In this document: one piece after another, positions 1-64,000 of the stretch | Position numbering within the stretch: position 1 is the stretch's first letter | Layout: the number at the start of each line of letters is the position of its first letter | Assembly: GCA_001029795.1 (NCBI GenBank) | Contig: CP011216.1 | Coordinates: 70,903-134,902 of the forward strand | Direction of reading: 5' to 3' | Length of the DNA stretch: 64,000 nucleotides | DNA from: a candidate division Kazan bacterium GW2011_GWA1_50_15 | GTDB lineage: Bacteria; Patescibacteriota; Kazan-3B-28 | Program-made: the position numbers and the translations under genes | The notes under the pieces: model-generated | What the model was told of the DNA's origin: nothing | The model's database searches: none | The model's input: only the letters and a program-made list of their open reading frames with translations

Positions 1-163
1 GAGGGGGTTTTCTTGTATAATAAGGATATCTTGCATTGTTGGGAGGTTGCGATGAGACTTAAATATCCTTGGTTCCCTAGGGCGTTTGGGCCGTCGTCGT
101 AATGTTTCTCTACTGCGTCAGTTGTCCTTTTTGTTGGAGCTCCTAAGACATAGTGTGAATGGT

Positions 164-192
164 CCCCTCACCACGGTGAGGGGATTTTTTTA
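164..192 (+). terminator. Rho-independent terminator hairpin (CCCCTCAC/GTGAGGGG) followed by T7
   Basis: 8-bp GC-rich stem, 4-nt loop, then TTTTTTT read directly. Confidence 0.6.
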
Positions 193-240
193 TGCTATAT
201 TGCAAGTATCCTAGGTGCGGACGTTGTTCCTTTCGGAACA

Positions 241-276
241 GGGTCGCTGGCGTTGGCCACGCGACCCTCTTTTTTG
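241..276 (+). terminator. Terminator-like hairpin (GGGTCGC...GCGACCC) followed by TCTTTTTT
   Basis: inverted repeat plus T-run upstream of tig. Confidence 0.5.
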
Positions 277-402
277 CGTTGACAGACAGAGGTAATCCTA
301 CCAATATAGTGGGGTACCTGTCCCGTTAGAAATCACCTATCGGGATGATCGGAAGGAGTATAAAAGTAAGTCATATATTCGCTAGGTTGATTTTCTAACG
401 GG

Positions 403-1689
403 ATGCAAATCCAAAAAGCAGCGGGAAAAGACAATCAGATAAGGTTGACCATCTCCTTGGATAGCTCCGAGTGGGAACAAATGTTGGATAGGGCTGCGGC
501 CAAGGCTTCGGCTGGAGCTAAAATCCCGGGTTTTAGAGAAGGTAAGGCTCCGCGAGAGGTGGTGATCACTCATGTGGGAGAGGCTAGGGTGGTGAGTACG
601 GCGATAGAACTAGCCGCAGAGGAGTTCTATCCCAAAGCCGCCAAACAGGAGGCTTTGCGGCCAATCGCTTTCCCAAAAATAAGCGTGGATAAGGGCAATT
701 TGACGGAACCGCTTATGTTTACAGCGGAAGTGGCGGTTATGCCCGAGGTAAAGTTGGGGGACTACTCCAAATTAAAGTTGGCCAAAACAGTTGAGCCGGT
801 CACGGATGAACAGATCGATGAGGTATTGAAGTCGATGCAAAAGCGCGCGGTGGAGTTTCAGCCGGTAGAGCGAGAAGCTAAGTTAGGCGATTGGGCGGAG
901 ATAGACTTTGAGGGTTTTGTGGAGGGCCAACCGTTTGAGGGTGGCTCGTCAAAGAAGCATCCGTTAATTTTGGGTGATAAGTTATTTATTCCTGGATTTG
1001 AGGAAGGGTTAGTGGGGATGCGCGCTGGCGAGGATAAAGATGTCGAGGTGGAGTTTCCAAAAGATTATCATAATAAAGACTTGGCGGGGAAACCGGCCAA
1101 GTTCAAAGTCAAACTACATCAAGTCAAGGCAGTTAACTATCCAGATATTGATGACGCATTCGCCAAAAAATCTGCCAACATGGAGACATTAGCAGATCTC
1201 AAGACGGACGTGAAAAAGTTTTTAGAGCAAGAGAGCAACAGAAAAGCCGATGACAAGATGCGCGAAGACGCCATTATGGGCTTAGTTAAGATGACTACAG
1301 TGGATATTCCCAAGGAGATGGTGGATCAAGAGCTGCACAATATGGTGCACGATTTGAAGCATCAGACCGAACATTCCGGGATGACATTTGAGGACTATTT
1401 AAAGCGGGCGGGAGTGAATGAAGAAGGGCTGAAGAACCAATGGCGAGACCAAGCTGAACAACGAGTGCGGGCCGGGTTGGCTTTAGAAGCTTTCCGTGAG
1501 GCTGAAAAGATCGAAGCGGACGACGCGGCGGTGGGTGAAGAGATTAAACGGATCAAGGCCCAATACCCGCAAAGTGCCGAGGATATCGACAAAGAATACG
1601 GCAATGAGCGGGGGAGAGGACGGTTGAAGCAGATGCTCTCTTCCAGAAAAGCTGTCGATAGGCTAATAGAAATAGCAACGGCTGAGTAG
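403..1689 (+). CDS. tig: Trigger factor (ribosome-associated chaperone / PPIase)
   Basis: 428-aa ORF with trigger-factor-like N-terminal ribosome-binding region and FKBP-like middle segment (LILGDKLFIPGFEEGLVGM). Confidence 0.85.
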   Translation: MQIQKAAGKDNQIRLTISLDSSEWEQMLDRAAAKASAGAKIPGFREGKAPREVVITHVGEARVVSTAIELAAEEFYPKAAKQEALRPIAFPKISVDKGNLTEPLMFTAEVAVMPEVKLGDYSKLKLAKTVEPVTDEQIDEVLKSMQKRAVEFQPVEREAKLGDWAEIDFEGFVEGQPFEGGSSKKHPLILGDKLFIPGFEEGLVGMRAGEDKDVEVEFPKDYHNKDLAGKPAKFKVKLHQVKAVNYPDIDDAFAKKSANMETLADLKTDVKKFLEQESNRKADDKMREDAIMGLVKMTTVDIPKEMVDQELHNMVHDLKHQTEHSGMTFEDYLKRAGVNEEGLKNQWRDQAEQRVRAGLALEAFREAEKIEADDAAVGEEIKRIKAQYPQSAEDIDKEYGNERGRGRLKQMLSSRKAVDRLIEIATAE

Positions 1690-1723
1690 TATACTGGAGC
1701 CGTGTAGTACCTAATTTGTTGCC

Positions 1724-2875
1724 ATGAAGTTTGTATATGTGATTGTCGGTCTCGGTTTGCTGGCTGGGGTTGGTTATGCTAGCTACTACTACGGTACTAG
1801 CCGAGGAGTTTATCCAGCGCCGGATAACACAGCTAACATCTATACCAACACCACCACTCCGAGCGTGCCGTCAATAAATTTGAACGACTTCAGTAGCAAC
1901 ACAGCTACATCGCCGGCTAATACACAAACAACTACACCGCCCGCCAATACTTATGCGGGAGCAACCTACATTACGGTCAGCTCGCCAGCGAACGGAGAGA
2001 TCCTGACCTTTGGTCATCCGTCAGATCAGTCATCCAGCTATACCTTTCGGGGGACGGTATCGCCCAATGCCACCAAAATCATAGTGTCGATGTATTCTAC
2101 TGGATATTGGGATGGGTTAGACGGTACGAGCTACGAAAAGAAACTAGACGAGTACACGTTATCTAAATTCAAGCCAGGTGATACCAGTTGGTCATACGTA
2201 GTGAGTGCGCAATATAACAATCTGGTGGGCGATAACGCGAGATTGGTGGCAAAAGCGTACTTTACAGGCGGCAGCATTAAGCAGGCTGAAGTGAGAGTGA
2301 CTTACTCCTACACCGATGCCGAAATGGGCAAGCCGGTAATTTACCTTTACCCAACTAGTACTCAACAGGTAGTTGTGAATGTGAAACCGACTTCGGGTAT
2401 CTCTTACAGTGAACCAGTTATCAGTGCTAACGGTTGGCGGGTCACGGCGCAACCCGATGGTACGCTGACTGATGCTAGCGGGCAGACTTGGCCATATCTC
2501 TTTTGGGAAGGATTCGCGACTGACTTTGCTACACCAAAAGAAGGTTTTGTAGTGGAACAAAGCGAAGTGTCCCAATTCTTTAGCAACAAATTGTCGCAGC
2601 TTGGTCTGAACACCACAGAGATCGCTGACTTCAAGGAATTTTGGCTACCGCGGCTAAGCGATAAACCATACTACTTCATCACATTTATTCCGCAAGCGGC
2701 GTTTGATAGTTATGCGCCATTAACTGTGATACCTACTCCACAGACAGTTATCAGGGTATTCTTTGACTATTGTGGGCTCGATCAGCCGATGGTGGTCGCT
2801 CCGCAGATATTACCGCCAACCCCAGCCCGAGTCGGATTTACGGCAGTTGAATGGGGAGGCCGCCTCTATCGCTAA
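1724..2875 (+). CDS. Hypothetical membrane-anchored / secreted protein with Thr/Pro-rich linker
   Basis: N-terminal hydrophobic helix and low-complexity T/P/N-rich region; no recognised domain. Confidence 0.45.
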   Translation: MKFVYVIVGLGLLAGVGYASYYYGTSRGVYPAPDNTANIYTNTTTPSVPSINLNDFSSNTATSPANTQTTTPPANTYAGATYITVSSPANGEILTFGHPSDQSSSYTFRGTVSPNATKIIVSMYSTGYWDGLDGTSYEKKLDEYTLSKFKPGDTSWSYVVSAQYNNLVGDNARLVAKAYFTGGSIKQAEVRVTYSYTDAEMGKPVIYLYPTSTQQVVVNVKPTSGISYSEPVISANGWRVTAQPDGTLTDASGQTWPYLFWEGFATDFATPKEGFVVEQSEVSQFFSNKLSQLGLNTTEIADFKEFWLPRLSDKPYYFITFIPQAAFDSYAPLTVIPTPQTVIRVFFDYCGLDQPMVVAPQILPPTPARVGFTAVEWGGRLYR

Positions 2876-2876
2876 G

Positions 2877-3746
2877 ATGCGGCGGACAGAATCTAACTAT
2901 ACTTGGAACCTGTGGATAGCGGGGCTAGTTGTAGTTGGACTACTCGTAGTGGCTAATGGTCAGCCGCCAGTACCGGTCTATCCATTCCAAGCGCTGAATT
3001 GGCAGTGGATTTTGGACTTGCCGGGGCAGGACCCGATCGCCGCGGGGGTGCAGGCGGCCATCTTGCCGCATGACTCAATTTCTATAAAGGAGTTAACTGC
3101 GTTCTATCGCGGCCTTGCGGCGGCGGTTCAGCCAAGATTTGTGGTGATATTAAGCCCTAACCACTACGATGCTGGTCGAGCCAATATTCAGACGACCAGT
3201 CGGGTTTTTATGACTGCCGATGGCCGGGCTCACCCGGATTGGTCGCTGGTTGGACAACTCCGAGCACGAGGGTTGGCTGGCAGTGAAGGGGATAGTTTTA
3301 CAAAAGAGCACGGCATCACTGCGCAGGTCGAATATGCGAAGCGATTCTTCCCGGAAGCAAGGTGGTTACCATTGATTTTCAAATCAACGGCAACGCCAGC
3401 CGAGGTAGATGCGGTGATGCGGTGGTTGGAGCAGACATTGCCGGCTAACCAGACCCTAGTTTTAGCCAGCATCGATTTCTCGCACTATCTGACCAAAACG
3501 CGGGCCGATATCAACGATACCAAAACCTATCGTCAAATTCAGACTATGGATGTGAACCAGTTGCCAACGAGCGATATTGAATGTGAATTCTTGGATTCTC
3601 CAGCCGCCCTGCGGGCGGTTGTGGCGTATGCGCATAGTCGGGAGTTAAATCGTTTGACCCTAGTGCGCCGTGATAACACGGCTGACATTCGGGGCGAACC
3701 CAACCTGGTCTCGACCACCGGTCACCTCTATATCACCTTCAGCTAG
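2877..3746 (+). CDS. MEMO1-family protein (AmmeMemoRadiSam system protein B-like)
   Basis: SPNHYDAG, EHGITAQVEY and SIDFSHYL segments match the Memo-family HxG/DFSH pattern. Start moved to ATG 2877 (MRRTESNY, followed by a TM helix) to avoid overlap with the upstream gene. Confidence 0.55.
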   Translation: MRRTESNYTWNLWIAGLVVVGLLVVANGQPPVPVYPFQALNWQWILDLPGQDPIAAGVQAAILPHDSISIKELTAFYRGLAAAVQPRFVVILSPNHYDAGRANIQTTSRVFMTADGRAHPDWSLVGQLRARGLAGSEGDSFTKEHGITAQVEYAKRFFPEARWLPLIFKSTATPAEVDAVMRWLEQTLPANQTLVLASIDFSHYLTKTRADINDTKTYRQIQTMDVNQLPTSDIECEFLDSPAALRAVVAYAHSRELNRLTLVRRDNTADIRGEPNLVSTTGHLYITFS

Positions 3747-3793
3747 CCCAGTAGGGTATAATGGCTCTGTATAGGAGTTAACCATTTACCGAC

Positions 3794-4390
3794 ATGAGCT
3801 TAATCCCAATGGTGATCGATAAATCCCCGATGGGGGAGCGGGCGTACGATATTTATTCCCGTCTTCTTAAAGACCGCATTATTTTTATTGGTGGGCCGAT
3901 TGATGACAATATGGCCAACTCGGTTATTGCTCAACTACTGTTTTTAGAGAGCGAAGACCCCAAAAAAGATATTTCGCTCTACATCAACAGCCCCGGAGGT
4001 TCGGTTTCCGATGGGATGGCGATCTATGACACAATGCAGCACATCAAGCCGGACATCAACACGATTTGCGTAGGGATGGCGGCTTCGATGGGCGCGGTCC
4101 TGTTGGCTGGTGGCTCACATGGTAAGCGGTTCGCATTGCCTAACTCGCGAGTGATGATCCATCAGGTACTGGGCGGGGCGCAAGGTCAGGCCAGCGATAT
4201 CGAGATCCATGCCAAGGAGATCTTAAAGTGGAAGAGCAAATTGAATGAGATTTTAGCTAAGCATACCGGACAGGAACTGGCCAAGATAGAAAAAGACACC
4301 GACCGCGACTTCTTTATGGAAGCAATGGATGCCAAGAGTTACGGATTAGTGGACGCAGTGTTGGAGAGTACGCCTCTAGTTAAGAAATAG
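3794..4390 (+). CDS. clpP: ATP-dependent Clp protease proteolytic subunit
   Basis: Strong ClpP signature: [20 protein letters not shown]. Confidence 0.9.
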
Positions 4391-4398
4391 CGCCAGCT

Positions 4399-5265
4399 AT
4401 GGAGGTGGTTACTAACATTTTTGATGGGTTAATGGGGCAGGCTCGGGCCAAGGCATTTTTGGGTGCGGCTTTTGCTAATGATAAATTGCCTCAGACGATG
4501 ATATTCGTGGGGCCTAAGGGCGTGGGTCGGAAGACCACAGCGACGATGTTGGCGAGGGCCGTGCATAATAACCCCCAAAAAAATCACCCCGATACTTTTA
4601 TGTTCGCGGATGTGCTGGAAGAATTGCGGGCGCAGGACCAGGCGGGGCCAATGCGAGCCGCCACTGACGCGTTGATCAAGTTTTTAAGTCGATCGCCGAT
4701 CGCTTCGCGATGTAAGGTAGCGATTATTGAAAATGCTGAAGATTTGAGCGAGGCTTCGCAAAATGCACTTTTAAAAACTCTCGAAGAACCGTTAGGGGAC
4801 AGTCTGCTGATCTTGACCGCTGAAGACGAGCAGCGGATGTTGCCGACCATTACCTCTCGAGCCGTTCCAGTAACATTTACGCCGTTGACTGATGGTGAAA
4901 TGAAACAAGCGCTACCACAAATCGGCGATGCGATACTCTTGGCCGCTCAAGGCAGTGCGGGTTGGGCTAAGTTGATGATGGAGCAGCCAGAGCGATGGAA
5001 CGAAGAGAAGTCTATAGCCAACTTTTGGCTACAAGTTTTTGAGAGCACTACAGAGGAGAGGTTTCGGTGGGCTGAAACGATGCGTGAGCGAGAAGACGCG
5101 ATCAGGTTTTTGCGTAGTGGGTTACGCGTGTGGCACCAAGAGTGGTTGAAGCAACCCGATATAACATCGGGGTCTCGGCTAGCAAGACTACAACAGACCG
5201 TTATGCAGGTGCGGGACAATGTGAACCCCAGGGTAGCGATGGAGGCGCTATTGCTGGGAGTCTAA
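4399..5265 (+). CDS. holB: DNA polymerase III delta-prime subunit-like AAA+ protein
   Basis: P-loop GPKGVGRKT, sensor region, approx. 290 aa. Confidence 0.6.
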   Translation: MEVVTNIFDGLMGQARAKAFLGAAFANDKLPQTMIFVGPKGVGRKTTATMLARAVHNNPQKNHPDTFMFADVLEELRAQDQAGPMRAATDALIKFLSRSPIASRCKVAIIENAEDLSEASQNALLKTLEEPLGDSLLILTAEDEQRMLPTITSRAVPVTFTPLTDGEMKQALPQIGDAILLAAQGSAGWAKLMMEQPERWNEEKSIANFWLQVFESTTEERFRWAETMREREDAIRFLRSGLRVWHQEWLKQPDITSGSRLARLQQTVMQVRDNVNPRVAMEALLLGV

Positions 5266-5416
5266 CCAATCTATCCAATTTATTCCAATCTAACCAAAAG
5301 GACACCTGCGAATTGGTGTGTAGATTGGTGGGATTGACTAGATTGCTCTTGTGGGGCTTATCTGGACTGGAACACCTTTTCTGATATACTGGGCTGGTTA
5401 AAGAAGGGACTTTTTT

Positions 5417-5989
5417 ATGTGGGAAATAGTTGTTTTTATAGCAACCGTAGCGGCTCTGATCATGGTCTTGAGAAAGCTCCCGGTAGACGCCGAGACCACT
5501 TTTAAGGAGACGGGCAAGAAATCGGAGACCCAAGAGAAGAGTTTGCGGGTGCAGGCCGATGAGCTGTTCGAGCAGGGCGAACCAAAAAAGGCCGAAGCGG
5601 CCTATCTGAAATTGTTGTCCAAAGAGCCCAACGATGCATCACTGTTCAACAAACTAGGTCTGATCTATTTGGAAAGTAAGAACTACAAAGACGCGAAAGC
5701 GGCGTTGTCGGCAGCGTTGAAGATCGAGCCGGAGAACGATACCTTTTACAACAATCTAGGACTGTTGTACTACGAGATGGAGGACTACGACGCGGCGATC
5801 GAGGCGTATGAAAAATCTGTCTCCATCAACGACAAGATCGCGTCTAGGCTGGTAAATCTGGGGCTGGCGTACTTTATGAATAAGAAGTATCGTAGAGCGG
5901 CTGACAGTTATGAGAAGGCGATCATCTTAGATCCCAGAAACGAAAACTACATTGAACTTTTAAAAAAAGCGGAAGAGAAACTCAAATAG
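5417..5989 (+). CDS. TPR-repeat protein with N-terminal TM anchor
   Basis: Repeated TPR-like 34-aa units (LG..Y...Y..A...Y.KA..L.P). Confidence 0.6.
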   Translation: MWEIVVFIATVAALIMVLRKLPVDAETTFKETGKKSETQEKSLRVQADELFEQGEPKKAEAAYLKLLSKEPNDASLFNKLGLIYLESKNYKDAKAALSAALKIEPENDTFYNNLGLLYYEMEDYDAAIEAYEKSVSINDKIASRLVNLGLAYFMNKKYRRAADSYEKAIILDPRNENYIELLKKAEEKLK

Positions 5990-6065
5990 TGTTTAGTAGT
6001 CAGTATTTAGTATCTAGGAGAGATTATTTTAAATACTAGTCCCTAGATGCTAGATACTAGATGAT

Positions 6066-6141
6066 GCCGACGTAGCTCAGTTGGTAGAGCAACCCCATGG
6101 TAAGGGGTAGGTCGGCGGTTCAAATCCGCCCGTCGGCTCCA
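6066..6141 (+). tRNA. tRNA-Thr (anticodon GGU)
   Basis: Cloverleaf read by hand. Acceptor GCCGACG/CGTCGGC, D stem GCTC/GAGC, anticodon loop ATGGTAA, T-loop GGTTCAAATCC, encoded CCA. Confidence 0.75.
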
Positions 6142-6177
6142 TACAGAATTAAAAATTTAATATCTCTAGCGTCATCT

Positions 6178-6263
6178 GCCGAGGTTCCCGAGTGGTCAAA
6201 GGGAGCAGACTGTAAATCTGTTGGCGCAAGCCTTCGTAGGTTCGAATCCTACCCTCGGCACCA
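6178..6263 (+). tRNA. tRNA-Tyr (anticodon GUA) with long variable arm
   Basis: Acceptor GCCGAGG/CCTCGGC, anticodon loop CTGTAAA, long variable arm, GGTTCGAATCC, encoded CCA. Confidence 0.85.
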
Positions 6264-6341
6264 TAAACCGATATAAGACAAAAAGTGGTTTATGCCATGT
6301 ACTCGAGCATTAGCGAGCAGTACTGTGGCTATAATGAAAAT

Positions 6342-6617
6342 ATGTACTATGTGTATGTCTTGCAAAGTAAGACCGACCGAGATTTTTATATTGGCTTTAT
6401 TCAAGACATTAAACGCAGGTTGTATGAACATAAGGTAGGTAAAAATGTTTCGACCAAGAGCAGGGGCCCTTGGACACTAATATATTTCGAAGGGTTTATT
6501 GATAAGTTTGATGCATTGCGTCGTGAGAGCTATATGAAGATAACAAAGGGACATGCTATGTTGAAGATGATTTTAAGGGAATATCTATTAAAGCAAGCCG
6601 GAGTAGCTCAACGGTAG
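6342..6617 (+). CDS. GIY-YIG domain protein (UPF0213 / YhbQ-like small nuclease)
   Basis: YYVYVLQS...FYIGFIQDIKRRLYEH...RESYMKI match GIY-YIG motifs. The last ~7 codons overlap the 5' end of the downstream tRNA-Thr. Confidence 0.6.
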   Translation: MYYVYVLQSKTDRDFYIGFIQDIKRRLYEHKVGKNVSTKSRGPWTLIYFEGFIDKFDALRRESYMKITKGHAMLKMILREYLLKQAGVAQR

Positions 6618-6671
6618 AGCAACGCTTTTGTAAAGCGAAGGTTGGGGGTTCGATTCCTCTCTCCGGCTCCA
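6597..6671 (+). tRNA. tRNA-Thr (anticodon UGU)
   Basis: Acceptor GCCGGAG/CTCCGGC, D stem GCTC/GAGC, anticodon loop TTTGTAA, GGGTTCGATTCC, encoded CCA. The A27-A43 mismatch makes the anticodon assignment moderately uncertain. Confidence 0.65.
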
Positions 6672-6837
6672 TGTCGTCAAAATGGACTCGCCTTGACACT
6701 GGCTTAACTAGGCTAAGCCAGCTGCTGGGGCTCGTCATTTCTCCTCTCAAAATCACAAACAGAAGCTTAGTTCGTGATTTTGGTTAAAGGGAAGCCCTGC
6801 TTGACAGCAGAGGAGGGATATTTAATAATCTCCAGGT

Positions 6838-7263
6838 ATGGCTAAAAAGGTAAAAGCAGTTGTGAAGATCCAATGCGAGGCGGGACGTGCCAACCCGGCT
6901 CCTCCTGTTGGCACGGCTCTCGGTCCCCACGGGATCGCGATCATGGATTTCTGCAACCAGTACAACGAGCAGACCAAGAGCTTAATGGGACAGGTCATCC
7001 CGGCCGTGGTAACTATCTATGAGGATAGGACCTTTGATTTTATCTTAAAACAGGCGCCGGCCTCGGAACTGATCAAGAAGGCCATCGGTTTGGACAAGGG
7101 TTCTGGCGTGCCGAACAAACAGAAGGTGGGCAAAATTACCAAAGCCCAACTTAGAACAATCGCCGAGCAAAAGATGCCGGATTTGAACGCGAATGATGTT
7201 GAGGCGGCGATGAAGATCTTGGCGGGGACTGCGCGACAGATGGGGGTCGAAGTGACCGACTAG
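6838..7263 (+). CDS. rplK: 50S ribosomal protein L11
   Basis: [33 protein letters not shown] typical L11 N-terminus. Confidence 0.9.
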
Positions 7264-7450
7264 TTATAAACTAGGTGGTCATCCTCGAGTCGAAAGTGAA
7301 ACGTCTCGACATCGGGGATCCAGAAATTAAAAAATAGTGTTTTTGTCTGGATTCCGGATCAAGTCCGGAATGACAGATACTGATTATTTATATTCTTTGA
7401 GGTGGGAGTTCGATTAGTCTTCGGACGTCAAGACCACGCAGGAGAAGAAG

Positions 7451-8248
7451 ATGGCAGAGAAAAAGACAACTGCTAAAAAAGCAGTTAAGAAGTCGGAAGC
7501 ATTAGAGAGCAAGCCAGCCAAAGAGCGGAAACCGAAAGTGCAATTAAGTCCGCCAGCCGGCGGAGGGCACGGCAAGAAATATCTGGCCGTTTTGCCGAAG
7601 GTGGACAAAAATAAATTTTATCCGGTAGCGGAGGTGATCCAACTGGTGAAGGAGACCTCACCGGTCAAGTTCGACGCGACCGCTGAATTGCATCTGCAGA
7701 TGGGTTTGGACCCGAAAAAGTCCGAGCAGAACATCCGCGGAACCGTCACACTACCAGCCGGTACCGGCAAACAGCCGAAAATTCTAGTGCTGGCCGAAGC
7801 GACTGACACTAAAAAGGCCGAGGCGGCCGGCGCCGATTTTGTGGGTCTGGAGGATATGATCGAGAAGATCCAAAAGGGCTGGTTGGGATTTGATGTGGTC
7901 ATCGCCACGCCGGCCGTGATGCCCCAGCTAGGCAAGTTGGGCCAGACATTGGGGACCAAAGGACTGATGCCTAACCCTAAATCTGGTACCGTTACCACTG
8001 ATGTGGCTAAGGCAGTGGAGGAATTCAAAAAGGGGAAAGTCGAGTTTCGCTTGGATAAGGATGCCATTATCCATATGGGTTTCGGTAAGGTCTCGTTTGC
8101 GGCTGAAGATCTGCAGGCCAACCTCAACGCAATCCTGGGAGCTGTGCGGGCGGCCAAGCCCAGTAGTGCTAAGGGTACCTACATCAAGAAACTGTCTCTC
8201 TCGAGTACAATGGGGCCGGGAATAAAAATCGATTTGAACTCCGTTTAG
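7451..8248 (+). CDS. rplA: 50S ribosomal protein L1 (with Lys-rich N-terminal extension)
   Basis: L1 core motifs (GTVTLP, KGLMPNPK.GTVT) preceded by a ~35-aa K/A-rich extension. Confidence 0.85.
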   Translation: MAEKKTTAKKAVKKSEALESKPAKERKPKVQLSPPAGGGHGKKYLAVLPKVDKNKFYPVAEVIQLVKETSPVKFDATAELHLQMGLDPKKSEQNIRGTVTLPAGTGKQPKILVLAEATDTKKAEAAGADFVGLEDMIEKIQKGWLGFDVVIATPAVMPQLGKLGQTLGTKGLMPNPKSGTVTTDVAKAVEEFKKGKVEFRLDKDAIIHMGFGKVSFAAEDLQANLNAILGAVRAAKPSSAKGTYIKKLSLSSTMGPGIKIDLNSV

Positions 8249-8252
8249 GTTT

Positions 8253-8432
8253 TGCAACGCCTGCGCCGCGTTGCATCGGCGGCTACTTTCGTCTTGGCGA
8301 AAGTAGCCAAAGCCGTCCGCCAGTCATTCTGGCTATGAATGGAAGCAAAATTAGCTTTCTGGCTTTCGGCGAACTCGTCGTCCGTCAGCTGACGGACTTC
8401 TCAAACAACGCCTTCGCTGCACTAATTTTGCT
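8253..8432 (+). repeat. Copy 1 of oriented ~170-nt structured 3'-UTR repeat (H1 hairpin, conserved H2 hairpin CTACTTTCGTCTTGGCGAAAGTAG, CAAAGCCGT, long closed stem-loop B)
   Basis: H1 8253-8275 (TGCAACGC/GCGTTGCA), H2 8282-8307 (10 bp stem, loop TCTTGG), B closing stem 8344-8354 with 8422-8432. Homologous to copies at 11739, 25202, 38198, 49104. Confidence 0.7.
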
Positions 8433-8494
8433 AATTCAGGACGCCAGAACTCCAATGGCGGTGTCCTCGGGCGGGGATGATATAATGCAGAGTC

Positions 8495-8926
8495 ATGAGA
8501 GTTAGAATAACGCGAATCGATAAGACCTTGCCCCTGCCGATATACAAAACCGCTGGCGCGGCTGGATTTGATCTGATCACCCGTGAGGATACAGTGATCC
8601 GGCCGGGTGAGATAACACGTATCCCTTGTAACATGATCGTACAGACACCGCCTGGGTATATGCTGCTACTGACGATGCGGAGTTCAACACCGAGTAAGAA
8701 ACCGGGGTTAATTAAACCGCATAGTGTTGGGATAGTGGATTCGGACTACTGCGGGCCGGAGGATGAATTGAAGTTCCAAGTTCAGAATGTCGGTGATCAG
8801 AATATTACAGTCGAGCGGGGCGAAGCGATCGGACAGGGAATTTTTGTGAAGATCGAGCAAGTCCAGTTGTTGGAAGTTGAACAGACCGCGGCGGTGAGCC
8901 GGGGCGGATTTGGCAGTACGGGATAA
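8495..8926 (+). CDS. dut: dUTP diphosphatase (dCTP deaminase/dUTPase family)
   Basis: GFDL, GIVDSDY and GERIAQ-like motifs typical of Dut. Confidence 0.8.
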   Translation: MRVRITRIDKTLPLPIYKTAGAAGFDLITREDTVIRPGEITRIPCNMIVQTPPGYMLLLTMRSSTPSKKPGLIKPHSVGIVDSDYCGPEDELKFQVQNVGDQNITVERGEAIGQGIFVKIEQVQLLEVEQTAAVSRGGFGSTG

Positions 8927-8946
8927 CTAGCCAAAGGAGGTCGGTT

Positions 8947-26400: not shown

Positions 26401-27681
26401 ATGGGGAGAAGTTTACAAAAACCTAGGGGGACGCAAGACATCCTGCCGAGTGAACAGCGGTATTGGTTTTGGGTGGAGGATACTTGGCGGGAGATAATGC
26501 TCGCGGCCGGGTTTGGTCGGATCATTACTCCCACATTTGAGGATACCGATCTGTTTGTCCGCGGAGTGGGGGAGACGACCGACATTGTCAGCAAGGAGAT
26601 CTATTCATTCAAAGATAGGAGCGGCAATGCTATCGCCTTGCGTCCAGAAGGCACAGCCGGGGTAGTGCGGTCCTATATCGAGAATGGTATGCACAAAGAG
26701 CCCCAGCCGGTGAAGTTGTATTATTTTGGGTCGATGTTTCGCTATGATCGGCCACAGGCCGGGCGGTATCGTGAGTTCTATCAGGCCGGCGTGGAACTGC
26801 TGGGCGAACTGGACCCGATCGTGGACGCGCAGATCATCGCCATCGTGATGAAATTTTACGCCAAACTGGGACTGAAAGATTTAACCGTTCAAATCAACAG
26901 TATCGGCGACGCCAAGTCGCGGCCCAAGATCCATCGGGCTCTGATAGACTTTTTGTCAGCCCATCGGCGAAGTCTGTGCGAGGACTGCAAGCGGCGGATG
27001 GCAAAAAATCCGCTCCGAGTTTTGGATTGCAAAGAAAAGTCATGCCAATCTGTTGTTGATGAAGCTGGCGGAGTAGTGTTAGACAATTTGAACACGGAAT
27101 CCAAAAATTACTTTACGAAAGTACTAGAATATTTGGATGACATGGGGGTAGAGTACGAACTGAACCCGCGGTTGGTTCGAGGGCTAGACTACTACACCCA
27201 TACTGTTTTCGAAGTCATGACTAAGACGGGCGGATTGTCGGTGGGAGCCGGCGGCCGCTACGATGGGCTGGTAAAACTGTTGGGTGGGCCCGACACCCCG
27301 GCGGTCGGTTTTGCGGTGGGGGTGGAGCGCACGATCGAGTTGGTTAAAACACAGGGTGTGAATGTCCCCGAACCGATGCGACCCAATGTATTCGTGGTGC
27401 AGTTGGGTGACGAGGCCAAAAAGAAAGCGATCTTAGTTATAGATCAGCTGGATAAGGCTGGTTACCAAGTGGCGCATGCTCTAGGGCGCGGCAGTATTAA
27501 ATCTCAATTGCGGGTTGCGGATCGGTTAGGTACTAATTTGGCGGTGATCATCGGCGAAAGAGAGGTACACAGCAAATCCGTAATTATTCGCGATCTAACC
27601 GATGGGGCGCAAGAGTCGATCATTGATCGCGACATGCTGCGTACCGTACAAAGAAAATTGAAGGAGAGAAAAAACCGATAA
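26401..27681 (+). CDS. hisS: Histidyl-tRNA synthetase
   Basis: Class II aaRS motifs with HisRS-specific RPEGTAGVVRSY; approx. 426 aa. Confidence 0.9.
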   Translation: MGRSLQKPRGTQDILPSEQRYWFWVEDTWREIMLAAGFGRIITPTFEDTDLFVRGVGETTDIVSKEIYSFKDRSGNAIALRPEGTAGVVRSYIENGMHKEPQPVKLYYFGSMFRYDRPQAGRYREFYQAGVELLGELDPIVDAQIIAIVMKFYAKLGLKDLTVQINSIGDAKSRPKIHRALIDFLSAHRRSLCEDCKRRMAKNPLRVLDCKEKSCQSVVDEAGGVVLDNLNTESKNYFTKVLEYLDDMGVEYELNPRLVRGLDYYTHTVFEVMTKTGGLSVGAGGRYDGLVKLLGGPDTPAVGFAVGVERTIELVKTQGVNVPEPMRPNVFVVQLGDEAKKKAILVIDQLDKAGYQVAHALGRGSIKSQLRVADRLGTNLAVIIGEREVHSKSVIIRDLTDGAQESIIDRDMLRTVQRKLKERKNR

Positions 27682-27701
27682 GAATCGAGTAAGCGAAAGG
27701 A

Positions 27702-28028
27702 TTGGCGATGCAGGATGACAAGTGGGAGGCCGCGCTAGATAAGATCCAGGATCAGTTCGAAGTCCTCGAGCAGGGTGAAGAAAGTTTAGAGGCAGGGCCA
27801 GGTGGCCGCGTTGAGTTTATTGTGTTTAATAGCCCGATGGGTCGGCTGAGGTTAGAGCGGACCACCAAGCCAAAAGTAATCGACAAAAAGTCATTTGGTG
27901 GGTCAAAGTACGGTGCAAGTACAGGCGTTGAGTATATATACTCCGACACCGAACAGGTCAAAACGGTTCAAGCGTTTAGGGACAGTAATGGTGAATGGCA
28001 GCCGATCGAGGCCGAAAGCTTGATCTAG
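27702..28028 (+). CDS. Hypothetical protein
   Basis: ORF with SD; no recognised domain. Confidence 0.35.
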   Translation: MAMQDDKWEAALDKIQDQFEVLEQGEESLEAGPGGRVEFIVFNSPMGRLRLERTTKPKVIDKKSFGGSKYGASTGVEYIYSDTEQVKTVQAFRDSNGEWQPIEAESLI

Positions 28029-28033
28029 TAAAC

Positions 28034-28432
28034 ATGGAACTGCGCGTTACAACTCGTGGCCATTTTGATTTCGTTGACGTGACCGATCAAGTCAACGGTC
28101 ATCTAAAAGAGGTTGGGGCGGTCGATGGCGCCGTGTTGGTTTTTGTTAAGGGGACGACGGCAAGCGTGATAGTGAACGAGAATGAGCCTGGGTTTAGAGA
28201 GGATTTGGTTAAGCACTGGCAGGCTTTGGCGCCAATCACGGGGGACTATCAGCACAACCGCAATGCTAATGACGGTAACGCCTATGCCCACATTTTAGCT
28301 ACGCTGGTAGGCAGCAGCCTGACGTTACCGATCAAGGATGGTATGCTGAATTTGGGTGTCTGGCAACGAGTTCTGATAGTCGATTTTGACGAACGGCCCC
28401 GGGAGAGGCAGCTAGTTATCCAGGTTCTTTGA
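28034..28432 (+). CDS. YjbQ/UPF0047 family protein
   Basis: MELRVTTRGHFDFVDVTDQV...ENEPGFREDL...LTLPIKDGMLNLGVWQRVL matches UPF0047. Confidence 0.7.
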   Translation: MELRVTTRGHFDFVDVTDQVNGHLKEVGAVDGAVLVFVKGTTASVIVNENEPGFREDLVKHWQALAPITGDYQHNRNANDGNAYAHILATLVGSSLTLPIKDGMLNLGVWQRVLIVDFDERPRERQLVIQVL

Positions 28433-28456
28433 AAAATTTATCAGGGAGGAGTAGAC

Positions 28457-28561
28457 GATGCAGGGGAACGATAAAAGCCTTAGTGGGTTGGTCGCGATCT
28501 ACTGCTTTGCGGTTATTGCGGTTATGGTGGTCGCCCTTATGGTGTGTCAGGCACTCAAGTA
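28457..28561 (+). CDS. Small hydrophobic peptide (34 aa), below ORF-track cutoff
   Basis: SD GGAGGAG 6 nt upstream. MQGNDKSLSGLVAIYCFAVIAVMVVALMVCQALK is a single TM helix. Confidence 0.35.
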
Positions 28562-28628
28562 GCCAAGGCTTAAGCTGTCGGATTCATAACTTGGCAAAAA
28601 TCATTCTGTCGGGAGGTGATCGCAAGTG

Positions 28629-28769
28629 ATGAAGAGTGCAGAGAATCCGGAAGAACAACCGATTGTTTCGCGTCCGGATTTTGCCGAGATGGGGTCCCTG
28701 ATGGGCCTCGTGTTTGTGGCACTAGTTATTGTGGGGGTGGTCAAGTTGATTATCCAGTGGTGGCGCTAG
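28629..28769 (+). CDS. Small membrane peptide (46 aa), below ORF-track cutoff
   Basis: SD GGAGG upstream. MKSAENPEEQPIVSRPDFAEMGSLMGLVFVALVIVGVVKLIIQWWR has a C-terminal TM helix. Confidence 0.35.
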   Translation: MKSAENPEEQPIVSRPDFAEMGSLMGLVFVALVIVGVVKLIIQWWR

Positions 28770-28810
28770 ATGGAGGTGAATTCCGCGCCAATGTCGGTTG
28801 TCCTTTATAA

Positions 28811-28837
28811 CGGGGCGTAAATTTACGCCCCGTTTTT
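28811..28837 (+). terminator. Rho-independent terminator (CGGGGCGT aaattt ACGCCCCG + TTTTT)
   Basis: 8-bp stem plus T5 directly after the two small peptide ORFs. Confidence 0.7.
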
Positions 28838-28851
28838 GATATGATACGGGC

Positions 28852-29202
28852 GTGATGGAGGATAGTATTTTTGCGCAGTTCGCGCGGGGAGAACTCAGAC
28901 CGGACAAGGTCCGGTTTGAGAATGATGAGATGCTGGCCTTTGACGATATTAATCCCGCCGCGCCGGTACACATCCTGATCATCCCAAAAGAACCGATTGC
29001 GAGCGTCGCCGAGTTGACCGAGGCGCAAGCGGGGATAGTGAGCCGGATGGTCTATCGGGCTAAGCTGCTGGCAGAGGAGCTGGGGATAGCCGAGTCGGGA
29101 TATCGGGTCAGTTTTAACGTGGGTAAGGATGGGGGCCAGATAGTACCCTATCTTCATCTGCATTTGATGGGTGGCTCCCATTCTTGGCGGGATAGGCAAT
29201 AA
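28852..29202 (+). CDS. HIT-family (histidine triad) hydrolase
   Basis: HIT motif HLHLHLMGG at the C-terminus. Confidence 0.75.
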   Translation: MMEDSIFAQFARGELRPDKVRFENDEMLAFDDINPAAPVHILIIPKEPIASVAELTEAQAGIVSRMVYRAKLLAEELGIAESGYRVSFNVGKDGGQIVPYLHLHLMGGSHSWRDRQ

Positions 29203-29241
29203 ACCCTTGATTTAGTCGGAGAAAACCGATATCCTCTTGGC

Positions 29242-29445
29242 ATGTCAACTTTTGTAAAAAGACAGGACAGAGAGAGCTTCGATGCCATGCTCCGGAGGTT
29301 CACCCGAATGGTGATAGGTAGTAAAGTTATTACCGAAGCCAAGGACCGGCAGTTCTTCAAAAAAGAGACCACACGGAGAGCGCGGCGATCTTCAGCTGTC
29401 CGGAGGGAAAAAATTAGAGCGCAGAAGCAGCGCGAACTTTATTAA
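29242..29445 (+). CDS. rpsU: 30S ribosomal protein S21
   Basis: 67 aa, basic, typical S21 C-terminal RRARRS...REKIRAQKQREL. Confidence 0.85.
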   Translation: MSTFVKRQDRESFDAMLRRFTRMVIGSKVITEAKDRQFFKKETTRRARRSSAVRREKIRAQKQRELY

Positions 29446-29449
29446 AAAA

Positions 29450-29545
29450 TCTCGAGAGGGAAACGGGAGTGCGTTTCCCTCTCGACGTTCGTGGGCAAAG
29501 CCCGTTCCGGCGTAGCCGGAACGGGCTCACTGCTCTCCCTTCCAC
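29450..29545 (+). repeat. Family-2 structured 3'-UTR repeat, copy A (after rpsU stop)
   Basis: Hairpin TCTCGAGAGGGAAAC...GTTTCCCTCTCGA (stem base is the palindrome CTCTCGAGAG), then CGTTCGTGGGCAAAGCCCGTTCCGGCGTAGCCGGAACGGGCTCACTGCTCTC. Near-identical copy at 33008. Confidence 0.65.
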
Positions 29546-29559
29546 TCATTGGAGAAAAA

Positions 29560-30006
29560 ATGGGATTAAAGGAACAAATTGCGACAGAACTGATCCAGGC
29601 GCTTAAAGCTCACGAGGGAGCTAAGGTTTCAACTCTGCGGTTACTCATGGCGGCTTTTAACAATATGGAGATAGAAAAACGCACCGCTGGCATCGCCCAG
29701 TTGGAAGACAAGGATTACCAGGCGGTGGTAAAGCGCGAGGCCAAGAAACGGCAGGAGTCGATCGAAATATATAAAACTGCCGGGAGAACCGAACTGCAGC
29801 AGAAGGAAGAGGCTGAGTTAGGGATTCTAACTAAGTATCTGCCGGCCGAGATGGGCGAGGCAGAGGTGAGGGCGATTGTGGACGCGGTGGTGGCCGAAAA
29901 GGGCACAGACAATATGGGGATGCTGATCGGCGAGGTAATGAAACGGACAGAGGGCCGAGCTGACGGCGGTTTGGTGGCCAGATTAGTGAAAGACAAACTG
30001 GGTTAG
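29560..30006 (+). CDS. GatB/YqeY domain protein
   Basis: LKAHEGAKVSTLRLLMAAFNNMEIEK typical YqeY N-terminus. Start at ATG 29560. Confidence 0.7.
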   Translation: MGLKEQIATELIQALKAHEGAKVSTLRLLMAAFNNMEIEKRTAGIAQLEDKDYQAVVKREAKKRQESIEIYKTAGRTELQQKEEAELGILTKYLPAEMGEAEVRAIVDAVVAEKGTDNMGMLIGEVMKRTEGRADGGLVARLVKDKLG

Positions 30007-30020
30007 CTGTTTGGGACGAT

Positions 30021-30479
30021 ATGGCGAGAGTGTACGTTGGCTATGACCAGTTCGGGATTACAGGGGTGGATGATGAGTTCATCCGCTTTATTTTTGATGT
30101 AGTTGTGAGTCTGGCAAAGTTAGAGCCAGAGAGTGAGATTGGGTTGGTGATAACTAACGATGTTCAGATGCAGAAGTTAAATCGTCAGTATCGCGGGAAA
30201 GATCAACCAACTAATGTGTTGTCGTTCGCGTATCACGAAACGGTTCCAAGTGATTTTATGGCCAAGGGAGATGAACACTACATCGGCGATATATATATTT
30301 CATACGAACGCGTGTTGGCGCAGGCGGAGGTCTTAAAAGTGGCTGATAAGGACGAGTTCGCTAGATTATTTGTTCATGGGTTATTTCACTTGGCGGGTAT
30401 CCATCACAATAATCCTAAGGAAGAGGCTAGGATGGAAGCGTTGGAGGATAAGGCGCTAGCGATCGTCTCTGCGGCCTGA
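30021..30479 (+). CDS. ybeY: rRNA maturation RNase YbeY
   Basis: HGLFHLAGIHH zinc-binding motif. Confidence 0.8.
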   Translation: MARVYVGYDQFGITGVDDEFIRFIFDVVVSLAKLEPESEIGLVITNDVQMQKLNRQYRGKDQPTNVLSFAYHETVPSDFMAKGDEHYIGDIYISYERVLAQAEVLKVADKDEFARLFVHGLFHLAGIHHNNPKEEARMEALEDKALAIVSAA

Positions 30480-30540
30480 TTTGGCGCTCCGGGGCAGTTT
30501 GAGCTAGAATAAGAGCAGATTTTTCGACGAATAACCATAA

Positions 30541-31761
30541 ATGAAAGAAAAGATTTCGGTCGGGATTGATATTGGTGATTCGCAGGTGGTCGCGGTGATA
30601 GGACACCGGGCCGAAGGCGAAACCCACCCCAGCATAGTCGGGGTAGGTTTGCGTGATGGATCTGGTATGCGCCGCGGAGTGATCACCGATGTAGAGGAGG
30701 CCACAGCGGCCATCGGCGGAGCGGTAGAGGACGCTGAACGAATGGCCGGTCTGCCGGTGGAGGCAGTTTACGTTTCAATATCCGGCGAACACATTAGTTC
30801 GACGAACAACAAGGGTTTGATCGCGTTAACTCGGGGTCGGGAAGACATCACCCAAGATGACGTGATGCGGGTGATCGAGACGGCCCAATCGGTCACTGTA
30901 CCGGCTAACCGAGAGATCCTCCACGTGATATCGCGGATGTTCATTGTGGATGGCCAAGAGGGGATCAAAGATCCGGTCGGGATGAGCGGCAACCGGTTGG
31001 AGGTGGATGCGCATGTGGTGACAGGCGCCAGCCCATTTATTAAAAACCTACGTCGGACGGCGGAGCAGGCCGGAGTAGCTGTAGCTAGCTTCGTGCTAAG
31101 CCCTCTAGCGGCCAGTAAGGCGGTTTTGTCGAAGAAGTCTAAGGAGCTGGGGGTGGTACTGCTGGATATTGGGGCTGGTACGACCGGACTGGTGGTGTTT
31201 GAGGAGGGGGATATCTACCACTCGGCGGTTATCCCGATCGGTTCGGCGCATATTACTTCCGATATCGCGTTGGGGCTGCGGATCGGATTGGATCTGGCCG
31301 AACGGGTCAAAGTCGAATATGGCATGGCCAGCCCGATCACACTTTCTGATAATGACAAGATCGATCTGTCGCGGATGGATCGCGATGAAGAACAAGTGGT
31401 ATCACGACGGTACGTGGCCGAGATCATTGAGGCGAGATTGGCCGAACTTTTTAACATGGTTAAATTAGAGCTTAGACGAGTTGGTCGCGACGGTATGCTG
31501 CCGGCTGGAGCGGTGTTGGTGGGTGGCGGGGCGAAACTGCCCGGTATCATTGAATCAGCCAAAGAGCATTTGGGTTTGCCAGCACAACTCGGTTTCCCCG
31601 TCGAATTAAAAGGCATGGTGGATAAATTAGACGATCCGAGGTTCGCCACATCGATCGGTTTGATGTTGTGGGGGATTGATGACGAAGAGACGAGGATGAC
31701 CTTTCCGACGGTAGATATCACTTCGATCGTGGCTCGGATCAAAGGAATCTTTTCAAAATAA
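30541..31761 (+). CDS. ftsA: Cell division protein FtsA
   Basis: Actin-like ATPase motifs (VGIDIGDSQV, LLDIGAGTT, VLVGGGAKLPG), approx. 406 aa. Confidence 0.85.
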   Translation: MKEKISVGIDIGDSQVVAVIGHRAEGETHPSIVGVGLRDGSGMRRGVITDVEEATAAIGGAVEDAERMAGLPVEAVYVSISGEHISSTNNKGLIALTRGREDITQDDVMRVIETAQSVTVPANREILHVISRMFIVDGQEGIKDPVGMSGNRLEVDAHVVTGASPFIKNLRRTAEQAGVAVASFVLSPLAASKAVLSKKSKELGVVLLDIGAGTTGLVVFEEGDIYHSAVIPIGSAHITSDIALGLRIGLDLAERVKVEYGMASPITLSDNDKIDLSRMDRDEEQVVSRRYVAEIIEARLAELFNMVKLELRRVGRDGMLPAGAVLVGGGAKLPGIIESAKEHLGLPAQLGFPVELKGMVDKLDDPRFATSIGLMLWGIDDEETRMTFPTVDITSIVARIKGIFSK

Positions 31762-31904
31762 ACCCGCACTGGAGGCTAGCATTTCAAACATCGCCTCTGG
31801 CGGTGTTTGACAGCGCGAAAAGCCGCCCCGTACAATGGTATGTCGGGTGGAACCCAGGGAGGTTTTTATATAAGTAGTTAACTAATGGAGGTCGAAGAGA
31901 GTTT

Positions 31905-33005
31905 ATGTCGACACGCAAAAGACCTACTGATGCGACATCGTCCGAGTTTAAGGAGGAGGACGTTTTCGCTCGCATTAAGGTGGTCGGTGTGGGGGGATCC
32001 GGTTGCCATGCGATCAATCGCATGATCAGCTCCCGAATTAAGGGAGTTGAGTTTGTAGCAATCAACACCGACGCGCAGGATCTTCACTATTGTGAGGCGC
32101 CTGTTAGGGTTCATATTGGCCAGACCACTACCCGTGGACTTGGCGCCGGCTCGGACCCTGAGCTGGGAAAGAAATCGGCGGAGGAGAACAAAGAGGACGT
32201 CTATAACGCCTTGAAAGACGCCGATATGGTATTTATCACTTGCGGACTTGGTGGCGGTACTGGTACCGGCGCGGCACCGATCGTGGCAGAGATCGCGCGG
32301 GAACTGGGGGCGCTCACCGTTGCAGTAGTGACGAAACCATTTTCTTTTGAAGGGCTCCGGCGCAAAAAGGTAGCCGAAGAAGGGCTATCGGAACTGCAGC
32401 CACGGGTGGACACATTGATCACTATCCCCAACGATCGCTTGTTGCAAGTGATCGACAAGAAGACATCGTTATACGATGCTTTCACGGTAGTGGATGATGT
32501 GTTGCGCCAGGGCGTGCAAGGTATCTCTGATTTGATCACCATGCATGGGATGATTAACGTCGACTTTGCCGATGTGAAAGCCATCATGCAAAATGCTGGG
32601 AGCGCTTTGATGGGTATCGGCCGCGGGACTGGCGAGAGTCGGACTCTGGAAGCGGCCAAGATGGCGATCGACTCGCCGTTACTTGAGTTATCCATCGACG
32701 GCGCAAAAGGGATTCTCTTTAATATCACCGGCGGACCGGATATGTCGATGTACGAGATCGATGAGGCGGCCAGAATTATTACGGAGGCAGCCGATCCGGA
32801 TGCCAACATCATCTTCGGTGCGGTGATTGATGAAGCGATGCAGGGCGAAGTAAAGATCACGGTCATCGCCACCGGTTTCGACGAGAACTATGGTCAGCGG
32901 CGCAAGGGCGGCAAGGCGCCCATGGCGAGAGAAGAAACCAATGGAGATATGGATGAGAAGGATACGCTGGATGTGCCGGCGTTCATTAGAAAAAAAATTA
33001 GGTAA
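31905..33005 (+). CDS. ftsZ: Cell division protein FtsZ
   Basis: Tubulin signature GGGTGTGAAP and T7 loop NVDFAD. Confidence 0.95.
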   Translation: MSTRKRPTDATSSEFKEEDVFARIKVVGVGGSGCHAINRMISSRIKGVEFVAINTDAQDLHYCEAPVRVHIGQTTTRGLGAGSDPELGKKSAEENKEDVYNALKDADMVFITCGLGGGTGTGAAPIVAEIARELGALTVAVVTKPFSFEGLRRKKVAEEGLSELQPRVDTLITIPNDRLLQVIDKKTSLYDAFTVVDDVLRQGVQGISDLITMHGMINVDFADVKAIMQNAGSALMGIGRGTGESRTLEAAKMAIDSPLLELSIDGAKGILFNITGGPDMSMYEIDEAARIITEAADPDANIIFGAVIDEAMQGEVKITVIATGFDENYGQRRKGGKAPMAREETNGDMDEKDTLDVPAFIRKKIR

Positions 33006-33007
33006 AC

Positions 33008-33103
33008 TCTCGAGAGAGGAACGGGGTGTGTTCCTCTCTCGACGTTCATGGGCAAAGCCCATTCCGGCTACGCCGGAACAAGCTCACTGCTCTCACCTCC
33101 ACC
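33008..33103 (+). repeat. Family-2 structured 3'-UTR repeat, copy B (after ftsZ stop)
   Basis: Hairpin TCGAGAGAGGAAC...GTTCCTCTCTCGA with compensatory changes vs copy A, then GGGCAAAGCCCATTCCGGCTACGCCGGAACAAGCTCACTGCTCTCAC. Confidence 0.65.
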
Positions 33104-33116
33104 TTGGAAGAGCAAA

Positions 33117-33143
33117 AGGCCGCGCCATGAGGCGGCCTTTTGG
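33117..33143 (+). terminator. Rho-independent terminator (GGCCGC gccatgag GCGGCC + TTTTGGG)
   Basis: GC stem plus T-run downstream of ftsZ and the family-2 repeat. Confidence 0.55.
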
Positions 33144-33377
33144 GTGGAGTGGGGAGCAGAGCCGCCAGGTCGAGCGAAGCGAAACTCAGCTTTTGCTGAC
33201 GGCTCGATGAGGGGAGAACACCCCCACGTTCTCCCCTCATGATGTTATGGGGATAAAAGGAGGGGATAACTAGTGTCAGAGTAGATTTGAGGGAAACACT
33301 AGATATGGGGTTAGTATTGTAGTTGCGACCACAAAATGCAGTAGTTCCTCGGTTCCTCGGCATGACAGTCAAAAAAG

Positions 33378-33860
33378 ATGAAGTGTCCACAATGTAATCA
33401 CGAAGAGAGTGCGGTAGTCGATTCGCGCGAGGCGGAGGAGGGCGGGACCATCCGCCGCCGCCGTGAATGCGTGAAATGTAAATTTCGTTTCACGACTTAC
33501 GAACGGCTGGAACACCCGCGGCTGATGGTGATAAAAAAAGACGGTTCGCGGGAACTGTTCGACCGCGGGAAGATCGCGGGGGGAATTTACAAAGCGTTTT
33601 ACAAGCGGCCAGTGGCGGCCAGCGCAATAGAAAAGATGTTGGATGAAATAGAACGCGAAGTATACGAAGCGAATCGCGATGAAATTGCGTCAGGTGAGGT
33701 TGGCGAGCTGGTGATGAGACATATCGAGCGGTTGGACCAAGTAGCTTACATCCGGTTCGCGGCGGTCTATCGGGAGTTTGCCGATCTGGATACGTTTAAG
33801 ACCGAGATCCAGAAACTAATAACCAAAAGCCATAATCAAGGCAGAATATCAACTAAATAA
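33378..33860 (+). CDS. nrdR: Transcriptional repressor NrdR
   Basis: Zn-ribbon MKCPQCNHEES...CVKCKFRFTTYE plus ATP-cone. Confidence 0.9.
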   Translation: MKCPQCNHEESAVVDSREAEEGGTIRRRRECVKCKFRFTTYERLEHPRLMVIKKDGSRELFDRGKIAGGIYKAFYKRPVAASAIEKMLDEIEREVYEANRDEIASGEVGELVMRHIERLDQVAYIRFAAVYREFADLDTFKTEIQKLITKSHNQGRISTK

Positions 33861-33869
33861 GGATGAGAT

Positions 33870-36722
33870 ATGGGGAACGGTATTAGCAAAGCAGAACAGG
33901 AGTTGGTGACTCGGCGGTTTACCCGGCCGGGTGATGATATATTCAAGATGTTGGATTGGGGTGTACGCCATGTGGAGCTAAAAGACGCCAGCGGTCGGAT
34001 GCTTTTAGATAAAGATGTGGAGGCGCCGCTATCCTGGTCAGATACGGCGGTGACGATCGCTGCCTATAAATATCTGCGCAAGCGAGGGGTGAGTACGCCG
34101 GAGGGGTGTGAGATATCGATCAGACAGCTAGTCCATCGCGTAGCCCATACTATTCGTACGGCAGGCGAGAAGTTGGGCCATCTCACCACTAAAGAGTTGG
34201 CGGATACATTTGAAGATGAGTTGAAATATATTTTGGTTACGCAGCGGGGGGCATTCAACTCTCCGGTGTGGTTCAATGTTGGGCTGTGGCACGAGTACAA
34301 CATTGATGGTTCAACCTTGAATTTTTTCTGGAATCAAGAGACTAATGAAGTTGAGCGAGCTACTAACGCCTACGAACATCCGCAAAGTTCGGCTTGCTTT
34401 ATTCAATCAATTAAAGACGACTTGGGCGATATCTTTGACCTAGTCAAAAAAGAGTCGCAGCTTTTTAAACACGGTAGTGGCACTGGAACTAACTTTTCAT
34501 CTTTGCGGTCAAAGTACGAACTGTTATCTGGTGGCGGAACTAGTAGTGGTGTAATGTCGTTTTTAAATGTGTTTAACGCTGGCGCAGGCGCGACTAAGTC
34601 GGGCGGGACGACCAGACGAGCCGCTAAGATGGTGATCTTAAACGTGGATCACCCTGAGATCATGGATTTTATTCGCTGGAAAGCGCGGGAGGAGGAGAAG
34701 GCCAAGATCCTGATCGAATATGGCGGTCTGCCGTCTGATTTCAACGGCGAGGCGTATCAGACAGTAGGTGGCCAAAACTCGAATAACTCAGTGCGGGTGA
34801 CAGATGAGTTTATGCAGAGCTATCTAGCCGGCGGTCAATGGGACACCCACGAAGTGCTGGGCGGTCGAGTGATCAACACCTACCCGGCCAAGCAGATCAT
34901 GCATGAGATAGCCGAGGCGGCTTGGCGGTGCGCCGACCCCGGGATGCAGTACGACACCACCATCAACCGGTGGCACACATGCAAGGTTAGTGGCCGCATT
35001 AACGGCAGTAATCCCTGCAGTGAGTATATGTTTTTGGACGATACTTCCTGCAACTTGGCCTCCATCAATTTGGTTAAGTTTATGAACGAGGACGGGAGTT
35101 TCAACGTCGAGGAGTTTCATCACGCGGTGGACATCTTTATTTTGGCGCAGGAGATTTTAGTTGATTTTTCGTCTTATCCGGCTAGGGGCATGGCTCAAAA
35201 CTCGCACGAGTTCCGTCCGCTAGGGCTGGGCTACGCCAACTTGGGGGCGTATTTGATGCGGGCCGGACTGCCTTATGACTCGGACAAGGGCCGAGCGCTG
35301 TCAGCGGCGATTACCGCCATGATGACGGGACGAGCCTACGCCCAGTCGGCTCGAATTGCCGAAAAGGTGGGGCCGTTCCCAGGTTACGCTAAAAATCGCG
35401 AGAGTATGTTGGAAGTTATCGGCATGCATCGAGACGCGGCGTATCGCGTTGATGCTAACAACTTGTCGGCGGAATTATTGGCCGTTTCTAAGCAAGATTG
35501 GGATGAGGCACTGGCGCTGGGTGAAAAGCATGGGTTTAGAAATGCGCAAGCCACGGTGTTGGCGCCGACGGGGACGATTGGTCCTTTAATGGACGCGGAT
35601 ACTACTGGCATCGAACCGGACTTTGCGTTGGTTAAATATAAGAAGTTAGCCGGTGGCGGCGGATATTCGATCGTGAATCAGTCAGTTGCACCGGCGCTAG
35701 AACGATTGGGCTATACGGGGAATGAAATTAAAACAATTACGGATTATATTTTAGAGACCGGCAAAATTGAAAACGCACCACATTTGAAAGATGAACATTT
35801 GCCGATTTTCGACTGCGCTAATCGGTGTGGTGACGGCAAAAGATTCATTCGGGCGATGGCGCACTTGGAAATTATGGCGGCGACTCAACCTTTCATTAGC
35901 GGCGCCATTAGCAAAACGGTGAATATGCCGGAGGAGGTGACGGTCGAGGAGGTGGAGGAGGTTTACATTGAGGCCTGGCGGAAGGGTCTGAAGGCGTTGG
36001 CGTTGTATCGGGATAACTGCAAGGCCTCCCAGCCGTTGTCAGCCAAGCGCAAAGAAGTGGAGGCGGCTACGACGCTCATCCCGGCCAAAGCACCAGAAAC
36101 CCATATGCCTAAAACCCGTCAGGGTATCACCCATAGTTTTATTGTGGGCAATCATAAGATCTATCTGACAGCCAATCACTTTGATGACGGTCGGCTGGGC
36201 GAGATATTTTTGCGGTCGGCGCGCGAGGGCTCGATGGTATCGGGTCTGCTCGATACCTTGGCTCGGTTGATGTCGAAGGCCTTACAGCGCGGTGAGTCAG
36301 TAGAATCATTAATTGATTCGCTCATCAATATGCGATTCGAACCGTGGGGCGCGACTGATGATGCAGACATCCCGTTCGCGAAATCCATTCCTGACTACAT
36401 CGCGCGGTGGTTGGGCCGGCAGTTCTTACCGGTTAATCGGCAGGTGATGTTCGGTATCATCGGCGAAGATGTCGCTAAGAGCTTAGAGAGCACGGATGTG
36501 ACAAACGTGGACACTAAAGACCAGACGGTCGAAGCCGCCGCGGATGAAACGCCCGAACCCATCACTTTGCCGCTACAGGAGACATTCAATATCAAGATGG
36601 AGGCTAATGGCGATGTGGCGGAGGGCTCAGCCCCGCCGTGTCCGACCTGCGGCGCTTTGATGGTCCGTAACGGGACATGCTATGCTTGCCGCGAATGCGG
36701 GACGACGACAGGATGCAGCTAG
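33870..36722 (+). CDS. nrdJ: Class II (adenosylcobalamin-dependent) ribonucleotide reductase
   Basis: 950-aa single-chain RNR with conserved PCSEY..CNLASINL active-site region and C-terminal Cys pair (CPTCG...CYACRECG). Confidence 0.75.
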   Translation: MGNGISKAEQELVTRRFTRPGDDIFKMLDWGVRHVELKDASGRMLLDKDVEAPLSWSDTAVTIAAYKYLRKRGVSTPEGCEISIRQLVHRVAHTIRTAGEKLGHLTTKELADTFEDELKYILVTQRGAFNSPVWFNVGLWHEYNIDGSTLNFFWNQETNEVERATNAYEHPQSSACFIQSIKDDLGDIFDLVKKESQLFKHGSGTGTNFSSLRSKYELLSGGGTSSGVMSFLNVFNAGAGATKSGGTTRRAAKMVILNVDHPEIMDFIRWKAREEEKAKILIEYGGLPSDFNGEAYQTVGGQNSNNSVRVTDEFMQSYLAGGQWDTHEVLGGRVINTYPAKQIMHEIAEAAWRCADPGMQYDTTINRWHTCKVSGRINGSNPCSEYMFLDDTSCNLASINLVKFMNEDGSFNVEEFHHAVDIFILAQEILVDFSSYPARGMAQNSHEFRPLGLGYANLGAYLMRAGLPYDSDKGRALSAAITAMMTGRAYAQSARIAEKVGPFPGYAKNRESMLEVIGMHRDAAYRVDANNLSAELLAVSKQDWDEALALGEKHGFRNAQATVLAPTGTIGPLMDADTTGIEPDFALVKYKKLAGGGGYSIVNQSVAPALERLGYTGNEIKTITDYILETGKIENAPHLKDEHLPIFDCANRCGDGKRFIRAMAHLEIMAATQPFISGAISKTVNMPEEVTVEEVEEVYIEAWRKGLKALALYRDNCKASQPLSAKRKEVEAATTLIPAKAPETHMPKTRQGITHSFIVGNHKIYLTANHFDDGRLGEIFLRSAREGSMVSGLLDTLARLMSKALQRGESVESLIDSLINMRFEPWGATDDADIPFAKSIPDYIARWLGRQFLPVNRQVMFGIIGEDVAKSLESTDVTNVDTKDQTVEAAADETPEPITLPLQETFNIKMEANGDVAEGSAPPCPTCGALMVRNGTCYACRECGTTTGCS

Positions 36723-36796
36723 AGAGTGAATCATGAAGTACGAATAATGAATTATGGGGTAAGACAGGGAGATATAGAGCAGATTGAGCAAATAAA

Positions 36797-37237
36797 ATGA
36801 GTATTTTTCTTGGCTTTATAGTTTTGGTGGCGGCACTCTTGGCCCTGCTGGAGATCCAGATCGAGGGCCGAGAGGGCTGGGCTAAGAATCTACCGACCTG
36901 GCGGCTGCGGGGCACTTGGCTGAATCGTCTGTTGGGACGGCAAGAGTTTACTGGATATCATCTGCATCTCAACCTGCTGATGTTAGCCTTGTTCCATCTG
37001 CCTGTTGTGGTCTTGGGTGAGTGGAGTTGGGCGCTGGAAGCGCGGGTGCTGGGCGGGATGATGGTGATGTCCGTCATTGAGGATTTTCTGTGGTTCGTTT
37101 TTAACCCGCGCTGGAAGTTACGGGAATTCTTTGCTCACCAAGTACCCTGGCATCAACTGTGGGTGGGGCCTTTTCCGGGCTTCTACTACACTGGCTTAAT
37201 TATCGGATGGTGGTTAATCTATTGGTCTTACCGATGA
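36797..37237 (+). CDS. Hypothetical integral membrane protein
   Basis: Multiple hydrophobic segments, Trp-rich. Confidence 0.4.
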   Translation: MSIFLGFIVLVAALLALLEIQIEGREGWAKNLPTWRLRGTWLNRLLGRQEFTGYHLHLNLLMLALFHLPVVVLGEWSWALEARVLGGMMVMSVIEDFLWFVFNPRWKLREFFAHQVPWHQLWVGPFPGFYYTGLIIGWWLIYWSYR

Positions 37238-37965
37238 ACGAAGTAATTGAATTAGAACCCGAGACCGAAGCATTGCCAGTCATGGAAGTGGCTGGCTTGC
37301 GCGCGGAGATTCACGCCAAGATCAATGAGGCGGTGAGTTTGGGTGTGTTCACGGCGGACGAAGCGAGGCAGTGGGAAGCGGGGTTTGAGGCCTGCACCAA
37401 AATCGAACATATGGAGGAGTTGGTTGATATCATCGATAACTTCATCGATTCTGGTCTCGAGGTAATGGACAAGATAGACACGGTGCTAACTGGTGATGCG
37501 TTTACATCAACCGAACGGATCCAGTGGCGAAGCGAAGCCGAATGGTTAACTTTTAGAGGGATGCAGCTGCTGTTAGACAGATTATTTGAAATTAGTAGTT
37601 CAGCAGAGCAACTGCGCCACCAGTTAGTGAGCTTCTTGGCAGCTAGTCGCTATATCACTCACGAGCGGGCCGAAGAGTTGTGGGGCAAGTTTCATACAGC
37701 TGAAGTAGAGCAGAAACCAAAGGTTTTAGATGACGCTGTACAGTTAGAGTTATCTAGCATGACGGATTACCAGCGATTGAGCCGTGCCACACAAGCCAGG
37801 ATCCGCCAACTGATTAGCGAAGGAAGCTTTAGCAATGCCGAAACCGCTCTGGGGACGGCGCTACCTAAAGCGATCAATCTGTCCGAATACACCGCGTTGC
37901 GCCGCGAGTTGGATGAAGCGCGGATTCAAGAGACGCGCCAGACTATAAGACAAGCGGCAGCGTAG
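37234..37965 (+). CDS. Hypothetical protein
   Basis: ATG 37234 overlaps the upstream stop (ATGA). Helical, no recognised domain. Confidence 0.4.
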   Translation: MNEVIELEPETEALPVMEVAGLRAEIHAKINEAVSLGVFTADEARQWEAGFEACTKIEHMEELVDIIDNFIDSGLEVMDKIDTVLTGDAFTSTERIQWRSEAEWLTFRGMQLLLDRLFEISSSAEQLRHQLVSFLAASRYITHERAEELWGKFHTAEVEQKPKVLDDAVQLELSSMTDYQRLSRATQARIRQLISEGSFSNAETALGTALPKAINLSEYTALRRELDEARIQETRQTIRQAAA

Positions 37966-37981
37966 CCAGTACACTGGGACT

Positions 37982-38206
37982 ATGAGAATAAAAGTAGTGG
38001 TCGTACCCCGGTCCAGCCGCAACGCCATCGAGGAACTGCCGGATGGCAGTTTTAAAGTGTGGGTACGGGCCGTTCCAGAGAAGGGGAAGGCCAATCTGGC
38101 CGTCATTGAACTGTTGGCGCTGAATTTTCGAGTGCCCAAAACCCAAATCGAACTTATTTCTGGGCATCGAGATAAACATAAAATTTTTGAGATTTTTGAA
38201 GCGTGA
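37982..38206 (+). CDS. DUF167 (YggU-like) family protein
   Basis: IKVVVVPRSSRNAIEE...KVWVRAVPEKGKANLAVIELLA matches DUF167. Confidence 0.65.
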   Translation: MRIKVVVVPRSSRNAIEELPDGSFKVWVRAVPEKGKANLAVIELLALNFRVPKTQIELISGHRDKHKIFEIFEA

Positions 38207-38364
38207 AATGACGCTTCACCCATTGCTACTTTTGTCTTGCCAAAAGTAGCCAAAAGCGTGGCCCGCTCACCAATTGCTAACCGAAAGGCAAAATCTGCTT
38301 TCTGGCTTTCGGCAAACTCGTCGCCTTGCTCCTTAGACAGTGCCTGCGCTACGCAGATTTTGCC
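38198..38364 (+). repeat. Copy 4 of ~170-nt structured 3'-UTR repeat (H1 spans the DUF167 stop codon)
   Basis: H1 38198-38217 (GAAGCGT/ACGCTTC with TGA in the loop), H2 38225-38250 (GCTACTTTTG tcttgc CAAAAGTAGC, compensatory T-A vs C-G), CAAAAGCGT, B stem 38287-38298 with 38353-38364. Confidence 0.7.
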
Positions 38365-38533
38365 ATCGGCGGACGCAATTGCCTCGAAGGGCCGGGTAAG
38401 AGCATAGCATGGTTAGCCTGAGGGATGCCGCTGGGAAGATGACCCCACGCCGAAGGGCTACGGGGGAATAATGCTGGTCAGGAGGATAAAATCGGCTATA
38501 ATGAGGGGGATATTTTTTGATATTAGACAAGAT

Positions 38534-39049
38534 ATGCCTAGTCAATATGCGGAACAGCGGGTGGGGGTCTTTGTCGATGTGGCCAATATGTACTATTCGG
38601 CCAAGGCGATGTACCAGCAGAAGGTAAATTTCAAAGCCATCTTGGAAGAGGCGGTCGGAGACCGCAACTTGATCCGAGCGCTGGCTTATGTGGTCCAGGC
38701 CGACATTCCCGAGGAGGCCGGGTTTTTTGAGGCGTTGGAGCGGATCGGATTTGAAGTGAAGGCCAAAGAACTGCAGGTTTTCTACGGTGGCCATAAAAAG
38801 GGTGACTGGGATGTTGGTATCGCCATGGATACTATTAAGCTCTCGACCAAGATAGATGTGGTGGTGTTGGTCTCTGGCGATGGTGATTTTGTGCCGCTGG
38901 TGGAGTATCTGCAGAGCAACGGGCAAAAAGTTGAAGTGATGGCATTTGGTCGGAGCGCTTCGGGGAAGTTGCGGGATGCGGTGGATAAATTTATTGATCT
39001 GGACGCTAATCCTAAGAAGTTTTTGATCACGGAGAGGAAGCGGCGATGA
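38534..39049 (+). CDS. NYN-domain (LabA-like) protein
   Basis: VGVFVDVANMYYS...DVGIAMD...VLVSGDGDFVPLV classic NYN/LabA motifs. Start at ATG 38534. Confidence 0.7.
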   Translation: MPSQYAEQRVGVFVDVANMYYSAKAMYQQKVNFKAILEEAVGDRNLIRALAYVVQADIPEEAGFFEALERIGFEVKAKELQVFYGGHKKGDWDVGIAMDTIKLSTKIDVVVLVSGDGDFVPLVEYLQSNGQKVEVMAFGRSASGKLRDAVDKFIDLDANPKKFLITERKRR

Positions 39050-39187
39050 ATCCCGTTAAAAACTGTCTTTGCCGGGAGTACGAGAGATAACCAGTCAACC
39101 AATGTTCACTATAACCGCAACCTATACCAGTTTTGCGAAAAAAGAATTCTTACCAGAATTATTTTTTCGCGTAAAGTTTCTAACGGG

Positions 39188-42097
39188 ATGAAGTTCAAGC
39201 CGGTTGATCCGAGAGCGGACTTCGCTAAACAGGAGGAGGAAGTCCTCGGATTTTGGGATAAGGAAAAAATTTTTCAGAAAAGTTTAGAACAGAGAGCCGG
39301 TGCGCGCCGGTTCGTATTTTTCGAAGGGCCACCGACGGCTAACGCTAAACCCGGTTTACATCATGCGTTAGCTCGGTATTTTAAGGACTTATTTCCGCGG
39401 TACAAGACTATGCAGGGATTTTTAGTGGAACGCAAGGCTGGTTGGGATACTCACGGTTTGCCGGTGGAGATAGCGGTAGAGAAAGAATTAGGGATTACCT
39501 CCAAGCCGGAGATCGAGACCTACGGCGTAGAGAAATTTAACGCCAAGGCCAGAGAAAGTGTCTGGGAGCATAAAGCCGACTGGGAGAAGTTCACCAAGCG
39601 GAGTGGGTTTTGGTTGGATATGGAGCATCCGTACATCACCTATGAACCGGATTACATTGAGTCGGTCTGGTGGATTTTAAAGCAGGCCTGGGACAAGGAG
39701 CTGATTTATCGGGGGCATCGGGTGGTGCCGCGCTGTCCAAGATGCGGAACGGCATTATCAAGTCATGAAGTGGCGCAGGGCTATAAAGAAGTGACGGAGA
39801 CCTCCGTGTTCGTAAAGTTCAAAGTTAAAGATAAACCCAATACTTATATCCTGTCTTGGACGACGACACCGTGGACACTGCCGGGGAATGTGGCACTAGC
39901 CGTAGGTGAAAATATCGCCTACGCGAAAATCCAAATTACAAATGACAAATTACAAAATAAGGAATACCTGATTTTGGCGGAGGAGTTGATTGAGAAAGTT
40001 TTTGGCGAGGAGAAGGTTGAAATCGTTGAAAGAATGGCGGGGAAGGATTTGGTGGGTTGGGAGTACGAACCGCTATTCCCGGGAGCGGTGCCAAGTAATA
40101 CGCCGAATTTTGCTAATGCGTTTAAAGTTTATCCGGCAGAGTTTGTTACGACTGAAGACGGCACCGGGGTGGTGCACACAGCGGTGATGTACGGCGAGGA
40201 CGATTATCAACTAGGCGAGAAGGTTGGTCTGCCCAAGTTCCATACGGTTCTGCCCGACGGCAAGTTCGGGCCGGGGGTGACTGAGTGGGCGGGGCAGTTT
40301 GTTAAAGACCACAAGGTGGAACAGGGGATTATTGCCGACTTAGACAAGCGCGGGTTGTTATTTAAGGAGGTGCCATTCACCCACGACTACCCATTCTGCT
40401 GGCGGTGTGAGACGCCGCTGATCTACTATGCGTCGGATTCGTGGTTCATCGCTATGTCTAAACTACGTGACCAGTTAATTAAAAATAATGCTACGGTCGA
40501 GTGGACACCAACCCATATTAAAGACGGTCGGTTTGGTGAGTGGCTCCGGGAGGTGAAGGACTGGGGTATCTCCCGCGAGCGGTACTGGGGGACGCCATTG
40601 CCATTCTGGGTCAACAGTGAAGGCGAAACACTTTGCGTGGGTTCGTTCTCGGAATTGCATAAATTAGCCAAGGAACCGGAAAAGATCGGAACGGGATTTG
40701 ATCCGCACAAACCATTCGTGGATAACATCGTTTTAGTTAAAGGTGGTAAGGAGTACACCAGAGTGCCGGAGGTGTTGGATGTCTGGTTCGATTCTGGCGC
40801 CATGCCGTTCGCGCAGTGGCACTACCCGAACGAGAACGCGGAAAAAATTGACCGGGGCGAGGCCTTTCCGGCCGACTTTATCTCCGAGGCCATCGATCAG
40901 ACCCGGGGCTGGTTTTACACGCTGTTGGCCGTTTCCACGCTGCTGGGCAAGCCGGCGCCGTATAAACATGTGGTGTGTCTGGGACACATTTTAGACAAAC
41001 ACGGAAAGAAGATGAGCAAGTCCAAGGGTAATGTGGTGGACCCGTGGATGATATTTGATAAATACGGTTCCGACGCTCTGCGATGGTATTTCATAACCCT
41101 CAACCAGCCGGGTCTGCCAAAAAACTTTGACGAAGAGGGGGTGAAAACGGTCGTGCGCCGGTTGATGCTGACGCTGTGGAACACTTATTCATTCTTTGTC
41201 ACGTATGCCAATATCGATGGGTTTACGCCTGACTTACAAACGAAAGTCAAACCGAAAGAGATGTTGGATAAGTGGATTTGGACCCGGCGTGATCAGCTGA
41301 TCGAACATGTCACTTATCATTTAGACCGCTATGAACCGATGGCGGCCTGTTTGGCCATTGAGAGCTTTGTGGAAGATCTCTCTAACTGGTATGTTCGCAG
41401 AAGCCGGCGTCGGTTTTGGAAGGCAGGTGACGCTAGCCAGACCAAGGACAAGCAACTAGCTTACGGCGTGCTCTACGGCGTCTTGAAGGACCTCACGAAA
41501 CTGATGGCGCCGTTCATGCCGTTTTTGGCTGAAGCCGTCTATGCCAACTTAAAAACAGACACTGAACCGATCTCGGTACATCTAACTACCTGGCCTAGGG
41601 CGGGCAAGGTTGACGAACCCACGCTGGAGGCGATGAGCCAAGTGCGGCACTGGGTAGAGGTGGGCCTGAATCAACGCGAGGCGGCAGGGATAAAAGTGCG
41701 CCAACCGTTGGCTCGATTTTCTGTTAAAACAGAGCAGTTGGACGAGGACTTAGTTAGTATCTTGCGCGATGAGCTCAATGTGAAAGAGATCGTGTTGGGG
41801 GACAAAGTTGAACAGCTGGACACGCAATTAACTGACGCTTTGCGCGAAGAGGGTCTGGCGCGTGAACTGGTACGGGCTATCCAAGTTTTGCGCAAGGAGT
41901 CAGGGTTTGAGATCCAAAACCACATTAAAATTCTTTGGCAAACCGATAATAAAATTGTTCAGCAAGCCATTCAAGCGTGGGGCGAATATATTCGCTTGGA
42001 AACTTTGGCGGACGCGATGGAGATGAGCGATAACAACGGGATCGAGATAAAAATCGACGGTGATATGATAAAGTTATTAGTGACAAAAGTATCATGA
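39188..42097 (+). CDS. ileS: Isoleucyl-tRNA synthetase
   Basis: HIGH-like PGLHHAL, RYKTMQGF, WDTHGLPVE, TPWTLPGN, KMSKSKGN; 969 aa. Confidence 0.9.
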   Translation: MKFKPVDPRADFAKQEEEVLGFWDKEKIFQKSLEQRAGARRFVFFEGPPTANAKPGLHHALARYFKDLFPRYKTMQGFLVERKAGWDTHGLPVEIAVEKELGITSKPEIETYGVEKFNAKARESVWEHKADWEKFTKRSGFWLDMEHPYITYEPDYIESVWWILKQAWDKELIYRGHRVVPRCPRCGTALSSHEVAQGYKEVTETSVFVKFKVKDKPNTYILSWTTTPWTLPGNVALAVGENIAYAKIQITNDKLQNKEYLILAEELIEKVFGEEKVEIVERMAGKDLVGWEYEPLFPGAVPSNTPNFANAFKVYPAEFVTTEDGTGVVHTAVMYGEDDYQLGEKVGLPKFHTVLPDGKFGPGVTEWAGQFVKDHKVEQGIIADLDKRGLLFKEVPFTHDYPFCWRCETPLIYYASDSWFIAMSKLRDQLIKNNATVEWTPTHIKDGRFGEWLREVKDWGISRERYWGTPLPFWVNSEGETLCVGSFSELHKLAKEPEKIGTGFDPHKPFVDNIVLVKGGKEYTRVPEVLDVWFDSGAMPFAQWHYPNENAEKIDRGEAFPADFISEAIDQTRGWFYTLLAVSTLLGKPAPYKHVVCLGHILDKHGKKMSKSKGNVVDPWMIFDKYGSDALRWYFITLNQPGLPKNFDEEGVKTVVRRLMLTLWNTYSFFVTYANIDGFTPDLQTKVKPKEMLDKWIWTRRDQLIEHVTYHLDRYEPMAACLAIESFVEDLSNWYVRRSRRRFWKAGDASQTKDKQLAYGVLYGVLKDLTKLMAPFMPFLAEAVYANLKTDTEPISVHLTTWPRAGKVDEPTLEAMSQVRHWVEVGLNQREAAGIKVRQPLARFSVKTEQLDEDLVSILRDELNVKEIVLGDKVEQLDTQLTDALREEGLARELVRAIQVLRKESGFEIQNHIKILWQTDNKIVQQAIQAWGEYIRLETLADAMEMSDNNGIEIKIDGDMIKLLVTKVS

Positions 42098-42603
42098 ATC
42101 GATTTGTCTCTAATCTAATTCTGGGGCTGTTCGCGGTGGCGCTGATCGCTGTCTACGGTGTTAGTAAACAGCCAGCAGTGTTTTCGTTGGGTCAGATGTT
42201 GCCGCAGCAGTTAGTTCGGACGCCGAGCGGCGTGCAGGCAGCAGTGCGGCTACCAGGAGGCCAGGTGATCCAAGCTCAGATAGCTGATACGCCCGAGGCT
42301 CAAGCTCAGGGCCTGTCCGGGGTAGAGGCTATCCCAGCCAATGGGGGGATGTTGTTCGTATTTCAAGATGACGGCGCGCACGGTATCTGGATGAAGGGGA
42401 TGAAGATCCCACTGGATATATTGTGGCTTGATAGTCGGGGTGAAGTGGTCCAGATCGTTCAGAATGCTCCAGTGCCAGATAGCGCTGGGTCTGAACTGCC
42501 AATATACCAAAATGACCAACCAGCCAAATACGTGCTGGAATTGGCGGCTGGCACAGTGGAGGCAACTGGGCTTGAGGTGGGAGCGGAGCTAGGGCTATCC
42601 TAG
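42094..42603 (+). CDS. DUF192 (COG1430) family secreted protein
   Basis: IPLDILWLDSRGEVVQI motif; N-terminal signal/TM. Confidence 0.6.
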   Translation: MNRFVSNLILGLFAVALIAVYGVSKQPAVFSLGQMLPQQLVRTPSGVQAAVRLPGGQVIQAQIADTPEAQAQGLSGVEAIPANGGMLFVFQDDGAHGIWMKGMKIPLDILWLDSRGEVVQIVQNAPVPDSAGSELPIYQNDQPAKYVLELAAGTVEATGLEVGAELGLS

Positions 42604-42664
42604 AGCTGGCCAAACCAGATAAGACTTGACCCTTGGGCGGCACAGGTGGTAACTTTTGGAAGTT

Positions 42665-42973
42665 ATGCAGTTAGCAGTTATCAAAACCGGAGGCAAACAA
42701 TACCTTGTGACCGAGGGGATGACCTTGGATATCGAAAAATTGGTCGGCGAACCAGCCAGCGAGGTAAAGTTCACTGAGGTGTTACTGGTGGTCAACGACG
42801 ATCAGCTGAAGCTCGGGACCCCCTTGGTGGACGGGGCAATGGTAATTGGTCAGATCGTTAAACAAGGACGTGATCCTAAGGTGACGGTAGCCAAGATGAA
42901 ACGGCGCAAACGTTATCGTCGCGTCGCTGGCCACAAGCAGTTTATAACTCGGGTCGAGATAATGAAGATCTAA
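42665..42973 (+). CDS. rplU: 50S ribosomal protein L21
   Basis: MQLAVIKTGGKQYLVTEG typical L21 N-terminus. Confidence 0.85.
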   Translation: MQLAVIKTGGKQYLVTEGMTLDIEKLVGEPASEVKFTEVLLVVNDDQLKLGTPLVDGAMVIGQIVKQGRDPKVTVAKMKRRKRYRRVAGHKQFITRVEIMKI

Positions 42974-42974
42974 A

Positions 42975-43000
42975 AATCCTGCCGTGCGGCAGGATTTTTG
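42975..43000. terminator. Bidirectional terminator (ATCCTGCC gtgc GGCAGGAT) between rplU and convergent lepB
   Basis: Palindrome flanked by A-run and T-run. Confidence 0.65.
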
Positions 43001-43654
43001 TTATAAGCTTTTACCGTAGGAGGGGGTGGAGATGCTGTGGAAGTCGTCGAACGGATAGATGACCACCCAGACCTTGCCGACGATCAAGTGACGCGCGACC
43101 GGTCCCCAGATGCGCGAGTCGGAGCTGTTGTGACGGTTATCACCCATAACAAAGTACTCGTCTTTGCTTAGAGTACGCCGGGTATCGGTGGGAGTATCAG
43201 CGCCGCGGAGGTAGGACTCGTCCAGGAGAGCGCCGTTGGGATTCTGTTTGTTGTATATCGTAACGCGTCCATCTCTGACCTCGACAGTTTCTCCTGGTAG
43301 TCCGATAACCCGCTTGATAAAGGAGATGGCTGTATTTTGTGGCCACTTAAAGACAACGACATCTCCTCGGTGTGGGGTGCGGAATCGGTAGGTGACTTGG
43401 TCGACAATGATGTACTCATTGTTATGGAAGTTTGGTTCCATGGAGGGACCAGAGACGTAGAACGGTTGGATGAGGAAGAAGCGGATAAGAAAAGCCACGC
43501 CCAAGACCGTACTGACGGTTTTGAAAACATCGTAAATAAAAATAACTGTGCCGACAAAAATCGTCAACCAGAGATGGCGGTGCGGTGCGCCGCGCCGTTT
43601 CGGGGAAGCGGGTTTACTGTCCCCGTCCTCGTGGGCGAACATGTCATCAACCAT
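43001..43654 (-). CDS. lepB: Signal peptidase I
   Basis: GPSMEPNF (Ser nucleophile box), GDNRHNSSDSRIWG (box E). Confidence 0.85.
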   Translation of the reverse strand: MVDDMFAHEDGDSKPASPKRRGAPHRHLWLTIFVGTVIFIYDVFKTVSTVLGVAFLIRFFLIQPFYVSGPSMEPNFHNNEYIIVDQVTYRFRTPHRGDVVVFKWPQNTAISFIKRVIGLPGETVEVRDGRVTIYNKQNPNGALLDESYLRGADTPTDTRRTLSKDEYFVMGDNRHNSSDSRIWGPVARHLIVGKVWVVIYPFDDFHSISTPSYGKSL

Positions 43655-43746
43655 GGTGTTCTATAAAAATCCTCTTAATTGTACAACATTTGAAAGTTAA
43701 ACTGCTTTTGGCTATGATAGGAGACGCATTGACGGGCTTGTAGCGT

Positions 43747-43932
43747 GGGCGGTTAGCTCAGTGGTAGAGCGCTTCGTTCACACCTGCCCGCCGCATCTGG
43801 ACCCGTGGCTCAGTGGTTAGAGCGTTCGGTTCACATCCGAAAGGTCGGTGGTTCGAATCCACCCGGGTCCACCAGTGTGCTATGGCAGGCGGGTCGAAGA
43901 AGTCAGAGGTTCAAATCCTCTACCGCCCACCA
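43747..43932 (+). tRNA. tRNA-Val(CAC)-like gene interrupted at anticodon-loop position 37/38 by a 111-nt insert
   Basis: Exon 1 43747-43782 (acceptor GGGCGGT, D arm, anticodon stem CTTCG, loop TTCACA). Exon 2 43894-43932 (T, CGAAG, var AAGTC, T arm AGAGG/CCTCT, acceptor ACCGCCC, A, CCA). All four stems pair. Confidence 0.55.
43799..43874 (+). tRNA. tRNA-Val (anticodon CAC), intact, located inside the insert of the outer tRNA-Val-like gene
   Basis: Acceptor GGACCCG/CGGGTCC, D stem GCTC/GAGC, anticodon stem TTCGG/CCGAA with loop TTCACAT, T arm GGTGG TTCGAAT CCACC, encoded CCA. Confidence 0.85.
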
Positions 43933-44103
43933 CGGTTGACAGTGTTGGGGAGATGGGTTAACCTGTCCCCTGTACGCATCCCGCCATTTATTCGTGATTA
44001 ACACGGGTAAATGGTCATTCGCTCCTGGCAGATCGGGTGAGACCGGTCAGCCCCAAGAGTGATCAGCATCAAAATGGCGGGAGAGGCATAAAAGGAGAAC
44101 AGT

Positions 44104-44856
44104 ATGGCACAGACCAAAGTTTCAGTTGAGGCGATGATGGAGGCGGGTATGCATTTTGGGCATCAGACGCACCGGCGCAATCCCAAGATGGACCCGTATA
44201 TTTTTGATGCAAGGAACGGGGTGCACATCATTGACCTAACCAAAACCGAGCCGTTACTTGAAGTCGCTCTAGCGTTTTTGCAAGACACGGTCAAGGCGGG
44301 CAAGCAAGTTATTCTAGTGGGAACTAAGCGGCAAGCCAGTCCGATCATTCAGACCGGGGCGGAACAGTGCGGGATGCCCTATGTGAATGAACGATGGTTG
44401 GGTGGGCTCCTCACTAATTTTGATACCATTAAAAAACGGTTGAAATATTTAAATGAGTTGGAACAGAAATTGTCAGACAAGACTGCTGGTCGGATGACCA
44501 AAAAAGAGCGGGTGGTGTTAGACCGGCAGTACCGTACTCTGATGTTGTCCTTGGGTGGTGTGAAAAATCTGCGGGAGCTGCCGGGCGCGATCTTTGTGGT
44601 GGACATTATTAAAGATAAGATCGCAGTTAGAGAGGCCAAGAAACTTGGTATCCCAGTAGTGGCATTAGTTGATACTAATGGCGATCCGACGGTAATTGAT
44701 TATCCTATTCCATCCAACGATGACGCCAAAAAGGCGATCGAATACGTACTGGAGTTAGTGGCAGAAGCTTGTTCGGTCAAACCAACCAAGGCGGTTTCTC
44801 CGGCGGCTTCAGGTCAGATTGCGGACGAACCAAAAACTGAAGTTACAATAGAATAG
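44104..44856 (+). CDS. rpsB: 30S ribosomal protein S2
   Basis: MLEAGMHFGHQT..RNPKM S2 signature. Confidence 0.9.
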   Translation: MAQTKVSVEAMMEAGMHFGHQTHRRNPKMDPYIFDARNGVHIIDLTKTEPLLEVALAFLQDTVKAGKQVILVGTKRQASPIIQTGAEQCGMPYVNERWLGGLLTNFDTIKKRLKYLNELEQKLSDKTAGRMTKKERVVLDRQYRTLMLSLGGVKNLRELPGAIFVVDIIKDKIAVREAKKLGIPVVALVDTNGDPTVIDYPIPSNDDAKKAIEYVLELVAEACSVKPTKAVSPAASGQIADEPKTEVTIE

Positions 44857-44872
44857 TGATTAAGGAGATGTG

Positions 44873-45409
44873 ATGGAGATTAAGGCAACTGATGTAAAAA
44901 ATTTACGCGACCTGACCGGGGCTGGCATGATGGAGGCTAAACAGGCATTGACCGAGGCGGCCGGCGATGTCGCGCGGGCCACAGCTATCTTGAAAGAGCG
45001 AGGAGCAACGATCGCTGCAAAGAAGGCCAACCGAGTGGCGGCTAACGGCGTAGTGGCGTCATATGTTCACACCGGTAACAAGATTGGGGTGTTGGTGGAG
45101 GTGAACGTCGAGACGGATTTTGTTGCTCGGGATGAAAAGTTCATTTCATTTGCTCGAGAGATAGCTGTTCATATAGCGGGAATGAACCCCACGTATCTCA
45201 CTAAAGACGAGGTCCCCGCGGATGAGCTAGCGGGAGCTGACGACAAGGACGCCTACATCAAAGAGGTGTGTTTGTTGGAACAGCCGTTCGTAAAAGATCC
45301 TAGTAAAACCATTCGGCAACTAGTCGAGGAAGAGGTAGCGCGTTTTAAAGAGAACATTCAGATCAAGCGGTTTGTCAGATTTGAATTGGGGGTGGTACCT
45401 GTATGTTAG
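44873..45409 (+). CDS. tsf: Elongation factor Ts (short form)
   Basis: N-terminal UBA-like LRDLTGAGMMEAKQAL and dimerisation core; approx. 178 aa. Confidence 0.8.
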   Translation: MEIKATDVKNLRDLTGAGMMEAKQALTEAAGDVARATAILKERGATIAAKKANRVAANGVVASYVHTGNKIGVLVEVNVETDFVARDEKFISFAREIAVHIAGMNPTYLTKDEVPADELAGADDKDAYIKEVCLLEQPFVKDPSKTIRQLVEEEVARFKENIQIKRFVRFELGVVPVC

Positions 45410-45948
45410 ATGAACTTGAGGCCAAGCTAGTTAAGACAATAGAGTCTCTCCAGACCGAACTGAACGGTATTCGGGCCGGTCGGGCCAGCGCAAGTTTAGT
45501 AGAGAATCTGTTGGTCGAATCATACGGCAGTAAGATGCCGCTGAAGCAAGTGGCTAGCATCACGGTGTCAGATGCTAAGTCTTTGGCCATCCAACCGTGG
45601 GACCGCGGCAACTTAGCGCCGATCGAACGGGCGATTGCTCAGTCTGATCTGGGTCTCAACCCGATCAATGATGGGACGATGATCCGTTTGAACATCCCCC
45701 CGCTTTCTAGTGAACGGCGGGATGAACTAGTTAAGTTAGTTGGCCAGCGCGCGGAGGCGGCTAAGGTGTCGATCCGTAATCTGCGTCATGAAGCGATGGA
45801 CCAGATTGGTCGGCAAGTTAAGGATAAGGTGATATCAGAAGACGATAGTAAGCGGCTAGAGAAAACCGTGCAGGAACGAGTAGACCACGCTAACGGGCGG
45901 GTGGAGCAGATGCTCCAAGCGAAAGAGGCGGAGATCAAAACTGTTTAA
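45403..45948 (+). CDS. frr: Ribosome recycling factor
   Basis: RRF-like 181 aa with IRNLRHEAMD motif region. Confidence 0.85.
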   Translation: MLDELEAKLVKTIESLQTELNGIRAGRASASLVENLLVESYGSKMPLKQVASITVSDAKSLAIQPWDRGNLAPIERAIAQSDLGLNPINDGTMIRLNIPPLSSERRDELVKLVGQRAEAAKVSIRNLRHEAMDQIGRQVKDKVISEDDSKRLEKTVQERVDHANGRVEQMLQAKEAEIKTV

Positions 45949-45950
45949 TA

Positions 45951-46637
45951 GTGGATATTCCTCAACATATCGCCTTTATCTTAGATGGGAACCGGAGGTG
46001 GGCCAAAGATCGTGGCTTACCGGCTTGGCAAGGACATCTCAAGGCGTTGGATACACTGGATGAGCTGGTGTATTGGTGCCGGGAAACGGGGGTTAAGTAT
46101 TTGACAGTCTACGCTTTTTCGACCGAAAACTGGGGCCGGCCAGAAGAAGAGCTGGGTCACTTATTTGGTGAGGTGTTAACTGAAGGTGTCACCGAAAAAT
46201 TCCCGCGGCTGCACGAGCAAAATATTCGTGTTAATGTACTTGGCCGGTTGGACAGGTTCCCGCCCAAGATGCAGACGGCAATAGGGGACATTATAGAGAA
46301 GACGAAATCTAATACCGGTCTGGTTTTTAACTGGTGTTTGGATTACGGCGGGAGAAGCGAGTTAGTTCGGGCGGTGCAAGAGATAACTAGGCAACAGATA
46401 CCGGCCGATCAGATCACCGAAGATATAGTATCGGCTCATCTCTATTCGGCGGGGGTGCCAGACCCAGACCTAGTGATCCGGACTTCTGGCGAACAGCGGC
46501 TTAGTGGATTTTTATTGTGGCAGAACGCTTACGCAGAGTTATATTTCCCTAAAGTTTATTTTCCAGCCTTTACTAAGACTGACTTTGACGAAGCCTTAAC
46601 GTGGTATGCTGGCCGAGATAGACGCTACGGTAAATAA
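45951..46637 (+). CDS. uppS: Undecaprenyl pyrophosphate synthase
   Basis: HIAFILDGNRRWA and RTSGEQRLSGFLLWQ motifs. Confidence 0.85.
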   Translation: MDIPQHIAFILDGNRRWAKDRGLPAWQGHLKALDTLDELVYWCRETGVKYLTVYAFSTENWGRPEEELGHLFGEVLTEGVTEKFPRLHEQNIRVNVLGRLDRFPPKMQTAIGDIIEKTKSNTGLVFNWCLDYGGRSELVRAVQEITRQQIPADQITEDIVSAHLYSAGVPDPDLVIRTSGEQRLSGFLLWQNAYAELYFPKVYFPAFTKTDFDEALTWYAGRDRRYGK

Positions 46638-47726
46638 TTGTCTATGTCTTTACTCTCGATAATCATTTTTATTTTTATCTTTGGTCTATTCGTGTTCTTA
46701 CATGAGTTAGGCCATTTTTGGGCGGCGGTTAGGGCTGGGGTGCGAGTAGAAGAGTTTGGGTTTGGTCTCCCGCCGCGGTTGTGGGGCGTAAAGAGAGGTG
46801 GAACCATTTACTCGATCAACTGGATCCCGTTTGGCGGGTTCGTCCGGCTTAAGGGTGAGGGGGTGAGTGGAGGTACCGATCCAGATTCGTTGCGCAATCA
46901 GTCGTACGGAGCGAGATTCCTGGTCACAGTCGGGGGCGTGTTGATGAACTTTTTGACTGCGCTAGTTTTACTGATGATTGGTTTTTGGTTAGGGATGCCG
47001 CCGATCGTGTCAGACGTTAGTAACTACACCACGGACGACAGCCAACTAGACGCGCAGATCTTGATCTTACAAGTAGACAAGGGTACGCCAGCAGAGGCGG
47101 CTGGGATCAAGGCTGGTGACGTGGTGGTCTCAGTTGATGGTCAGTCGCTTACGACAGTGCCGGATCTGCAGGCGGCGGTGGCCGGCAAGCGGCAAGTAGT
47201 TATAGCGGTACAGCGCGGCGATAAAGAGATAATCTTGTCGGTAACAACTGTTCAGGAGGAGGGTCGTGAAGTAATAGGCGTGTTGGCCGATGAGTTGATC
47301 TCCGGCGTCCACTATGTTTGGTGGCAAGTGCCGTACTTTGCGCTGCAGGAGACCTGGCAGCTGATCCGTAATATTACGGTAGCGATTGTGGGGTTCTTGG
47401 GCGGATTGATCACTAGTGGTTCAGTCCCAGACTCGGTGGCAGGCCCGGTAGGGATCGCTAAAATCACGGCCCAGGCTGTGTCGCTTGGATTCTTGGCAGT
47501 ATTGCAGTTCGCGATATTTTTGAATGTTAATTTGGGGCTGATAAATATTGTGCCGTTCCCGGCACTGGATGGCGGGCGGTTATTGTTCCTGGTGGTTGAG
47601 CTGGTACGCGGCGGTCGGCGATTAAGACCCGAGGTTGAGAACACGGTTCACAGTCTTGGATTTTTATTATTGTTAGTGTTTATCTTTGTCGTGACTTATC
47701 GGGACATCGTTAAATTATTTACATAA
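46638..47726 (+). CDS. rseP: Site-2 protease RseP-like zinc metalloprotease with PDZ domain
   Basis: HELGHFWAA HExxH motif, PDZ region, C-terminal LDGG motif. Confidence 0.8.
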   Translation: MSMSLLSIIIFIFIFGLFVFLHELGHFWAAVRAGVRVEEFGFGLPPRLWGVKRGGTIYSINWIPFGGFVRLKGEGVSGGTDPDSLRNQSYGARFLVTVGGVLMNFLTALVLLMIGFWLGMPPIVSDVSNYTTDDSQLDAQILILQVDKGTPAEAAGIKAGDVVVSVDGQSLTTVPDLQAAVAGKRQVVIAVQRGDKEIILSVTTVQEEGREVIGVLADELISGVHYVWWQVPYFALQETWQLIRNITVAIVGFLGGLITSGSVPDSVAGPVGIAKITAQAVSLGFLAVLQFAIFLNVNLGLINIVPFPALDGGRLLFLVVELVRGGRRLRPEVENTVHSLGFLLLLVFIFVVTYRDIVKLFT

Positions 47727-47733
47727 ACGAACG

Positions 47734-48546
47734 ATGGTTCAGCTACTTGACGGGAAGCGAACGGCGGCTGACTGGGCCAAACGGCTACAAGGTCGATTTA
47801 AGGGAGTGGGCCGGCTAGCGGCGGTGACAGTAGGGGATGACCCCGCCTCGCGGCTGTATCTGGAGAAGAAAGCGGCCATGGCCAAAGGGTTGGGGGCAGG
47901 GTTTGTATTGTATTGGTTGCCGGTCAGCGTTGGGACTAGGGCGGTGAAGCAAAAGATCGCTCAGTTAAACCGCGACAGACGAGTGGCGGGGATTATTGTC
48001 CAGCTCCCTTTACCAAAACGATTGGACTCAGCTGAGATAGTGAACGTTATTGCGCCGAGCAAAGATGTTGATGGGCTGACCGACGCAAATATCAGCAGCG
48101 GCGGGATGCTACCGGCAACAGCCGTTGGGATAATTGAACTTGTACGCAGATATAAACTAGAGTTGCGTCGCAAACAGATAGTATTACTAGGGTTCTCCCG
48201 GCTTTTGAATGTGCCGCTCGCTCTGTATTTATCTGGTCAAGGGAATAGCATCACGATCTTGCAAAAAGGAACGCGCGACCACAGTTGTCTGCGCCAAGCC
48301 GATGTGATAGTTAGCGCGGTGGGTAGTCCGAAGTTGATCAGGGGTAAGGATGTTAAGCCAGGAGCGATCATAATCGATGCCGGTATCGCTCGGGTCGGAA
48401 AGAGCGTGGTTGGGGATGTTGACCGAAATTCTGTTGATAAGCGGGCCGGCTGGTTGACCCCCGTGCCGGGCGGGGTAGGGCCAATGACGGTGATAGCTCT
48501 CTTTGCTAACTTATTAACGGCGGCAAAAACAACCTCTCAGAGCTAG
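47734..48546 (+). CDS. folD: Bifunctional methylenetetrahydrofolate dehydrogenase/cyclohydrolase
   Basis: DVDGL and PVPGGVGPMT motifs. Confidence 0.8.
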   Translation: MVQLLDGKRTAADWAKRLQGRFKGVGRLAAVTVGDDPASRLYLEKKAAMAKGLGAGFVLYWLPVSVGTRAVKQKIAQLNRDRRVAGIIVQLPLPKRLDSAEIVNVIAPSKDVDGLTDANISSGGMLPATAVGIIELVRRYKLELRRKQIVLLGFSRLLNVPLALYLSGQGNSITILQKGTRDHSCLRQADVIVSAVGSPKLIRGKDVKPGAIIIDAGIARVGKSVVGDVDRNSVDKRAGWLTPVPGGVGPMTVIALFANLLTAAKTTSQS

Positions 48547-48631
48547 ATTTACACCTATTGACAGCGGAGGGGGTTAACGTATAATCAAAACTATTCTTGG
48601 GAGGCCGAGTGTTCCCAGGGAGTAATAAAGC

Positions 48632-49099
48632 ATGGGAGTTCAAGAATTGTATATCTCGCAGCAAGGTCTAGAAAATCTTAAGCGCGAGCTGGAGGAATTA
48701 AAACAGCAGCGGGTTGAGATCACTGAAAAGATCAAAGACGCCCGTGAGTTTGGCGACTTATCCGAAAACGCTGAGTATCAAGAAGCCAAGACTAAACAAT
48801 CGTTTATTGAAGGGCGCATCGAGGAGATCGAGGCGACCTTGAAAATGGCTAAAGTTATCGATGCAAAAAATAATGCTAACGGCGAGATCAGTGTTGGTTC
48901 GACGGTAGTGGTAGACGGGACTGGCCGCGAAGTAACTTATCAGATCGTGGGTTCTAATGAAGTGAGTCCCGAAGAGGGCAAGATCTCTAACGAATCACCA
49001 TTAGGTGTTGCGTTGATGGGTCACCGAGCCGGGGACAGAGTGATGGTGCCGATGGCGGATGGAGAGGAACGTGAGTATTTGATTGTGAAAGTTAGTTAA
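48632..49099 (+). CDS. greA: Transcription elongation factor GreA
   Basis: Coiled-coil N-terminus with DLSENAEY motif and FKBP-like C-terminus. Confidence 0.85.
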   Translation: MGVQELYISQQGLENLKRELEELKQQRVEITEKIKDAREFGDLSENAEYQEAKTKQSFIEGRIEEIEATLKMAKVIDAKNNANGEISVGSTVVVDGTGREVTYQIVGSNEVSPEEGKISNESPLGVALMGHRAGDRVMVPMADGEEREYLIVKVS

Positions 49100-49103
49100 T
49101 TTT

Positions 49104-49284
49104 TTGCAACGCTCTCAAGCCGCCATTGCATCGGCGTTTTTTTGCCGCATTTTGCTTGCCCAAAACGCGGCACCAAAAGGGCGCCTCACTCACCAATTCA
49201 GTTGCCAAAAACCAAAATCACCCTTTCTGGATTTAACCGCAAACTCGCTCCGCTCAGACATGCTCACCCAGACCGGGTGATTTT
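49104..49284 (+). repeat. Copy 5 of ~170-nt structured 3'-UTR repeat (after greA; H2 outer stem replaced by GCCGC/GCGGC)
   Basis: H1-like 49104-49130 followed by T7. H2 49144-49171 (GCCGCATTTTG cttgcc CAAAACGCGGC). B stem 49214-49223 with 49275-49284; B core nearly identical to copy 2 (CCAGACCGGGTGATTTT). Confidence 0.65.
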
Positions 49285-49447
49285 GCTACTGGCAATCTGA
49301 ATTGCTTCGATGGGTCCCATCGGGAACGGCCCTCTTCCAATGGCGGATGGAGAACGGGGGAAGTGCGGTGTGCTCGGACAGTCCCAAAACTTATCACTTT
49401 TAACTTATCACTGGTGCTCTCTCGAGAACTGATATACTAAGATAGTT

Positions 49448-50920
49448 ATGGAACAGAGTTTGGAACAAATTATTGCCGCGCGCCTCGACAAGCTAAGAGA
49501 ATTGCGGCGGGAGGGAGTTGATCCTTATCCGGCTAAGTCGGCCCGGACGCTAACCGCGGCTGACTTTATTGCCAAGTTTAGTGCTCTCAAGCGGGCCAAG
49601 AAGTCAGTGACATTAGCCGGCCGCTTGATGGTCATGCGCGAATTCGGGGGCTTAACTTTCGGAATATTGAAAGACGGATACGGCCAGACCCAGATTTTGT
49701 TTAAGAAAGATGAGTTTGGAGCGAAGGCCTATCAGGGCCTGAAATTATTGGATGCCGGTGACATCATCCAGACTAAGGGTACGGCGATGTTGACCAAAAA
49801 AGGTGAAAAAACCCTGCTGGTCAAAAAATTTACTCTTTTAGCCAAGAGCTTGCGGCCCCTGCCCGAGAAGTGGCATGGGTTAACGGACCAAGAGGCACGC
49901 TTTCGTCAGCGGTATTTGGATATTCTGCTAAATCTGGAAGTAAAAGACAGATTTGTGATCAAAAATCGCCTCGTGCAGTCGATACGCGAATTTTTATTGC
50001 GCGAGGGCTACATCGAGGTGGATACCCCGGCACTTCAGCCTCTGCCGGGCGGCGCTCTGGCGGCTCCCTTCAAGACCCACTATCAGGCGACCAATTCGGA
50101 TGTTTATCTGCGAATCGCGCCGGAGCTGTATCTCAAACGCCTAATCGTCGGCGGGATGGAGAGAGTGTTCGAGTTCGCCCGGGTGTTTCGCAACGAGGGC
50201 GTCTCGACCCAACATCTGCAGGACTTCACGATGTTAGAGTTTTATCAGGCCTATGCCGACTATAACGAGTTGATGAAGCTGACTGAAGAGATGCTGTCGG
50301 GCGCGGTGAAAGAGATATTTGGCACGACTAAAGTTAAATTCGGAGGGCAACTTATTGATTGGAAAACACCCTGGCCGAAGAAAAGTTTCCGGGAACTGAT
50401 CAGGCAACACGCCGGCATCGATATCGATAAGTTCCCGACGGCGGAGTCGTTGCAGGCAGAGATCAAGCGCAAAAAAATTAAATTGACCTATGCGGGGCGA
50501 GCCGGACGCGGCAAGCTGATAGACGAACTTTACAAAGAGACCGCGCGGCCTAAGTTGGTCAATCCAGTGTTTTTGGTGGATCATCCGCTCGATCTATCGC
50601 CGCTGGCCAAAAAAATGGCAGATGACCCGACTAAGGTCCAACGCTTCCAGTTAGTGGTTGCCGGGATGGAAGTCACGAATGCCTTTTCCGAGTTGAACGA
50701 TCCCATTGACCAGAAGGAGCGATTTCAGTCGCAAGCCAAACTGAAGCGAGCGGGGGACAGCGAGGCTCATTCGATGGACGATGACTTTGTTAAGGCATTG
50801 GAGTACGGCATGCCGCCAACGGCTGGTTGCGGCATCGGTATTGAACGGCTGGTGGCACTGCTGACGGGCGCCGACTCGGTGCGGGAGGCGGTGCTGTTTC
50901 CGTTCGTGAAGGATAAGTAG
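49448..50920 (+). CDS. lysS: Lysyl-tRNA synthetase (class II)
   Basis: OB-fold N-domain plus class II motifs 1-3 (FRNEG, GGIGIERL). Confidence 0.9.
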   Translation: MEQSLEQIIAARLDKLRELRREGVDPYPAKSARTLTAADFIAKFSALKRAKKSVTLAGRLMVMREFGGLTFGILKDGYGQTQILFKKDEFGAKAYQGLKLLDAGDIIQTKGTAMLTKKGEKTLLVKKFTLLAKSLRPLPEKWHGLTDQEARFRQRYLDILLNLEVKDRFVIKNRLVQSIREFLLREGYIEVDTPALQPLPGGALAAPFKTHYQATNSDVYLRIAPELYLKRLIVGGMERVFEFARVFRNEGVSTQHLQDFTMLEFYQAYADYNELMKLTEEMLSGAVKEIFGTTKVKFGGQLIDWKTPWPKKSFRELIRQHAGIDIDKFPTAESLQAEIKRKKIKLTYAGRAGRGKLIDELYKETARPKLVNPVFLVDHPLDLSPLAKKMADDPTKVQRFQLVVAGMEVTNAFSELNDPIDQKERFQSQAKLKRAGDSEAHSMDDDFVKALEYGMPPTAGCGIGIERLVALLTGADSVREAVLFPFVKDK

Positions 50921-51004
50921 TTTTCTAGCTCTGGGACTTGACTTTTATAGGAGGGAGGTATATCCTACCTAAGCTTTAGTTTGCACTTTGAGGAGGTACT
51001 CCTG

Positions 51005-51394
51005 ATGGGTACCATAAGAATCGTCGTCGTGGACGACGAGGCTATGATCAGAACGGTGGTGGTTAGGAAGTTGGCACTCTGGGGTTATCCAGAGACGGTT
51101 GGGATAGTGCCAGAGATGAGTTCTGAACATACTGCCCAATTGATTCTCGATGCCGCCCCAAATATCGTAGTGATCGACCATGATTTTGGCCTCGATTTTA
51201 CCGGAGTCAATGTGGCCGAATTGCTGCGGCAGGAGGGGTTCGAGGGCGACATCATCGTTTTCTCGTCTCACTCCGTCGAGGCCCAAAAGGCCCTCTTTGG
51301 GCCCTACGAAATTTTGGCTTATGTTGTTAAGCCGGACTCCCAGGGCCTTAGAGAGCCGCTCGAGCGAGCGGCGGAGAAGTACATTGGCCGGTGA
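51005..51394 (+). CDS. Stand-alone response-regulator receiver domain protein
   Basis: IRIVVVDDEAMIR...D...K receiver pattern. Start at ATG 51005. Confidence 0.6.
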   Translation: MGTIRIVVVDDEAMIRTVVVRKLALWGYPETVGIVPEMSSEHTAQLILDAAPNIVVIDHDFGLDFTGVNVAELLRQEGFEGDIIVFSSHSVEAQKALFGPYEILAYVVKPDSQGLREPLERAAEKYIGR

Positions 51395-51418
51395 CGTATG
51401 TCACCGGCATTTTTTTTA
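51389..51418 (+). terminator. Rho-independent terminator (CCGGTGACGTATGTCACCGG + TTTTTTTT)
   Basis: Perfect 8-bp hairpin plus T8 read directly. Confidence 0.8.
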
Positions 51419-51421
51419 GTC

Positions 51422-51859
51422 TTAACTATACCGCTCGTACTCTCGCTTCTCTTTGGCGGTATCGTAGTCCACACCGTCACCGACTAGATCTTGAATATAG
51501 TGATAAGCATCCTTTTTGGCGGGGAATCGCTGGGGAAGCGATTCGGTCAACATTTGAGCGGTTTTATTATGGGCAGCATTGCGCAGTTTATCTAACTCGA
51601 TCGTCACGGCCCGCGAGTTGGGGTCTGATGTAAAAATAGAATTATATAGCGCCCGATTGCGAGTTGCGACGTAGTCATGAAGCGCAGCTTGAACATCGGG
51701 CGTGAATTCAGAGATGACTTGTTCGATTTTAGTTAACTGCTCCTTCGCAATGCGCTGGCCAGTAGAAAAATCATAGGCGATGTCGCTAACTATCTCGCCC
51801 GGCAGCGGCGGCTGGAATTCATTTTCGGATTGAGGTTGAGGGGAGAGCTCTGGTCGCAT
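51422..51859 (-). CDS. Hypothetical protein
   Basis: 145-aa ORF convergent with the receiver gene; no recognised domain. Confidence 0.35.
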   Translation of the reverse strand: MRPELSPQPQSENEFQPPLPGEIVSDIAYDFSTGQRIAKEQLTKIEQVISEFTPDVQAALHDYVATRNRALYNSIFTSDPNSRAVTIELDKLRNAAHNKTAQMLTESLPQRFPAKKDAYHYIQDLVGDGVDYDTAKEKREYERYS

Positions 51860-51961
51860 TTTGTTTTACTTTCTCTTTATTATACCATAAAATTGTGCTT
51901 CTGTCAAACAGTTCTAACCAGAGCTGTGGGGGAGGGGATGATATAATATCAGGGTATTTTC

Positions 51962-53182
51962 ATGGATCTTAAACTTCTAGAAGACAATCTGTACACTTGG
52001 CAAGAGCAGCTCAACCGCCGCGGGGCGGAGGTGGACTTGAAGAAGGTGCTGGAAGTCTACCAGCGCTACTTGGAGGTGTTGCAGAAAGCCGAGGGTCTCA
52101 GGGCCGAACGTAACGTGGCGGCTAAGGCGCAGGACATCGAAGCGGGCAAGCGTATCGGCAGCGAACTGAAGGAACTGGAAGACGAAGTGATGGCGGCCAG
52201 GACCGAGTTGGACGAGCTGGTGGCCGACATTCCTAATCTGCCGGATAAAGATATCCCTGATGGTGGCGAGGAGAACGGCAAAGTCATCGGCGTGGGTGGC
52301 AAACCACGCGACATCACCAACCCCAGAGATCACATTGCGCTGGGCGAGAGTTTGGGGATTTTGGATATCGAGCGGGGGACGAAAGCATCCGGCTCCAGAT
52401 TTTATTATTTAAAAAATCAGGCAGTTGAGTTGGAATTTGCCATCCTGCGGTGGCTAATGGATTTGTTGAAAGACAAAGGTTTTGAATTACTACTCGGCCC
52501 GCAGTTGTTGGGCGAAAAAGCAATGCTGGCCGGGGGATATTTAGGCAAAGCGGCAGACGAAGTTTATAAAACTCAAGATGATTTGTATTTAATTGGCACC
52601 GCCGAACAAAGTATTTTGGCCTATCACTTGGACGAAATTATTCCCGTTCCTAAACGCTATGCTAGTTTTTCAACTTGTTTTCGCAGAGAAGCTGGTAGTT
52701 ATGGTAAAGATGTCAAAGGAATTATTCGGACACACCAGTTTGATAAAGTGGAAATGTTTTCATTTGTGGCCCCGGATATGTCGGCGCGGGAACACGAACA
52801 GTTGGTGGCCATTCAAGAGGAGATCTTGCAGGGGCTGGAGATTCCGTATCAAAAGGTGCTGTTGGCGGCTGGGGATTTGAGCATGGCTGCTGCTCGGACC
52901 ATTGACCTAGAGAGTTGGTTGCCCTCGCAAAACCGGCATCGCGAAACCCATTCGGCTAGCAACTGTACCGACTGGCAGGCGAGACGGGCGCGTATCCGGT
53001 ATAAGACCGAGAGTGGGGAGTCCGAGCTAGTCCACACCTTAAATGGGACGGCGGTGGCGATTGGGCGTATGCTGGTAGCACTACTGGAGAACCACCAGCA
53101 GATGGACGGCAGTATCAGTATCCCTAAGGTTTTGCACTCGTATCTGAGTTTCAAGGAGATTCGTCAAATAACTGTAACTTAA
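51962..53182 (+). CDS. serS: Seryl-tRNA synthetase
   Basis: N-terminal coiled-coil arm plus class II core (FRRE, GSYG, TLNGTAVA). Confidence 0.9.
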   Translation: MDLKLLEDNLYTWQEQLNRRGAEVDLKKVLEVYQRYLEVLQKAEGLRAERNVAAKAQDIEAGKRIGSELKELEDEVMAARTELDELVADIPNLPDKDIPDGGEENGKVIGVGGKPRDITNPRDHIALGESLGILDIERGTKASGSRFYYLKNQAVELEFAILRWLMDLLKDKGFELLLGPQLLGEKAMLAGGYLGKAADEVYKTQDDLYLIGTAEQSILAYHLDEIIPVPKRYASFSTCFRREAGSYGKDVKGIIRTHQFDKVEMFSFVAPDMSAREHEQLVAIQEEILQGLEIPYQKVLLAAGDLSMAAARTIDLESWLPSQNRHRETHSASNCTDWQARRARIRYKTESGESELVHTLNGTAVAIGRMLVALLENHQQMDGSISIPKVLHSYLSFKEIRQITVT

Positions 53183-53203
53183 AAAAAGAGGAGGTCGAGT
53201 GAG

Positions 53204-53737
53204 ATGTTTGACCGAGCGTGGGCTGCTTGGGCGGGTATGTGGCTCGCCGGGCTAGTCCTCTTTGTTTTTGCGAGTATCTTGCCGATCGTGGAACGAAGCA
53301 GGAGCACCCAGTGGTTGACACAGGGCGATGCACTGCAAATGTACGTTGACCGTGAGCCGGTGAAAACAGTTACGCTTTTTGCCACTTGCGAACTGGAAGC
53401 GGCTGTCGAGAAAGCCAATCGGAAAGAACGGTTTAAGCCCATTTGGGAGTGGTGCCAGTCGGGGCAAGGTGAGACCGGTATTCTACGAAGAGCAGCCGGG
53501 AGCACTGCCATTCACTTTGCTCTACCGATGGAGAACAAGCGCGACTTGTGGAATATGGGTGGCCAGTCGTGGCCCGATTTGGAGGTGTATGAGCTGGACG
53601 AGCAGTTGTCCCAAGTCGGGGGTGAGCGAGTGGAGGTAGGCGAACGTCGTCGAGTGGGGGACATGTTTGTTATTGGATATGTTTTGCATCTGTCCGCCGG
53701 TCGTTACGCCATACCTAATGTATTCCGGACCGGCTGA
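53204..53737 (+). CDS. Hypothetical membrane-anchored protein
   Basis: N-terminal TM helix; no recognised domain. Confidence 0.35.
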   Translation: MFDRAWAAWAGMWLAGLVLFVFASILPIVERSRSTQWLTQGDALQMYVDREPVKTVTLFATCELEAAVEKANRKERFKPIWEWCQSGQGETGILRRAAGSTAIHFALPMENKRDLWNMGGQSWPDLEVYELDEQLSQVGGERVEVGERRRVGDMFVIGYVLHLSAGRYAIPNVFRTG

Positions 53738-53791
53738 GGCGGACAATGGGCACTGGTCGAGTGCACCGCCAAGTAGGTTCACGTTTTGAGC

Positions 53792-53819
53792 ACCCGCCCC
53801 TTCGGGGGCGGGTTTTTAA
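53792..53819 (+). terminator. Rho-independent terminator (ACCCGCCCC ttcg GGGGCGGGT + TTTT)
   Basis: 9-bp GC stem, tetraloop, T-run. Confidence 0.75.
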
Positions 53820-53821
53820 AT

Positions 53822-53839
53822 ACATGTAACATATGTTAC
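53822..53839. promoter_or_regulatory. Perfect 18-bp palindrome ATGTAACATATGTTACAT (operator-like)
   Basis: Located 10 nt upstream of the small HTH gene; candidate autoregulatory operator. Confidence 0.45.
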
Positions 53840-53848
53840 ATTAAGTAT

Positions 53849-54076
53849 ATGGGAGTTACTGATAAACTGCTGTCTGTACAACAAGTGGCTAAAAGAATGC
53901 AGATTAGTCGAGTGCATGTAGTGCGCCTAATCAACTCTGGTAAAATACCAGGACGCAAGGTGGGCCGAAATTATGTGATTGATGAAGATGAATTGGAATA
54001 TAAACTAATTGGTAAGGCGGTTGATCGAGTCGTGAAGGAGTATGGAGATGTTTTAAAACGGATAGAAAACAGTTAA
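53849..54076 (+). CDS. Small HTH DNA-binding protein (excisionase/MerR-like HTH_17 family)
   Basis: LSVQQVAKRMQISRVHVVRLINSGKIPGRKVGRNYVI helix-turn-helix; 75 aa. Confidence 0.55.
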   Translation: MGVTDKLLSVQQVAKRMQISRVHVVRLINSGKIPGRKVGRNYVIDEDELEYKLIGKAVDRVVKEYGDVLKRIENS

Positions 54077-54090
54077 TCTGATAAAATAAA

Positions 54091-56727
54091 ATGGTGAAAT
54101 TTCTTGAGCGGATTTTGGGGGATCCGAACAAACAGGCACTTAAAAAACTCCAGCCACTCGCCCTGCGGGTGAATTCATTTGAGCCGGACATCCAGAAATT
54201 GTCGGATGACGGGATAAAAGCGAAAACCGAGGAGTTTAAGGCACGGTTAGCCAAAGGTGAGACCTTGGATGAGATCCTGCCCGAGGCCTTTGCGGTGGTG
54301 CGCGAAGCGGCCAAGCGGACTTTGGGCGAGCGCCATTTTGATGTGCAGATCATGGGCGGTATCGCTTTGCATCAAGGCAAGATCGCCGAAATGCGAACGG
54401 GCGAAGGGAAAACTTTGGTCGCCACTCTGCCGGTGTATTTGAATGCTCTAACTGGAAAAGGTGCGCATGTGGTGACGGTTAATGATTATTTGGCGGCTCG
54501 TGACGCGGAGTGGATGGGCCAGATCTATCAGTTTTTGGGGTTGACCGTTGGGGTGGTCACGCACGACAAGCCGACAAGCGAACGCCAAGCGGCTTACGCC
54601 GCTGACATTACTTACGGGACCAACAACGAGTTCGGATTTGATTATCTGCGCGATAATATGGCACCGACCCGTGAGGCGCAAGTTCAGCGGGGATTGAATT
54701 TTGTAATTGTGGACGAAGTCGACTCAATTTTGGTTGACGAAGCGCGGACGCCGTTAATTATTTCCGCGCCGGACGAGGAATCAACCGAACACTACAAGCG
54801 GTTTGCTGCCATTGCTCCCTCATTGACCGAGAACGTGGATTTTACCAAAGACGAAAAAACCAAGACCGCTTCACTGACAGAAGGCGGTATCGAAAAGGTG
54901 CAGAAGCTTTTGAATATTCCTGACATCTACGAGTCGGGTAATGTGCTGTTAGCACACCACATCGAGCAGGCCTTGCGGGCGCAGTTTTTGTACAAAAAAG
55001 ATGTGGACTATGTCATCAAGAATGGCGAGGTAATCATTGTGGACGAGTTCACGGGTAGGTTGATGCAAGGGCGGAGGTATTCCGAAGGTTTACATCAGGC
55101 CATCGAGGCGAAAGAACAGGTGGAGGTCCAGCGGGAGTCGAAGACCTTGGCGACCATCACATTCCAGAACTACTTTCGGTTGTATGAAAAGTTATCGGGC
55201 ATGACCGGTACGGCCAAGACCGAAGAAGAGGAGTTTTGGAAGATATATGGTTTGGAGGTGGTGGTCATCCCAACTAATCAGCCGCTGATCCGGCAGGATC
55301 TGAATGATCTCATTTATGTCAGCGAGAAAGCCAAGTTCGAGGCGGTGGTGAGAGAGATCAAGCGGCGGCACGAGACCGGCCAACCCATCTTGGTTGGCAC
55401 TATTGCTATTGAAAAATCCGAACTGCTATCGGATATGTTAAAGCTCAAAGGCGTTGCCCACAATGTTCTGAACGCCAAGCAGCATGAGCGGGAGGCGGAG
55501 ATAGTCAAGGACGCGGGGCAGAAGTTGGCCGTTACCATCGCCACCAACATGGCTGGGCGAGGGACTGATATTAAATTGGGCGAGGGCGTGCGGGAACTGG
55601 GGGGTCTGCATATTCTAGGTACTGAACGGCACGAGTCCCGCCGGATCGATAATCAGCTTAGAGGCCGCGCCGGTCGACAAGGCGACCCGGGCAGTACTCA
55701 GTTCTTTGTGTGTTTGGAGGACGACCTGATGCGATTGTTCGGTAGCGAGCGCCTGAAAAACATGATGGCGACCCTGAAGGTACCGGAGGATCAACCGTTG
55801 GAACACAAATGGATAACTTCCAGTATCGAGTCAGCCCAAAAACGGGTGGAGGGCCACAACTTTGATATTCGCAAGCGGGTAGTGGAGTATGACGATGTGA
55901 TGAACCGCCATCGGGCGACCATCTATCGTCAGCGTCAGAAACTGCTTGAGGCGGGGGATGTGAAGGAAACGGTCTGGGGATATGTGGAGAATGAACTACG
56001 CGGGATACTGGCTAACTATGCCGCTACCCCCCGCGAGCAGTTTGGCGAAAAAGAACTACTAGAGAGCGTTAATGCCGTTGTGCCGCTTACGGAAGGATTA
56101 AAAAAAGAAGTGGCGGCCAGCAATGTTGAGGCGCTGGTAGAGTTCGCCAAAACCCAGTACGAAGCCAAAGAGAAGGAAACGGGCGAGGAGACCTTCCGTC
56201 AAGTTGAGCGGATGGTTCTGCTTCGAGTAATGGATATGATGTGGATGGAGCACATCGACGCAATGATGAAACTGCGGGAGGCCATCGGTCTGCACGGCTA
56301 CGCTCAAAAGGACCCACTGGTGGAGTATAAGCAGGAGAGTTATATGATGTTCCAGCGTCTGCAGGCGGCCATCGCTGGGGATGTGGCGCGGCTGATCTAT
56401 CGGGTACGGATCGCTACTCAAGCTCCGCAGGAGAGTGCGGAAGTGCAGGAAAAACGCAAACTGGCGATGAAGGGAGCGGAGGAACCGGCCGGAGGTTTCG
56501 AGGAAGAGAAGGAAGAACTCGCCTCCGAAATGAAAAATGAAAAATTAAAAATTAAAAATGAAAGTCATTCTGAATCCCAACCGCCAAATTCCAAATTCCA
56601 AATTCCAAATTCAGATGCTCCGAGTGGAGTGGTGCGCGACCCAAATGATAGGAAAGAAAAAGTTGGGCGAAATGATCCATGCCCGTGTGGGTCGGGTAAG
56701 AAATTTAAAAAATGTCATGGAAAATGA
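54091..56727 (+). CDS. secA: Preprotein translocase ATPase SecA
   Basis: DEAD-like motor motifs, HWD, and C-terminal zinc finger [14 protein letters not shown]. Confidence 0.9.
56584..56611 (+). repeat. Heptanucleotide microsatellite (CCAAATT)x4 inside the secA C-terminal linker
   Basis: Four perfect tandem 7-mers read directly. The unit length is not a multiple of 3. Confidence 0.8.
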
Positions 56728-56746
56728 AGAAGTACAAATTAGATTA

Positions 56747-57271
56747 ATGTCGCTGTGTTTCCTGCGTGATGCTCAGGGACGGGTTTTGCTGGGTCGGAAA
56801 TCGGACAAGCCGGAAATCGGGGCCGGGACCTGGAACGGATTTGGTGGCAAGAGAATTGAAGCGGATGAGAGTTTGCAGGACACTGCTAGGAGGGAGGTCT
56901 GGGAGGAGACGGGGGAGCGAGTGCGGGTTGGTAAGCTGATCTCCCTAGGACAGGTTGATTTTCGGCAACCAACTAAGCATAGGATTAATCGGGTACACCT
57001 GTTCTCTTCAAGTGACTTTACCGGCGAACCGGAGGTCAATGAGGAGATGGTGGAGTTCGGTTGGTTTAATAAAGAGGAACTACCCCTAGACCAGATGATG
57101 GAGGCCGATGGCCACTTTATCCCGGAGCTGATGAAGGGCAAGCAGATCAGGGCAGAATTCACCTATACCGAGGACTTTAAGCTGGAGGGATATTGGTCGG
57201 TGGATGAGATAGGGAGGATTAAAACCGAGACCGAAGAGCTCCGTCAGGAGGTTAGGGTGGGGATGAGATAA
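56747..57271 (+). CDS. NUDIX hydrolase
   Basis: Nudix box GGKRIEADESLQDTARREVWEETG. Start uncertain: ATG 56717 overlaps the secA end, ATG 56747 does not. Confidence 0.7.
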   Translation: MSLCFLRDAQGRVLLGRKSDKPEIGAGTWNGFGGKRIEADESLQDTARREVWEETGERVRVGKLISLGQVDFRQPTKHRINRVHLFSSSDFTGEPEVNEEMVEFGWFNKEELPLDQMMEADGHFIPELMKGKQIRAEFTYTEDFKLEGYWSVDEIGRIKTETEELRQEVRVGMR

Positions 57272-57293
57272 AGAGGCTCTAGATATGAAAAAG

Positions 57294-57316
57294 GCCGCCC
57301 GGAAGGCGGTTTTTTA
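57294..57316 (+). terminator. Rho-independent terminator (GCCGCC cggaa GGCGGT + TTTTT)
   Basis: Hairpin plus T-run after the NUDIX gene. Confidence 0.7.
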
Positions 57317-57479
57317 GGTTCTTACTTTCATTATATCAGATATAGAGGGACTTGTCAAGGTTTTTGAGCTGATAGGAGAGAGGGGGGGAGATGGGCCCCT
57401 CGGCAGGCTCGGGGGAACAATCAGGATAGATTGTTCGTTTTATTGCTCTGGGAGCCAGTTTCCGCTTGACAAATTCTTT

Positions 57480-57635
57480 CATTTATAATAGGATAGCGGT
57501 AGTTGGGGCGAGCGCTCCAAGTTGCACTCTACAATTAGTTGACCACAGAAAACAGGTCAACACGAGGCAACATTTACAATTCGTTAAAATAAAAAGATCA
57601 GCAAGCTTGGGGGCGGGCTGATTTTTATTTTGGCG
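57480..57635 (+). ncRNA. Candidate small RNA: promoter-like TTGACA upstream, internal hairpin GTTGACC...GGTCAAC, ends with terminator ATCAGC...GCTGAT + TTTTATTTT
   Basis: No ORF, bounded by a -35-like box at 57468 and an intrinsic terminator at 57597-57635, inside a 575-nt non-coding gap. Confidence 0.25.
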
Positions 57636-57846
57636 GAGAGTAGATGGGGTTTGGACCGCAGAACTCTGGTGCTGTAGAGGTTTAGGGTCTGGACATCTTT
57701 GGATTAACCTTTAAGGATGTCACTTTAAGGACACGACACCTTCTTAGCACTGGAGTCCTGCGGTGCAAACCAAAGGAATATTCTCAATTTCCAGTTCTCC
57801 GGCTAGCGCGGCCGGTGAATAGCCCATGAGGGCTGGGAGGTGTACT

Positions 57847-59265
57847 ATGCGCAAGAATTTCCTTCTGGCCCTCGCTGTGGGCCTAGTAGTTTCGTTGTTC
57901 GTGTTGTCATCGTGTGGCGGAGGCGGAGGTTCTAAACCCCCTACGGCACCGCCGGTGAGTAACAATGGTAACAACTTACCACCACCGTCAGCGCCGTCTG
58001 GCCTCGACCAGACGTCCTACAGGGCGGAGATCAATGTCCCGACATCGCCGGATTCAGGCGAGGGTGCGCTTGTGCTTCGGCACGGTGTTCACTTTTTCAG
58101 TCCCGATGCTTCGGACAAAAGTTGGACATTCGGGATCCGGACCTGGGTGAAAACCAGGGACGGAAATCCGTTCCAACTGGACACTTATAGATGGAGTGGC
58201 CAGGATGGCCGCTTGAATCTGCAAGATCCAAGCCAGGATAAATCGTCCGTTGTTGTTCGTACGGTCACCCTTGATGGTCGGGACATTTCCCCAGCCGTTG
58301 GAGTTTACACGGTAGGGGTAAAGACCACCGGCGTTGGTAAGGGTAAGCTGGTGCCACTGAGTTATTCGGTCAATACGCCCCCATACGGGTTATGGACAGC
58401 CTGGTTGAAATTCAACGGGCTGTACCATACTCAGTCTGGCAATGGCGGTCCGGGCGGTTCTGGAGATGGTGACCCGAATGATAGTTGGCTAGAAGAGCTC
58501 TGGGGCAATATCAATGAATGGATATGCCCCAGCGCCACAACAACGGTCACTCTGGCCATCGATGACGGTAACTGGGAGTGGACGGGTGAAAGATGGGTTT
58601 ACGAACCCGCAACCCCCCCGCCGGCAGAACCGACATTTGCTATGTTTTCGGTTCTACCCAAGACGGCTAATCTCCTGGTTGGAGCAGTGCAGGTATTTAC
58701 CACTTCAGCGCAGGATTCGCGTGGCAATGCGATACAGCCGGATGTTACCTGGGCGCTGAGTGATCCGTTGATCGGTAGCTTAAGTTCGGTTGTCCAAGGC
58801 CAACAACAGTTCACTGCGGCCAAGCCGGGTGTGGTCATTATCACCGCCCAGGCTGTCTGGCAAGGAGTATCTAAGGTGGCAACGGCGGTAGTGACTGTTA
58901 CTTTGGAACCGACTCCACCACCCGAGGACTGGACCGGAGTCACGGTTCAGATCCGGCCGGATTCGGAGATACTCAGGACACTGTCTAAAGGTATGGGGGT
59001 ATCCCAGGCGTACAGTCTAGTTCTGTTGAAAGATGGCGCAGCTGCCGACGTGACACCAAGCGAGATTCTCTGGGCTTGGGACGGTGTTGCTTACGGCGGC
59101 ACGGACCTACTTCCGGAGCTAGAGGTCCAATCGGATCCGGCTTCAGTGATTGTCCTTTCGGCATTCGCCGCCATCGCCGATCACAAGCTGAGCGTAAAGG
59201 TTAAAAAAGCAGATGGTGCGGTGGTAACGCAGGGCGCGGAGATCACCATCCATGTGGTCGACTAA
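57847..59265 (+). CDS. Hypothetical lipoprotein / secreted protein
   Basis: Signal peptide with lipobox VLSSC followed by a Gly/Pro-rich linker. Start at ATG 57847. Confidence 0.5.
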   Translation: MRKNFLLALAVGLVVSLFVLSSCGGGGGSKPPTAPPVSNNGNNLPPPSAPSGLDQTSYRAEINVPTSPDSGEGALVLRHGVHFFSPDASDKSWTFGIRTWVKTRDGNPFQLDTYRWSGQDGRLNLQDPSQDKSSVVVRTVTLDGRDISPAVGVYTVGVKTTGVGKGKLVPLSYSVNTPPYGLWTAWLKFNGLYHTQSGNGGPGGSGDGDPNDSWLEELWGNINEWICPSATTTVTLAIDDGNWEWTGERWVYEPATPPPAEPTFAMFSVLPKTANLLVGAVQVFTTSAQDSRGNAIQPDVTWALSDPLIGSLSSVVQGQQQFTAAKPGVVIITAQAVWQGVSKVATAVVTVTLEPTPPPEDWTGVTVQIRPDSEILRTLSKGMGVSQAYSLVLLKDGAAADVTPSEILWAWDGVAYGGTDLLPELEVQSDPASVIVLSAFAAIADHKLSVKVKKADGAVVTQGAEITIHVVD

Positions 59266-59407
59266 GTTGCACATTTAAAGGTTGGGAGTCTCGATTTGTC
59301 GGGACTCCCGCCTCCACTCTTGGTCATCATGATTGCTTCCCCCAGGTAATCATGGTGGCCAAAAGTGGGGGAATATACTAGACACATTATTTATGGAGTA
59401 CAAGACA

Positions 59408-62260
59408 ATGGATGTTTTAAAAACGGTCGGTAGACGGATATACTTTCAGGTGCGTAGATTAAAGAAAGCCATGAGGAACTGGAAAAAGTTTGGCGTGATA
59501 ATTTTTGGCGGGTTAGTACTGGCGATGAACGTCCTGCCAGTTGCTCAAGCAACGGCCGACACACGCCTATTTGAAGTATATGTCGGCATGACGGGTCAGC
59601 ACACCGTGGCAGTCGGAACGCCAGTGGGCTTTACCGCTCAGTCTTATATTGGGGCTGACGATGCTACGACCGATACCAGTTTCAACTGGGAAGTGCGTCA
59701 GGGTACGGCTCTGGTCACCTCGCGGACTGGCGGCACTGCCAGCTACAGTTTTACTCCAACTGCGGCTGGGACGTATGCCATCACTACACGAGGGATTTAT
59801 CAACCAAACCCGATTAAGAGCGCTTGGGCTAAAACCCCAGCCACTTTAACTGTCACTGGCGGCACGACTGACATGCGTCTATTTGAGGTGTATGTTGGCT
59901 ACACCGGCCAAAACTCTATTACGGTCGGGACACCAGCTATTTTCCATGCCGAGTCTCATATTGGGGCTGACGATGCTACGACCGATACCAGTTTCAACTG
60001 GCAGGTGAAGAGGGGAACTGTCTTAGTAGCCTCAACCACTGATTCTGGCAAGGATTATACTTTCACTCCAACTACAGCCGGAACCTATACGATCACGACT
60101 CGCGGTATCTATCGTCCGAATACCACTAAGAGCGCTTGGGCCAAGACCCCGGCGACTCTGACGGCAACTTCAACTACTCCGCCGGAACAGACTCTTGCTA
60201 TTACCATTACCCCCGCCGAGGAGCAGCACACGGTAGTGGGTACGCAATTGCGTGTGCCCTACCAAGCGCGTCCGACCCTGAACGGCCAACCGCTCACGGG
60301 CGGGCTGGTACAGTGGTATGTTAATGGCGCGCCGCGCGGGAACGGTATTAATTTTCCTTACGACGCTTCGATGGTGGCTGGCACTTACGCGGTACGCGCG
60401 GTGTTGAGCTATGACACCCTGCCGGATGCGCAAAGCAACGTGGCTTACGTGTATGTGGCGGAGAAGCCGGAGGCGGACAAGTTTACTACTTTCTATGTTT
60501 ATCCGGACAATAGAACGTTAATTCTTACTCCGGGGGCTGACCAGGAAGATTTCCACTATGTCGCCCAGTTGTCTAATGGTGACAATATTACTCCTGAAGA
60601 GTTGACTTGGCCGGATGTTGGCTTTGGTCAGTTCACGCCTATTTTAAATGGCCGGCACTTTACAGCCACACAACTAGGCAGTGAGACAATTACGATTACG
60701 GCCAAATATCAGGGTGAAACGCTGTTCTATCGGATTCGTATTACAGTGTTACCCGCGGAGACTGGGAACCCGGTCTTGACTCGGGTGACGATCGAACCGC
60801 CGGTTGCTGGTCCGCTGTCAGCGGGTGGAGCGGGGGCTGACTACACCGCGCGGGCTTACGCCGTCACAGCCAACGGCGAGGTGGAGGTTAGCAGCCAGGT
60901 TAATTTCCTGTGGGAGATCGATCCGGTAGCCGTGCGGTATATCGGTACACTCCAAGCTCTGCCGGGGCAGACTCAAGTAGCTCACTTTACTCCCTACGCT
61001 GGAGTGAATGGCAATTTCTATGACGCCATTCACGTCGTAGCCTACTTCGGCAGTCCAGTGCAGATCCGGGACGCTCGGGCCAGCGTATTGATCAATGATG
61101 TGATCATCACGCAAGACCATCTGACTAATCTGACGGTAGCACCGGACCGCTCGGTGATCAGCACTAATGATTCGACGCCGATCCGGGCGCAAGCTTACTC
61201 TAACGGTACGCCGCTGGGCGGCGCAAGTTACAGTTGGCAGATAATCAGCGGAACCGCCACTTTGAGTTCACTGACTGGCCAGGTGGTAACGCTTTATTCG
61301 AACATTTGGACCGGTAATGTTGTCATCCAAGTAACGGCCAATTATAACGCTGATCCATCGATCAGTCGGACGACTACGGTGTTTGTTCAAGGCGCAGTAC
61401 CGCCGATCAATACTATTAATCTGGTGGTTGAGCCGTTGAACCCGACGGTGGTAACGAATAATACTCAGTTATTTACCGCTCGAGTTTACGACAGCAACGG
61501 TGCTAACATTACTAACTTGGTTGATTACGTGAGTTGGTTCAATCAGAACCCGACGGCCGGGACTATCGTTAGCCAGTCTCGCGACAATATGATCTGGCGG
61601 GCAGACAGCGTGCTGGGAACTTTCCCAAGCGCCATCCGGGTGGAGACTCGTTACGGCGGGATGGCTGATACCGAGTACATCACTCCGACAGTGATAATTA
61701 GCGGTCCGACCCCGTTTTACTTCATTAGTCCGTATTTCTACGGTGTGATCGAGGACGGCAGTACGCCGAATGAGGGCGACATCATTATCTACACCATCAC
61801 CCTCACTAATAATCAGCCGAATATGGTGTCGGGTGTGCAGCTGACCACAGACGTGCCAGCCTACACAACGTTCATCTCCGCGACTTCGGCTGTTGACCAT
61901 CCGCGGATCTCTGGCCGGACGATAACCTGGGACGCAGGTACGCTCTATAGTGGCGGGTCACAGACCCTGACCGTGCGGGTGCGCATCAACGAGGGTTTGC
62001 CCAAGAAAGGCATTAGCATCACTGGGTACGCTCATGTGCGAGCCGATCAGCTCCCGCAAGGGTTTAATATCACTTCCAACACGATCGTGGTAGGGAGCGG
62101 AAGCGGTACGCCGGTGACACCAACTGAAGAGCCACTGGCCCCGACCGGAGTTGATTGGCAGACCCTGGTAATGCTGGCACTGGCTTCGATGTTGCTGGCC
62201 GGTGTCGCCATGATAGGACTAGAGCGCCGGGCTGCTAACCGGGCATCAATACAAGAATAA
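59408..62260 (+). CDS. Large cell-surface protein with two tandem ~105-aa repeats, DUF11-like conserved repeat domain and C-terminal LAPTG sortase-type sorting signal
   Basis: Signal peptide ending AQA. Repeats LFEVYVG.TGQ...IGADDATTDTSFNW. Near the C-terminus LAPTG, then a hydrophobic helix, then ERRAANR basic tail. Confidence 0.55.
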   Translation: MDVLKTVGRRIYFQVRRLKKAMRNWKKFGVIIFGGLVLAMNVLPVAQATADTRLFEVYVGMTGQHTVAVGTPVGFTAQSYIGADDATTDTSFNWEVRQGTALVTSRTGGTASYSFTPTAAGTYAITTRGIYQPNPIKSAWAKTPATLTVTGGTTDMRLFEVYVGYTGQNSITVGTPAIFHAESHIGADDATTDTSFNWQVKRGTVLVASTTDSGKDYTFTPTTAGTYTITTRGIYRPNTTKSAWAKTPATLTATSTTPPEQTLAITITPAEEQHTVVGTQLRVPYQARPTLNGQPLTGGLVQWYVNGAPRGNGINFPYDASMVAGTYAVRAVLSYDTLPDAQSNVAYVYVAEKPEADKFTTFYVYPDNRTLILTPGADQEDFHYVAQLSNGDNITPEELTWPDVGFGQFTPILNGRHFTATQLGSETITITAKYQGETLFYRIRITVLPAETGNPVLTRVTIEPPVAGPLSAGGAGADYTARAYAVTANGEVEVSSQVNFLWEIDPVAVRYIGTLQALPGQTQVAHFTPYAGVNGNFYDAIHVVAYFGSPVQIRDARASVLINDVIITQDHLTNLTVAPDRSVISTNDSTPIRAQAYSNGTPLGGASYSWQIISGTATLSSLTGQVVTLYSNIWTGNVVIQVTANYNADPSISRTTTVFVQGAVPPINTINLVVEPLNPTVVTNNTQLFTARVYDSNGANITNLVDYVSWFNQNPTAGTIVSQSRDNMIWRADSVLGTFPSAIRVETRYGGMADTEYITPTVIISGPTPFYFISPYFYGVIEDGSTPNEGDIIIYTITLTNNQPNMVSGVQLTTDVPAYTTFISATSAVDHPRISGRTITWDAGTLYSGGSQTLTVRVRINEGLPKKGISITGYAHVRADQLPQGFNITSNTIVVGSGSGTPVTPTEEPLAPTGVDWQTLVMLALASMLLAGVAMIGLERRAANRASIQE
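59561..60180 (+). repeat. Tandem ~310-bp intragenic duplication, including a 43-nt perfect repeat (TATTGGGGCTGACGATGCTACGACCGATACCAGTTTCAACTGG)
   Basis: Two consecutive ~105-aa protein repeats. Identical 43-mer at 59648 and 59958. Confidence 0.7.
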
Positions 62261-62280
62261 GCAGATTAATCATCTACAAA

Positions 62281-62311
62281 ATCCCCCGTCGGCCGACGGG
62301 GGATTTTGTTT
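62281..62311 (+). terminator. Rho-independent terminator (ATCCCCCGTCGG/CCGACGGGGGAT + TTTTGTTTGTT)
   Basis: 12-bp perfect palindrome plus T-rich tail after the surface-protein gene. Confidence 0.7.
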
Positions 62312-62325
62312 GTTATAATTACCTC

Positions 62326-63430
62326 ATGGCAGAGACTCACAAAGAACGATATGAAGCTATTCGCCTGCAGTTTTCTAAACTGCAGGACTATCTTTGACCC
62401 GGATAAAGTTCAACGGCGAGCCGATGAATTAACGGCGGAAATGTCTGCGCCGGATTTTTGGCAGCAAGACCACCAGGCGGCGGCTAAAAAGGCGACCAAA
62501 CTGGATTTGCAGAATAAGATCATTGGGGCCGAGCGGGAAGCGGAGGACGCTCTGGCTCGGGTGGGGACCAAGTTGGGCGAGGGTGGCTATAGTCCCACCG
62601 ACAAGGAGATGGAGGCGGACCTGACGGCCGCGGCCGAGAAGATAAGTTGGCTAGAGTCCCAGACCTTGTTTAGCGGGCCGTACGACGACAAAGACGCTTA
62701 CCTCTTTTTTCATGTGGGGGCCGGCGGGGTGGACGCGGCTGACTGGAACGAAATGCTCTTAAATATGTATCTGGCCTATGCCAAGCGCAAGGGTTGGCAG
62801 GCGGAAATACTGCATCGGACTGAAGGAGACGAAGCAGGGGTGAAAAATGCCACAGTCAAGATTAGCGGGACCAGGGTCTACGGCTATCTTAAGGCCGAGG
62901 CCGGGGTGCATCGCTTGGTGCGGCTAAGCCCATTTAACGCTCAGAATCTAAGGCAGACATCGTTCGCGCTGGTTGAGGTGCTGCCGGATATGGGCGATAC
63001 CGATATTACCATTGATGACAAGGACCTCAAGATCGATACCTTTAAATCGTCCGGTCACGGTGGTCAGAGTGTTAACACGACCGATTCGGCGGTGCGGATA
63101 ACGCACATCCCGACTGGTCTAACTGCAGGATGCCAGACTGAGCGGTCGCAGACCCAGAATCGGGCTATCGCCATGCAGATATTAAAGAATAAACTTTATG
63201 TTCAGCAGCAAGCTGAGCGCGATAGCCGGGAGCGCCAACTAAAAGCGGCCACAGCTTCGGGCGATTTTGGACATCAGATCCGCAGTTACGTTATTCATCC
63301 GTACAACCAAGTCAAAGACCATCGCAGTGACTTTACTGAGCCACGCACGGATAAGATCCTGAAGGAAGGTGACTTAGATGAATTAATTTTAAGTGTTTTG
63401 GTGCATTTGCGGGATAATAGTGGGGCATGA
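62326..63430 (+). CDS. prfB: Peptide chain release factor 2 with programmed +1 frameshift (join 62326..62394, 62396..63430)
   Basis: Frame-0 ORF MAETHKERYEAIRLQFSKLQDYL ends at CTT TGA C (62392-62398). Downstream +1 frame has SPF and GGQ motifs. The ORF-track N-terminal extension from 62306 is an artefact. Confidence 0.85.
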
Positions 63431-64000
63431 TAGTTTTCGATAAAGTTACCAAGCACTACGGTTCGCACAAGGCGCTCGACGACGTCTCGTTTAGCATCAG
63501 ACCGAGGGAGTTTGTGATATTGGTTGGGCCGTCCGGAGCGGGGAAAACTACTCTGATCAAACTTCTGTTATGCGAGGAGAAGCCGACGTTTGGGCGGATT
63601 ACTATCGACGACAAAGACATCCACCTATTGAAGGACAGATATATTCCCTACTATCGGCGGCAGATCGGGGTGGTCTTCCAGGACTTTAAACTATTGCCTA
63701 ATCAGACCGTGGCGGAGAATGTGGCTTTCGCTATGGAGGTGTCGGGCAAACCAGATAACGAGATCACTAAAGAGGTGATGAAGATCCTTGAGCTGGTAGG
63801 GCTAAAGGATAAGGCAAGTAATTTTCCTAGAGAACTGTCGGGGGGTGAGATTCAGCGGGTGGCTATCGCCAGGGCGTTAGTGTTTCAGCCCAAGTTTTTG
63901 ATCGCAGACGAACCGACCGGCAACCTGGACCCAGTCACGGCTTGGGATATCACTAAACTGCTGCTCAAGATCAATTCTTTAGGGACAACGGTTCTATTGG
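63427..64000 (+). CDS. ftsE: Cell division ATP-binding protein FtsE (3' partial, runs off window)
   Basis: Walker A GPSGAGKTT, ABC signature LSGGEIQRV, Walker B LIADEPTGNLD. ATG overlaps the prfB stop (ATGA). Confidence 0.8.
   Translation, partial: MIVFDKVTKHYGSHKALDDVSFSIRPREFVILVGPSGAGKTTLIKLLLCEEKPTFGRITIDDKDIHLLKDRYIPYYRRQIGVVFQDFKLLPNQTVAENVAFAMEVSGKPDNEITKEVMKILELVGLKDKASNFPRELSGGEIQRVAIARALVFQPKFLIADEPTGNLDPVTAWDITKLLLKINSLGTTVLL

Follow-up and report, generated by a model that had tools for sequence, protein, structure and literature searches.

The window analysed here, a stretch of 64,000 nucleotides from the Kazan bacterium GW2011_GWA1_50_15, contains a small tRNA operon upstream of rplK in which tRNA-Thr(GGU), tRNA-Tyr, an open reading frame (ORF) for a GIY-YIG nuclease and tRNA-Thr(UGU) follow one another (Table 1). 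This order, with rplK-rplA next, had been proposed in an initial annotation made from the sequence alone and was upheld by ARAGORN, by Infernal/Rfam and by the gene calls; the CCA end is encoded in all three tRNAs. The locus is compared below mainly with L092 and L115, the two closest relatives with sequence spanning the site, and with L004 and L005, two more distant Kazan lineages that have the cassette at the same site. The tRNA-Thr(GGU) of the window has no intervening sequence; the copies of L092 and L005 have one, and for this intervening sequence of about 190 nt no Rfam group I intron match was found, even at E<=1. The promoter-like site in front of rplK is the sole 11/12 match of a sigma-70 scan in positions 5900-6900. 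The initial annotation had also placed the ORF at the usual position of glyT. A replacement of glyT was rejected, since this gene is absent from the cluster in every Kazan relative and the Omnitrophota locus L081 has the ORF between tRNA-Tyr and an intact glyT.

Table 1. Features of the tRNA operon and of the region in front of rplK, in window coordinates
Feature	Position	Strand	Description
tRNA-Thr(GGU)	6066-6141	+	first gene of the tRNA operon; ARAGORN; Infernal/Rfam tRNA, 70.9 bits
tRNA-Tyr(GUA)	6178-6263	+	ARAGORN; Infernal/Rfam, 59 bits; CCA end 6261-6263
Structured leader of the cassette	6264-6329	+	stem P1 and hairpin 2
TATAAT	6330-6335	+	-10-like hexamer, 6 nt before the ATG
GIY-YIG nuclease gene	6342-6617	+	ATG 6342, TAG 6615-6617; 91 aa
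ORF/tRNA-Thr overlap	6597-6617	+	codons 85-91 (AGVAQR) and stop; tRNA nucleotides 1-21
tRNA-Thr(UGU), type A	6597-6671	+	ARAGORN; Infernal/Rfam, 66.5 bits; CCA end 6669-6671
Ancestral spacer	6672-6800	+	contains a conserved hairpin, 6748-6782 (inverted repeat I4)
rplK promoter-like site	6801-6829	+	TTGACA-17-AATAAT, end 8 nt before the rplK ATG (6838)
rplK	6838-7263		followed by rplA

The ORF is a real gene of 91 codons and not a chance frame, because it has homologues in thousands of lineages, a dN/dS of about 0.10-0.13, which indicates purifying selection, and invariant catalytic residues. The MYYVY start is universal among the members of the family; a longer ORF starting from GTG 6285 (annotated as 106-110 aa) was rejected, its start being unconserved and followed by an in-frame TAG in L004. 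As had been noticed initially, the last seven codons are encoded by the beginning of tRNA-Thr(UGU). The overlap is exactly 21 nt, the stop codon TAG being nucleotides 19-21 of the tRNA, and the residues that it encodes are unconserved and modelled with low pLDDT; in L004 a 1-nt frame difference makes an earlier TAG (tRNA nucleotides 8-10) serve as the stop. A short ORF that overlaps a tRNA in a metagenome-derived genome could be spurious, or the product of an assembly artefact, but such a reading is effectively excluded by the occurrence of the same gene arrangement in three independent assemblies, together with the Pfam match, the conserved catalytic residues, the low dN/dS and the thousands of homologues.

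The GIY-YIG profile PF01541 matches residues 1-69 of the product (E=2.1e-14; 54 bits, cut-off 22.6), in agreement with the GIY-YIG/YhbQ-like nature first assigned to it. Residues Y3, Y5, Y16, G18, R26, H30 and E62 do not vary across 16 sequences and align with those of 1zg2 and SLX1. An AF2 model (pLDDT 83.6) has strands at residues 2-9, 15-20 and 44-52 and helices at 23-32 and 55-66, which corresponds to the three-stranded beta-sheet with flanking helices of the GIY-YIG fold. Sequence searches matched PDB 1zg2 (E=8.6e-14), 1ywl (2.9e-11) and SLX1 (1.5e-4), and Foldseek matched 1zg2, Slx1 and 1ywl with probability 1.0; the match to I-TevI was marginal (E=0.16). In the sequence alignment A1, the C-terminal helices have no conserved Asn. 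Absence of the C-terminal Asn (N90 in I-TevI) that is typical of the UvrC/homing-endonuclease lineage marks the Slx1 cluster (PMC1564403). By sequence comparison and modelling, the product belongs to the Slx1/UPF0213 clade and is a predicted nuclease that consists of the catalytic domain only.

The homing type proposed in the initial annotation is not borne out in its classical sense. In fact, the protein stops 20 residues past the catalytic domain, with neither the linker nor the DNA-binding domain of a classical homing endonuclease, and it reaches 17.6 bits against the TIGR01453 cut-off of 56.05 (E=0.003), at profile positions 4-39 only. Searches of PADLOC and PHROGs with the product gave no matches and IMG/VR contained only six weak relatives among 2.9 million viral contigs; a phage origin or an anti-phage defence function was discarded on these grounds. 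An intron- or intein-encoded endonuclease was rejected as well, since the ORF lies between complete tRNA genes and no Rfam intron was detected within positions 5500-7500 at E<=1.

The space between tRNA-Tyr and the ORF is occupied by a structured leader, in which stem P1 pairs 6264-6270 with 6286-6292 (UAAACC.../...GGUUUA) and hairpin 2 extends over 6294-6329 (GCCAUGUACUCGAG...CGAGCAGUACUGUGGC). Hairpin 1 is missing from the window leader, owing to a 37-nt deletion relative to L004 and L005. The leader is about 88% identical to those of L004 and L005, the coding sequence 70-72%, and hairpin 2 shows compensatory changes in 7 of its 13 pairs (nine copies). The fold z-score is -2.4 for the window leader and -6.1 for the full element of L004. 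The same element is found 3' of tRNA-Ala, tRNA-Lys and tmRNA in other Kazan-type contigs; in a metagenome hairpin scan, 7 of the 13 matches were unrelated, GC-rich chance hits.

TATAAT is present in all ORF-bearing copies of the Kazan clade and absent from the ORF-less ones, and may be an internal promoter yielding a leaderless mRNA. It is not accompanied by a -35 match and the sigma-70 scan called no full promoter there, so that a full sigma-70 promoter for the ORF was dismissed as a -10 match only. No Shine-Dalgarno sequence precedes the ORF, and such motifs are depleted in the family (5/79 versus 41/159).

The closest relatives reveal the site without the ORF, as expected from the initial view that the ORF is an insertion. 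In L092 (L11 93% identical) tRNA-Tyr is followed by a 175-nt spacer without ORF and then by a different tRNA-Thr(UGU); L115 (L11 89%) is also ORF-less, with 325 nt between tRNA-Tyr and tRNA-Thr(UGU). This other tRNA-Thr(UGU), type B, occurs in L092, in L115 and in a further relative, L116 (L11 94%), where it adjoins rplK, and is missing from the window. Type A is found together with the ORF in the window and in L004, and in L005 it survives as 5' and 3' remnants (4252-4264 and 4491-4525), the second being 100% identical to window 6637-6671. The site is therefore filled in the window, L004 and L005, and empty in L092 and L115.

Homology with L092 ends 6 nt past tRNA-Tyr. In L115, a CCA copy of the tRNA-Tyr 3' end is followed by TGTCG...CAAAATCACAAAC...GTTCGTGATTTTGG, and the same sequence comes after the CCA of tRNA-Thr in the window; window 6738-6783 and L115 1193-1238 are 93.5% identical over 46 nt, and the CCA/TGTCG junction is common to both. 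The spacer at 6672-6800 corresponds to the stretch of L115 between tRNA-Tyr and the resident tRNA-Thr(UGU), and homology with the relatives restarts at about 6800. Since the spacer that follows the tRNA-Tyr CCA in L115 follows the tRNA-Thr CCA in the window, the alignments indicate that leader, ORF and tRNA-Thr form one inserted unit, 6264-6671, the same interval that the initial annotation had delimited; its left junction would be the CCA of tRNA-Tyr and its right junction that of tRNA-Thr. The search for a target-site duplication that the initial annotation had recommended found none around 6264-6671, nor were terminal inverted repeats found there, and no integrase gene was found in the neighbourhood. 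The unit does not have the make-up of an integrase-type tRNA island, yet it starts after one tRNA CCA and ends with another. Duplicated tRNA 3' ends flank other small inserts, ORF-less and 130-190 nt long, in L100, L115 and L092.

Repeats of the CTAGATGCTAGAT type (CTAGAT), initially described as flanking the insertion, do exist (five matches with at most two mismatches versus 0.8 expected). They occupy 6005-6062, ahead of tRNA-Thr(GGU), and recur in inverted orientation at 10570-10589, in the thyX-rplJ spacer. They were rejected as insertion flanks or target-site duplication, given that one group precedes the entire tRNA operon and the other is 4 kb distant, near rplJ; one relative has analogous repeats at the same place upstream of the operon.

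Between L004 and L005 the ORF has 91% DNA identity with a dS of 0.35, whereas the flanking genes (rplK, rplA, dut and TPR) have 57-67% identity and saturated dS. The tract common to the two lineages is 470 nt long, 90% identical, and runs from tRNA-Tyr to nucleotide 13 of tRNA-Thr. This pattern of identity indicates that the cassette moved laterally between the two lineages. The ORF at the same place in relatives, which had been named beforehand as an argument against insertion, is indeed seen in L004 and L005; their co-location does not refute the insertion, because closer relatives are without the ORF and L004 and L005 share it by recent transfer. The window copy is 70-72% identical to those of L004 and L005 at the nucleotide level, as is rplK, and an excess of similarity over the flanks is not seen here.

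The ORF/tRNA junctions of L005 and L004 carry scars of rearrangement: in L005 a 225-nt insert bearing a type B tRNA interrupts the type A tRNA after nucleotide 13, and in L004 a tRNA 5' fragment lies at the junction. Kazan cassettes of one type sit after tRNA-Tyr, tRNA-Ala(GGC) and tmRNA, and one adjoins only a ...CACCACCA fragment. Leader copies without ORF follow tRNA-Ala(UGC), tRNA-Lys and tmRNA, and L098, L100 and L108 are loci of this kind; L098 is a clean deletion derivative in which the last two ORF codons are kept. In-frame stops interrupt the ORF in the degenerate copies L041 and L060. These pseudogenes and ORF-less remnants support a cycle of gain, degeneration and loss. Co-transfer of the type A tRNA, judged by tRNA similarity across phyla, was set aside, as tRNAs are too short to decide it.

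The family was surveyed in 80 GTDB species of many phyla, with a genome scan built on eight closer sequences, and comprises 9,379 cluster representatives at 50% identity (E<=1e-10). A tRNA lies within 350 nt of the ORF in 36 of the 80 loci (binomial p ~7e-19 versus 8%), and the density of tRNAs rises from 0.02-0.05/kb at 2-3 kb to 1.7/kb in the 150 nt next to the ORF, about 40-fold. All nearby tRNAs (59/59) are co-oriented with the ORF, and at least 15 tRNA identities are represented; four loci have a tmRNA neighbour, two an SRP RNA, and at one the neighbouring tRNA has a group I intron. In 16 of 81 loci, counting the window with the 80 surveyed, the stop codon of the ORF falls between positions -16 and +21 of the tRNA that follows. 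No stable-RNA neighbour was detected for about 40% of the surveyed members. The GIY-YIG mini-gene family is massively associated with structural-RNA genes, and the initial suggestion that small GIY-YIG ORFs beside such genes are of a selfish type finds support in this family-wide association and in the lateral transfer among Kazan lineages. An association of small GIY-YIG genes with tRNA or tmRNA is undescribed in the literature searched, which mostly omits subscription journals.

ATAAACC..GGTTTAT and GAACC-ACGT-GGTTC hairpins also occur in a sister clade (Planctomycetota, Omnitrophota), in 9/82 cases versus 0/274 controls. Members of this clade interrupt protein genes, and covarying terminal inverted repeats of 12-15 nt mark the ends of each insert. 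When the insert is removed the host frame is restored, and no target-site duplication was found at these inserts.

The reading that we favour, with a probability of about 0.6, is that 6264-6671 is a laterally acquired module of a homing-like cassette family, composed of the leader, a stand-alone nuclease and its own tRNA-Thr(UGU). In this reading the module entered exactly 3' of the tRNA-Tyr CCA, and the tRNA-Thr(UGU) formerly resident there, which the closest relatives still have, was lost afterwards. Since the ORF is co-oriented with the tRNAs and no terminator intervenes, it is most likely co-transcribed with the tRNA operon, possibly with extra transcription from its own TATAAT, and its translation would proceed without a Shine-Dalgarno sequence, perhaps on a leaderless mRNA. 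The reading frame runs on into the tRNA up to the conserved TAG of the D-arm, so that the ORF would lose its stop codon when RNase P cleaves the precursor. The module is one of a huge family of mini-cassettes that sit between the genes of stable-RNA operons (tRNA, tmRNA, SRP RNA) and are spread by lateral transfer. Its minimal nuclease is most likely structure-specific, like Slx1, and not sequence-specific; it would nick or break DNA at stable-RNA genes prone to form hairpins or cruciforms, or at the hairpins of the cassette itself. The cassette would be copied during repair of the break, for which the strongly conserved tRNA sequence on either side would provide homology arms, and the net process would be a homing-like gene conversion. 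Because the protein has no DNA-binding domain, any site preference of the nuclease is left unexplained by this reading, and the about 40% of surveyed members with no stable-RNA neighbour, the lack of target-site duplication and terminal inverted repeats at the window copy and an internal promoter reduced to its -10 also stand against it.

The same gene could be a housekeeping enzyme of benefit to the host, either an Slx1-like nuclease of repair or recombination or a factor acting on stable RNA or RNA genes, inherited mainly vertically and lost in some lineages; its placement in tRNA operons would then serve constitutive co-expression only. We consider this rather unlikely, although several observations suit it: a dN/dS of about 0.1, the identical position in three Kazan lineages and the strict co-orientation with RNA genes. 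The window copy differs from those of L004 and L005 (70-72% nt) as much as ribosomal protein L11 does, which counts against the homing-like reading and also fits a gene that has long been inherited vertically and was lost from the L092/L115 branch; purifying selection of this strength suits a host-beneficial enzyme equally well. COG4123 is a tRNA methyltransferase (TrmN6). Stand-alone Slx1-like GIY-YIG genes are fused or in operon with a TrmH-like methyltransferase and with COG4123 (PMC1564403), and this linkage to tRNA methyltransferases in other bacteria could point to a role in RNA metabolism rather than to selfishness. However, vertical inheritance is hard to reconcile with the dS of 0.35 between the cassettes of L004 and L005 amid saturated flanking genes, with closest relatives that have no cassette and another tRNA-Thr allele, and with paralogous copies beside distinct RNA genes of a single phylum or genome. 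Deletion derivatives and pseudogenes, the many different identities of the neighbouring tRNAs and a sister clade that interrupts protein-coding genes also argue against a housekeeping function.

An alternative that appears less probable still is that the module is passive cargo, spread only through conserved tRNA sequence, on its flanks or within it, by homologous recombination or by integrase-type recombination in trans, with a nuclease that takes no part in mobility and has, for example, an addiction or competition function. Such a process would account for the high-identity tract of L004 and L005, which ends inside tRNA-Tyr and tRNA-Thr, for the junctions at CCA ends and for the ORF-less inserts with duplicated tRNA 3' ends at similar sites; it would leave unexplained why this one nuclease family adjoins stable-RNA genes in many phyla, and why conserved hairpins or inverted repeats accompany it, and no integrase lies nearby. 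It is very improbable that the ORF encodes a free-standing homing endonuclease of the classical, sequence-specific kind (I-TevI/Seg type), like SegB in the tRNA cluster of T4. The position of a free-standing GIY-YIG domain inside a tRNA cluster and the weak, sub-threshold TIGR01453 match recall such enzymes, but this explanation already fails the test of architecture, with only 91 aa and neither linker nor DNA-binding domain. Moreover, the TIGR01453 score is far below the cut-off, sequence and fold group with UPF0213/Slx1 and only marginally with I-TevI, PHROGs has no match and IMG/VR is nearly devoid of relatives, and at least 15 identities of neighbouring tRNAs imply that there is no single recognition sequence.

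Beside the homing-like reading, we tentatively suggest that MYYVY-type GIY-YIG genes might constitute an undescribed class of minimal mobile elements, whose sole protein would be an Slx1-like structure-specific nuclease and whose ends would be defined by DNA or RNA stems. In the tRNA-linked clade the ends would be the covarying leader hairpin and the neighbouring tRNA, tmRNA or SRP-RNA gene, and in the other clade the covarying terminal inverted repeats of 12-15 nt. The nuclease would cut the base of an extruded stem or cruciform, and insertion would occur precisely past the CCA ends of stable RNAs or at fixed motifs of protein genes, for example position 47/48 of PF05635; clean excision would restore the host sequence. 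A cassette of the tRNA-linked clade could bring along a tRNA allele that takes the place of the resident one, the window being an example, and a stop codon within the tRNA would couple expression of the nuclease to incomplete processing by RNase P.

Among bacterial proteins that lack a known function, those of the stand-alone UPF0213/Slx1-like GIY-YIG type rank with the most widespread. Their co-oriented association with stable RNAs, together with insertion, transfer and decay, turns them into testable biology as a candidate selfish cassette of stable-RNA operons, and the cassette illustrates a route by which tRNA alleles may be replaced in streamlined CPR genomes. The conserved structured leader and the inserts in protein genes bounded by inverted repeats may represent a new kind of mobile element. 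Recurrent overlaps between ORFs and tRNAs, which gene callers treat as conflicts, also find an explanation.

Several known systems resemble the cassette in part. UPF0213/COG2827, the 'prokaryotic Slx1-like' group to which E. coli YhbQ and B. subtilis YazA also belong, provides the best matches in sequence and fold, with the same catalytic Tyr, Tyr-x-Gly, Arg, His and Glu; its members B. halodurans BH0048 (PDB 1zg2) and E. faecalis EF2693 (PDB 1ywl) also consist of a catalytic domain of about 90 aa only. Unlike UPF0213 proteins as described, the sub-family of the window starts exactly with MYYVY, without Shine-Dalgarno sequence and with a conserved upstream hairpin, is co-oriented in tRNA, tmRNA or SRP-RNA operons or lies in inserts bounded by inverted repeats, and shows presence/absence polymorphism and lateral transfer. 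None of these features, from the MYYVY start and hairpin to the RNA-operon setting, polymorphism and transfer, is reported for UPF0213 proteins in the literature searched. Eukaryotic Slx1-Slx4 (PDB 7cq2, 4xlg, 6sei) has the same nuclease fold and catalytic residues as the window protein. Slx1 cuts branched and stem-loop DNA and does not recognise a sequence, and by analogy it could serve as a model of how a domain-only enzyme acts at hairpin-rich loci; it differs in having a RING/zinc-finger domain and needing Slx4, and it is a repair enzyme and not a mobile gene.

REP/RAYT and IS200/IS605 systems are short palindromic elements with ORF-less and ORF-bearing copies, which insert beside a short fixed sequence without target-site duplication. 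The leader hairpins and the sister clade bounded by inverted repeats bring them to mind, but this is a resemblance only: those systems use HUH (Y1) transposases and the cassette family a GIY-YIG nuclease. To our knowledge, no transposition chemistry of GIY-YIG domains is known.

SegB of phage T4 is a free-standing GIY-YIG homing endonuclease located in the T4 tRNA gene cluster (PMC13096335). As in the cassette, a GIY-YIG gene lies between tRNA genes and is co-inherited with adjacent tRNAs, and alleles of the tRNA region compete. SegB is, however, a phage-borne, sequence-tolerant protein of about 220 aa with a DNA-binding domain, whereas the window protein is a catalytic domain only, of another GIY-YIG clade, chromosomal and near-absent from viral contigs. 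Tsurumaki et al. (2024, PMC11270868), who cite Brown et al. 2015, describe GIY-YIG ORFs of CPR bacteria that lie within rRNA genes, in insertion sequences other than introns. Genes of the 23S_rRNA_IVP family (PF05635) occur in the same kinds of insertions, and tRNA and tmRNA are not mentioned (PMC11270868). The likeness lies in GIY-YIG ORFs in or near structural-RNA genes, with no recognisable intron and a sparse, patchy distribution, but those ORFs are inside rRNA genes, whereas the ORF of the window occupies an inter-tRNA spacer and has its stop in a tRNA.

The nuclease gene (hereafter the ORF) lies in a tRNA cluster followed by rplK and then rplA, and the same arrangement of tRNAs, ORF and rplK is found in three independent assemblies. 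The source is a CPR bacterium, and the product is 100% identical to VE98_C0001G0083 of Kazan bacterium GW2011_GWA1_50_15. The initial annotation had named it a GIY-YIG nuclease, and the profile search agrees (PF01541, E=2e-14); every coordinate it gave was confirmed, as was the 21-nt overlap. Nucleotides 1-21 of tRNA-Thr(UGU) are the final 21 nt of the ORF, whose stop codon is the D-arm TAG at tRNA positions 19-21. The publicly annotated start, GTG-6285, was rejected because the longer frame is not conserved and every family member begins with MYYVY.

Positions of the features discussed; an L-number denotes a locus or contig from another genome with its own coordinates, all other positions being those of the window
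Feature	Position	Remarks
CTAGAT(G/A) heptad repeats	6002-6062	form an imperfect palindrome of 28 nt ahead of the tRNA operon
tRNA-Thr(GGU)	6066-6141	ARAGORN and Infernal agree; CCA encoded; without the ~190-nt intervening sequence
tRNA-Tyr(GUA)	6178-6263	ARAGORN and Infernal agree; CCA encoded
GIY-YIG ORF	ATG 6342 to TAG 6615-6617	91 aa; between tRNA-Tyr and tRNA-Thr(UGU)
tRNA-Thr(UGU)	6597-6671	ARAGORN and Infernal agree; CCA encoded
13-bp hairpin CAAAATCACAAAC/GTTCGTGATTTTG	6748-6782	before the rplK promoter; 93% conserved in L115
rplK promoter	6801-6838	consensus TTGACA-17-AATAAT; 3' end 8 nt from the rplK ATG, near-leaderless
Inverted CTAGAT(G/A) repeats	10561-10590	thyX-rplJ spacer
tRNA-Val(CAC)	43799-43874
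tRNA-like minihelix	~43885-43935	just 3' of tRNA-Val(CAC); acceptor stem and T-arm, ACCA end (ggcgggtcgaagaagtcagaggttcaaatcctctaccgcccacca)
Leader stem P1		AAACC.../...GGUUU
Leader hairpin 1		GGGUUCAUGGCG...CGCCAUGAACC; deleted in the window copy
Leader hairpin 2		compensatory changes in 7/13 pairs
Stray 20-nt 5' fragment of tRNA-Thr(GGU)	L004 4447-4518	GCCACGTAGCTCAGTTGGTA, GC-rich hairpin, then complete tRNA-Thr(GGU)
ORF abutting tRNA-Lys(CUU)	L033 2927-3003; L073 1-46	Shapirobacteria genome; 0-nt spacer
Inverted-repeat-bounded elements	L085 591-879; L044 2815-3143; L077, L058, L028, L038, L047, L048, L082, L059, L076
ORF-less palindromes	L090 ~480-615 and ~900-940; L044 ~2700-2740	e.g. CCCCGTGAGATAGCGAGCTCTGCGAGCTCTATCTCACGGGG, tandem
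tRNA-Thr(GGU) intervening sequence	L092 1864-2057; L005 2696-2884	~190 nt
LAGLIDADG_3 endonuclease gene	L005 3024-3821; L115 1-855	N-terminal HTH; between tRNA-Thr(GGU) and tRNA-Tyr
ORF-less inserts with duplicated tRNA 3' end	L115 942-1131; L092 2220-2388; L100 (reverse strand)	in L100 ~130 nt, after tRNA-Ala(UGC)

The family profile, compared with solved structures, matched the UPF0213 proteins 1zg2 (E=9e-14) and 1ywl, and next eukaryotic SLX1; the AlphaFold model (pLDDT 83.6) superposes on these three, while its fit to the catalytic domain of I-TevI is marginal. The product is the catalytic domain alone, with Y3/Y5, Y16, G18, R26, H30 and E62 invariant in the family alignment; the tail encoded by the tRNA (last 7 codons) is not conserved and has low model confidence. 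Because of these matches in sequence and fold, the lack of any extra domain and the failure of the group-I-intron/Seg-type endonuclease model (17.6 bits against a cut-off of 56), the product is a member of the GIY-YIG cluster termed 'prokaryotic stand-alone Slx1-like' (Dunin-Horkawicz et al., PMC1564403) and not a classical homing endonuclease. PHROG and PADLOC gave no match for it. Codon-level comparison yielded dN/dS of 0.10-0.13; the protein is therefore under selection.

Relatives were ordered by the identity of their ribosomal protein L11. In the close relative L092 (Kazan RIFCSPHIGHO2_01_FULL_44_14; L11 93%), tRNA-Tyr is followed by a 175-nt spacer free of the ORF and by a tRNA-Thr(UGU), type B, clearly distinct in sequence from the type A of the window; L115 (L11 89%) has the same order with a spacer of 325 nt, and in L116 (L11 94%) the type B gene adjoins rplK. 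The ORF-free sites of L092 and L115 bear out the initial proposal that the ORF was inserted into the cluster. Homology between the window and L092 ends 6 nt past tRNA-Tyr and picks up again at the rplK promoter. In L115, a CCA copy of the tRNA-Tyr 3' end is followed by the spacer CCA/TGTCG ... CTCCTYTCAAAATCACAAACARAAGCTTAGTTCGTGATTTTGG, which in the window stands directly after the CCA of the type A tRNA (93.5% identity over 46 nt). The simplest reading of these alignments is that 6264-6671, comprising leader, ORF and linked type A allele, arrived as a single unit right behind the CCA of tRNA-Tyr, and that the resident type B gene would have been lost afterwards in this lineage.

The ORF occupies the same place in two more distant Kazan lineages, L004 (RBG_13_50_9; L11 74%) and L005 (L11 77%). 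L004 and L005 match each other at 90% identity over a 470-nt tract that extends from tRNA-Tyr to nucleotide 13 of tRNA-Thr, with a dS of 0.35 for the ORF, whereas their rplK, rplA, dut and TPR genes share only 57-67% of their DNA and have saturated dS. This pattern is the signature of a cassette recently transferred into one and the same site, the exchange ending within the flanking tRNAs. The window copy itself is old: its DNA identity to L004 and L005 (70-72%) is about that of rplK. In L005 the type A tRNA is broken after nucleotide 13, just beyond the ORF stop; a 225-nt insert with a type B tRNA-Thr follows, and then the final 35 nt of type A, which match the window at 100%. This break and the stray tRNA-Thr(GGU) fragment of L004 are rearrangement scars in the cluster.

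The family is large (9,379 representatives at 50% identity, E<=1e-10) and hardly occurs in viral contigs. When one genome per GTDB species was scanned, 516 relatives were confirmed, and the best 80 of them were examined; they came from Kazan, Saccharibacteria, many other CPR groups, Omnitrophota, Planctomycetota, Proteobacteria, Actinobacteria and others. Within 150 nt of these 80 ORFs, tRNA density is 1.7/kb on each side versus 0.02-0.05/kb at 2-3 kb, an enrichment of about 40-fold. A tRNA lies within 350 nt in 36 of the loci, and all 59 such tRNAs, of at least 15 identities, are on the ORF strand; co-orientation is strict, without terminators. Among loci in which no tRNA was detected, a tmRNA ends 85-155 nt upstream in four, an SRP RNA lies downstream in two, and one has a tRNA with a group I intron.

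Two geometries are favoured: an RNA gene ending ~50-145 nt before the ATG, or a tRNA starting at -16 to +21 from the stop. Since this is the range across the surveyed loci, the 21-nt overlap in the window is the extreme of a general tight abutment and no peculiarity; in L081 and in L012, which is the Kazan RBG_13_50_9 locus of L004, the near-universal tRNA U8-A9-G10 serves as the ORF stop. Family members occupy the classic Thr-Tyr-(Gly)-Thr cluster in several phyla, but at different spacers (Tyr-Thr in Kazan and Kerfeldbacteria, Thr-Tyr in Moranbacteria, Tyr-Gly in one Omnitrophota genome), which argues for repeated independent insertions. Some genomes have two members at different stable-RNA genes (L012 and L015; L033 and L073); in Kazan RBG_13_50_9 one follows tRNA-Tyr and another tmRNA. 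A contig ends within 300 nt of the ORF in 13 of the 80 loci, as expected for repeated or polymorphic DNA. In the Shapirobacteria genome the ATG abuts the final nucleotide of tRNA-Lys(CUU), so that tRNA 3' processing would yield a leaderless mRNA.

The 78 nt from tRNA-Tyr to the ATG are ~88% conserved, more than the coding sequence. A metagenome scan with the hairpin sequence and an alignment of ten Kazan-type copies defined a structured leader of ~115 nt, immediately 3' of the CCA of tRNA-Tyr, tRNA-Ala, tRNA-Lys or tmRNA; the full element of L004 folds with z=-6.1. After it, ORF-bearing copies read GGCU-(U)UAUAAU-N6/7-AUG. Three copies of the leader have no ORF, and one of them, L098, is a deletion derivative, since it equals the filled copy L014 minus the ORF yet retains the final two codons and the 30 nt that lie 3' of them. 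Hairpins of the forms ATAAACC...GGTTTAT and GAACC-ACGT-GGTTC are also found in the sister clade from Planctomycetota and Omnitrophota (9/82 loci versus 0/274 control segments), and the leader hairpin is thus a property of the cassette and not of the host. Shine-Dalgarno motifs are rarer before family ORFs (5/79) than before neighbouring genes (41/159), which, together with the position of the rplK promoter here, makes leaderless or near-leaderless expression of the ORF plausible.

Members without RNA neighbours often have CCCCGT(G/T)A(G/A)ATAA immediately upstream of the ATG. The motif forms the left arm of a terminal inverted repeat of 12-15 nt, whose right arm, TTATCTCACGGGG, encodes the C-terminal YLTG and the stop; the two arms covary from element to element (CCCCGTGAGATAA ... 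TTATCTCACGGGG), which suggests that stems are a common feature of element ends across the family. These elements, which make up the sister clade, interrupt coding genes: a profile search found PF05635 (23S rRNA IVS protein) broken exactly at profile position 47/48, its halves matching positions 1-47 and 48-106 and the joined sequence giving E=5e-31, and repeat-to-repeat deletion restores the host frame in L077. Other hosts, judged by eye from translations, look DUF1016/YhcG-like, GxxExxY, DUF1566-like or like another GIY-YIG gene. Such a clade strongly supports the view that the family is selfish and mobile. Palindromes that consist of the same arms but lack the ORF adjoin or precede an ORF-bearing element and look like MITE-like derivatives.

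We consider a mobile selfish cassette the best overall reading, with a probability of roughly 60%. The principal alternative, to which we give rather little credence, is an Slx1-like or RNA-metabolism enzyme that benefits its host and sits in tRNA operons only to be expressed: strong purifying selection would suit it, and so would the published cases in which such domains are fused to tRNA methyltransferases (PMC1564403), but it leaves unexplained the transfer signature and the empty sites, as well as the paralogous spread, the remnants and the gene-interrupting clade.

For the selfish cassette, the ORF would be expressed either as part of the tRNA operon transcript or from a -10 of its own, and tRNA processing would trim the message; an RNase P cut at 6596/6597 would leave no stop codon, which could hold expression low. 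Because it has no DNA-binding domain, the nuclease is proposed to act, as Slx1 does, on structured DNA, here at RNA genes rich in hairpins, where it might provoke a repair that copies the cassette, conserved tRNA sequence serving as homology arms. That the nuclease itself drives mobility is possible, at somewhat less than even odds.

UPF0213/Slx1-like proteins, of which the ORF product is one, are a known family, phage T4 SegB is a known free-standing GIY-YIG gene in a tRNA cluster, and non-intron insertions with GIY-YIG ORFs have been described for the rRNA genes of CPR bacteria (PMC11270868). In the searchable literature we found no family-wide co-oriented tie of stand-alone Slx1-like mini-genes to tRNA, tmRNA and SRP-RNA genes, no nuclease-plus-tRNA module displacing a resident tRNA, no covarying leader for such mini-genes and no inverted-repeat-bounded relatives within protein genes. 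That the family represents a truly new class of structure-dependent mobile element seems to us possible but rather unlikely.

Other features of the region were also recorded. The CTAGAT-type repeats near 6040-6060 and their inverted copy, reported initially, are both present (5 matches versus 0.8 expected); since L092 has analogous GATACTTGATAC repeats at the same place ahead of its tRNA operon, a regulatory or promoter-associated role is possible. Rfam called no L11 leader near rplK, and ARAGORN did not call the minihelix.

Kazan tRNA clusters hold further inserts. Homologous intervening sequences (77% over 275 nt) split the tRNA-Thr(GGU) of L092 and L005 at the 3' edge of its anticodon loop, after ...CCCCAUGGUAA; with Rfam, a threshold as loose as E<=1 still gave no group I intron match for them. 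The free-standing LAGLIDADG_3 genes of L005 and L115 are 81% identical, and the gene is absent from L092, L004 and the window, which has only a 36-nt spacer (6142-6177); in L005 it reads TATAAT-N6-ATG and runs into the 5' end of tRNA-Tyr with its final 23 nt, a geometry that it shares with the GIY-YIG ORF. Finally, ORF-less inserts of 130-190 nt lie directly 3' of tRNAs and are capped by a 13-18-nt duplicate of the tRNA 3' end (e.g. ATCCTACCCCCGGCACCA), which suggests that Kazan-type genomes harbour a second kind of element that inserts at tRNA 3' ends.

Follow-up and report, generated by a model that had tools for sequence, protein, structure and literature searches.

A cross-phylum family of structured, non-coding repeats at gene 3' ends in CPR bacteria and Proteobacteria

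REP, BIME and REPIN sequences are chromosomal hairpin repeats that lie at the 3' ends of genes and between convergent genes, and are rare on plasmids and phages. REP units measure ~20-40 nt and REPINs ~70-110 nt; they are lineage-specific and tied to the RAYT transposase. REPs co-evolve with lineage-specific transposases, and near-identity across phyla is atypical of them. ERIC, BOX, Correia and Bacillus bcr1-type repeats are intergenic sequences of 100-200 nt with predicted RNA folds, for which compensatory changes have been reported, and some of them affect mRNA stability or termination. They are confined to a genus or family, form palindromes over nearly their whole length with TIR-like ends, and occur in both orientations.

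The repeat described here was found in a 64,000-nucleotide stretch of a candidate division Kazan genome, which was analysed as a whole and is called the window below. It resembles the REP, BIME and REPIN sequences in being dispersed, non-coding, hairpin-forming and located at gene ends, in occurring as single, tandem and inverted copies, and in its turnover between relatives. With the ERIC, BOX, Correia and bcr1 group it shares the character of a structured intergenic repeat with compensatory changes.

Five copies and their common fold

A sequence-only reading of the window had reported five copies of a ~170-nt structured repeat, always in + orientation and directly behind the stop codons of unrelated genes. 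All five were recovered where it had placed them. An nhmmer profile of 16 relatives matched the window exactly five times, each on the + strand, and a covariance model on the complement strand gave exactly five full-length matches, besides which only the palindromic H2 hairpin reached E<=1. The motif TACTTTNNTCTTGNNNAAAGTARCCAAAG occurred four times in the window against 0.00 expected from 100 shuffles, and copy 5 is the diverged fifth. The copies stand singly, 3-13 kb apart, which bears out the multi-copy claim (five in 64 kb), and each begins at, or no more than 6 nt from, a + strand stop codon. Every helix quoted in the earlier reading was present as written. It was also right to describe one composite structured unit; the length is ~210-230 nt in CPR copies rather than ~170 nt, because the bases after the linker pair with bases beyond the conserved CTCSAWKGG motif. 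In the following list, + is the strand on which the copies were first read (the sense orientation below), and - is the inferred folding strand.

Copy 1: 8246-8470, read on +, inferred folding strand -, between rplA and dut; covariance model R1 153.8 bits, E 3.5e-44; nhmmer match 8249-8459; MFE fold of -91.6 kcal/mol with the family architecture
Copy 1, stop codon: TAG 8246-8248, 5 nt upstream of H1
Copy 1, H1: 8253-8275, TGCAACGC / GCGTTGCA, by direct reading; the H1 helix covaries across relatives
Copy 1, pseudoknot: 8264-8281, loop CGCC 8264-8267 with spacer GGCG 8278-8281
Copy 1, H2: 8283-8306, sequence-conserved hairpin CTACTTTCG-TCTTGG-CGAAAGTAG
Copy 1, linker: 8307-8316, CCAAAGCCGT; CCAAA..CG is invariant in the alignment of relatives
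Copy 1, composite long hairpin: 8317-8461, closed in the MFE fold by CCGCCA 8317-8322 / TGGCGG 8456-8461
Copy 1, inner stem of the long hairpin: GCAAAATTAG/CTAATTTTGC; homologous helices covary in 64 sequences
Copy 1, apical junction: AACTCG-(hairpin 8381-8398)-CTCAAACA
Copy 2: 11730-11952, inferred folding strand -, between rplL and tgt; covariance model 105.1 bits, E 7.8e-30
Copy 2, parts: H1 11739-11757; pseudoknot 11748-11751 with 11762-11765; H2 11767-11790
Copy 2, closing stem: TCCCCC 11801-11806 with GGGGGA 11939-11944
Copy 2, stop codon: TAA 11738-11740, overlapping the first bases of H1
Copy 3: 25193-25401, inferred folding strand -, between the convergent secF (+) and PD-(D/E)XK (-, ends 25402) genes; covariance model 194 bits, E 4.6e-56
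Copy 3, parts: H1 25202-25220; pseudoknot 25211-25214 with 25225-25228; H2 25230-25253
Copy 3, stop codon: TGA 25201-25203, overlapping the first bases of H1
Copy 4: 38190-38402, inferred folding strand -, between a short putative DUF167-like ORF (by reading) and an NYN-domain gene; covariance model 107.8 bits, E 1.2e-30
Copy 4, parts: H1 38198-38217; pseudoknot 38207-38210 with 38221-38224; H2 38226-38249
Copy 4, closing stem: GGCCC 38260-38264 with GGGCC 38389-38393
Copy 4, stop codon: TGA ~38204-38206, overlapping the first bases of H1
Copy 5, the most diverged: 49098-49325, inferred folding strand -, between greA and a class II aminoacyl-tRNA synthetase gene; covariance model 21.9 bits, E 2.8e-05; nhmmer E 9.9e-21
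Copy 5, parts: H1 49105-49130; H2 49144-49171, its outer stem replaced by GCCGC/GCGGC, with one A.C mismatch on +
Copy 5, stop codon: TAA 49097-49099, 5 nt upstream of H1

In the sense orientation the unit consists of a short T-run, H1, a spacer, H2, the linker CCAAARCCG and a composite hairpin of ~140 nt. The sequence of H1 is free, and its loop pairs with the spacer before H2 to form an H-type pseudoknot, which the earlier reading had missed. The apical junction of the composite hairpin is conserved as AAACTCG-(variable hairpin)-CTCAAACA, the hairpin of variable length being inserted at a fixed point between conserved junction motifs. H2 and the linker are invariant across phyla, and every other helix varies freely. 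Copy 5 is 94% identical over 126 nt to a copy in another Kazan locus (L119).

The individual MFE structures of the first-found CPR copies shared one architecture in 16 of 16 cases. RNAalifold assigned 48 pairs to 13 complement-sense sequences, 29 of them with compensatory changes; the four pseudoknot pairs were 100% paired in 13 sequences, and all four had changed on both sides. Because a MAFFT and RNAalifold alignment over all CPR sub-families misaligned the long hairpin, it was replaced by a sub-family seed and a covariance model. Across 64 distinct sequences aligned to the covariance model, 93.3% of the cells were paired, compared with 70.3% in shuffles and 33-44% in slid controls. In the same alignment 41 of the 48 pairs change on both sides, and none of 500 shuffles reached the observed values. 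The compensatory changes proposed from the window are thus borne out by covariation in both the 13- and the 64-sequence alignments, and the fold of the repeat family is real.

Distribution, placement and turnover

Members of the family are also present in Xanthomonadaceae, Pseudomonas, Trinickia, Acinetobacter, Clostridia and Bacteroidetes, with further versions in Saccharibacteria. The 27-nt H2 pattern was found in at least 119 stretches of other genomes, and the 27 nt of H2 and linker are near-identical from CPR to Xanthomonas, a degree of conservation that weighs against a REP-like interpretation. The Pseudomonas copies are ~330 nt long; there, high-copy, near-identical units lie at contig ends, and the assemblies are broken at them. 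Tandem and inverted pairs of copies occur as well. A Pseudomonas variant carries two to three hairpins whose complement-strand loops, A(N)GGAU, resemble CsrA/RsmA binding sites.

Rfam searches at gathering threshold returned only four tRNAs in the window and, on 14 related loci, only RNase P elsewhere. With Rfam 15 at E<=10, copy 1 gave only a 13.9-bit NsiR4 noise match beside the element, and at E<=1 to 5 nothing was matched on the Pseudomonas, Saccharibacteria, Clostridia, Xanthomonas or Acinetobacter versions of the element. The family was not found in Pfam, and literature searches with the exact sequence (DNA and RNA spellings, both strands) and with keywords gave no relevant record. The earlier remark that this is not a described RNA family is consistent with the empty Rfam results on the element in six lineages, and we conclude that the repeat is a cross-phylum, non-coding, structured family uncatalogued in Rfam, Pfam and the searched literature.

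Among possible vehicles, 2.9 million viral contigs contained no copy, INPHARED phages gave weak or partial matches only, and plasmids gave no match with the Pseudomonas unit as query. Plasmid-filed matches of a short query were 3.6-4.1-Mb Acinetobacter records, which we take to be chromosomes; the others, in Parabacteroides and Diaphorobacter records, were weak and 33-41 nt long. Carriage as phage or plasmid cargo was rejected on these grounds. The family is absent from E. coli.

Units are found either right at a stop codon or shortly beyond the terminator of the gene, and many CPR copies directly follow a terminator hairpin and T-run. In ~90-95% of cases, the gene whose 3' end adjoins H1 runs in the sense orientation of the element: this holds for 16 of 16 copies from CPR genomes, for 38 of 45 from metagenomes, where ORF-calling errors account for two of the seven apparent exceptions, and, with strict gene calling, for 43 of 48 from high-GC Proteobacteria. 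The tail-side gene may lie on either strand. True exceptions were L125/L138, L168 and one Acinetobacter copy, and they weigh against the explanation favoured below. That all five window copies read on + is correct and is, in the window alone, weak evidence, because nearly all long ORFs there are on +; it becomes meaningful only with the related loci. These establish that the element is oriented relative to genes, and the random orientation that would mean a plain MITE was not seen at them.

Pfam identified the genes upstream of copies 1, 2, 3 and 5 as L1, L7/L12, SecF and GreA; they are unrelated, and the repeat is not tied to one operon, as the sequence-only reading had held. The neighbours in the wider family are equally unrelated (L1, L12, SecF, GreA, TopA, LepB, an HtrA-like protease, dUTPase, TGT and NYN), and a riboswitch or 5' leader was rejected since neither reading direction gave a consistent class of regulated genes. 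In another Kazan genome (METB01) a copy follows lepB; at this place the window carries a canonical bidirectional terminator (42973-43001). This lepB copy lies within a syntenic region on the strand opposite to the five window copies, so orientation follows the gene and not replication. The + strand of the window is the leading strand (GC skew +0.16), and the skew together with the inverted lepB copy rules out an orientation set by replication, as in IS200/IS605 logic.

Copies come and go at orthologous sites, and sub-families are common to several genomes. After rplL, the window has copy 2 and its counterpart (L009) a canonical terminator; the site 3' of rplA holds different sub-families in the window and in L009; L140/L133 and L156/L138 are two more filled and empty orthologous pairs. 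The surrounding gene order stays the same whether a site is occupied or empty. Between genomes with 70-81% identity in the flanking genes, non-orthologous copies share 90-94% identity, and copies within one genome have a mean identity of 64%. In Xanthomonas, orthologous copies show no more conservation than the non-element spacer beside them, which also weighs against the favoured explanation. No terminal inverted repeats were found at the unit ends, the inverted repeats detected being internal stems; the ends are unlike, with H1/H2 at the 5' end and CTCSAWKGG plus the closing strand at the 3' end. In five orthologous pairs (filled/empty or filled/other) the whole intergenic region differs, which leaves boundaries and any duplication unreadable.

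The folding strand and candidate explanations

Helix positions that are not Watson-Crick paired are overwhelmingly A.C on the sense strand and hence G.U on the complement. The strand test was made symmetric by disallowing G.U pairs in the folding; the 1x1 helix mismatches of the CPR copies on the sense strand were then A.C-type in 9 cases and G.T-type in 2, and 92 non-CPR copies (Proteobacteria) gave 80 A.C-type against 15. A xanthomonad alignment contained 252 A.C and 45 G.U cells on the sense strand. The CPR covariance-model alignment gave 93 G.U against 29 A.C in complement sense, a count that leans to G.U through its fit to a complement-sense model, a bias that the symmetric folding tests do not share. 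Unpaired columns showed no G>A excess, which rules out mutation bias as the source of the A.C excess. The summed MFE was -1460 kcal/mol for the complement and -1311 kcal/mol for +, and the RNAalifold energies were -84.8 and -67.0, respectively. GC skew in the elements was -0.07 to -0.24, compared with +0.16 for the + strand of the window, and unpaired columns in complement sense were purine-rich (A 28%, G 29%). We infer that selection for folding acts on the complement strand, which is antisense to the gene ending on the H1 side, so that the element is probably not the 3' UTR of that gene. The A.C excess without mutation bias and the negative skew speak against the proposal that the element is an RNA belonging to the 3' UTR of the + gene before it. 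So does the canonical terminator that stands between stop codon and H1 in several relatives, where most sense transcripts should end before the element.

Signals for transcription were sought on both strands. Around the complement-sense 5' end, no fixed-distance promoter was present in 49 aligned upstream flanks, and at the complement-sense 3' end no intrinsic terminator was found, H1' being followed by an A-run in the CPR copies except copy 3. In tandem contexts the TGnTATAAT box of the neighbouring gene lies 15-60 nt from the element end and reads CATTAT, TATTAT or TATAAT on the other strand; this quasi-palindromic -10 box is a possible source of complement-strand RNA. In the sense direction, H1 or a hairpin of the pseudoknot strands is followed by GTTACTTTYGTCTT; a terminator scan flagged copies 2 and 3 only and overall was not enriched over shuffles. 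A sigma-54 or sigma-70 promoter inside H2 was rejected because its spacings did not match on direct reading. Target-primed reverse transcription on terminator T-runs had seemed attractive given the T-run before H1 in CPR copies, and was put aside since proteobacterial copies have only CTTTC there.

We tentatively favour, at somewhat less than even confidence, a REP-like dispersed repeat that acts through its complement strand at gene boundaries. These non-autonomous, REP/BIME-like repeats would persist and spread via a single-stranded form of that strand, most likely RNA and less likely ssDNA. In place, the element would be made as a convergent or antisense RNA, either by read-through from a convergent neighbour or by divergent firing of the quasi-palindromic -10 box of the downstream gene. 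Together, the long hairpin and the compact 3' module with its pseudoknot may then form a gene-end boundary where antisense transcription would be stopped, processed or capped before reaching the upstream gene. The starting points are copies that exist, fold and covary in several phyla, with a wobble asymmetry, gene-linked placement and turnover; from them we infer the transcription of the complement strand, the boundary function and the means of spread. A REP- or MITE-like role, one of those proposed from the window, comes closest in lifestyle; the terminal inverted repeats of a MITE are missing.

The next most probable explanation, though rather unlikely, is a purely selfish mobile element that serves no function where it sits. 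It would move by a complement-strand transposition intermediate (ssDNA with an HUH-type enzyme, or RNA with a reverse transcriptase) and home just past terminators or stop codons, its fold kept only for recognition of the intermediate. Presence and absence at orthologous sites fit such an element, as do sub-families common to genomes at non-orthologous sites with an identity above that of the flanking genes, and two different sub-families at one site after rplA. The near-identical high-copy units at Pseudomonas contig ends, the tandem and inverted pairs, the many CPR copies right after a terminator hairpin and T-run, and the Xanthomonas copies conserved no better than their spacer agree with it as well. 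However, the orthologous pairs examined yielded no TIR, TSD or clean empty site, no partner gene was found, and the family is absent from phages and essentially from plasmids, the usual vehicles of mobile DNA. Copies within a genome are old, as judged from their mean identity, yet keep the full fold, whereas dead copies should decay. The orientation, too, is unlike IS200/IS605 logic, since in the window it is the leading-strand template that folds, and the direction of a copy goes with the gene rather than with the replication fork.

A new class would be needed under a further reading, which we consider unlikely. In one form it would be an antisense "boundary RNA", ranging from CPR to Gammaproteobacteria, whose invariant hairpin recruits a universal host factor and stops or caps backward transcription into the gene. 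In the other it would be a terminator-homing non-autonomous element, moving via a complement-strand RNA or ssDNA intermediate by a SINE-like or attC-like bacterial mechanism not yet described. Both forms would account for the retention of the 27-nt hairpin across phyla while the other helices covary.

The role first proposed, in which a sense RNA module within the upstream gene's 3' UTR stabilizes the mRNA end or terminates transcription, is in our estimate quite improbable. The wobble asymmetry favours the other strand in every data set without a matching mutational bias, GC skew is negative, unpaired columns are pyrimidine-rich in the sense reading, and a canonical terminator precedes H1 in many relatives. 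These outweigh the features that speak for it, namely the co-orientation with, and abutment to, the upstream gene, the alternation with canonical terminators at orthologous gene ends, the H1 or alternative pseudoknot-strand hairpin followed by U-rich GUUACUUUYGUCUU (flagged in copies 2 and 3), and a canonical terminator after the element in L119.

Slightly less probable again are independent genes for trans-acting ncRNAs on the complement strand, in which a conserved scaffold would bind a widely conserved protein and further functions, for example protein sponging, would come from lineage-specific inserts. The invariance of H2 and linker across phyla with the other helices free, the conserved junction motifs, the variable-length hairpin at a fixed point, and the Pseudomonas loops that resemble CsrA/RsmA sites are in keeping with this idea. 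Five copies in 64 kb, however, imply dozens per small genome; no recognizable promoter or terminator was found, a free-standing RNA gene is not expected to converge on a gene end, and turnover of the copies at orthologous sites is rapid.

A single-stranded DNA recombination site like integron attC, with a bottom-strand fold 3' of an ORF and structure kept over sequence, is very improbable. The repeat does share the position immediately 3' of ORFs, a fold on the strand opposite the coding strand, and helices that are kept as sequence drifts, but direct reading of the five copies found no RYYYAAC or GTTRRRY core sites at their ends. The copies stand singly behind housekeeping genes rather than in arrays, the same gene order at occupied and empty sites indicates that the genes are not cassettes, and the pseudoknot and invariant hairpin are foreign to attC. 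A decayed protein-coding remnant is almost certainly the wrong explanation: short similar peptide strings such as GFGYFRQDESS and FERSEF, encoded on the complement strand, recur between copies and even between phyla, but six-frame translation met frame shifts and stops in every copy, no credible Pfam family was matched (one match at E 0.0037, 16.7 bits against a cut-off of 30), and variation tracks base pairing, not codons.

Significance and comparison with known systems

If the favoured reading is right, the repeat makes up ~2% of a reduced genome of ~0.7 Mb (5 x ~220 nt in 64 kb) and has stayed uncatalogued despite relatives in the well-studied Xanthomonas, Pseudomonas and Acinetobacter. For annotation, such regions would then not be 3' UTRs, and assemblies would be broken by them. 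The combination of strong covariation that includes a pseudoknot, a cross-phylum hairpin, an oriented gene-end position and antisense-strand selection is unusual. In compact genomes the family bears on the insulation of neighbouring genes under leaderless promoters, and it also bears on the origin and spread of REP-like DNA. Cultivable carriers exist, among them Xanthomonas translucens and X. hortorum, members of the Pseudomonas putida group (mosselii, guariconensis, juntendi) and Acinetobacter baumannii, so that the strand produced, its end point and the binding partner of H2 are directly testable questions.

Among described systems, class C group II introns share the position just after a terminator hairpin and T-run and an orientation fixed to the upstream gene. 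They are, in contrast, sense-oriented ribozymes of 0.7-2 kb with a domain V/VI recognized by Rfam; Rfam detected none here, and the present fold is on the antisense strand. PATE, derived from IS200/IS605, have their active, folded strand on the lagging-strand template and an orientation that follows replication, whereas the folded strand here is the leading-strand template. The repeat has in common with integron attC sites a place directly 3' of an ORF, a folding bottom strand, a structure that is kept and a variable terminal hairpin. It differs in having no R''/R' core sites and none of the cassette arrays that attC forms next to intI, and in its housekeeping neighbours in conserved synteny, and its pseudoknot and invariant H2 have no attC counterpart. 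Unlike the ERIC, BOX, Correia and bcr1 repeats, the family crosses phyla, its ends are not mutual inverted repeats, and ~90-95% of its copies are oriented. Compared with REP sequences, short imperfect palindromes with a conserved GTAG-like 5' tetranucleotide at the hairpin foot, it has GTAG/GTAA only inside the 3' arm of H2, and its unit is a ~220-nt composite with a pseudoknot, an invariant cross-phylum hairpin, conserved junctions and a fixed orientation.

Five copies of one composite element in the window

The repeat noticed behind five genes of the window proved to be a single composite element, with a mean identity of 64% in a whole-length alignment of the five stretches. Its places, as located in the sequence-only reading, were borne out by direct reading, by a profile HMM of 16 relatives, which gave exactly five window matches, and by a covariance model that matched every copy at full length.

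Copy 1: 8246-8470, full-length covariance model match after the L1 gene
Copy 2: 11730-11952, full-length covariance model match after the L7/L12 gene
Copy 3: 25193-25401, full-length covariance model match after the SecF gene
Copy 4: 38190-38402, full-length covariance model match after a short DUF167-like ORF
Copy 5: 49098-49325, full-length covariance model match after the GreA gene

The repeat core motif occurred 4 times in the window versus 0.00 expected, and with the covariance model no further match there attained E≤1, apart from the palindromic H2. All five copies begin at a + strand stop codon or at most 6 nt past it. The L1, L7/L12, SecF and GreA genes are Pfam-supported, and the DUF167-like call was read from a short ORF. 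The unit had been taken as about 170 nt long; it extends to about 210-230 nt, because the segment that follows the linker is paired with one beyond the conserved CTCSAWKGG (in copy 1, 8317-8322 with 8456-8461). The uniform + orientation holds within the window, where it is weak evidence since nearly all long ORFs lie on that strand.

Several other features of the window were observed. The ribosomal protein cluster (6838-13068) is split: the element, dut and two more genes separate rplK-rplA from rplJ-rplL, and behind rplL come the element and tgt instead of rpoB. A related locus in another source, L009, has the same order. In the dut promoter (8478-8497) the extended −10 box is perfect, TGaTATAAT, and its end is about 8 nt upstream of the ATG at 8495, which suggests that the dut mRNA may be leaderless; similar boxes lie downstream of other copies. 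A second, unrelated structured intergenic repeat family, with a long hairpin TCTCGAGAGGGAA...TTCCCTCTCGA as core and GCTGAGTTTCGCTTCG close by, is present at 26260-26400 (inverted), 29452-29545 and 33008-33200, in another Patescibacteria genome and in L009 (7841-7925). A 312-nt tandem duplication (59640-60169, 73-95% identity) lies inside the long ORF 59333-62260.

Fold, covariation and the folding strand

Every helix quoted in the sequence-only reading was present in the copies. The same architecture was obtained in 16/16 first-found copies from the candidate phyla radiation (CPR), each folded singly: H1, H2, and a long composite hairpin. The post-linker and tail segments form the closing stem of this hairpin, and the apical junction consists of AAACTCG, a hairpin of variable length and CTCAAACA. 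The earlier description had not included an H-type pseudoknot, in which the H1 loop pairs in fixed register with the spacer before H2. It was paired in 13/13 sequences, with changes on both sides at each of its four pairs (GGCG/CGCC, CGCC/GGCG, GCUG/CAGC, AAUG/CAUU and GGUG/CACC, for example).

The covariance model was built from a sub-family seed and the structure that RNAalifold gave for it (48 pairs, 29 of them compensatory), and it aligned 74 matches from 63 CPR sources, of which 64 distinct sequences were analysed. Standard pairs filled 93.3% of cells, versus 70.3% in column shuffles and 33-44% with partners slid, 41 of the 48 pairs changed on both sides, and none of 500 shuffles attained the observed pairing and covariation values, figures that are somewhat inflated because the alignment was fitted to the model. 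Neither the folds of individual sequences nor the ungapped alignment of the pseudoknot depends on that model. The claim that compensatory changes keep the helices was thus upheld.

Which strand folds was examined by forbidding G.U in folding, so that helices were equally valid on both strands, and by typing the 1x1 mismatches within helices. On the coding strand of the H1-side gene, A.C mismatches, which are G.U on the complement, outnumbered G.T by 9 to 2 in CPR copies and by 80 to 15 in 92 non-CPR copies. A Xanthomonad alignment of 40 sequences gave 252 A.C versus 45 G.U cells over the helix union, and 22 to 3 in its freely covarying helix; reading the CPR covariance alignment in the complement sense gave 93 G.U versus 29 A.C. 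Mutation bias as the source of the A.C excess was ruled out, since unpaired columns showed no G>A excess (1.5 per column, versus 1.9 for C>T). The minimum free energy was lower on the complement in 15/16 copies, and RNAalifold gave −84.8 kcal/mol for the complement versus −67.0 for the + strand. The GC skew of the five window copies was −0.07 to −0.24, versus +0.16 for the window + strand, and unpaired columns were purine-rich when read in the complement sense. Judged from these sequence properties, wobble asymmetry, free energies, skew and purine bias together indicate that the strand selected to fold is the one complementary to the coding strand of the upstream gene. This is contrary to the earlier proposal of a sense-strand 3' UTR RNA, which was not borne out, the wobble asymmetry favouring the complement in all sets.

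Gene ends, terminators and turnover

The H1 end faced the 3' end of a co-oriented gene in 16/16 CPR genome copies, and the H1-side gene was co-oriented in 38/45 metagenome copies and in 43/48 high-GC proteobacterial copies (ORFs ≥150 codons, GC3 ≥0.80). Of the seven apparent metagenome exceptions, two came from mistaken ORF calls; those that proved real were one locus seen three times (L125, L152, L138) and L168. Orientation relative to genes is fixed at about 90-95%. The tail-side gene lies on either strand, and Trinickia and some Pseudomonas loci carry tail-to-tail unit pairs between convergent genes, one per gene end. In METB01, another Kazan genome, the copy after lepB is on the minus strand, inverted relative to the window's five, within a region syntenic with window 38.5-45.3 kb; orientation thus tracks the gene, not replication.

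A canonical terminator hairpin with a T-run lies between stop codon and H1 in several CPR lineages (L009, L026, L108, L125, L138, L140, L146, L158) and after the unit at L119; none lies between stop codon and H1 in the window's five copies. At L125, L138, L140, L146 and L158 a recurring hairpin, GTCATTCCCGC...GCGGGAATC, follows the stop codon upstream of H1, sometimes in 2-3 tandem copies, and is followed by a T-run; it looks like a terminator that itself forms a repeat family. The tail motif CTCCAATGGCGGATGG (CTCSAWKGG) recurs one to three times past the unit at irregular spacing (window 49320-49345; L049, L076, L108), and in METB01 (L013, L101, L020) the motif AGATTGATACCCC and then a hairpin lie 60-110 nt past several copies. 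On a Saccharibacteria contig (L076, 119-235) the element is found downstream of a 5S rRNA gene at a distance of about 560 nt, and in another Patescibacteria genome (L026, 403-954) it comes after a LAGLIDADG endonuclease ORF.

Orthologous sites differ in occupancy. The lepB site is occupied in METB01 and holds a canonical bidirectional terminator in the window (42973-43001); the rplL-tgt site holds copy 2 in the window and a canonical terminator in L009; L140/L133 and L156/L138 are two more filled/empty pairs. Insertion boundaries and target duplication are unreadable because the whole spacer differs in every such pair. Non-orthologous copies reached 90% identity (copy 3 and the METB01 lepB copy) and 94% (copy 5 and L119), above the 70-81% of flanking genes in the same genomes. 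The window and L009 each carry a copy at the rplA-dut site, but the two belong to different sub-families. Orthologous copies in Xanthomonas share 94-97% identity, a level close to that of the upstream gene and adjacent spacer.

Distribution, interpretation and comparison with known repeats

An exact-pattern scan of species-representative genomes found at least 119 stretches. Carriers among the matches listed were Xanthomonadaceae (Xanthomonas, Lysobacter, Pseudoxanthomonas, Luteimonas, Rhodanobacter, Stenotrophomonas), the Pseudomonas putida and mendocina groups, Trinickia, Moraxellaceae, Cellvibrionales, Clostridia (Acutalibacteraceae), Bacteroidetes and, within the CPR, Kazan, Saccharibacteria and other Patescibacteria; a metagenome scan with the CPR-type motif added 50 further loci. 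The Xanthomonad version is homologous across the whole unit, with H1, H2, linker and inner hairpin present; its junction is GGCGCCC-AAACTCGCTNCGCTCARACA-GGGCGCC, and its closing stem precedes CTTTAAGGCG. The Pseudomonas version is about 330 nt long, with 2-3 extra hairpins (L041, L044, L069, L079, L104 and others; for example GGGCC-ATCCAT-GGCCC), whose complement-strand loops, A(N)GGAU, resemble CsrA/RsmA binding hairpins. Acinetobacter baumannii has a shorter relative (L170, 1500-1640), which comprises H2, CCAAAACC and a single long hairpin. Tandem genes flank it on either side, and both run in the same direction as its complement sense, the opposite of what is usually seen.

An Rfam search of the window, copy 1 and relatives gave no match on the element, in agreement with the earlier remark that it was not recognised as a described RNA family. 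A Pfam search of element translations gave no credible match (one was sub-threshold), sequence and keyword searches of the literature did not find the repeat family, and searches of E. coli and of 2.9 million viral contigs found no relative or match. INPHARED phages gave weak or partial matches only. Plasmid matches were weak ones of 33-41 nt in Parabacteroides and Diaphorobacter records and 2-4 places matching H2 and linker in each of three A. baumannii records of 3.6-4.1 Mb (PLSDB NZ_CP064203.1, NZ_CP104448.1, NZ_CP077849.1), which appear to be chromosomes. A Pseudoxanthomonas copy (L091, 3709-3743) ends right after the linker, with unrelated sequence beyond, probably through insertion into the element. 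Hexanucleotide microsatellites such as (CAACAG)n, (CAAGAG)n, (CAACGG)n, (CAAAGC)n and (CAAGAT)n flank the unit on both sides in Xanthomonadaceae and Pseudomonas (L006, L011, L018, L085, L023, L089 and others); some of them contain CAAGA, to which the loop of H2, UCUUG, is complementary.

Folding of the complement in place as single-stranded DNA is unlikely, since it is neither the lagging-strand template nor the adjacent gene's non-template strand. This leaves two options, synthesis of a complement-sense RNA in place or spread through an intermediate of complement polarity. Our tentative reading, with a somewhat less than even chance of being right, is that the five sequences are a REP-like repeat persisting through its complement strand, and that convergent transcription of the unit would yield a complement-sense RNA and so a boundary at the gene end. 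Between convergent genes the unit lies within the other gene's 3' flank and could be transcribed from there; copy 3 begins 10 nt past the end of a PD-(D/E)XK gene. Between tandem genes the RNA could start from the downstream gene's extended −10 box read on the other strand; there the box lies 15-60 nt from the unit and reads CATTAT, TATTAT or TATAAT on that strand. Weak points of the boundary reading are the lack of a fixed promoter, of a terminator after H1 as read on the complement, of an identified partner enzyme and of a clean insertion, and the real orientation exceptions. Its main rival, the same element without any role in place, we consider doubtful. The sense-strand 3' UTR module is improbable given the wobble asymmetry, and owes what weight it keeps to its striking co-orientation with the gene upstream and to the way it alternates with terminators at gene ends. 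With relatives in Xanthomonas, the P. putida group and A. baumannii, the competing readings are open to experiment.

The element missed at least one defining feature of each named family with which it was compared, and no described family was found to fit. It is unlikely to be a categorically new kind of element, whether an antisense RNA that forms a boundary together with a universal partner or an element that homes to terminators and spreads via a complement-strand intermediate. Like REP/BIME, ERIC, BOX and bcr1-type repeats, the family consists of dispersed, non-coding chromosomal units that lie at gene ends, cluster in places and are both gained and lost. It differs from them in its size, its pseudoknot, its junction motifs, which are conserved around an insert of variable length, a 27-nt hairpin and linker kept from CPR to Gammaproteobacteria, an orientation fixed at about 90-95%, and antisense-strand selection. 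By lifestyle, it most likely belongs among the structured dispersed gene-end repeats.

Follow-up and report, generated by a model that had tools for sequence, protein, structure and literature searches.

Copy 4 of the repeat described here, which fills the space between a DUF167 gene and an NYN-domain gene, is probably a non-autonomous, mosaic intergenic repeat of the BIME/BOX/MITE-like kind, approximately 210-280 nt long, that spreads horizontally among Patescibacteria near Kazan. The repeat family is apparently undescribed, and the conservation of one of its hairpins across phyla is unusual. The repeat occurs in multiple copies (more than 60 in CPR loci), is present or absent at orthologous sites, and has near-identical copies at non-orthologous sites, as a mobile repeat in general should. 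Its modules are recombined among copies, as in BIME and BOX elements.

The window, by which we mean the whole 64,000 nt stretch analyzed, contains five copies (Table 1), which make up approximately 2% of its sequence and are mutually 68-88% identical. Four matches to the pattern of the conserved hairpin H2 were counted in the window, where 100 shuffles gave an expectation of 0.00. Copy 4 is a genuine repeat copy, as the initial annotation held. A profile search also recovered copy 5, which that annotation had missed and whose H2 is divergent (TGCCGCATTTTG cttgcc CAAAACGCGGCA, followed by CCAAAAGG). All five copies lie on the + strand, each at the stop of a co-oriented gene (rplA, rplL, secF, DUF167, and the gene at 48632-49099), in a single orientation on a replichore with monotonic GC skew. 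Copy 3 and a PD-(D/E)XK nuclease gene on the minus strand (25402-26178) converge. In other genomes, a stop in the same orientation lay 20-41 nt 5' of H2, at H1 or in the T-rich leader, in 14 of 23 CPR copies. T-runs were found 5' of H1 in most CPR copies, many of them directly after the stop (TAG/GTTTTT, TGA/TTTTATTTTT, TAA/TTTTC). The position of the stop varied between copies: before the T-run, at the H1 base, or far upstream with a canonical terminator in between. Orientation counts based on ORF proxies suffered from noise in CPR, where spurious antisense ORFs interfered. These placements show insertion in the short spacers that follow genes, nearly always in the orientation of the upstream gene and with its stop touched or replaced.

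Table 1. Coordinates of the five repeat copies in the window and of the parts of copy 4.
Feature	Position	Strand	Description
Copy 1	8249..8470	+	directly 3' of the rplA stop (TAG 8246-8248), before dut
Copy 2	11735..11951	+	rplL stop TAA (11738-11740) is the H1 base
Copy 3	25196..25400	+	secF stop TGA (25201-25203) is the H1 base
Copy 4, T-rich leader	38193..38197	+	5' end of the element, within the last DUF167 codons (ATT TTT GAA GCG TGA)
Copy 4, H1 hairpin	38197..38218	+	TGAAGCGT / gaaatg / ACGCTTCA, 8 bp; from sequence and MFE fold
Copy 4, helix Ha	38207..38224	+	AATG 38207-38210 (H1 loop) with CATT 38221-38224 (5' of the H2 foot)
Copy 4, H2 hairpin	38225..38250	+	GCTACTTTTG / tcttgc / CAAAAGTAGC; conserved hairpin of the family
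Copy 4, single-stranded flank	38251..38258	+	CAAAAGCG; columns invariant or nearly so; family consensus CCAAA[AG][CG]CG
Copy 4, rod	38260..38393	+	nested long-range helices P2-P3-P3b-P4; from MFE fold and consensus fold
Copy 4, P2	38260-38264 / 38389-38393	+	rod helix
Copy 4, P3	38271-38277 / 38375-38381	+	rod helix
Copy 4, P3b	38281-38284 / 38366-38369	+	rod helix
Copy 4, P4	38287-38298 / 38353-38364	+	rod helix
Copy 4, 3' tail of subfamily	38394..38466	+	includes GATGACCCCACGCCGAAGGGCTACGGGGG (38438-38466)
NYN native promoter and leader	38475..38533	+	outside the element; TGGTCA-16-TATAAT, -10 box 38497-38502; from promoter scan
Copy 5	49100..49345	+	directly 3' of the stop TAA 49097-49099 of gene 48632-49099; nhmmer E = 9e-29

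At the copy 4 locus, the ORF at 37982-38206 (74 aa) matched Pfam DUF167 (E=1e-19). The H1 hairpin was present as first reported, with the arms GAAGCGT (38198-38204) and ACGCTTC (38211-38217) around the loop gaaatg, and it is lengthened to 8 bp by T38197 and A38218 (TGAAGCGT/ACGCTTCA, 38197-38204 / 38211-38218). The DUF167 stop TGA does lie within it, at 38204-38206, where it supplies the final base of the 5' arm and the first two bases of the loop. The competing helix Ha had been overlooked. The flank CAAAAGCG partly duplicates the start of the H2 3' arm and was found in all phyla with the motif; the sequence 3' of H2 in copy 4 reads CCAAAAGCG. The end of the element, previously placed at 38364, had to be moved: the pairing partners of 38260-38298 lie at 38353-38393, copy 4 extends from approximately 38193 to 38394, and a tail of its subfamily runs on to approximately 38466. 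The same tail follows the near-identical copies L128 and L112 (two loci of another genome) but not L149, and its segment GATGACCCCACGCCGAAGGGCTACGGGGG is similar to the motif at the 3' terminus of the other subfamily (AGAACGACC...GAAGGGCC). The NYN leader, TATAATgGGAGGGATATTTTTTAGATATTAG..ATG, is kept in both filled and empty orthologous loci, and the -10 box found 3' of each copy is the downstream gene's own. The minus-strand ORF at 38333-38926 was rightly suspected to be spurious, since it is antisense to the NYN-domain gene (E=5e-36) and matches no Pfam family.

The RNR-DUF167-NYN-IleRS synteny is conserved in related genomes, and the site between DUF167 and NYN could be compared in its empty and filled states. 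At L113 and L114 the site is empty: the spacers are 78 nt and 77 nt long and contain no hairpin, and the DUF167 proteins end in ...YEIG and ...FEIG, respectively. The DUF167 orthologues at empty sites end GAGATTGGATAA or GAGATAGGGTAG. At L148/L112 the spacer is filled, with the element right after GAGATTGGATAA and the protein ending in ...FEIG. In the window the spacer is filled and approximately 330 nt long, and the protein ends in ...FEIFEA. Because the empty orthologues end in ...EIG and the Pfam domain stops at residue 71 of 74, the window DUF167 gene reads three codons into the inserted element. The implied reading, that translation terminates inside H1 by design, was not borne out, given the (Y/F)EIG ends and the hairpin-free spacer of approximately 78 nt at empty sites. 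The comparison shows that the stop in the H1 loop is a by-product of insertion, the native stop having been replaced by the first in-frame stop inside the element. A deletion in the "empty" lineages instead of an insertion might, strictly, also account for the difference, as the species with the filled site are not those with the empty one.

The head and H2 were aligned without gaps across 21 Patescibacteria copies, and the RNAalifold consensus recovered H2, the long-range helix P4, and the short helix Ha. In H2, the pairs varied in type (pair 2, UA10/CG7/AU2; pair 9, CG14/UA6/GC1; pair 10, GC11/CG7). The compensatory change reported for copy 4 against copy 1 (H2 of copy 1: GCTACTTTCG tcttgg CGAAAGTAGC) was upheld, with one pair altered on both sides (C-G to T-A) and one loop base changed in addition; the gap-free alignment leaves no room for the apparent covariation to have come from misalignment. 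For Ha, the pair types included CG9/GC8/AU3. Of 31 distinct heads, 28 had a 4-nt complement in cis, compared with 18% in trans, and 16 had a 5-nt complement, compared with 4.6%, with sixteen different strand sequences in use. Cis-versus-trans tests backed Ha, P2, and P4 alike, and Ha is real. H1 and Ha overlap and are separated by a linker of only 2-3 nt, implying that they fold as alternatives to each other or form a strained pseudoknot. Among 31-38 distinct heads, nearly all had a 6-10 bp hairpin at the H1 position, and its stem sequences were diverse (for example, GAGCGC, AAGCGC, AAGGGT, GAACGC, GACCGT, AAGCAC).

The rod was analyzed in alignment A3, which holds 10 copies of the copy 4 subfamily and gave a consensus fold of 50 pairs. 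Paired cells amounted to 95.1% (99% in H2), compared with 77.8% in shuffles (0 of 500 equalled the observed value) and 26-47% in slid registers. Twenty-nine of the 50 pairs were altered on both sides, compared with 18.2 in shuffles and 2-8 in slid registers, and the covariation score was 0.482, compared with 0.164 and 0.03-0.08, respectively. The single-sequence MFE fold of copy 4 had a z of -4.3. The element therefore has the conserved structure and compensatory changes by which structured RNAs are generally recognized; a folded single strand of DNA fits these data equally well. Compensatory changes in inverted repeats can also come from template switching between the arms at the DNA level.

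The B domain described in the initial annotation has a real core (38298-38323), common to copies 1 and 4, although it had not been recognized as the apical part of a long rod, whose apex spans 38299-38352. Its near-identity to copy 1 held: the core CTTTCTGGCTTTCGGCAAACTCGTCG shows one mismatch to copy 1 and no other occurrence in the window. The assignment of copy 4 to a second subfamily stood only as far as this shared core, for its P3 architecture is that of copies 2 and 5. With the B core of copy 1 and the P3 architecture of copies 2 and 5, copy 4 indicates that the elements are mosaics. Other copies showed the same exchange of modules. The head plus H2 of copy 1 is 100% identical to that of L153 over 67 nt, and the bodies are unrelated; L128, L148, and L149 have near-identical bodies and different heads; and the head AAGGGTCTACGCCACCCTT was found with at least three body types.

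Identity between copies far exceeded that between their hosts. The IleRS of the window, which places it in an uncultured Patescibacteria lineage near Kazan, is 58-62% identical to that of Kazan, and its closest full-length relatives are at approximately 70%. Copy 3, which lies between secF and the PD-(D/E)XK gene, is 90.5% identical over 199 nt to the Kazan copy L008, which lies at a non-orthologous site between signal peptidase I and rplU. The body of copy 5 is 93.7% identical over 126 nt to the Kazan copy L055 at a different locus. Copies sharing 90-94% identity while host proteins share approximately 60% point to recent transfer and recombination of modules, although extreme purifying selection could in principle produce the same identity.

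The H2 core extends beyond CPR. Exact matches to the H2 pattern were found at more than 111 loci, with hosts in the Pseudomonas putida group, Xanthomonadales, Trinickia, a Moraxellaceae MAG, Mucilaginibacter and other Bacteroidota, and Acutalibacteraceae. The core was almost unchanged in the repeats of Pseudomonas, Xanthomonadales, Bacteroidota, and Clostridia. There it lies within lineage-specific repeats (the Pseudomonas unit is approximately 330 nt), often at contig ends, and a GC-rich hairpin always abuts its 5' side. Contig ends fell inside the element at L112 and at Pseudomonas and Acutalibacteraceae loci. In copies that had not been selected by the pattern, the lower H2 stem was free (TTAC, CTAC, CCCGC, GCCAC, GGCAC), and the upper stem, the loop, and the AAAnCG flank were kept. 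It is quite unlikely that H2 (CTTTG/CAAAG in the upper stem, TCTTGG in the loop, and CCAAAnCCG in the flank) is the common handle of an unrecognized cross-phylum class of structured mobile elements or RNAs served by one conserved trans-acting protein; the head (H1/Ha), variable yet in every case self-complementary, would then be programmable and set the site or mode of action, for example by directing insertion at gene 3' ends or stops.

Searches for a known identity of the element gave the following results. With Rfam 15, only four tRNAs were found in the window and only a 5S rRNA in 14 loci from other phyla; under permissive settings, copy 4 scored highest with narK (12.6 bits; threshold, 43.2). 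In approximately 150 loci, neither a transposase or RAYT nor any other recurrent protein was found near the motif. When 3,864 ORFs from 111 loci were clustered all against all, the result was only translated repeats and housekeeping paralogues, the recurrent neighbors being response regulators, UvrA, NRPS, and RND pumps. No match was found among 2.9 million viral contigs, nor was plasmid carriage detected when the Xanthomonas or Pseudomonas versions were used as queries. Searching the literature by sequence string returned no paper with the sequence, and keyword searches returned REP, REPIN, and MITE papers and ISPpu9/ssr9 only as precedent. A MITE defined by terminal inverted repeats was rejected, since the repeats are internal (P2-P4) and the 5' 70 nt (leader, H1, and H2) have no 3' partner; no parent IS sharing the ends of the element was found in approximately 150 loci. 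Neither terminal inverted repeats nor a target-site duplication could be defined, and for the latter the 3' junction between filled and empty sites of different species is too diverged. Mobility is therefore deduced from distribution rather than from mechanism. Two further candidates were discarded: a read-through or frameshift pseudoknot at the stop codon, because the frames differ (YFRLGES in copies 2 and 3, TFVLAKV in copies 1 and 4) and give no common product, and a pseudoknot between the H2 loop and flank (UUGG/CCAA), which is sterically implausible and not kept in H2 variants.

The repeat may instead be primarily a cis-acting RNA selected by the host, namely a 3'-UTR terminator or insulator independent of a U-tract, an RNase III/E site, or an mRNA stabilizer, which would owe its spread to its usefulness and whose H2 would be bound by a conserved RNA-binding protein; we regard this as somewhat unlikely. 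The tight co-orientation and the abutment to stops would suit such a role, as would the position of copies after highly expressed genes (rplA, rplL, 16S rRNA, secF), but close relatives lack the element at the same site and no orientation bias was seen in proteobacterial tandem gene contexts (11 vs 12). The element takes up the interval as far as the next promoter in places that lack a canonical terminator, and no terminator was found between DUF167 and the NYN promoter. However, some copies lie behind a canonical terminator (L003, in the orthologous rplA-dut spacer of another Patescibacteria genome, behind a hairpin plus U-tract; L012, behind a 16S rRNA 3' end) or upstream of divergent genes (L095, L097, and L050). 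The element is not an intrinsic terminator itself: none was predicted in 37900-38700 on either strand, the T-runs lie before H1, and a U-tract is absent after every helix. The extensive covariation fits a functional RNA, and two features hint, but only hint, at the + strand. On that strand the unpaired conserved segments are A/C-rich, a usual trait of structured RNAs read in the sense direction, and the local H3 hairpin of the other subfamily repeatedly shows G-T "pairs" (GGCC/GGTC), which can form on the + strand only. Folding energy, in contrast, shows no preference for this strand: the complement is on average 4.8 kcal/mol stabler, and strand assignment from energy is uninformative or opposite to +.

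An unlikely explanation is that the repeat is the relic of a hairpin-dependent single-stranded DNA transposon of the REP/REPIN-RAYT or IS200/IS605 PATE type, with H2 as the subterminal hairpin bound by an HUH (Y1) transposase encoded once elsewhere in the genome and Ha acting as the guide. The perfect conserved hairpin, with its loop and flank constrained in sequence, its lower stem free, and GTAG/GTAA within the stem, resembles the hairpins of such elements, but each CPR element carries only one H2-like hairpin with no match at its right end. The bases directly 5' of the hairpin foot form 4-6 bp with a position approximately 13-16 nt upstream, which recalls the geometry of guide/cleavage-site pairing in IS608; the Ha 5' strand is nevertheless missing from empty sites, so that it is not a target-borne cleavage site, and IS608-like guide/target pairing was rejected. 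Single orientation on one replichore and the absence of terminal inverted repeats would also be expected, whereas the left junctions (TAG/G, TGA/T, TAA/T, or within codons) have no conserved tetranucleotide and neither TnpA nor RAYT genes were found in approximately 150 loci. REPs are, moreover, normally lineage-specific and 20-40 nt long, compared with a unit of 210-280 nt here in which H2 occurs once and in one orientation. Finally, that the repeats are fragments of a gene for a minus-strand small protein, present or recent (...IAAKALFE..EFAESQK...TALVTFAKTKVT before the stop), is very improbable: similar conceptual peptides occur in copies 1, 3, 4, and L097, but such likeness follows trivially from DNA likeness in any frame, every copy has stops or frame shifts in six frames and no start codon, indels between copies and subfamilies are not multiples of three, the changes in H2 are non-synonymous and radical (A to P, T to R) with pairing preserved, and neither the + ORF, the minus ORF, nor the peptide matches Pfam.

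For the horizontally spreading repeat that we favor, the following scheme can be proposed. The element is built from a T-rich leader, a variable head in which H1 and Ha overlap, H2, and a long imperfect rod (P2-P4). H2 is constrained in sequence at its upper stem, at its loop (TCTTGG-like), and at its 3' flank (CCAAAnCCG), and the rod drifts in sequence with its pairing maintained. Selection may act on the folded single strand, be it DNA during mobilization, RNA, or both, and H2 could serve as the handle for a trans-acting protein encoded away from the copies. Once inserted, the element would become the 3' UTR in transcripts of the upstream gene, where the rod of approximately 45 bp and the hairpins might act as a 3' stabilizer, a processing site, or an insulator before the next promoter.

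Extreme streamlining marks the genomes of Patescibacteria/CPR, in which mobile DNA is usually said to be scarce. The sharing of copies at 90-94% identity across lineages with approximately 60% identity in housekeeping proteins would mean active horizontal traffic of a non-coding element. The element alters gene 3' ends by adding new C-terminal residues and stop codons, occupies the sole intergenic stretch that separates a gene from the next promoter, and breaks assemblies. It also gives rise to false ORF calls, among them "genes" of 118 aa and 56 aa and, in the annotations of Pseudomonas and Bacteroidota, strings that resemble peptides. The cross-phylum H2 offers a bait for the protein that recognizes it and could reveal a new system of mobilization or RNA processing.

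Several known systems resemble the element in part. Like integron attC sites, it is a folded single-strand site in which structure is more conserved than sequence, placed at or over the upstream stop in the same orientation; unlike them, it is dispersed among core genes (rplA, rplL, secF) and has no R''/L''-L'/R' boxes, intI, or array. It shares with the IS200/IS605 PATEs a subterminal hairpin without terminal inverted repeats, short pairing at the hairpin foot, and strand-specific orientation, but has one hairpin rather than two, no conserved target tetranucleotide, and no TnpA/TnpB found, and the partner of Ha lies inside the element and not in the target. MITEPpu9/ssr9 is a structured-RNA MITE mobilized in trans by the transposase of the IS110-family ISPpu9 and restricted to three P. 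putida strains (PMC12288879); its motif is not that of the H2 repeat. MITEPpu9/ssr9 and the Correia/NEMIS elements of Neisseria are similarly small and non-autonomous and occupy specific intergenic positions; they use a transposase in trans and specify a structured RNA, both of them putative for the present element, which has no A/B boxes, terminal inverted repeats, or identified parent IS.

The closest parallels in organization are the classical intergenic repeats. BIME/REP sequences of enterobacteria and pseudomonads, which are associated with RAYT, are likewise non-autonomous hairpin repeats with mosaic modules at gene 3' ends and in convergent intergenic regions, are transcribed into 3' UTRs, as the element here would be, and, like it, have GTAG-like bases at the hairpin. 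REPs differ in being 20-40 nt long, arranged as inverted pairs and thus in both orientations, lineage-specific, and located on either side of a RAYT gene; the element described here is 210-280 nt long, has one orientation and a head-H2-rod layout with a cross-phylum H2 core, and has no RAYT found nearby. BOX elements of Streptococcus pneumoniae (boxA-boxB-boxC) and ERIC/IRU elements of enterobacteria are also modular or long imperfect palindromes of 100-300 nt; they are non-coding, have no known transposase, form stable RNA folds, and occupy transcribed intergenic DNA. They have no sequence relationship to the repeat described here, and each is found in one lineage, whereas the present family shares 90-94% identity across distant CPR.

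In the fifth window copy of the folded intergenic repeat (copy 5), the lower stem of hairpin H2 was replaced (TGCCGC/GCGGCA), and the body was 93.7% identical to that of a Kazan-genome copy. The left junction TAG/GTTTTT was common to four non-orthologous copies, namely copy 1, which directly follows the rplA stop codon, and those at loci L088, L034, and L037 of other genomes. The stop codon was TAG in all four, so it may, on this shared sequence, belong either to the element itself or to the target, which could be of the TA type.

Partial and tandem forms were also detected. Solo 3' fragments lacked the head, which suggests decay or partial insertion of the element. In the Clostridia version, from an Acutalibacteraceae MAG (L070), two H2-like hairpins were arranged in tandem, and the spacing between two whole units was 542 nt.

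Features of the window and of other loci (L-numbers)
Feature	Position	Description
Copy 5	window 49100-49345	absent from the initial annotation, which numbered copies 1-4
Headless 3' fragments	L130 7777 and 8473; window 38438-38466	..ACGCAATTTGCTCAAAGGGG, ..GACCCCACGCCGAAGGGCT
First H2-like hairpin, L070	within 4780-5460	TTTACTTTGGCGC-tcttcgg-TGCCAAAGTAAA
Second H2-like hairpin, L070	within 4780-5460, after the first	TTACTTTTG-tcttgg-CAAAAGTAA
80-nt repeat pair	window 29466-29545, 33023-33102	84% identical; GC hairpin AGCCCGTTCCGGC-gta-GCCGGAACGGGCT
Ribonucleotide reductase gene	window 33870-36722	
Two tandem units	window 59640-60169	period 312 nt; identity 95% over 56 nt and 73% over 114 nt
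Bidirectional terminator-like hairpins	window 9552-9577, 57290-57315	AAAAACCGCCC-tttg-GGCGGTTTTTT
Spurious gene call	L115 959-1315	118 aa, across repeat

The 80-nt pair is a different repeat from the element, and the ribonucleotide reductase gene is downstream of its second copy. The tandem units are probably a repeated domain within a coding region. In Kazan and Patescibacteria genomes (L021, L095, L055, and L117), the element was often immediately preceded on its 5' side by a small, unrelated hairpin repeat (gtcattcccgacctgatcgggaatcc, tcattcctgcggaggcaggaatcc, gtcattccggatttagtccggaatc). The two terminator-like hairpins are canonical, indicating that this genome does use ordinary intrinsic terminators elsewhere.

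Gene callers and ORF lists placed spurious proteins across the H2-bearing repeats, as in the L115 call and the long ORFs of L033 and L017. Examples of spurious peptide strings were 'ALVTLAKTKVTRRKGGK' in the Pseudomonas repeats and 'YFCLDTKVTKKSS' in those of Bacteroidota.

Follow-up and report, generated by a model that had tools for sequence, protein, structure and literature searches.

A complete tRNA-Val(CAC) gene lies inside the anticodon loop of a second tRNA-Val(CAC) gene in an uncultured groundwater bacterium of the candidate phyla radiation, near candidate division Kazan. We posit, with a probability of roughly 60%, that this arrangement represents a recent gene replacement by nesting: the inner tRNA, cut from the transcript of the resident gene, would be the working product, and the outer gene would be disabled. 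All coordinates below are plus-strand positions in the window (i.e., the whole 64-kb stretch of DNA that was analysed). A full-text literature search found no published precedent for such nesting, or for the insertion of one tRNA into another, and a remark in the preliminary description of this DNA, that nothing of this sort is standard in bacteria, is correct.

The nested unit (43747-43932) is 186 nt long and reads, from 5' to 3', as the first part of the outer tRNA-Val(CAC) (43747..43782; 36 nt, tRNA positions 1-37, GGGCGGTTAGCTCAGTGGTAGAGCGCTTCGTTCACA), a 16-nt flank (43783..43798; CCTGCCCGCCGCATCT), the inner tRNA-Val(CAC) with its encoded CCA (43799..43874; 76 nt), a 19-nt flank (43875..43893; GTGTGCTATGGCAGGCGGG), and the second part of the outer gene (43894..43932; 39 nt, positions 38-76 including CCA, TCGAAGAAGTCAGAGGTTCAAATCCTCTACCGCCCACCA). 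The insert, flanks and inner tRNA together, measures 111 nt, and neither flank has a second copy in the window. When 43783-43893 is removed, the joined outer exons (GGGCGGTTAGCTCAGTGGTAGAGCGCTTCGTTCACATCGAAGAAGTCAGAGGTTCAAATCCTCTACCGCCCACCA; 75 nt) are recognised by ARAGORN as tRNA-Val(cac) with all four stems paired; an uninterrupted orthologue that differs by 1 nt scores 72 bits against the Rfam tRNA model, and the two outer parts taken singly match a tRNA-Val HMM in nhmmer over columns 1-39 (E = 4e-10) and 39-76 (E = 2e-10). A genuine tRNA should fold as a cloverleaf whose D and T loops are conserved and whose anticodon loop has 7 nt and includes U33, and it should exceed the threshold score of the family. 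The inner gene does so on every count, as does the outer gene once its exons are joined; the inner gene is called by ARAGORN, and its 74 bits against RF00005 (gathering score, 29) are the highest Rfam score among the four tRNAs of the window. Examined in place, the locus yields the inner tRNA-Val(CAC) only, both with Rfam, which does not match the outer gene, and with ARAGORN, even under its intron option. The preliminary description had recommended such a search with intron detection; the outer gene goes unreported in situ because the inner gene overlaps it.

The insert sits exactly between A37 and U38 of the outer tRNA, with junctions TTCACA/CCTGCC and GGCGGG/TCGAAG, and its boundaries cannot be moved by even 1 base. 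Relative to uninterrupted orthologues, 0 bases were lost and 0 were duplicated. The ends of the insert are complementary to each other: 43783-43792 pairs with 43884-43893 at 9 of 10 positions (8 Watson-Crick pairs and 1 G-U pair), for which the chance probability is ~0.007 given the composition of the flanks. Among 63 tRNA flank pairs, with a median of -5.4 kcal/mol, none has a stronger leader-trailer duplex than the inner tRNA (-21.3 kcal/mol), and the predicted fold of the 186 nt is a cloverleaf within a cloverleaf (-83.2 kcal/mol, z = -4.5). An insertion exact to 37/38, with pairing ends that join the exon ends, looks designed for RNA processing rather than accidental, and this counts against the reading as a simple replacement. 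The sequence statements of the preliminary description (a full outer cloverleaf with CCA, split after nucleotide 37 by 111 nt; a restored loop, TTCACAT, identical to that of the inner tRNA; an intact 76-nt tRNA-Val with its own CCA; and pairing of the first and last ~10 nt of the insert that extends the anticodon stem) all hold under these analyses.

Which of the two genes was there first? The order of genes at the locus is IleRS, DUF192, L21, signal peptidase (on the minus strand), the tRNA, S2, EF-Ts, RRF, UppS, RseP, and FolD. Judged by S2, the nearest species representative is candidate division Kazan RIFCSPHIGHO2_01_FULL_44_14 (75%), followed by Saccharibacteria (64%), and a tRNA-Val(CAC) upstream of rpsB is syntenic across candidate division Kazan and Saccharibacteria relatives. 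In a sister species, the S2 of which is 76% and the signal peptidase 85% identical to those of the host, the outer-type tRNA is uninterrupted and differs by one D-loop base, and the promoter region is ~97% conserved. Contigs of this sister species (L143 and L145-L148) provide the valid empty site, and uninterrupted orthologues of the outer gene were found in L143, L114, and L008, with the outer 3' part 100% identical to its orthologues. Because the locus is syntenic in relatives and uninterrupted in the sister species, the outer gene is the ancestral resident, and the insert is derived. The outer-type tRNA-Val is at least 90% conserved across many bacteria. The inner tRNA is 84% identical to a Saccharibacteria tRNA-Val and only 76% identical to the outer gene, and it is on this account foreign and no local duplicate. 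The nested allele was seen in only one population, with a divergence of at most 0.5%; searches with rpsB and lepB homologues and inspection of the contigs, the last two of which came from genomes with a different gene order, turned up no further lineage that carries the insert. Of the original suggestion of a decayed tRNA gene disrupted by a tRNA-containing segment, the disruption of a resident by a foreign tRNA is the best-supported part, based on synteny and on the eroded relics in relatives described below; the decay is not, as the outer exons are intact.

A promoter-like site (TTGAAA-17 nt-TATGAT, 10/12 consensus matches) lies upstream of the outer gene at 43690..43718. It is the only such site on the plus strand for the nested unit, and none occurs within the insert; therefore, the inner tRNA must come from the transcript of the resident gene. 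In the model that we favor, the resident promoter would transcribe the entire nested unit, and the precursor would adopt the cloverleaf-inside-cloverleaf fold because the flank helix would prolong the outer anticodon stem and keep either tRNA from misfolding with the other. Cleavage by RNase P 5' of G43799, and likewise 5' of G43747, together with 3' trimming as far as the encoded CCA, would set the inner tRNA free, and this tRNA would serve as the working tRNA-Val(CAC) from the locus. The outer gene would yield two unjoined pieces of 52 and 58 nt; it would be a fresh pseudogene, bound to erode like the older tRNA-Val genes in relatives. Insertion into this resident gene is probably tolerated only when the insert brings its own replacement, which would account for the identical anticodon of the cargo. 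Decay has not yet set in, as both outer exons remain intact, but for so recent an event this intactness says little either way.

The surroundings of the gene, here and in relatives, suggest that such events are not unique to this genome. Two nucleotides upstream of the outer gene, at 43734..43744 on the plus strand, lies GGGCTTGTAGC, a relic consisting of the first 11 nt of an older, Saccharibacteria-type tRNA-Val and identical at 11 of 11 positions to the 5' end of the syntenic tRNA-Val in L009 and L010. The sister species has the same 5' relic and, downstream, a matching 3' relic, CAAGCCCACCA, which is the exact complement of GGGCTTG plus ACCA. There, CAAGCCCACCA closes a stretch of 85 nt after the CCA that also contains TAGAGCG, a GTCCG/CGGAC stem, and AGATC; the window is without these 85 nt, and the gap is bounded by the repeat GCCCACCA. 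In L137, relics stand upstream (GGACGATTAGCTCAG) and downstream (ATCGTCCACCA) of an intact tRNA. In L114, a 5' relic (GGCGAT) and an intact tRNA are followed by 21 nt and a 3' half that starts at T38 and ends in ATCGCCCACCA, so that the right-hand layout (intact tRNA, ~20 nt, 3' half from T38) is that of the window. Orphan 3' halves in L109 and L137 likewise start at HMM column 38 (~T38; E = 2e-7 and 2e-5, respectively) and are preceded by the same ATTTTTAACGGGGCAAG as in L114. In L188, an intact tRNA is flanked by an 8-bp inverted repeat amid other relics. A metagenome scan of 53 tRNA-Val loci found relics beside an intact gene at only two, both Kazan-like. We read these remains as signs that the locus may have been overwritten repeatedly from inside, the older copy eroding each time and the youngest layer, as yet uneroded, being that of the window, with the relics being short and some of their nhmmer E-values weak. 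Integrative elements lost long ago offer another explanation for the orphan 3' halves, as fragments that they displaced (PMC4383910). In L137, the orphan 3' half (oriented region ~489-563) carries in its T arm a 36-nt insertion that starts with CCTGCCCG, the same eight bases with which the insert begins at 43783-43790; this identity could be chance or could mark a shared element end.

Could the outer gene, while no longer a decoding tRNA, still be of use? Its acceptor/T-arm half might be selected as a scaffold that aids expression of the inner tRNA, either as a handle for RNase P and CCA processing or as a clamp. Relic outer acceptor stems with ACCA enclose an intact tRNA in the sister species, in L137, and in L114; relic acceptor stems in relatives are fully complementary (7/7) in two lineages, which hints at selection on the outer helix; and each relic keeps a hairpin at the position of the T arm although the rest of the old gene is gone. 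Moreover, the 5' relic GGGCTTGTAGC(T) is identical between lineages whose promoters can no longer be aligned. The 85-nt segment of the sister species (L143 1244-1328; also L147 and L148) forms three perfect hairpins, its terminal CAAGCCCACCA pairs with the upstream relic GGGCTTG, and the segment is too structured to have the look of neutral decay. Engineered tRNA scaffolds, which carry cargo RNA at the anticodon loop via a connecting stem (PMC3753655), offer an analogue that functions in bacteria (PMC3753655). As in the nested unit, they combine a tRNA body, a connecting helix, and a folded cargo, and they rely on the tRNA's own expression and processing signals; unlike it, they are synthetic and their cargo is not meant for release, whereas here the arrangement is natural and the cargo is an RNase P substrate. 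However, the 3' relic of the older gene is gone from the lineage of the window itself, L109 and L187 are without a 5' relic, the sequences are too few for a covariation test, and the events may just be recent. We consider selection for a scaffold unlikely, and prefer simple replacement.

The insert might instead be what is left of a site-specific integrative element that targeted the anticodon loop of tRNA-Val and carried a replacement tRNA beside its attachment site, the rest having been deleted. An integrase-borne island in a tRNA gene leaves direct repeats, namely, a regenerated target and a displaced fragment, and has an integrase gene at one end. Neither trait was found: no part of the outer tRNA is duplicated and no core is common to the two junctions, and the precomputed Pfam annotation of the 64-kb window includes no integrase, transposase, or recombinase. 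The insert has no coding capacity. In favor of such an origin, anticodon loops are classic integrase targets at which displaced tRNA fragments are left (PMC4383910), other bacteria (L088 and L095) have orphan tRNA-Val 3' halves beginning in the anticodon loop, and the 3' halves that start at T38 in L109, L114, and L137 lie beside a common ATTTTTAACGGGGCAAG. On the other side, tyrosine and serine recombinases require the duplicated tRNA segment or junction core that is missing here, the count of integrases in 64 kb is 0, 111 nt is far below the size of an element, and a deletion ending precisely at 37/38 would be a coincidence. In all, we regard an integrative remnant as quite unlikely. Islands and prophages of tyrosine integrases leave a regenerated target and a displaced fragment in tRNA genes (Islander, PMC4383910), and the nested unit resembles them: the incoming DNA enters a tRNA gene at the anticodon loop, a preferred sublocation, and restores function, and the orphan 3' halves of relatives resemble displaced fragments. 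They differ in that here function is restored by a complete second tRNA and not by the missing part, and in that the insert is only 111 nt long, without direct repeats or integrase. Two-step integrase scenarios were rejected, as their hybrid tRNA intermediates would carry acceptor stems that do not pair. In the unrelated bacteria L088 and L095, the orphan tRNA-Val 3' parts begin within the anticodon loop or slightly 5' of it (HMM columns 34 and 29), and in L138, also unrelated, in the D arm (column 22). None of the three has an intact gene adjoining, and such parts are what integrase-mediated insertion usually leaves behind.

The DNA ends of the insert, CCTGCCCGCC and GGCAGGCGGG, match at 8 of 10 positions, as the terminal inverted repeats of a MITE would, but a MITE would also be marked by a target-site duplication and by several copies per genome, and here there is no duplication and no other copy of the flanks in the window or in ~190 loci. 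Elements of the IS200/IS605 type have subterminal hairpins, insert 3' of a fixed target of 4-5 nt, and depend on a TnpA in the genome; the lack of a target duplication is compatible with this type, and no TnpA is present in the 64-kb window. The search for a donor of the insert or its flanks was equally negative: it yielded no further copy in the 64-kb window or the ~190 loci, none in viral contigs (five DNA patterns and a scan for loci related by rpsB), and generic tRNA similarity only in phage genomes. The matches of these patterns to viral contigs fell within phage coding sequence and were dismissed as chance. A protein search with an open frame spanning the nested region, aimed at spurious ORF calls elsewhere, was negative as well.

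We further considered that the 111-nt piece could be a new kind of bacterial tRNA-carrying intervening element for position 37/38 of tRNA-Val, either one from which both tRNAs mature or a self-compensating mobile cassette that repeatedly overwrites the resident; both forms taken together, this is improbable. A true tRNA-carrying intron, from which the inner tRNA would be released by RNase P and 3' processing, with the flanks then trimmed and the halves rejoined by a ligase of the RtcB or Rnl type so that both tRNAs mature, strikes us as quite unlikely at best. The attractions of this idea are plain: the insertion is exact at 37/38, the terminal helix sets A37 beside U38, the outer exons are intact, and the acceptor, anticodon, and flank helices would hold the outer halves together. 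Patescibacteria, moreover, are unusually rich in tRNA introns (PMC13011429). Against it, the bulge-helix-bulge motif cannot form, RNase P leaves 5'-phosphate and 3'-hydroxyl ends and the 16-nt and 19-nt tails would need exact removal, the window has neither an endonuclease nor a ligase gene, the outer genes of relatives are eroded, and conservation is limited to one population.

None of the known intron classes describes the insert. No Rfam intron or ribozyme model matches anywhere in the window at E <= 1. A group I intron has a catalytic core, P3-P9, and normally measures at least 200 nt; the insert has 111 nt, 76 of which are tRNA, and there is no Intron_gpI match at E <= 1. Under the group I boundary rule, U is the last base of the 5' exon and G the last of the intron (PMC13011429); here, the 5' exon ends in A37, while the insert does end in G. 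The initial judgement that a group I intron could not be as short as 111 nt was sound. Group II introns are six-domain ribozymes, usually with a reverse transcriptase gene; the insert has no Rfam match to one and is only 111 nt long. A bulge-helix-bulge consists of two 3-nt bulges that contain the splice sites, a 4-bp helix between them, and flanking helices. The insertion lies at the position expected for this motif, exactly 37/38, but the structure is missing: in the canonical register the central helix has 2 of 4 pairs and the outer helix 1 of 4, shifting the bulges never completes the four pairs, and the actual helix begins directly at the splice sites. The Pfam-annotated genes, which cover ~655-63737 of the 64-kb window, include neither a splicing endonuclease (EndA) nor RtcB. 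Thus, two ideas in the preliminary description, i.e., a tRNA-encoding intron with religated halves and a novel small intron, found no support in these tests, and the RtcB-type ligase that it had advised looking for did not appear among the Pfam-annotated genes of the window. Excision by RNase III was also rejected, as the helix is interrupted by a 5-nt bulge and has only ~16 bp, and as a nick in the anticodon loop would leave the tRNA unable to decode.

How does the nested unit compare with known disrupted tRNAs? The 37/38 introns of archaea and eukaryotes form a bulge-helix-bulge that is cut by the splicing endonuclease, and the exons are joined by RtcB; the archaeal tRNA-Trp intron, which carries a C/D box RNA, is an example of functional RNA as cargo. 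The nested unit shares with these introns the 37/38 position, the pairing of the insert that prolongs the anticodon stem, and a functional RNA inside, but it differs in its bacterial host, in that no bulge-helix-bulge is possible, in its cargo, a whole tRNA with the same anticodon, and in the lack of endonuclease and ligase genes in the 64-kb window. Group I introns interrupt the anticodon loops of bacterial tRNAs, those of Patescibacteria at position 35/36 (PMC13011429). The likeness is an interrupted anticodon loop in a tRNA gene of the same phylum-level group; the difference is an insert of 111 nt (76 of them tRNA), without a group I core and after a 5' exon that ends in A. Finally, the split and permuted tRNAs of Nanoarchaeum equitans, Caldivirga, and Cyanidioschyzon resemble the outer gene in consisting of two halves with complementary extensions, once the inner tRNA has been released. 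Theirs, however, are joined via a bulge-helix-bulge by archaeal enzymes, whereas here the halves belong to one transcript around another tRNA, and nothing indicates joining.

An assembly chimera of two tRNA-Val loci, which had been named as a possible refutation and which the gapped or chimeric state of several public contigs exactly here (L002, L003, L006, and L144) might suggest, is extremely improbable: four independent public assemblies, produced by different assemblers (JGI, Logan, and two from ENA; L001, L004, L141, and L186), contain the identical 186 nt, neither flank of the insert recurs in the 64-kb window, the two flanks pair together, and both junctions lie outside the sequence common to the two tRNAs (longest shared word, 9 nt), in which a chimeric join would need to fall. 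Because the four assemblies agree and the junctions lie outside shared sequence, the nested unit is not an assembly artefact.

The faulty contigs are instructive in their own right. At precisely this tRNA, MAGs and metagenome contigs in public collections have NN gaps or chimeric joins, and L002 and L003 were left out for NN gaps or foreign joins within it. L006, a candidate for an empty site in the same species, is a chimera: its tRNA and everything upstream come from the L008 species, its downstream part from the organism studied here. L144, with three differences that suggested decay of outer exon 2, is an A/B assembly chimera with the differences located at the join, and it was disregarded. 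Nested or repeated tRNA sequence can break assemblies and produce false "empty sites," and the locus shows that standard tRNA finders and assemblers mishandle nested tRNAs.

Several other features of the window and its relatives merit mention. Between tRNA-Tyr (6178-6263) and tRNA-Thr(TGT) (6597-6671) lies an AT-rich plus-strand ORF of ~90-110 aa with a GIY-YIG nuclease domain (PF01541; 6285-6617), a free-standing endonuclease-like gene within a tRNA cluster; at its 3' end, the ORF runs 21 nt into the tRNA-Thr. This tRNA-Thr is followed at 6727-6787 by a terminator-like hairpin (AAAATCRCAAAC...GTTYGYGATTTT), which recurs, with 85% identity over 61 nt, after the tRNA-Val in one sister-species variant (L145 863-923). 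Hairpin-forming intergenic repeats of ~70-80 nt occur at 8252-8321, 11736-11805, 25199-25268, and 38195-38264, and also at 29466-29545 and 33023-33102; since the region of one copy matches L008, another Kazan species, at 90% over 199 nt, small repeat elements are common to the species. The rpsB 5' leader (~43968-44103) is conserved in the host, the sister species, L189, and L114; it contains an invariant UCGCUCCUG able to pair with the GGGAGAGG region that immediately precedes the Shine-Dalgarno sequence, and, with no Rfam family match, it may be an unmodelled S2 autoregulatory leader.

Disrupted tRNA genes, whether they contain introns or are split or permuted, are central to ideas on the evolution of tRNA genes and on their resistance to mobile DNA, and the bacterial tRNA introns known to us are self-splicing only. 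Here, a bacterial tRNA gene is broken, to the exact base, at the position of archaeal and eukaryal introns, and the sole cargo is a tRNA with the same anticodon. If the outer gene were still matured, this would be the first bacterial tRNA intron that does not splice itself. If, as we posit, the event is a simple replacement, an essential tRNA gene would have been overwritten from inside without a lethal intermediate and caught before decay.

Follow-up and report, generated by a model that had tools for sequence, protein, structure and literature searches.

We asked whether the run of seven T residues (T7) in the spacer between greA and lysS is the intrinsic terminator of greA, and what kind of element the surrounding repeat is. 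The repeat is the fifth of five copies in the window, by which we mean the whole 64-kb stretch of DNA that was analysed. This copy (copy 5, Table 1) starts 1-7 nt past the greA stop codon in the same direction as greA, and lysS starts at 49448, 3' of both. In the preliminary description of copy 5, a first hairpin (H1) followed by TTTTTTT looked like a true greA terminator, and a divergent second hairpin (H2) was said to keep its shape with a different outer stem, which was read as selection on RNA structure rather than on DNA sequence.

The T-run downstream of greA

T7 and H2 are present exactly as described. With seven residues T7 is long enough for a U-tract (at least 4-5 residues), but no stable hairpin ends 0-2 nt before it. 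What directly precedes T7 is not H1 but a 7-nt linker, ATCGGCG. H1 forms an 8-bp hairpin of about -12 kcal/mol in copies 1-4; in copy 5 its 5' arm, GCAACGC, faces only ATTGC, and H1 does not appear in any fold of the region. At the same site an intact H1 (GCAACGC cacatt GCGTTGC) is found in a relative, L077. The best hairpin that abuts T7 in copy 5 is CGCC-8 nt-GGCG, with 4 bp and -5.1 kcal/mol, as against the tight G+C hairpins of -12 to -22 kcal/mol, followed by T5-T8, in the dozen clean intergenic terminators that our own scan of the window listed (examples in Table 1). A second terminator scan did not call H1+T7 either. Because of this difference in hairpin energy and the missing call, a true terminator is not supported thermodynamically, and the T-run of copy 5 should not be annotated as the terminator of greA.

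We compared the sequence around T7 with that in other copies. Copies with the H2 type of copy 5 are common in the wider family (outer stem, A, TTT(T)G, C-rich loop, CAAA(A), C, outer stem; the GCCRCC-ATTT(T)G type), and in most of them a T-rich leader lies 5' of H2 (e.g. CTTTCTTTTT, TTCTTTT, TTTTCTTTCT); T-rich stretches 5' of H1 or H2 occur in many copies. Another variant, TACTTTCG tcttgg CGAAAGTA, is present in copies 1-4 and in L027, L036, L085 and L112. All 27 distinct H2 versions fold into hairpins of 9-13 bp with many different outer stems (copy 5: 10 bp, -11.4 kcal/mol), so that 'same shape, different sequence' was right and holds generally, but the H2 of copy 5 is a common form and not a divergent one. 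Copy 5 is an ordinary, near-consensus member of the family.

We consider it very improbable that H1 and T7 are a genuine intrinsic terminator of greA and that H2 diverged in place under selection on RNA structure. The presence of T7 and the kept shape of H2 agree with this reading, as does the Kazan ortholog L010 (62% GreA identity), whose copy has a strong terminator-like G+C hairpin followed by the T-rich tract TTTTCTTTCT in the position of H1; the covariation in the family (see below) would fit divergence in place. The degraded H1, the weak abutting hairpin and the silent scan speak against the terminator, and divergence in place is countered both by the frequency of this H2 type with its leader elsewhere and by the different version found at this site in a relative with 93% GreA identity (L077).

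Some other candidate signals in or near the repeats were rejected. A terminator-like hairpin, TCACCC-AGACC-GGGTGA followed by TTTT (49264-49284), occurs in copy 5 alone; the other type-B copies do not conserve it. Two small ORFs within copy 5 (49104..49280 and 49142..49300) were ruled out as coding because the copies differ by 1-2-nt indels and variable apical inserts. A T-box or riboswitch for lysS was dismissed because the genes that follow other copies are unrelated, or in one case convergent, and a promoter in the 3' arm of copy 2 (TTGACA...TAGAAT) has too long a spacing and was not called by the scan.

The greA promoter sits just after folD, and the scan found no terminator between folD and greA. 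As this promoter is perfect, greA together with copy 5 looks like a transcription unit of its own.

Table 1. Positions of the features discussed; numbering is that of the window unless a locus is named.
Feature	Position	Strand	Sequence or remark	Basis
Promoter, sigma-70 type	48558-48585	+	TTGACA-16-TATAAT, perfect 12/12, upstream of greA	promoter scan
greA	48632-49099	+	stop codon 49097-49099	read from sequence
T6 spacer, greA stop codon to element	49100-49105	+		sequence
H1 of copy 5, degraded	49106-49129	+	5' arm GCAACGC 49106-49112, enlarged loop TCTCAAGCCGCC, 3' remnant ATTGC 49125-49129	
PK1, alternative ('second') pairing	49121-49136	+	loop CGCC 49121-49124 with linker GGCG 49133-49136; the only hairpin to abut T7	
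T7 tract, T-rich leader of H2	49137-49143	+		sequence
H2 hairpin	49144-49171	+	GCCGCATTTTG 49144-49154, cttgcc 49155-49160, CAAAACGCGGC 49161-49171	
A-rich linker; PK2 3' strand	49172-49178; 49179-49183	+	ACCAAAA; GGGCG, pairing with H2 loop UGCCC 49157-49161 (duplex -7.7 kcal/mol)	
Rod, 5' arms	49184-49223	+	Pa CC(T)CA 49184-49188; Pb CAATTCAG 49194-49201	MFE fold, model match, covariation
Rod, 5' arms, inner	49202-49207; 49213-49223	+	Pc TTGCCA; Pd CAAAATCACCC	MFE fold, model match, covariation
Conserved core, asymmetric	49224-49274	+	TTTCTGGATTTAACCGCAAACTC...TCAGACATGCTCACCCAGACC; inner pairings CTGG/CCAG and GCA/TGC	alignments
Rod, 3' arms	49275-49314	+	Pd GGGTGATTTTG 49275-49285; Pc TGGCAA 49290-49295	MFE fold, model match, covariation
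Rod, 3' arms, outer	49297-49304; 49311-49314	+	Pb CTGAATTG; Pa TGGG	
3' tail of copy 5	49305-49385	+	CTTCGATGGG, hairpin GATGGGtcCCATC, CTCTTCCAATGGCGG 49332-49346, GCGGTGTGCTCGG 49366-49378	
Copy 1	8254-8462	+	after ORF 7451..8248, which we take from its C-terminus to be ribosomal protein L1-like	94.4 bits
Copy 2	11738-11944	+	after ORF 11204..11740, presumably L7/L12-like from its C-terminus	125.1 bits
Copy 3	25201-25393	+	partly decayed, between convergent genes	29.6 bits
Copy 4	38197-38394	+		124.2 bits
Copy 5	from 1-7 nt past the greA stop codon to ~49385	+	after greA	153.8 bits
Clean terminators, examples	14145-14162; 51387-51408; 53793-53812			terminator scan
GTCATYCTGAnnnnnnGGATCT sites	L010 4520-4560; upstream flanks of L021, L026, L042, L048, L088, L092, L100, L106			

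A modular repeat with covarying structure

Copy 5 very likely belongs to a family of modular, interspersed structured repeats of about 250-300 nt. A covariance model of the rod domain (R1), run over the whole window with filters off, found only five copies in the 64 kb, all on the + strand and 3-13 kb apart. Each begins at, or a few bases from, the stop codon of a + strand gene; in copy 4 the stop codon of the small upstream ORF appears to lie inside H1. Two diagnostic patterns matched four times each in the window (0 expected by chance), and the folds of the five copies had z-scores of -3.8 to -9.5 against shuffled sequences. The R1 match on copy 5 is full length (49166-49317) and the highest of the five; thus the B domain of copy 5, which had been called intact, is more than merely intact. 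The stretch described earlier ended at 49284 and so cut the element inside the rod, before the 3' arms of Pc, Pb and Pa at 49290-49314: the element extends to at least 49317, with a tail to ~49385. Copy 1 has a homologue of this tail at its 3' end (CTCCAATGGCGGTGTCCTCGG); in copy 5 the 3' boundary is fuzzy.

The modules follow each other as H1, with a loop complementary to the following linker (PK1); a T-rich leader; H2, with a loop that pairs past an A-rich linker (PK2); an interrupted rod, Pa-Pb-Pc-Pd; a non-palindromic core with an optional apical hairpin; and a CTCCAATGG-type tail. Such tail motifs recur in other genomes as well. The family core, CTTTCTGG...AAACTC...TCARACA, is enclosed by Pa-Pb-Pc-Pd, and copy 5 conforms to it; the apical hairpin is absent from the core of copy 5 and variable or missing in other copies. 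The apex of copy 1 (8383-8400) is an 18-nt palindrome, GTCCGTCAGCTGACGGAC, and the identical 18-mer forms the apex of the diverged greA-spacer copy in L080 (5057-5074). In other genomes, CAGCTG-centred mini-palindromes (e.g. CCGCCAGCTGGCGG) and CCTGCCTACCGGCAGGCAGG are repeatedly nested within elements.

Each copy was folded, the check proposed in the preliminary description; in copy 5 H2 and the rod helices formed, and H1 was absent from the MFE folds. That the family keeps its folds despite sequence turnover was borne out. In 28 model-aligned copies, 92.2% of the rod cells were paired compared to 78.8% in shuffled alignments, sliding the partners by one column reduced pairing to 54% or less, and 18 of the 28 rod pairs had changes on both sides. 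The conservation of structure is thus real. The invariance of AAAAT/ATTTT and of CTTTCTGG is partly forced by the search pattern; since this pattern demanded AAAAT, we discounted the AAAAT/ATTTT invariance in Pd as a sign of a U-tract requirement. Type C copies, which were found by the model, keep the A/T tracts, and L077 and L080 are without them.

As the MAFFT alignment of H2 and PK2 was out of register, the loop pairings were assessed by permutation tests of duplex energy. In PK1 the linker that begins 2-4 nt past H1 holds the complement of the H1 loop, and at least 10 different sequences covary (CGCC/GGCG, GGCG/CGCC, AATG/CATT, GCTGG/CCAGC, GACGG/CCGTC and AATCG/CGATT among them), and the duplex energy of a loop with its own partner compared to permuted partners gave z = -8.2 (20 copies). 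Copy 5 retains the CGCC/GGCG pairing although its H1 stem (6-8 bp as the family norm) is degraded. By standard pseudoknot geometry a connector of 2-4 nt cannot span an H1 of 6-8 bp, so that PK1 cannot coexist with a full H1 and probably represents an alternative pairing rather than a static pseudoknot. In PK2 the H2 loop pairs with the segment past the A-rich linker (permutation p about 0.001; UGCCC/GGGCG in copy 5, GCCC/GGGC, CACCC/GGGTG, CGCCC/GGGCG, CCGCC/GGCGG and TGTC/GACA); from standard pseudoknot geometry, its 7-nt A-rich connector should be able to span H2. PK2 is missing from type C copies.

Can the covariation tell which molecule is selected? In the rod we counted 15 G.U pairs and 13 A.C mismatches. 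As the two are equally frequent, the wobble signature of a + strand RNA is absent, and the earlier conclusion that selection acts on RNA rather than DNA is not supported; the selected molecule may be RNA or single-stranded DNA. The strand specificity of the element comes from its non-palindromic conserved core and its orientation.

The two covarying loop-to-downstream pairings, the conserved unpaired core beside freely covarying stems, a PK2 connecting strand long enough to span H2 and the lack of an Rfam match would all suit a new, multi-copy class of functional structured RNA, comparable to HEARO. It could comprise ribozymes, RNAs that are processed or act in trans, or the RNA of a mobile element, with core and pseudoknots as the active or protein-binding site. 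We regard this as quite improbable, as the element lacks both an associated gene and its own promoter, some copies have decayed (copy 3, H1 of copy 5), modules are swapped or lost (as PK2 in type C) and the strand signature is absent. It is also improbable that the family is a new, CPR-specific class of large structured RNA with the two pairings and the core as a switch, catalytic or protein-binding centre. If it were, a switch between H1 and a CGCC/GGCG-type hairpin might, for example, couple events at the stop codon to termination, or the RNA might be part of an unrecognised mobile element.

Distribution, position and turnover of the family

A scan of species-representative genomes with a B-domain pattern returned 69 loci; 23 were judged real, and all of these are from Patescibacteria. 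R1 had 28 strong matches in the species-representative genomes, and a type-B pattern scan of metagenomes added 30 loci. More than 50 copies were recovered from Kazan-related Patescibacteria, and within the genomes and metagenomes searched the family appears to be confined to this part of the CPR. Two pattern matches in viral contigs were not matched by the model at an E-value cut-off of 1e-15. Against Rfam, the window gave only tRNAs at the gathering score, and copies 2 and 5 gave nothing credible at E-values up to 10. The literature search found no description of the family; its only recurring match, TIGR-Tas, concerns tandem arrays and not dispersed repeats. The family is apparently undescribed.

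The exact GreA protein is also present in groundwater assemblies and in GCA_003527425.1, and its nearest named relatives are from candidate division Kazan. In contigs of the identical strain the greA-lysS spacer is identical and hence uninformative, with one NN-scaffolded hybrid. In this one (L002, GCA_003527425.1, 8770-8825) a 51-nt insertion with NN inside copy 5 resembles another copy of the family and is probably a repeat-induced scaffolding artefact. In genomes of other Patescibacteria, the elements often have a separate short hairpin repeat immediately on their 5' side (GTCATYCTGAnnnnnnGGATCT, Table 1).

We compared the greA spacer among relatives. L077 (93% GreA identity) has the intact H1, a different H2 and a different rod type, followed by a type-B rod 3' half; L080 (73%) has a strongly diverged copy; and L079 (74%), L081 (68%) and L082 (69%) have no element after greA, only a canonical terminator. 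Because a relative with 93% GreA identity holds a different version, turnover at the greA-lysS site looks like replacement or recombination of modules. The body of copy 5 shares 85.5% and 81.6% identity with copies from two other genomes, but only 44-60% with the other copies of its own genome. One MAG has near-identical bodies at several contig ends, and partial, duplicated and tandem fragments as well as nested small palindromes are seen in the elements. Copy 2 and the L038 copy are orthologous, both standing after an L7/L12-like gene, and their Pb helices differ by a compensatory double change (CAAACTGT/ACAGTTTG against CAAAATGT/ACATTTTG). Given this orthologous pair on the one hand and the patchy, exchanged modules of the greA spacer on the other, the family both persists at sites and is reshuffled or proliferates.

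The copies are co-directional with the upstream ORF in 27 of 29 cases in the genome set and 18 of 21 in the metagenome set (the sets share some loci); eight stand in convergent spacers and none in a divergent one. An antisense exception is the intact, top-scoring copy L046 (167 bits), which lies between two genes. Since nearly all genes in the window are on the + strand, gene direction and replication direction are inseparable in these data. GreA is a recurrent upstream neighbour (five loci). When ORFs within 2.5 kb of the copies were clustered, no transposase-like family recurred next to them; the recurrent neighbours were housekeeping genes and one XerD-like family in three loci, two of which may be the same locus. 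Its ORF, which we take from the sequence to be tyrosine-recombinase-like (e.g. L089 2240-3181), is on the strand opposite to the adjoining element.

These data bear on a serious rival explanation, a purely DNA-level selfish repeat of the REP/REPIN or IS200/IS605 type, without an RNA role. Here selection would keep the folds because a transposase or recombinase, encoded elsewhere, recognises them as hairpins of single-stranded DNA, and the orientation would reflect the replication strand. The length of the palindrome, its nearly exclusive Watson-Crick pairing and its equal counts of G.U and A.C, the patchy presence at orthologous spacers, the near-identical copies at contig ends, the fragments, tandem partial copies and nested insertions and the intact antisense copy all agree with it, and the shared direction of the window genes leaves room for replication as the cause of the bias. 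We nevertheless hold it to be rather unlikely: conservation is highest in the asymmetric apex and the outer arms show compensated variation, whereas a classical MITE has conserved terminal inverted repeats; convergent spacers outnumber divergent ones eight to none; an orthologous copy was kept with compensatory change; no transposase-like family recurs next to the copies; and no target-site duplication was noticed on (non-rigorous) inspection. No autonomous form was present among the 23 real pattern matches, as the Pd 3' strand always follows 33-94 nt downstream.

The window contains other repeats. A second, unrelated intergenic pair (29466-29545 and 33023-33102) is 84% identical over 80 nt, and 26273-26304 and 33162-33193 are listed with it; the copy at 29466-29545 overlaps a very strong terminator-like hairpin of the - strand (29452-29485, -24 kcal/mol, T6). 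Direct repeats spaced by 312 nt (59640-60169; 95% and 73% identity) inside ORF 59333..62260 appear to encode a repeat within the protein. A direct repeat of 32 nt, its two units spaced by 100 nt (21574-21605 and 21674-21705), lies in the divergent spacer between 20228..21520(-) and 21728..22846(+).

A possible role at operon ends

Finally, we asked what the element might do at the ends of genes. The reading that we tentatively prefer, with not quite even confidence, is a proliferating modular structured repeat that is probably co-transcribed as an operon-end element. The transcript of the upstream gene, here greA, would contain it as its 3' untranslated end, and it would act in cis. It could stop or insulate transcription ahead of the promoter of the next gene; also, or instead, it could protect the mRNA 3' end from exonucleases or serve as a site for RNase III. 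Among its parts Pd, not H1+T7, would most resemble a terminator, with a variable G+C stem between an A-tract and a U-tract (GGGUGAUUUUG). As DNA, the element would spread and be reshuffled non-autonomously, by a trans-acting enzyme or by recombination between copies.

An operon-end module is favoured because the spacers with the element have no separate terminator, relatives without the element have one, and Pd resembles a terminator. In the window the scan found no canonical terminator in the five element-bearing spacers and strong ones at other operon ends. R1 also partly matches canonical terminators of the genome at 9538-9591 and 62264-62323, because Pd has the same layout of A-tract, G+C stem and U-tract. 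Bidirectional terminators were noted at 9557-9571 (CCGCCCtttGGGCGG, A5/T7 flanks) and 62282-62303 (TCCCCCGTCggccGACGGGGGA, AAAA/TTTT flanks). A cis-acting RNA role at operon ends is possible, although doubtful enough that we propose it with reserve. If transcription ended efficiently at Pd, the 3' arms of Pc, Pb and Pa, which covary, would remain untranscribed; the equal numbers of G.U and A.C mark nothing in the + strand RNA as selected; the L046 copy is antisense; and some copies (L036 and L046 flanks) have a normal terminator just downstream.

How does the element compare with known systems? ERIC/IRU, REP/BIME and Correia (NEMIS) repeats of proteobacteria are scattered over transcribed intergenic regions and the 3' ends of genes. 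They are non-coding, imperfectly palindromic and about 100-150 nt long or longer; their RNA forms long hairpins, they can affect termination or the stability of the mRNA, and their presence differs between related genomes. Set side by side by description, the Kazan-related family is likewise interspersed, intergenic, located at gene 3' ends, palindromic and variable in presence. It differs from them in being larger, modular and found in CPR bacteria, in its two 5' hairpins with covarying loop-downstream pairings, its non-palindromic core and its strong orientation bias, and in outer arms that vary by compensatory change where conserved ends might stand. In the MITE comparison, too, the arms of the family pair but vary between copies and the apex is conserved. 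With canonical (bidirectional) intrinsic terminators the element shares the layout of Pd and its presence in spacers where relatives carry a plain terminator; unlike in these, the 'loop' of Pd is a structured core of ~50 nt in copy 5, longer with an apical hairpin, the helices Pc, Pb and Pa extend past the U-tract, and H1+T7 falls short in hairpin strength.

For REPIN/RAYT and IS200/IS605-derived elements, recognition of a fold would explain compensatory variation, persistence and strand bias. Compared to REP hairpins, the present element is far longer and more complex, and no RAYT or TnpA was found among the ORFs within 2.5 kb of the copies. Integron attC sites are similar as structure-conserved, sequence-variable hairpins directly after ORFs in one orientation; the copies of the present family are instead dispersed after housekeeping genes such as greA and not in cassette arrays, and the greA neighbourhood has no integrase, its neighbours being housekeeping genes with Pfam assignments.

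The genomes of Patescibacteria are tiny and streamlined, yet a 250-300-nt repeat stands here at five gene ends in 64 kb and shows strong compensatory evolution. This means that the repeat either is selfish and has been very successful, or belongs to the machinery of gene ends and has been put to repeated use. In both cases the family provides a sizeable covarying alignment of a structured element in a lineage that is uncultivated, a marker that breaks assemblies, and a case in which the construction of operon ends in Patescibacteria can be tested.
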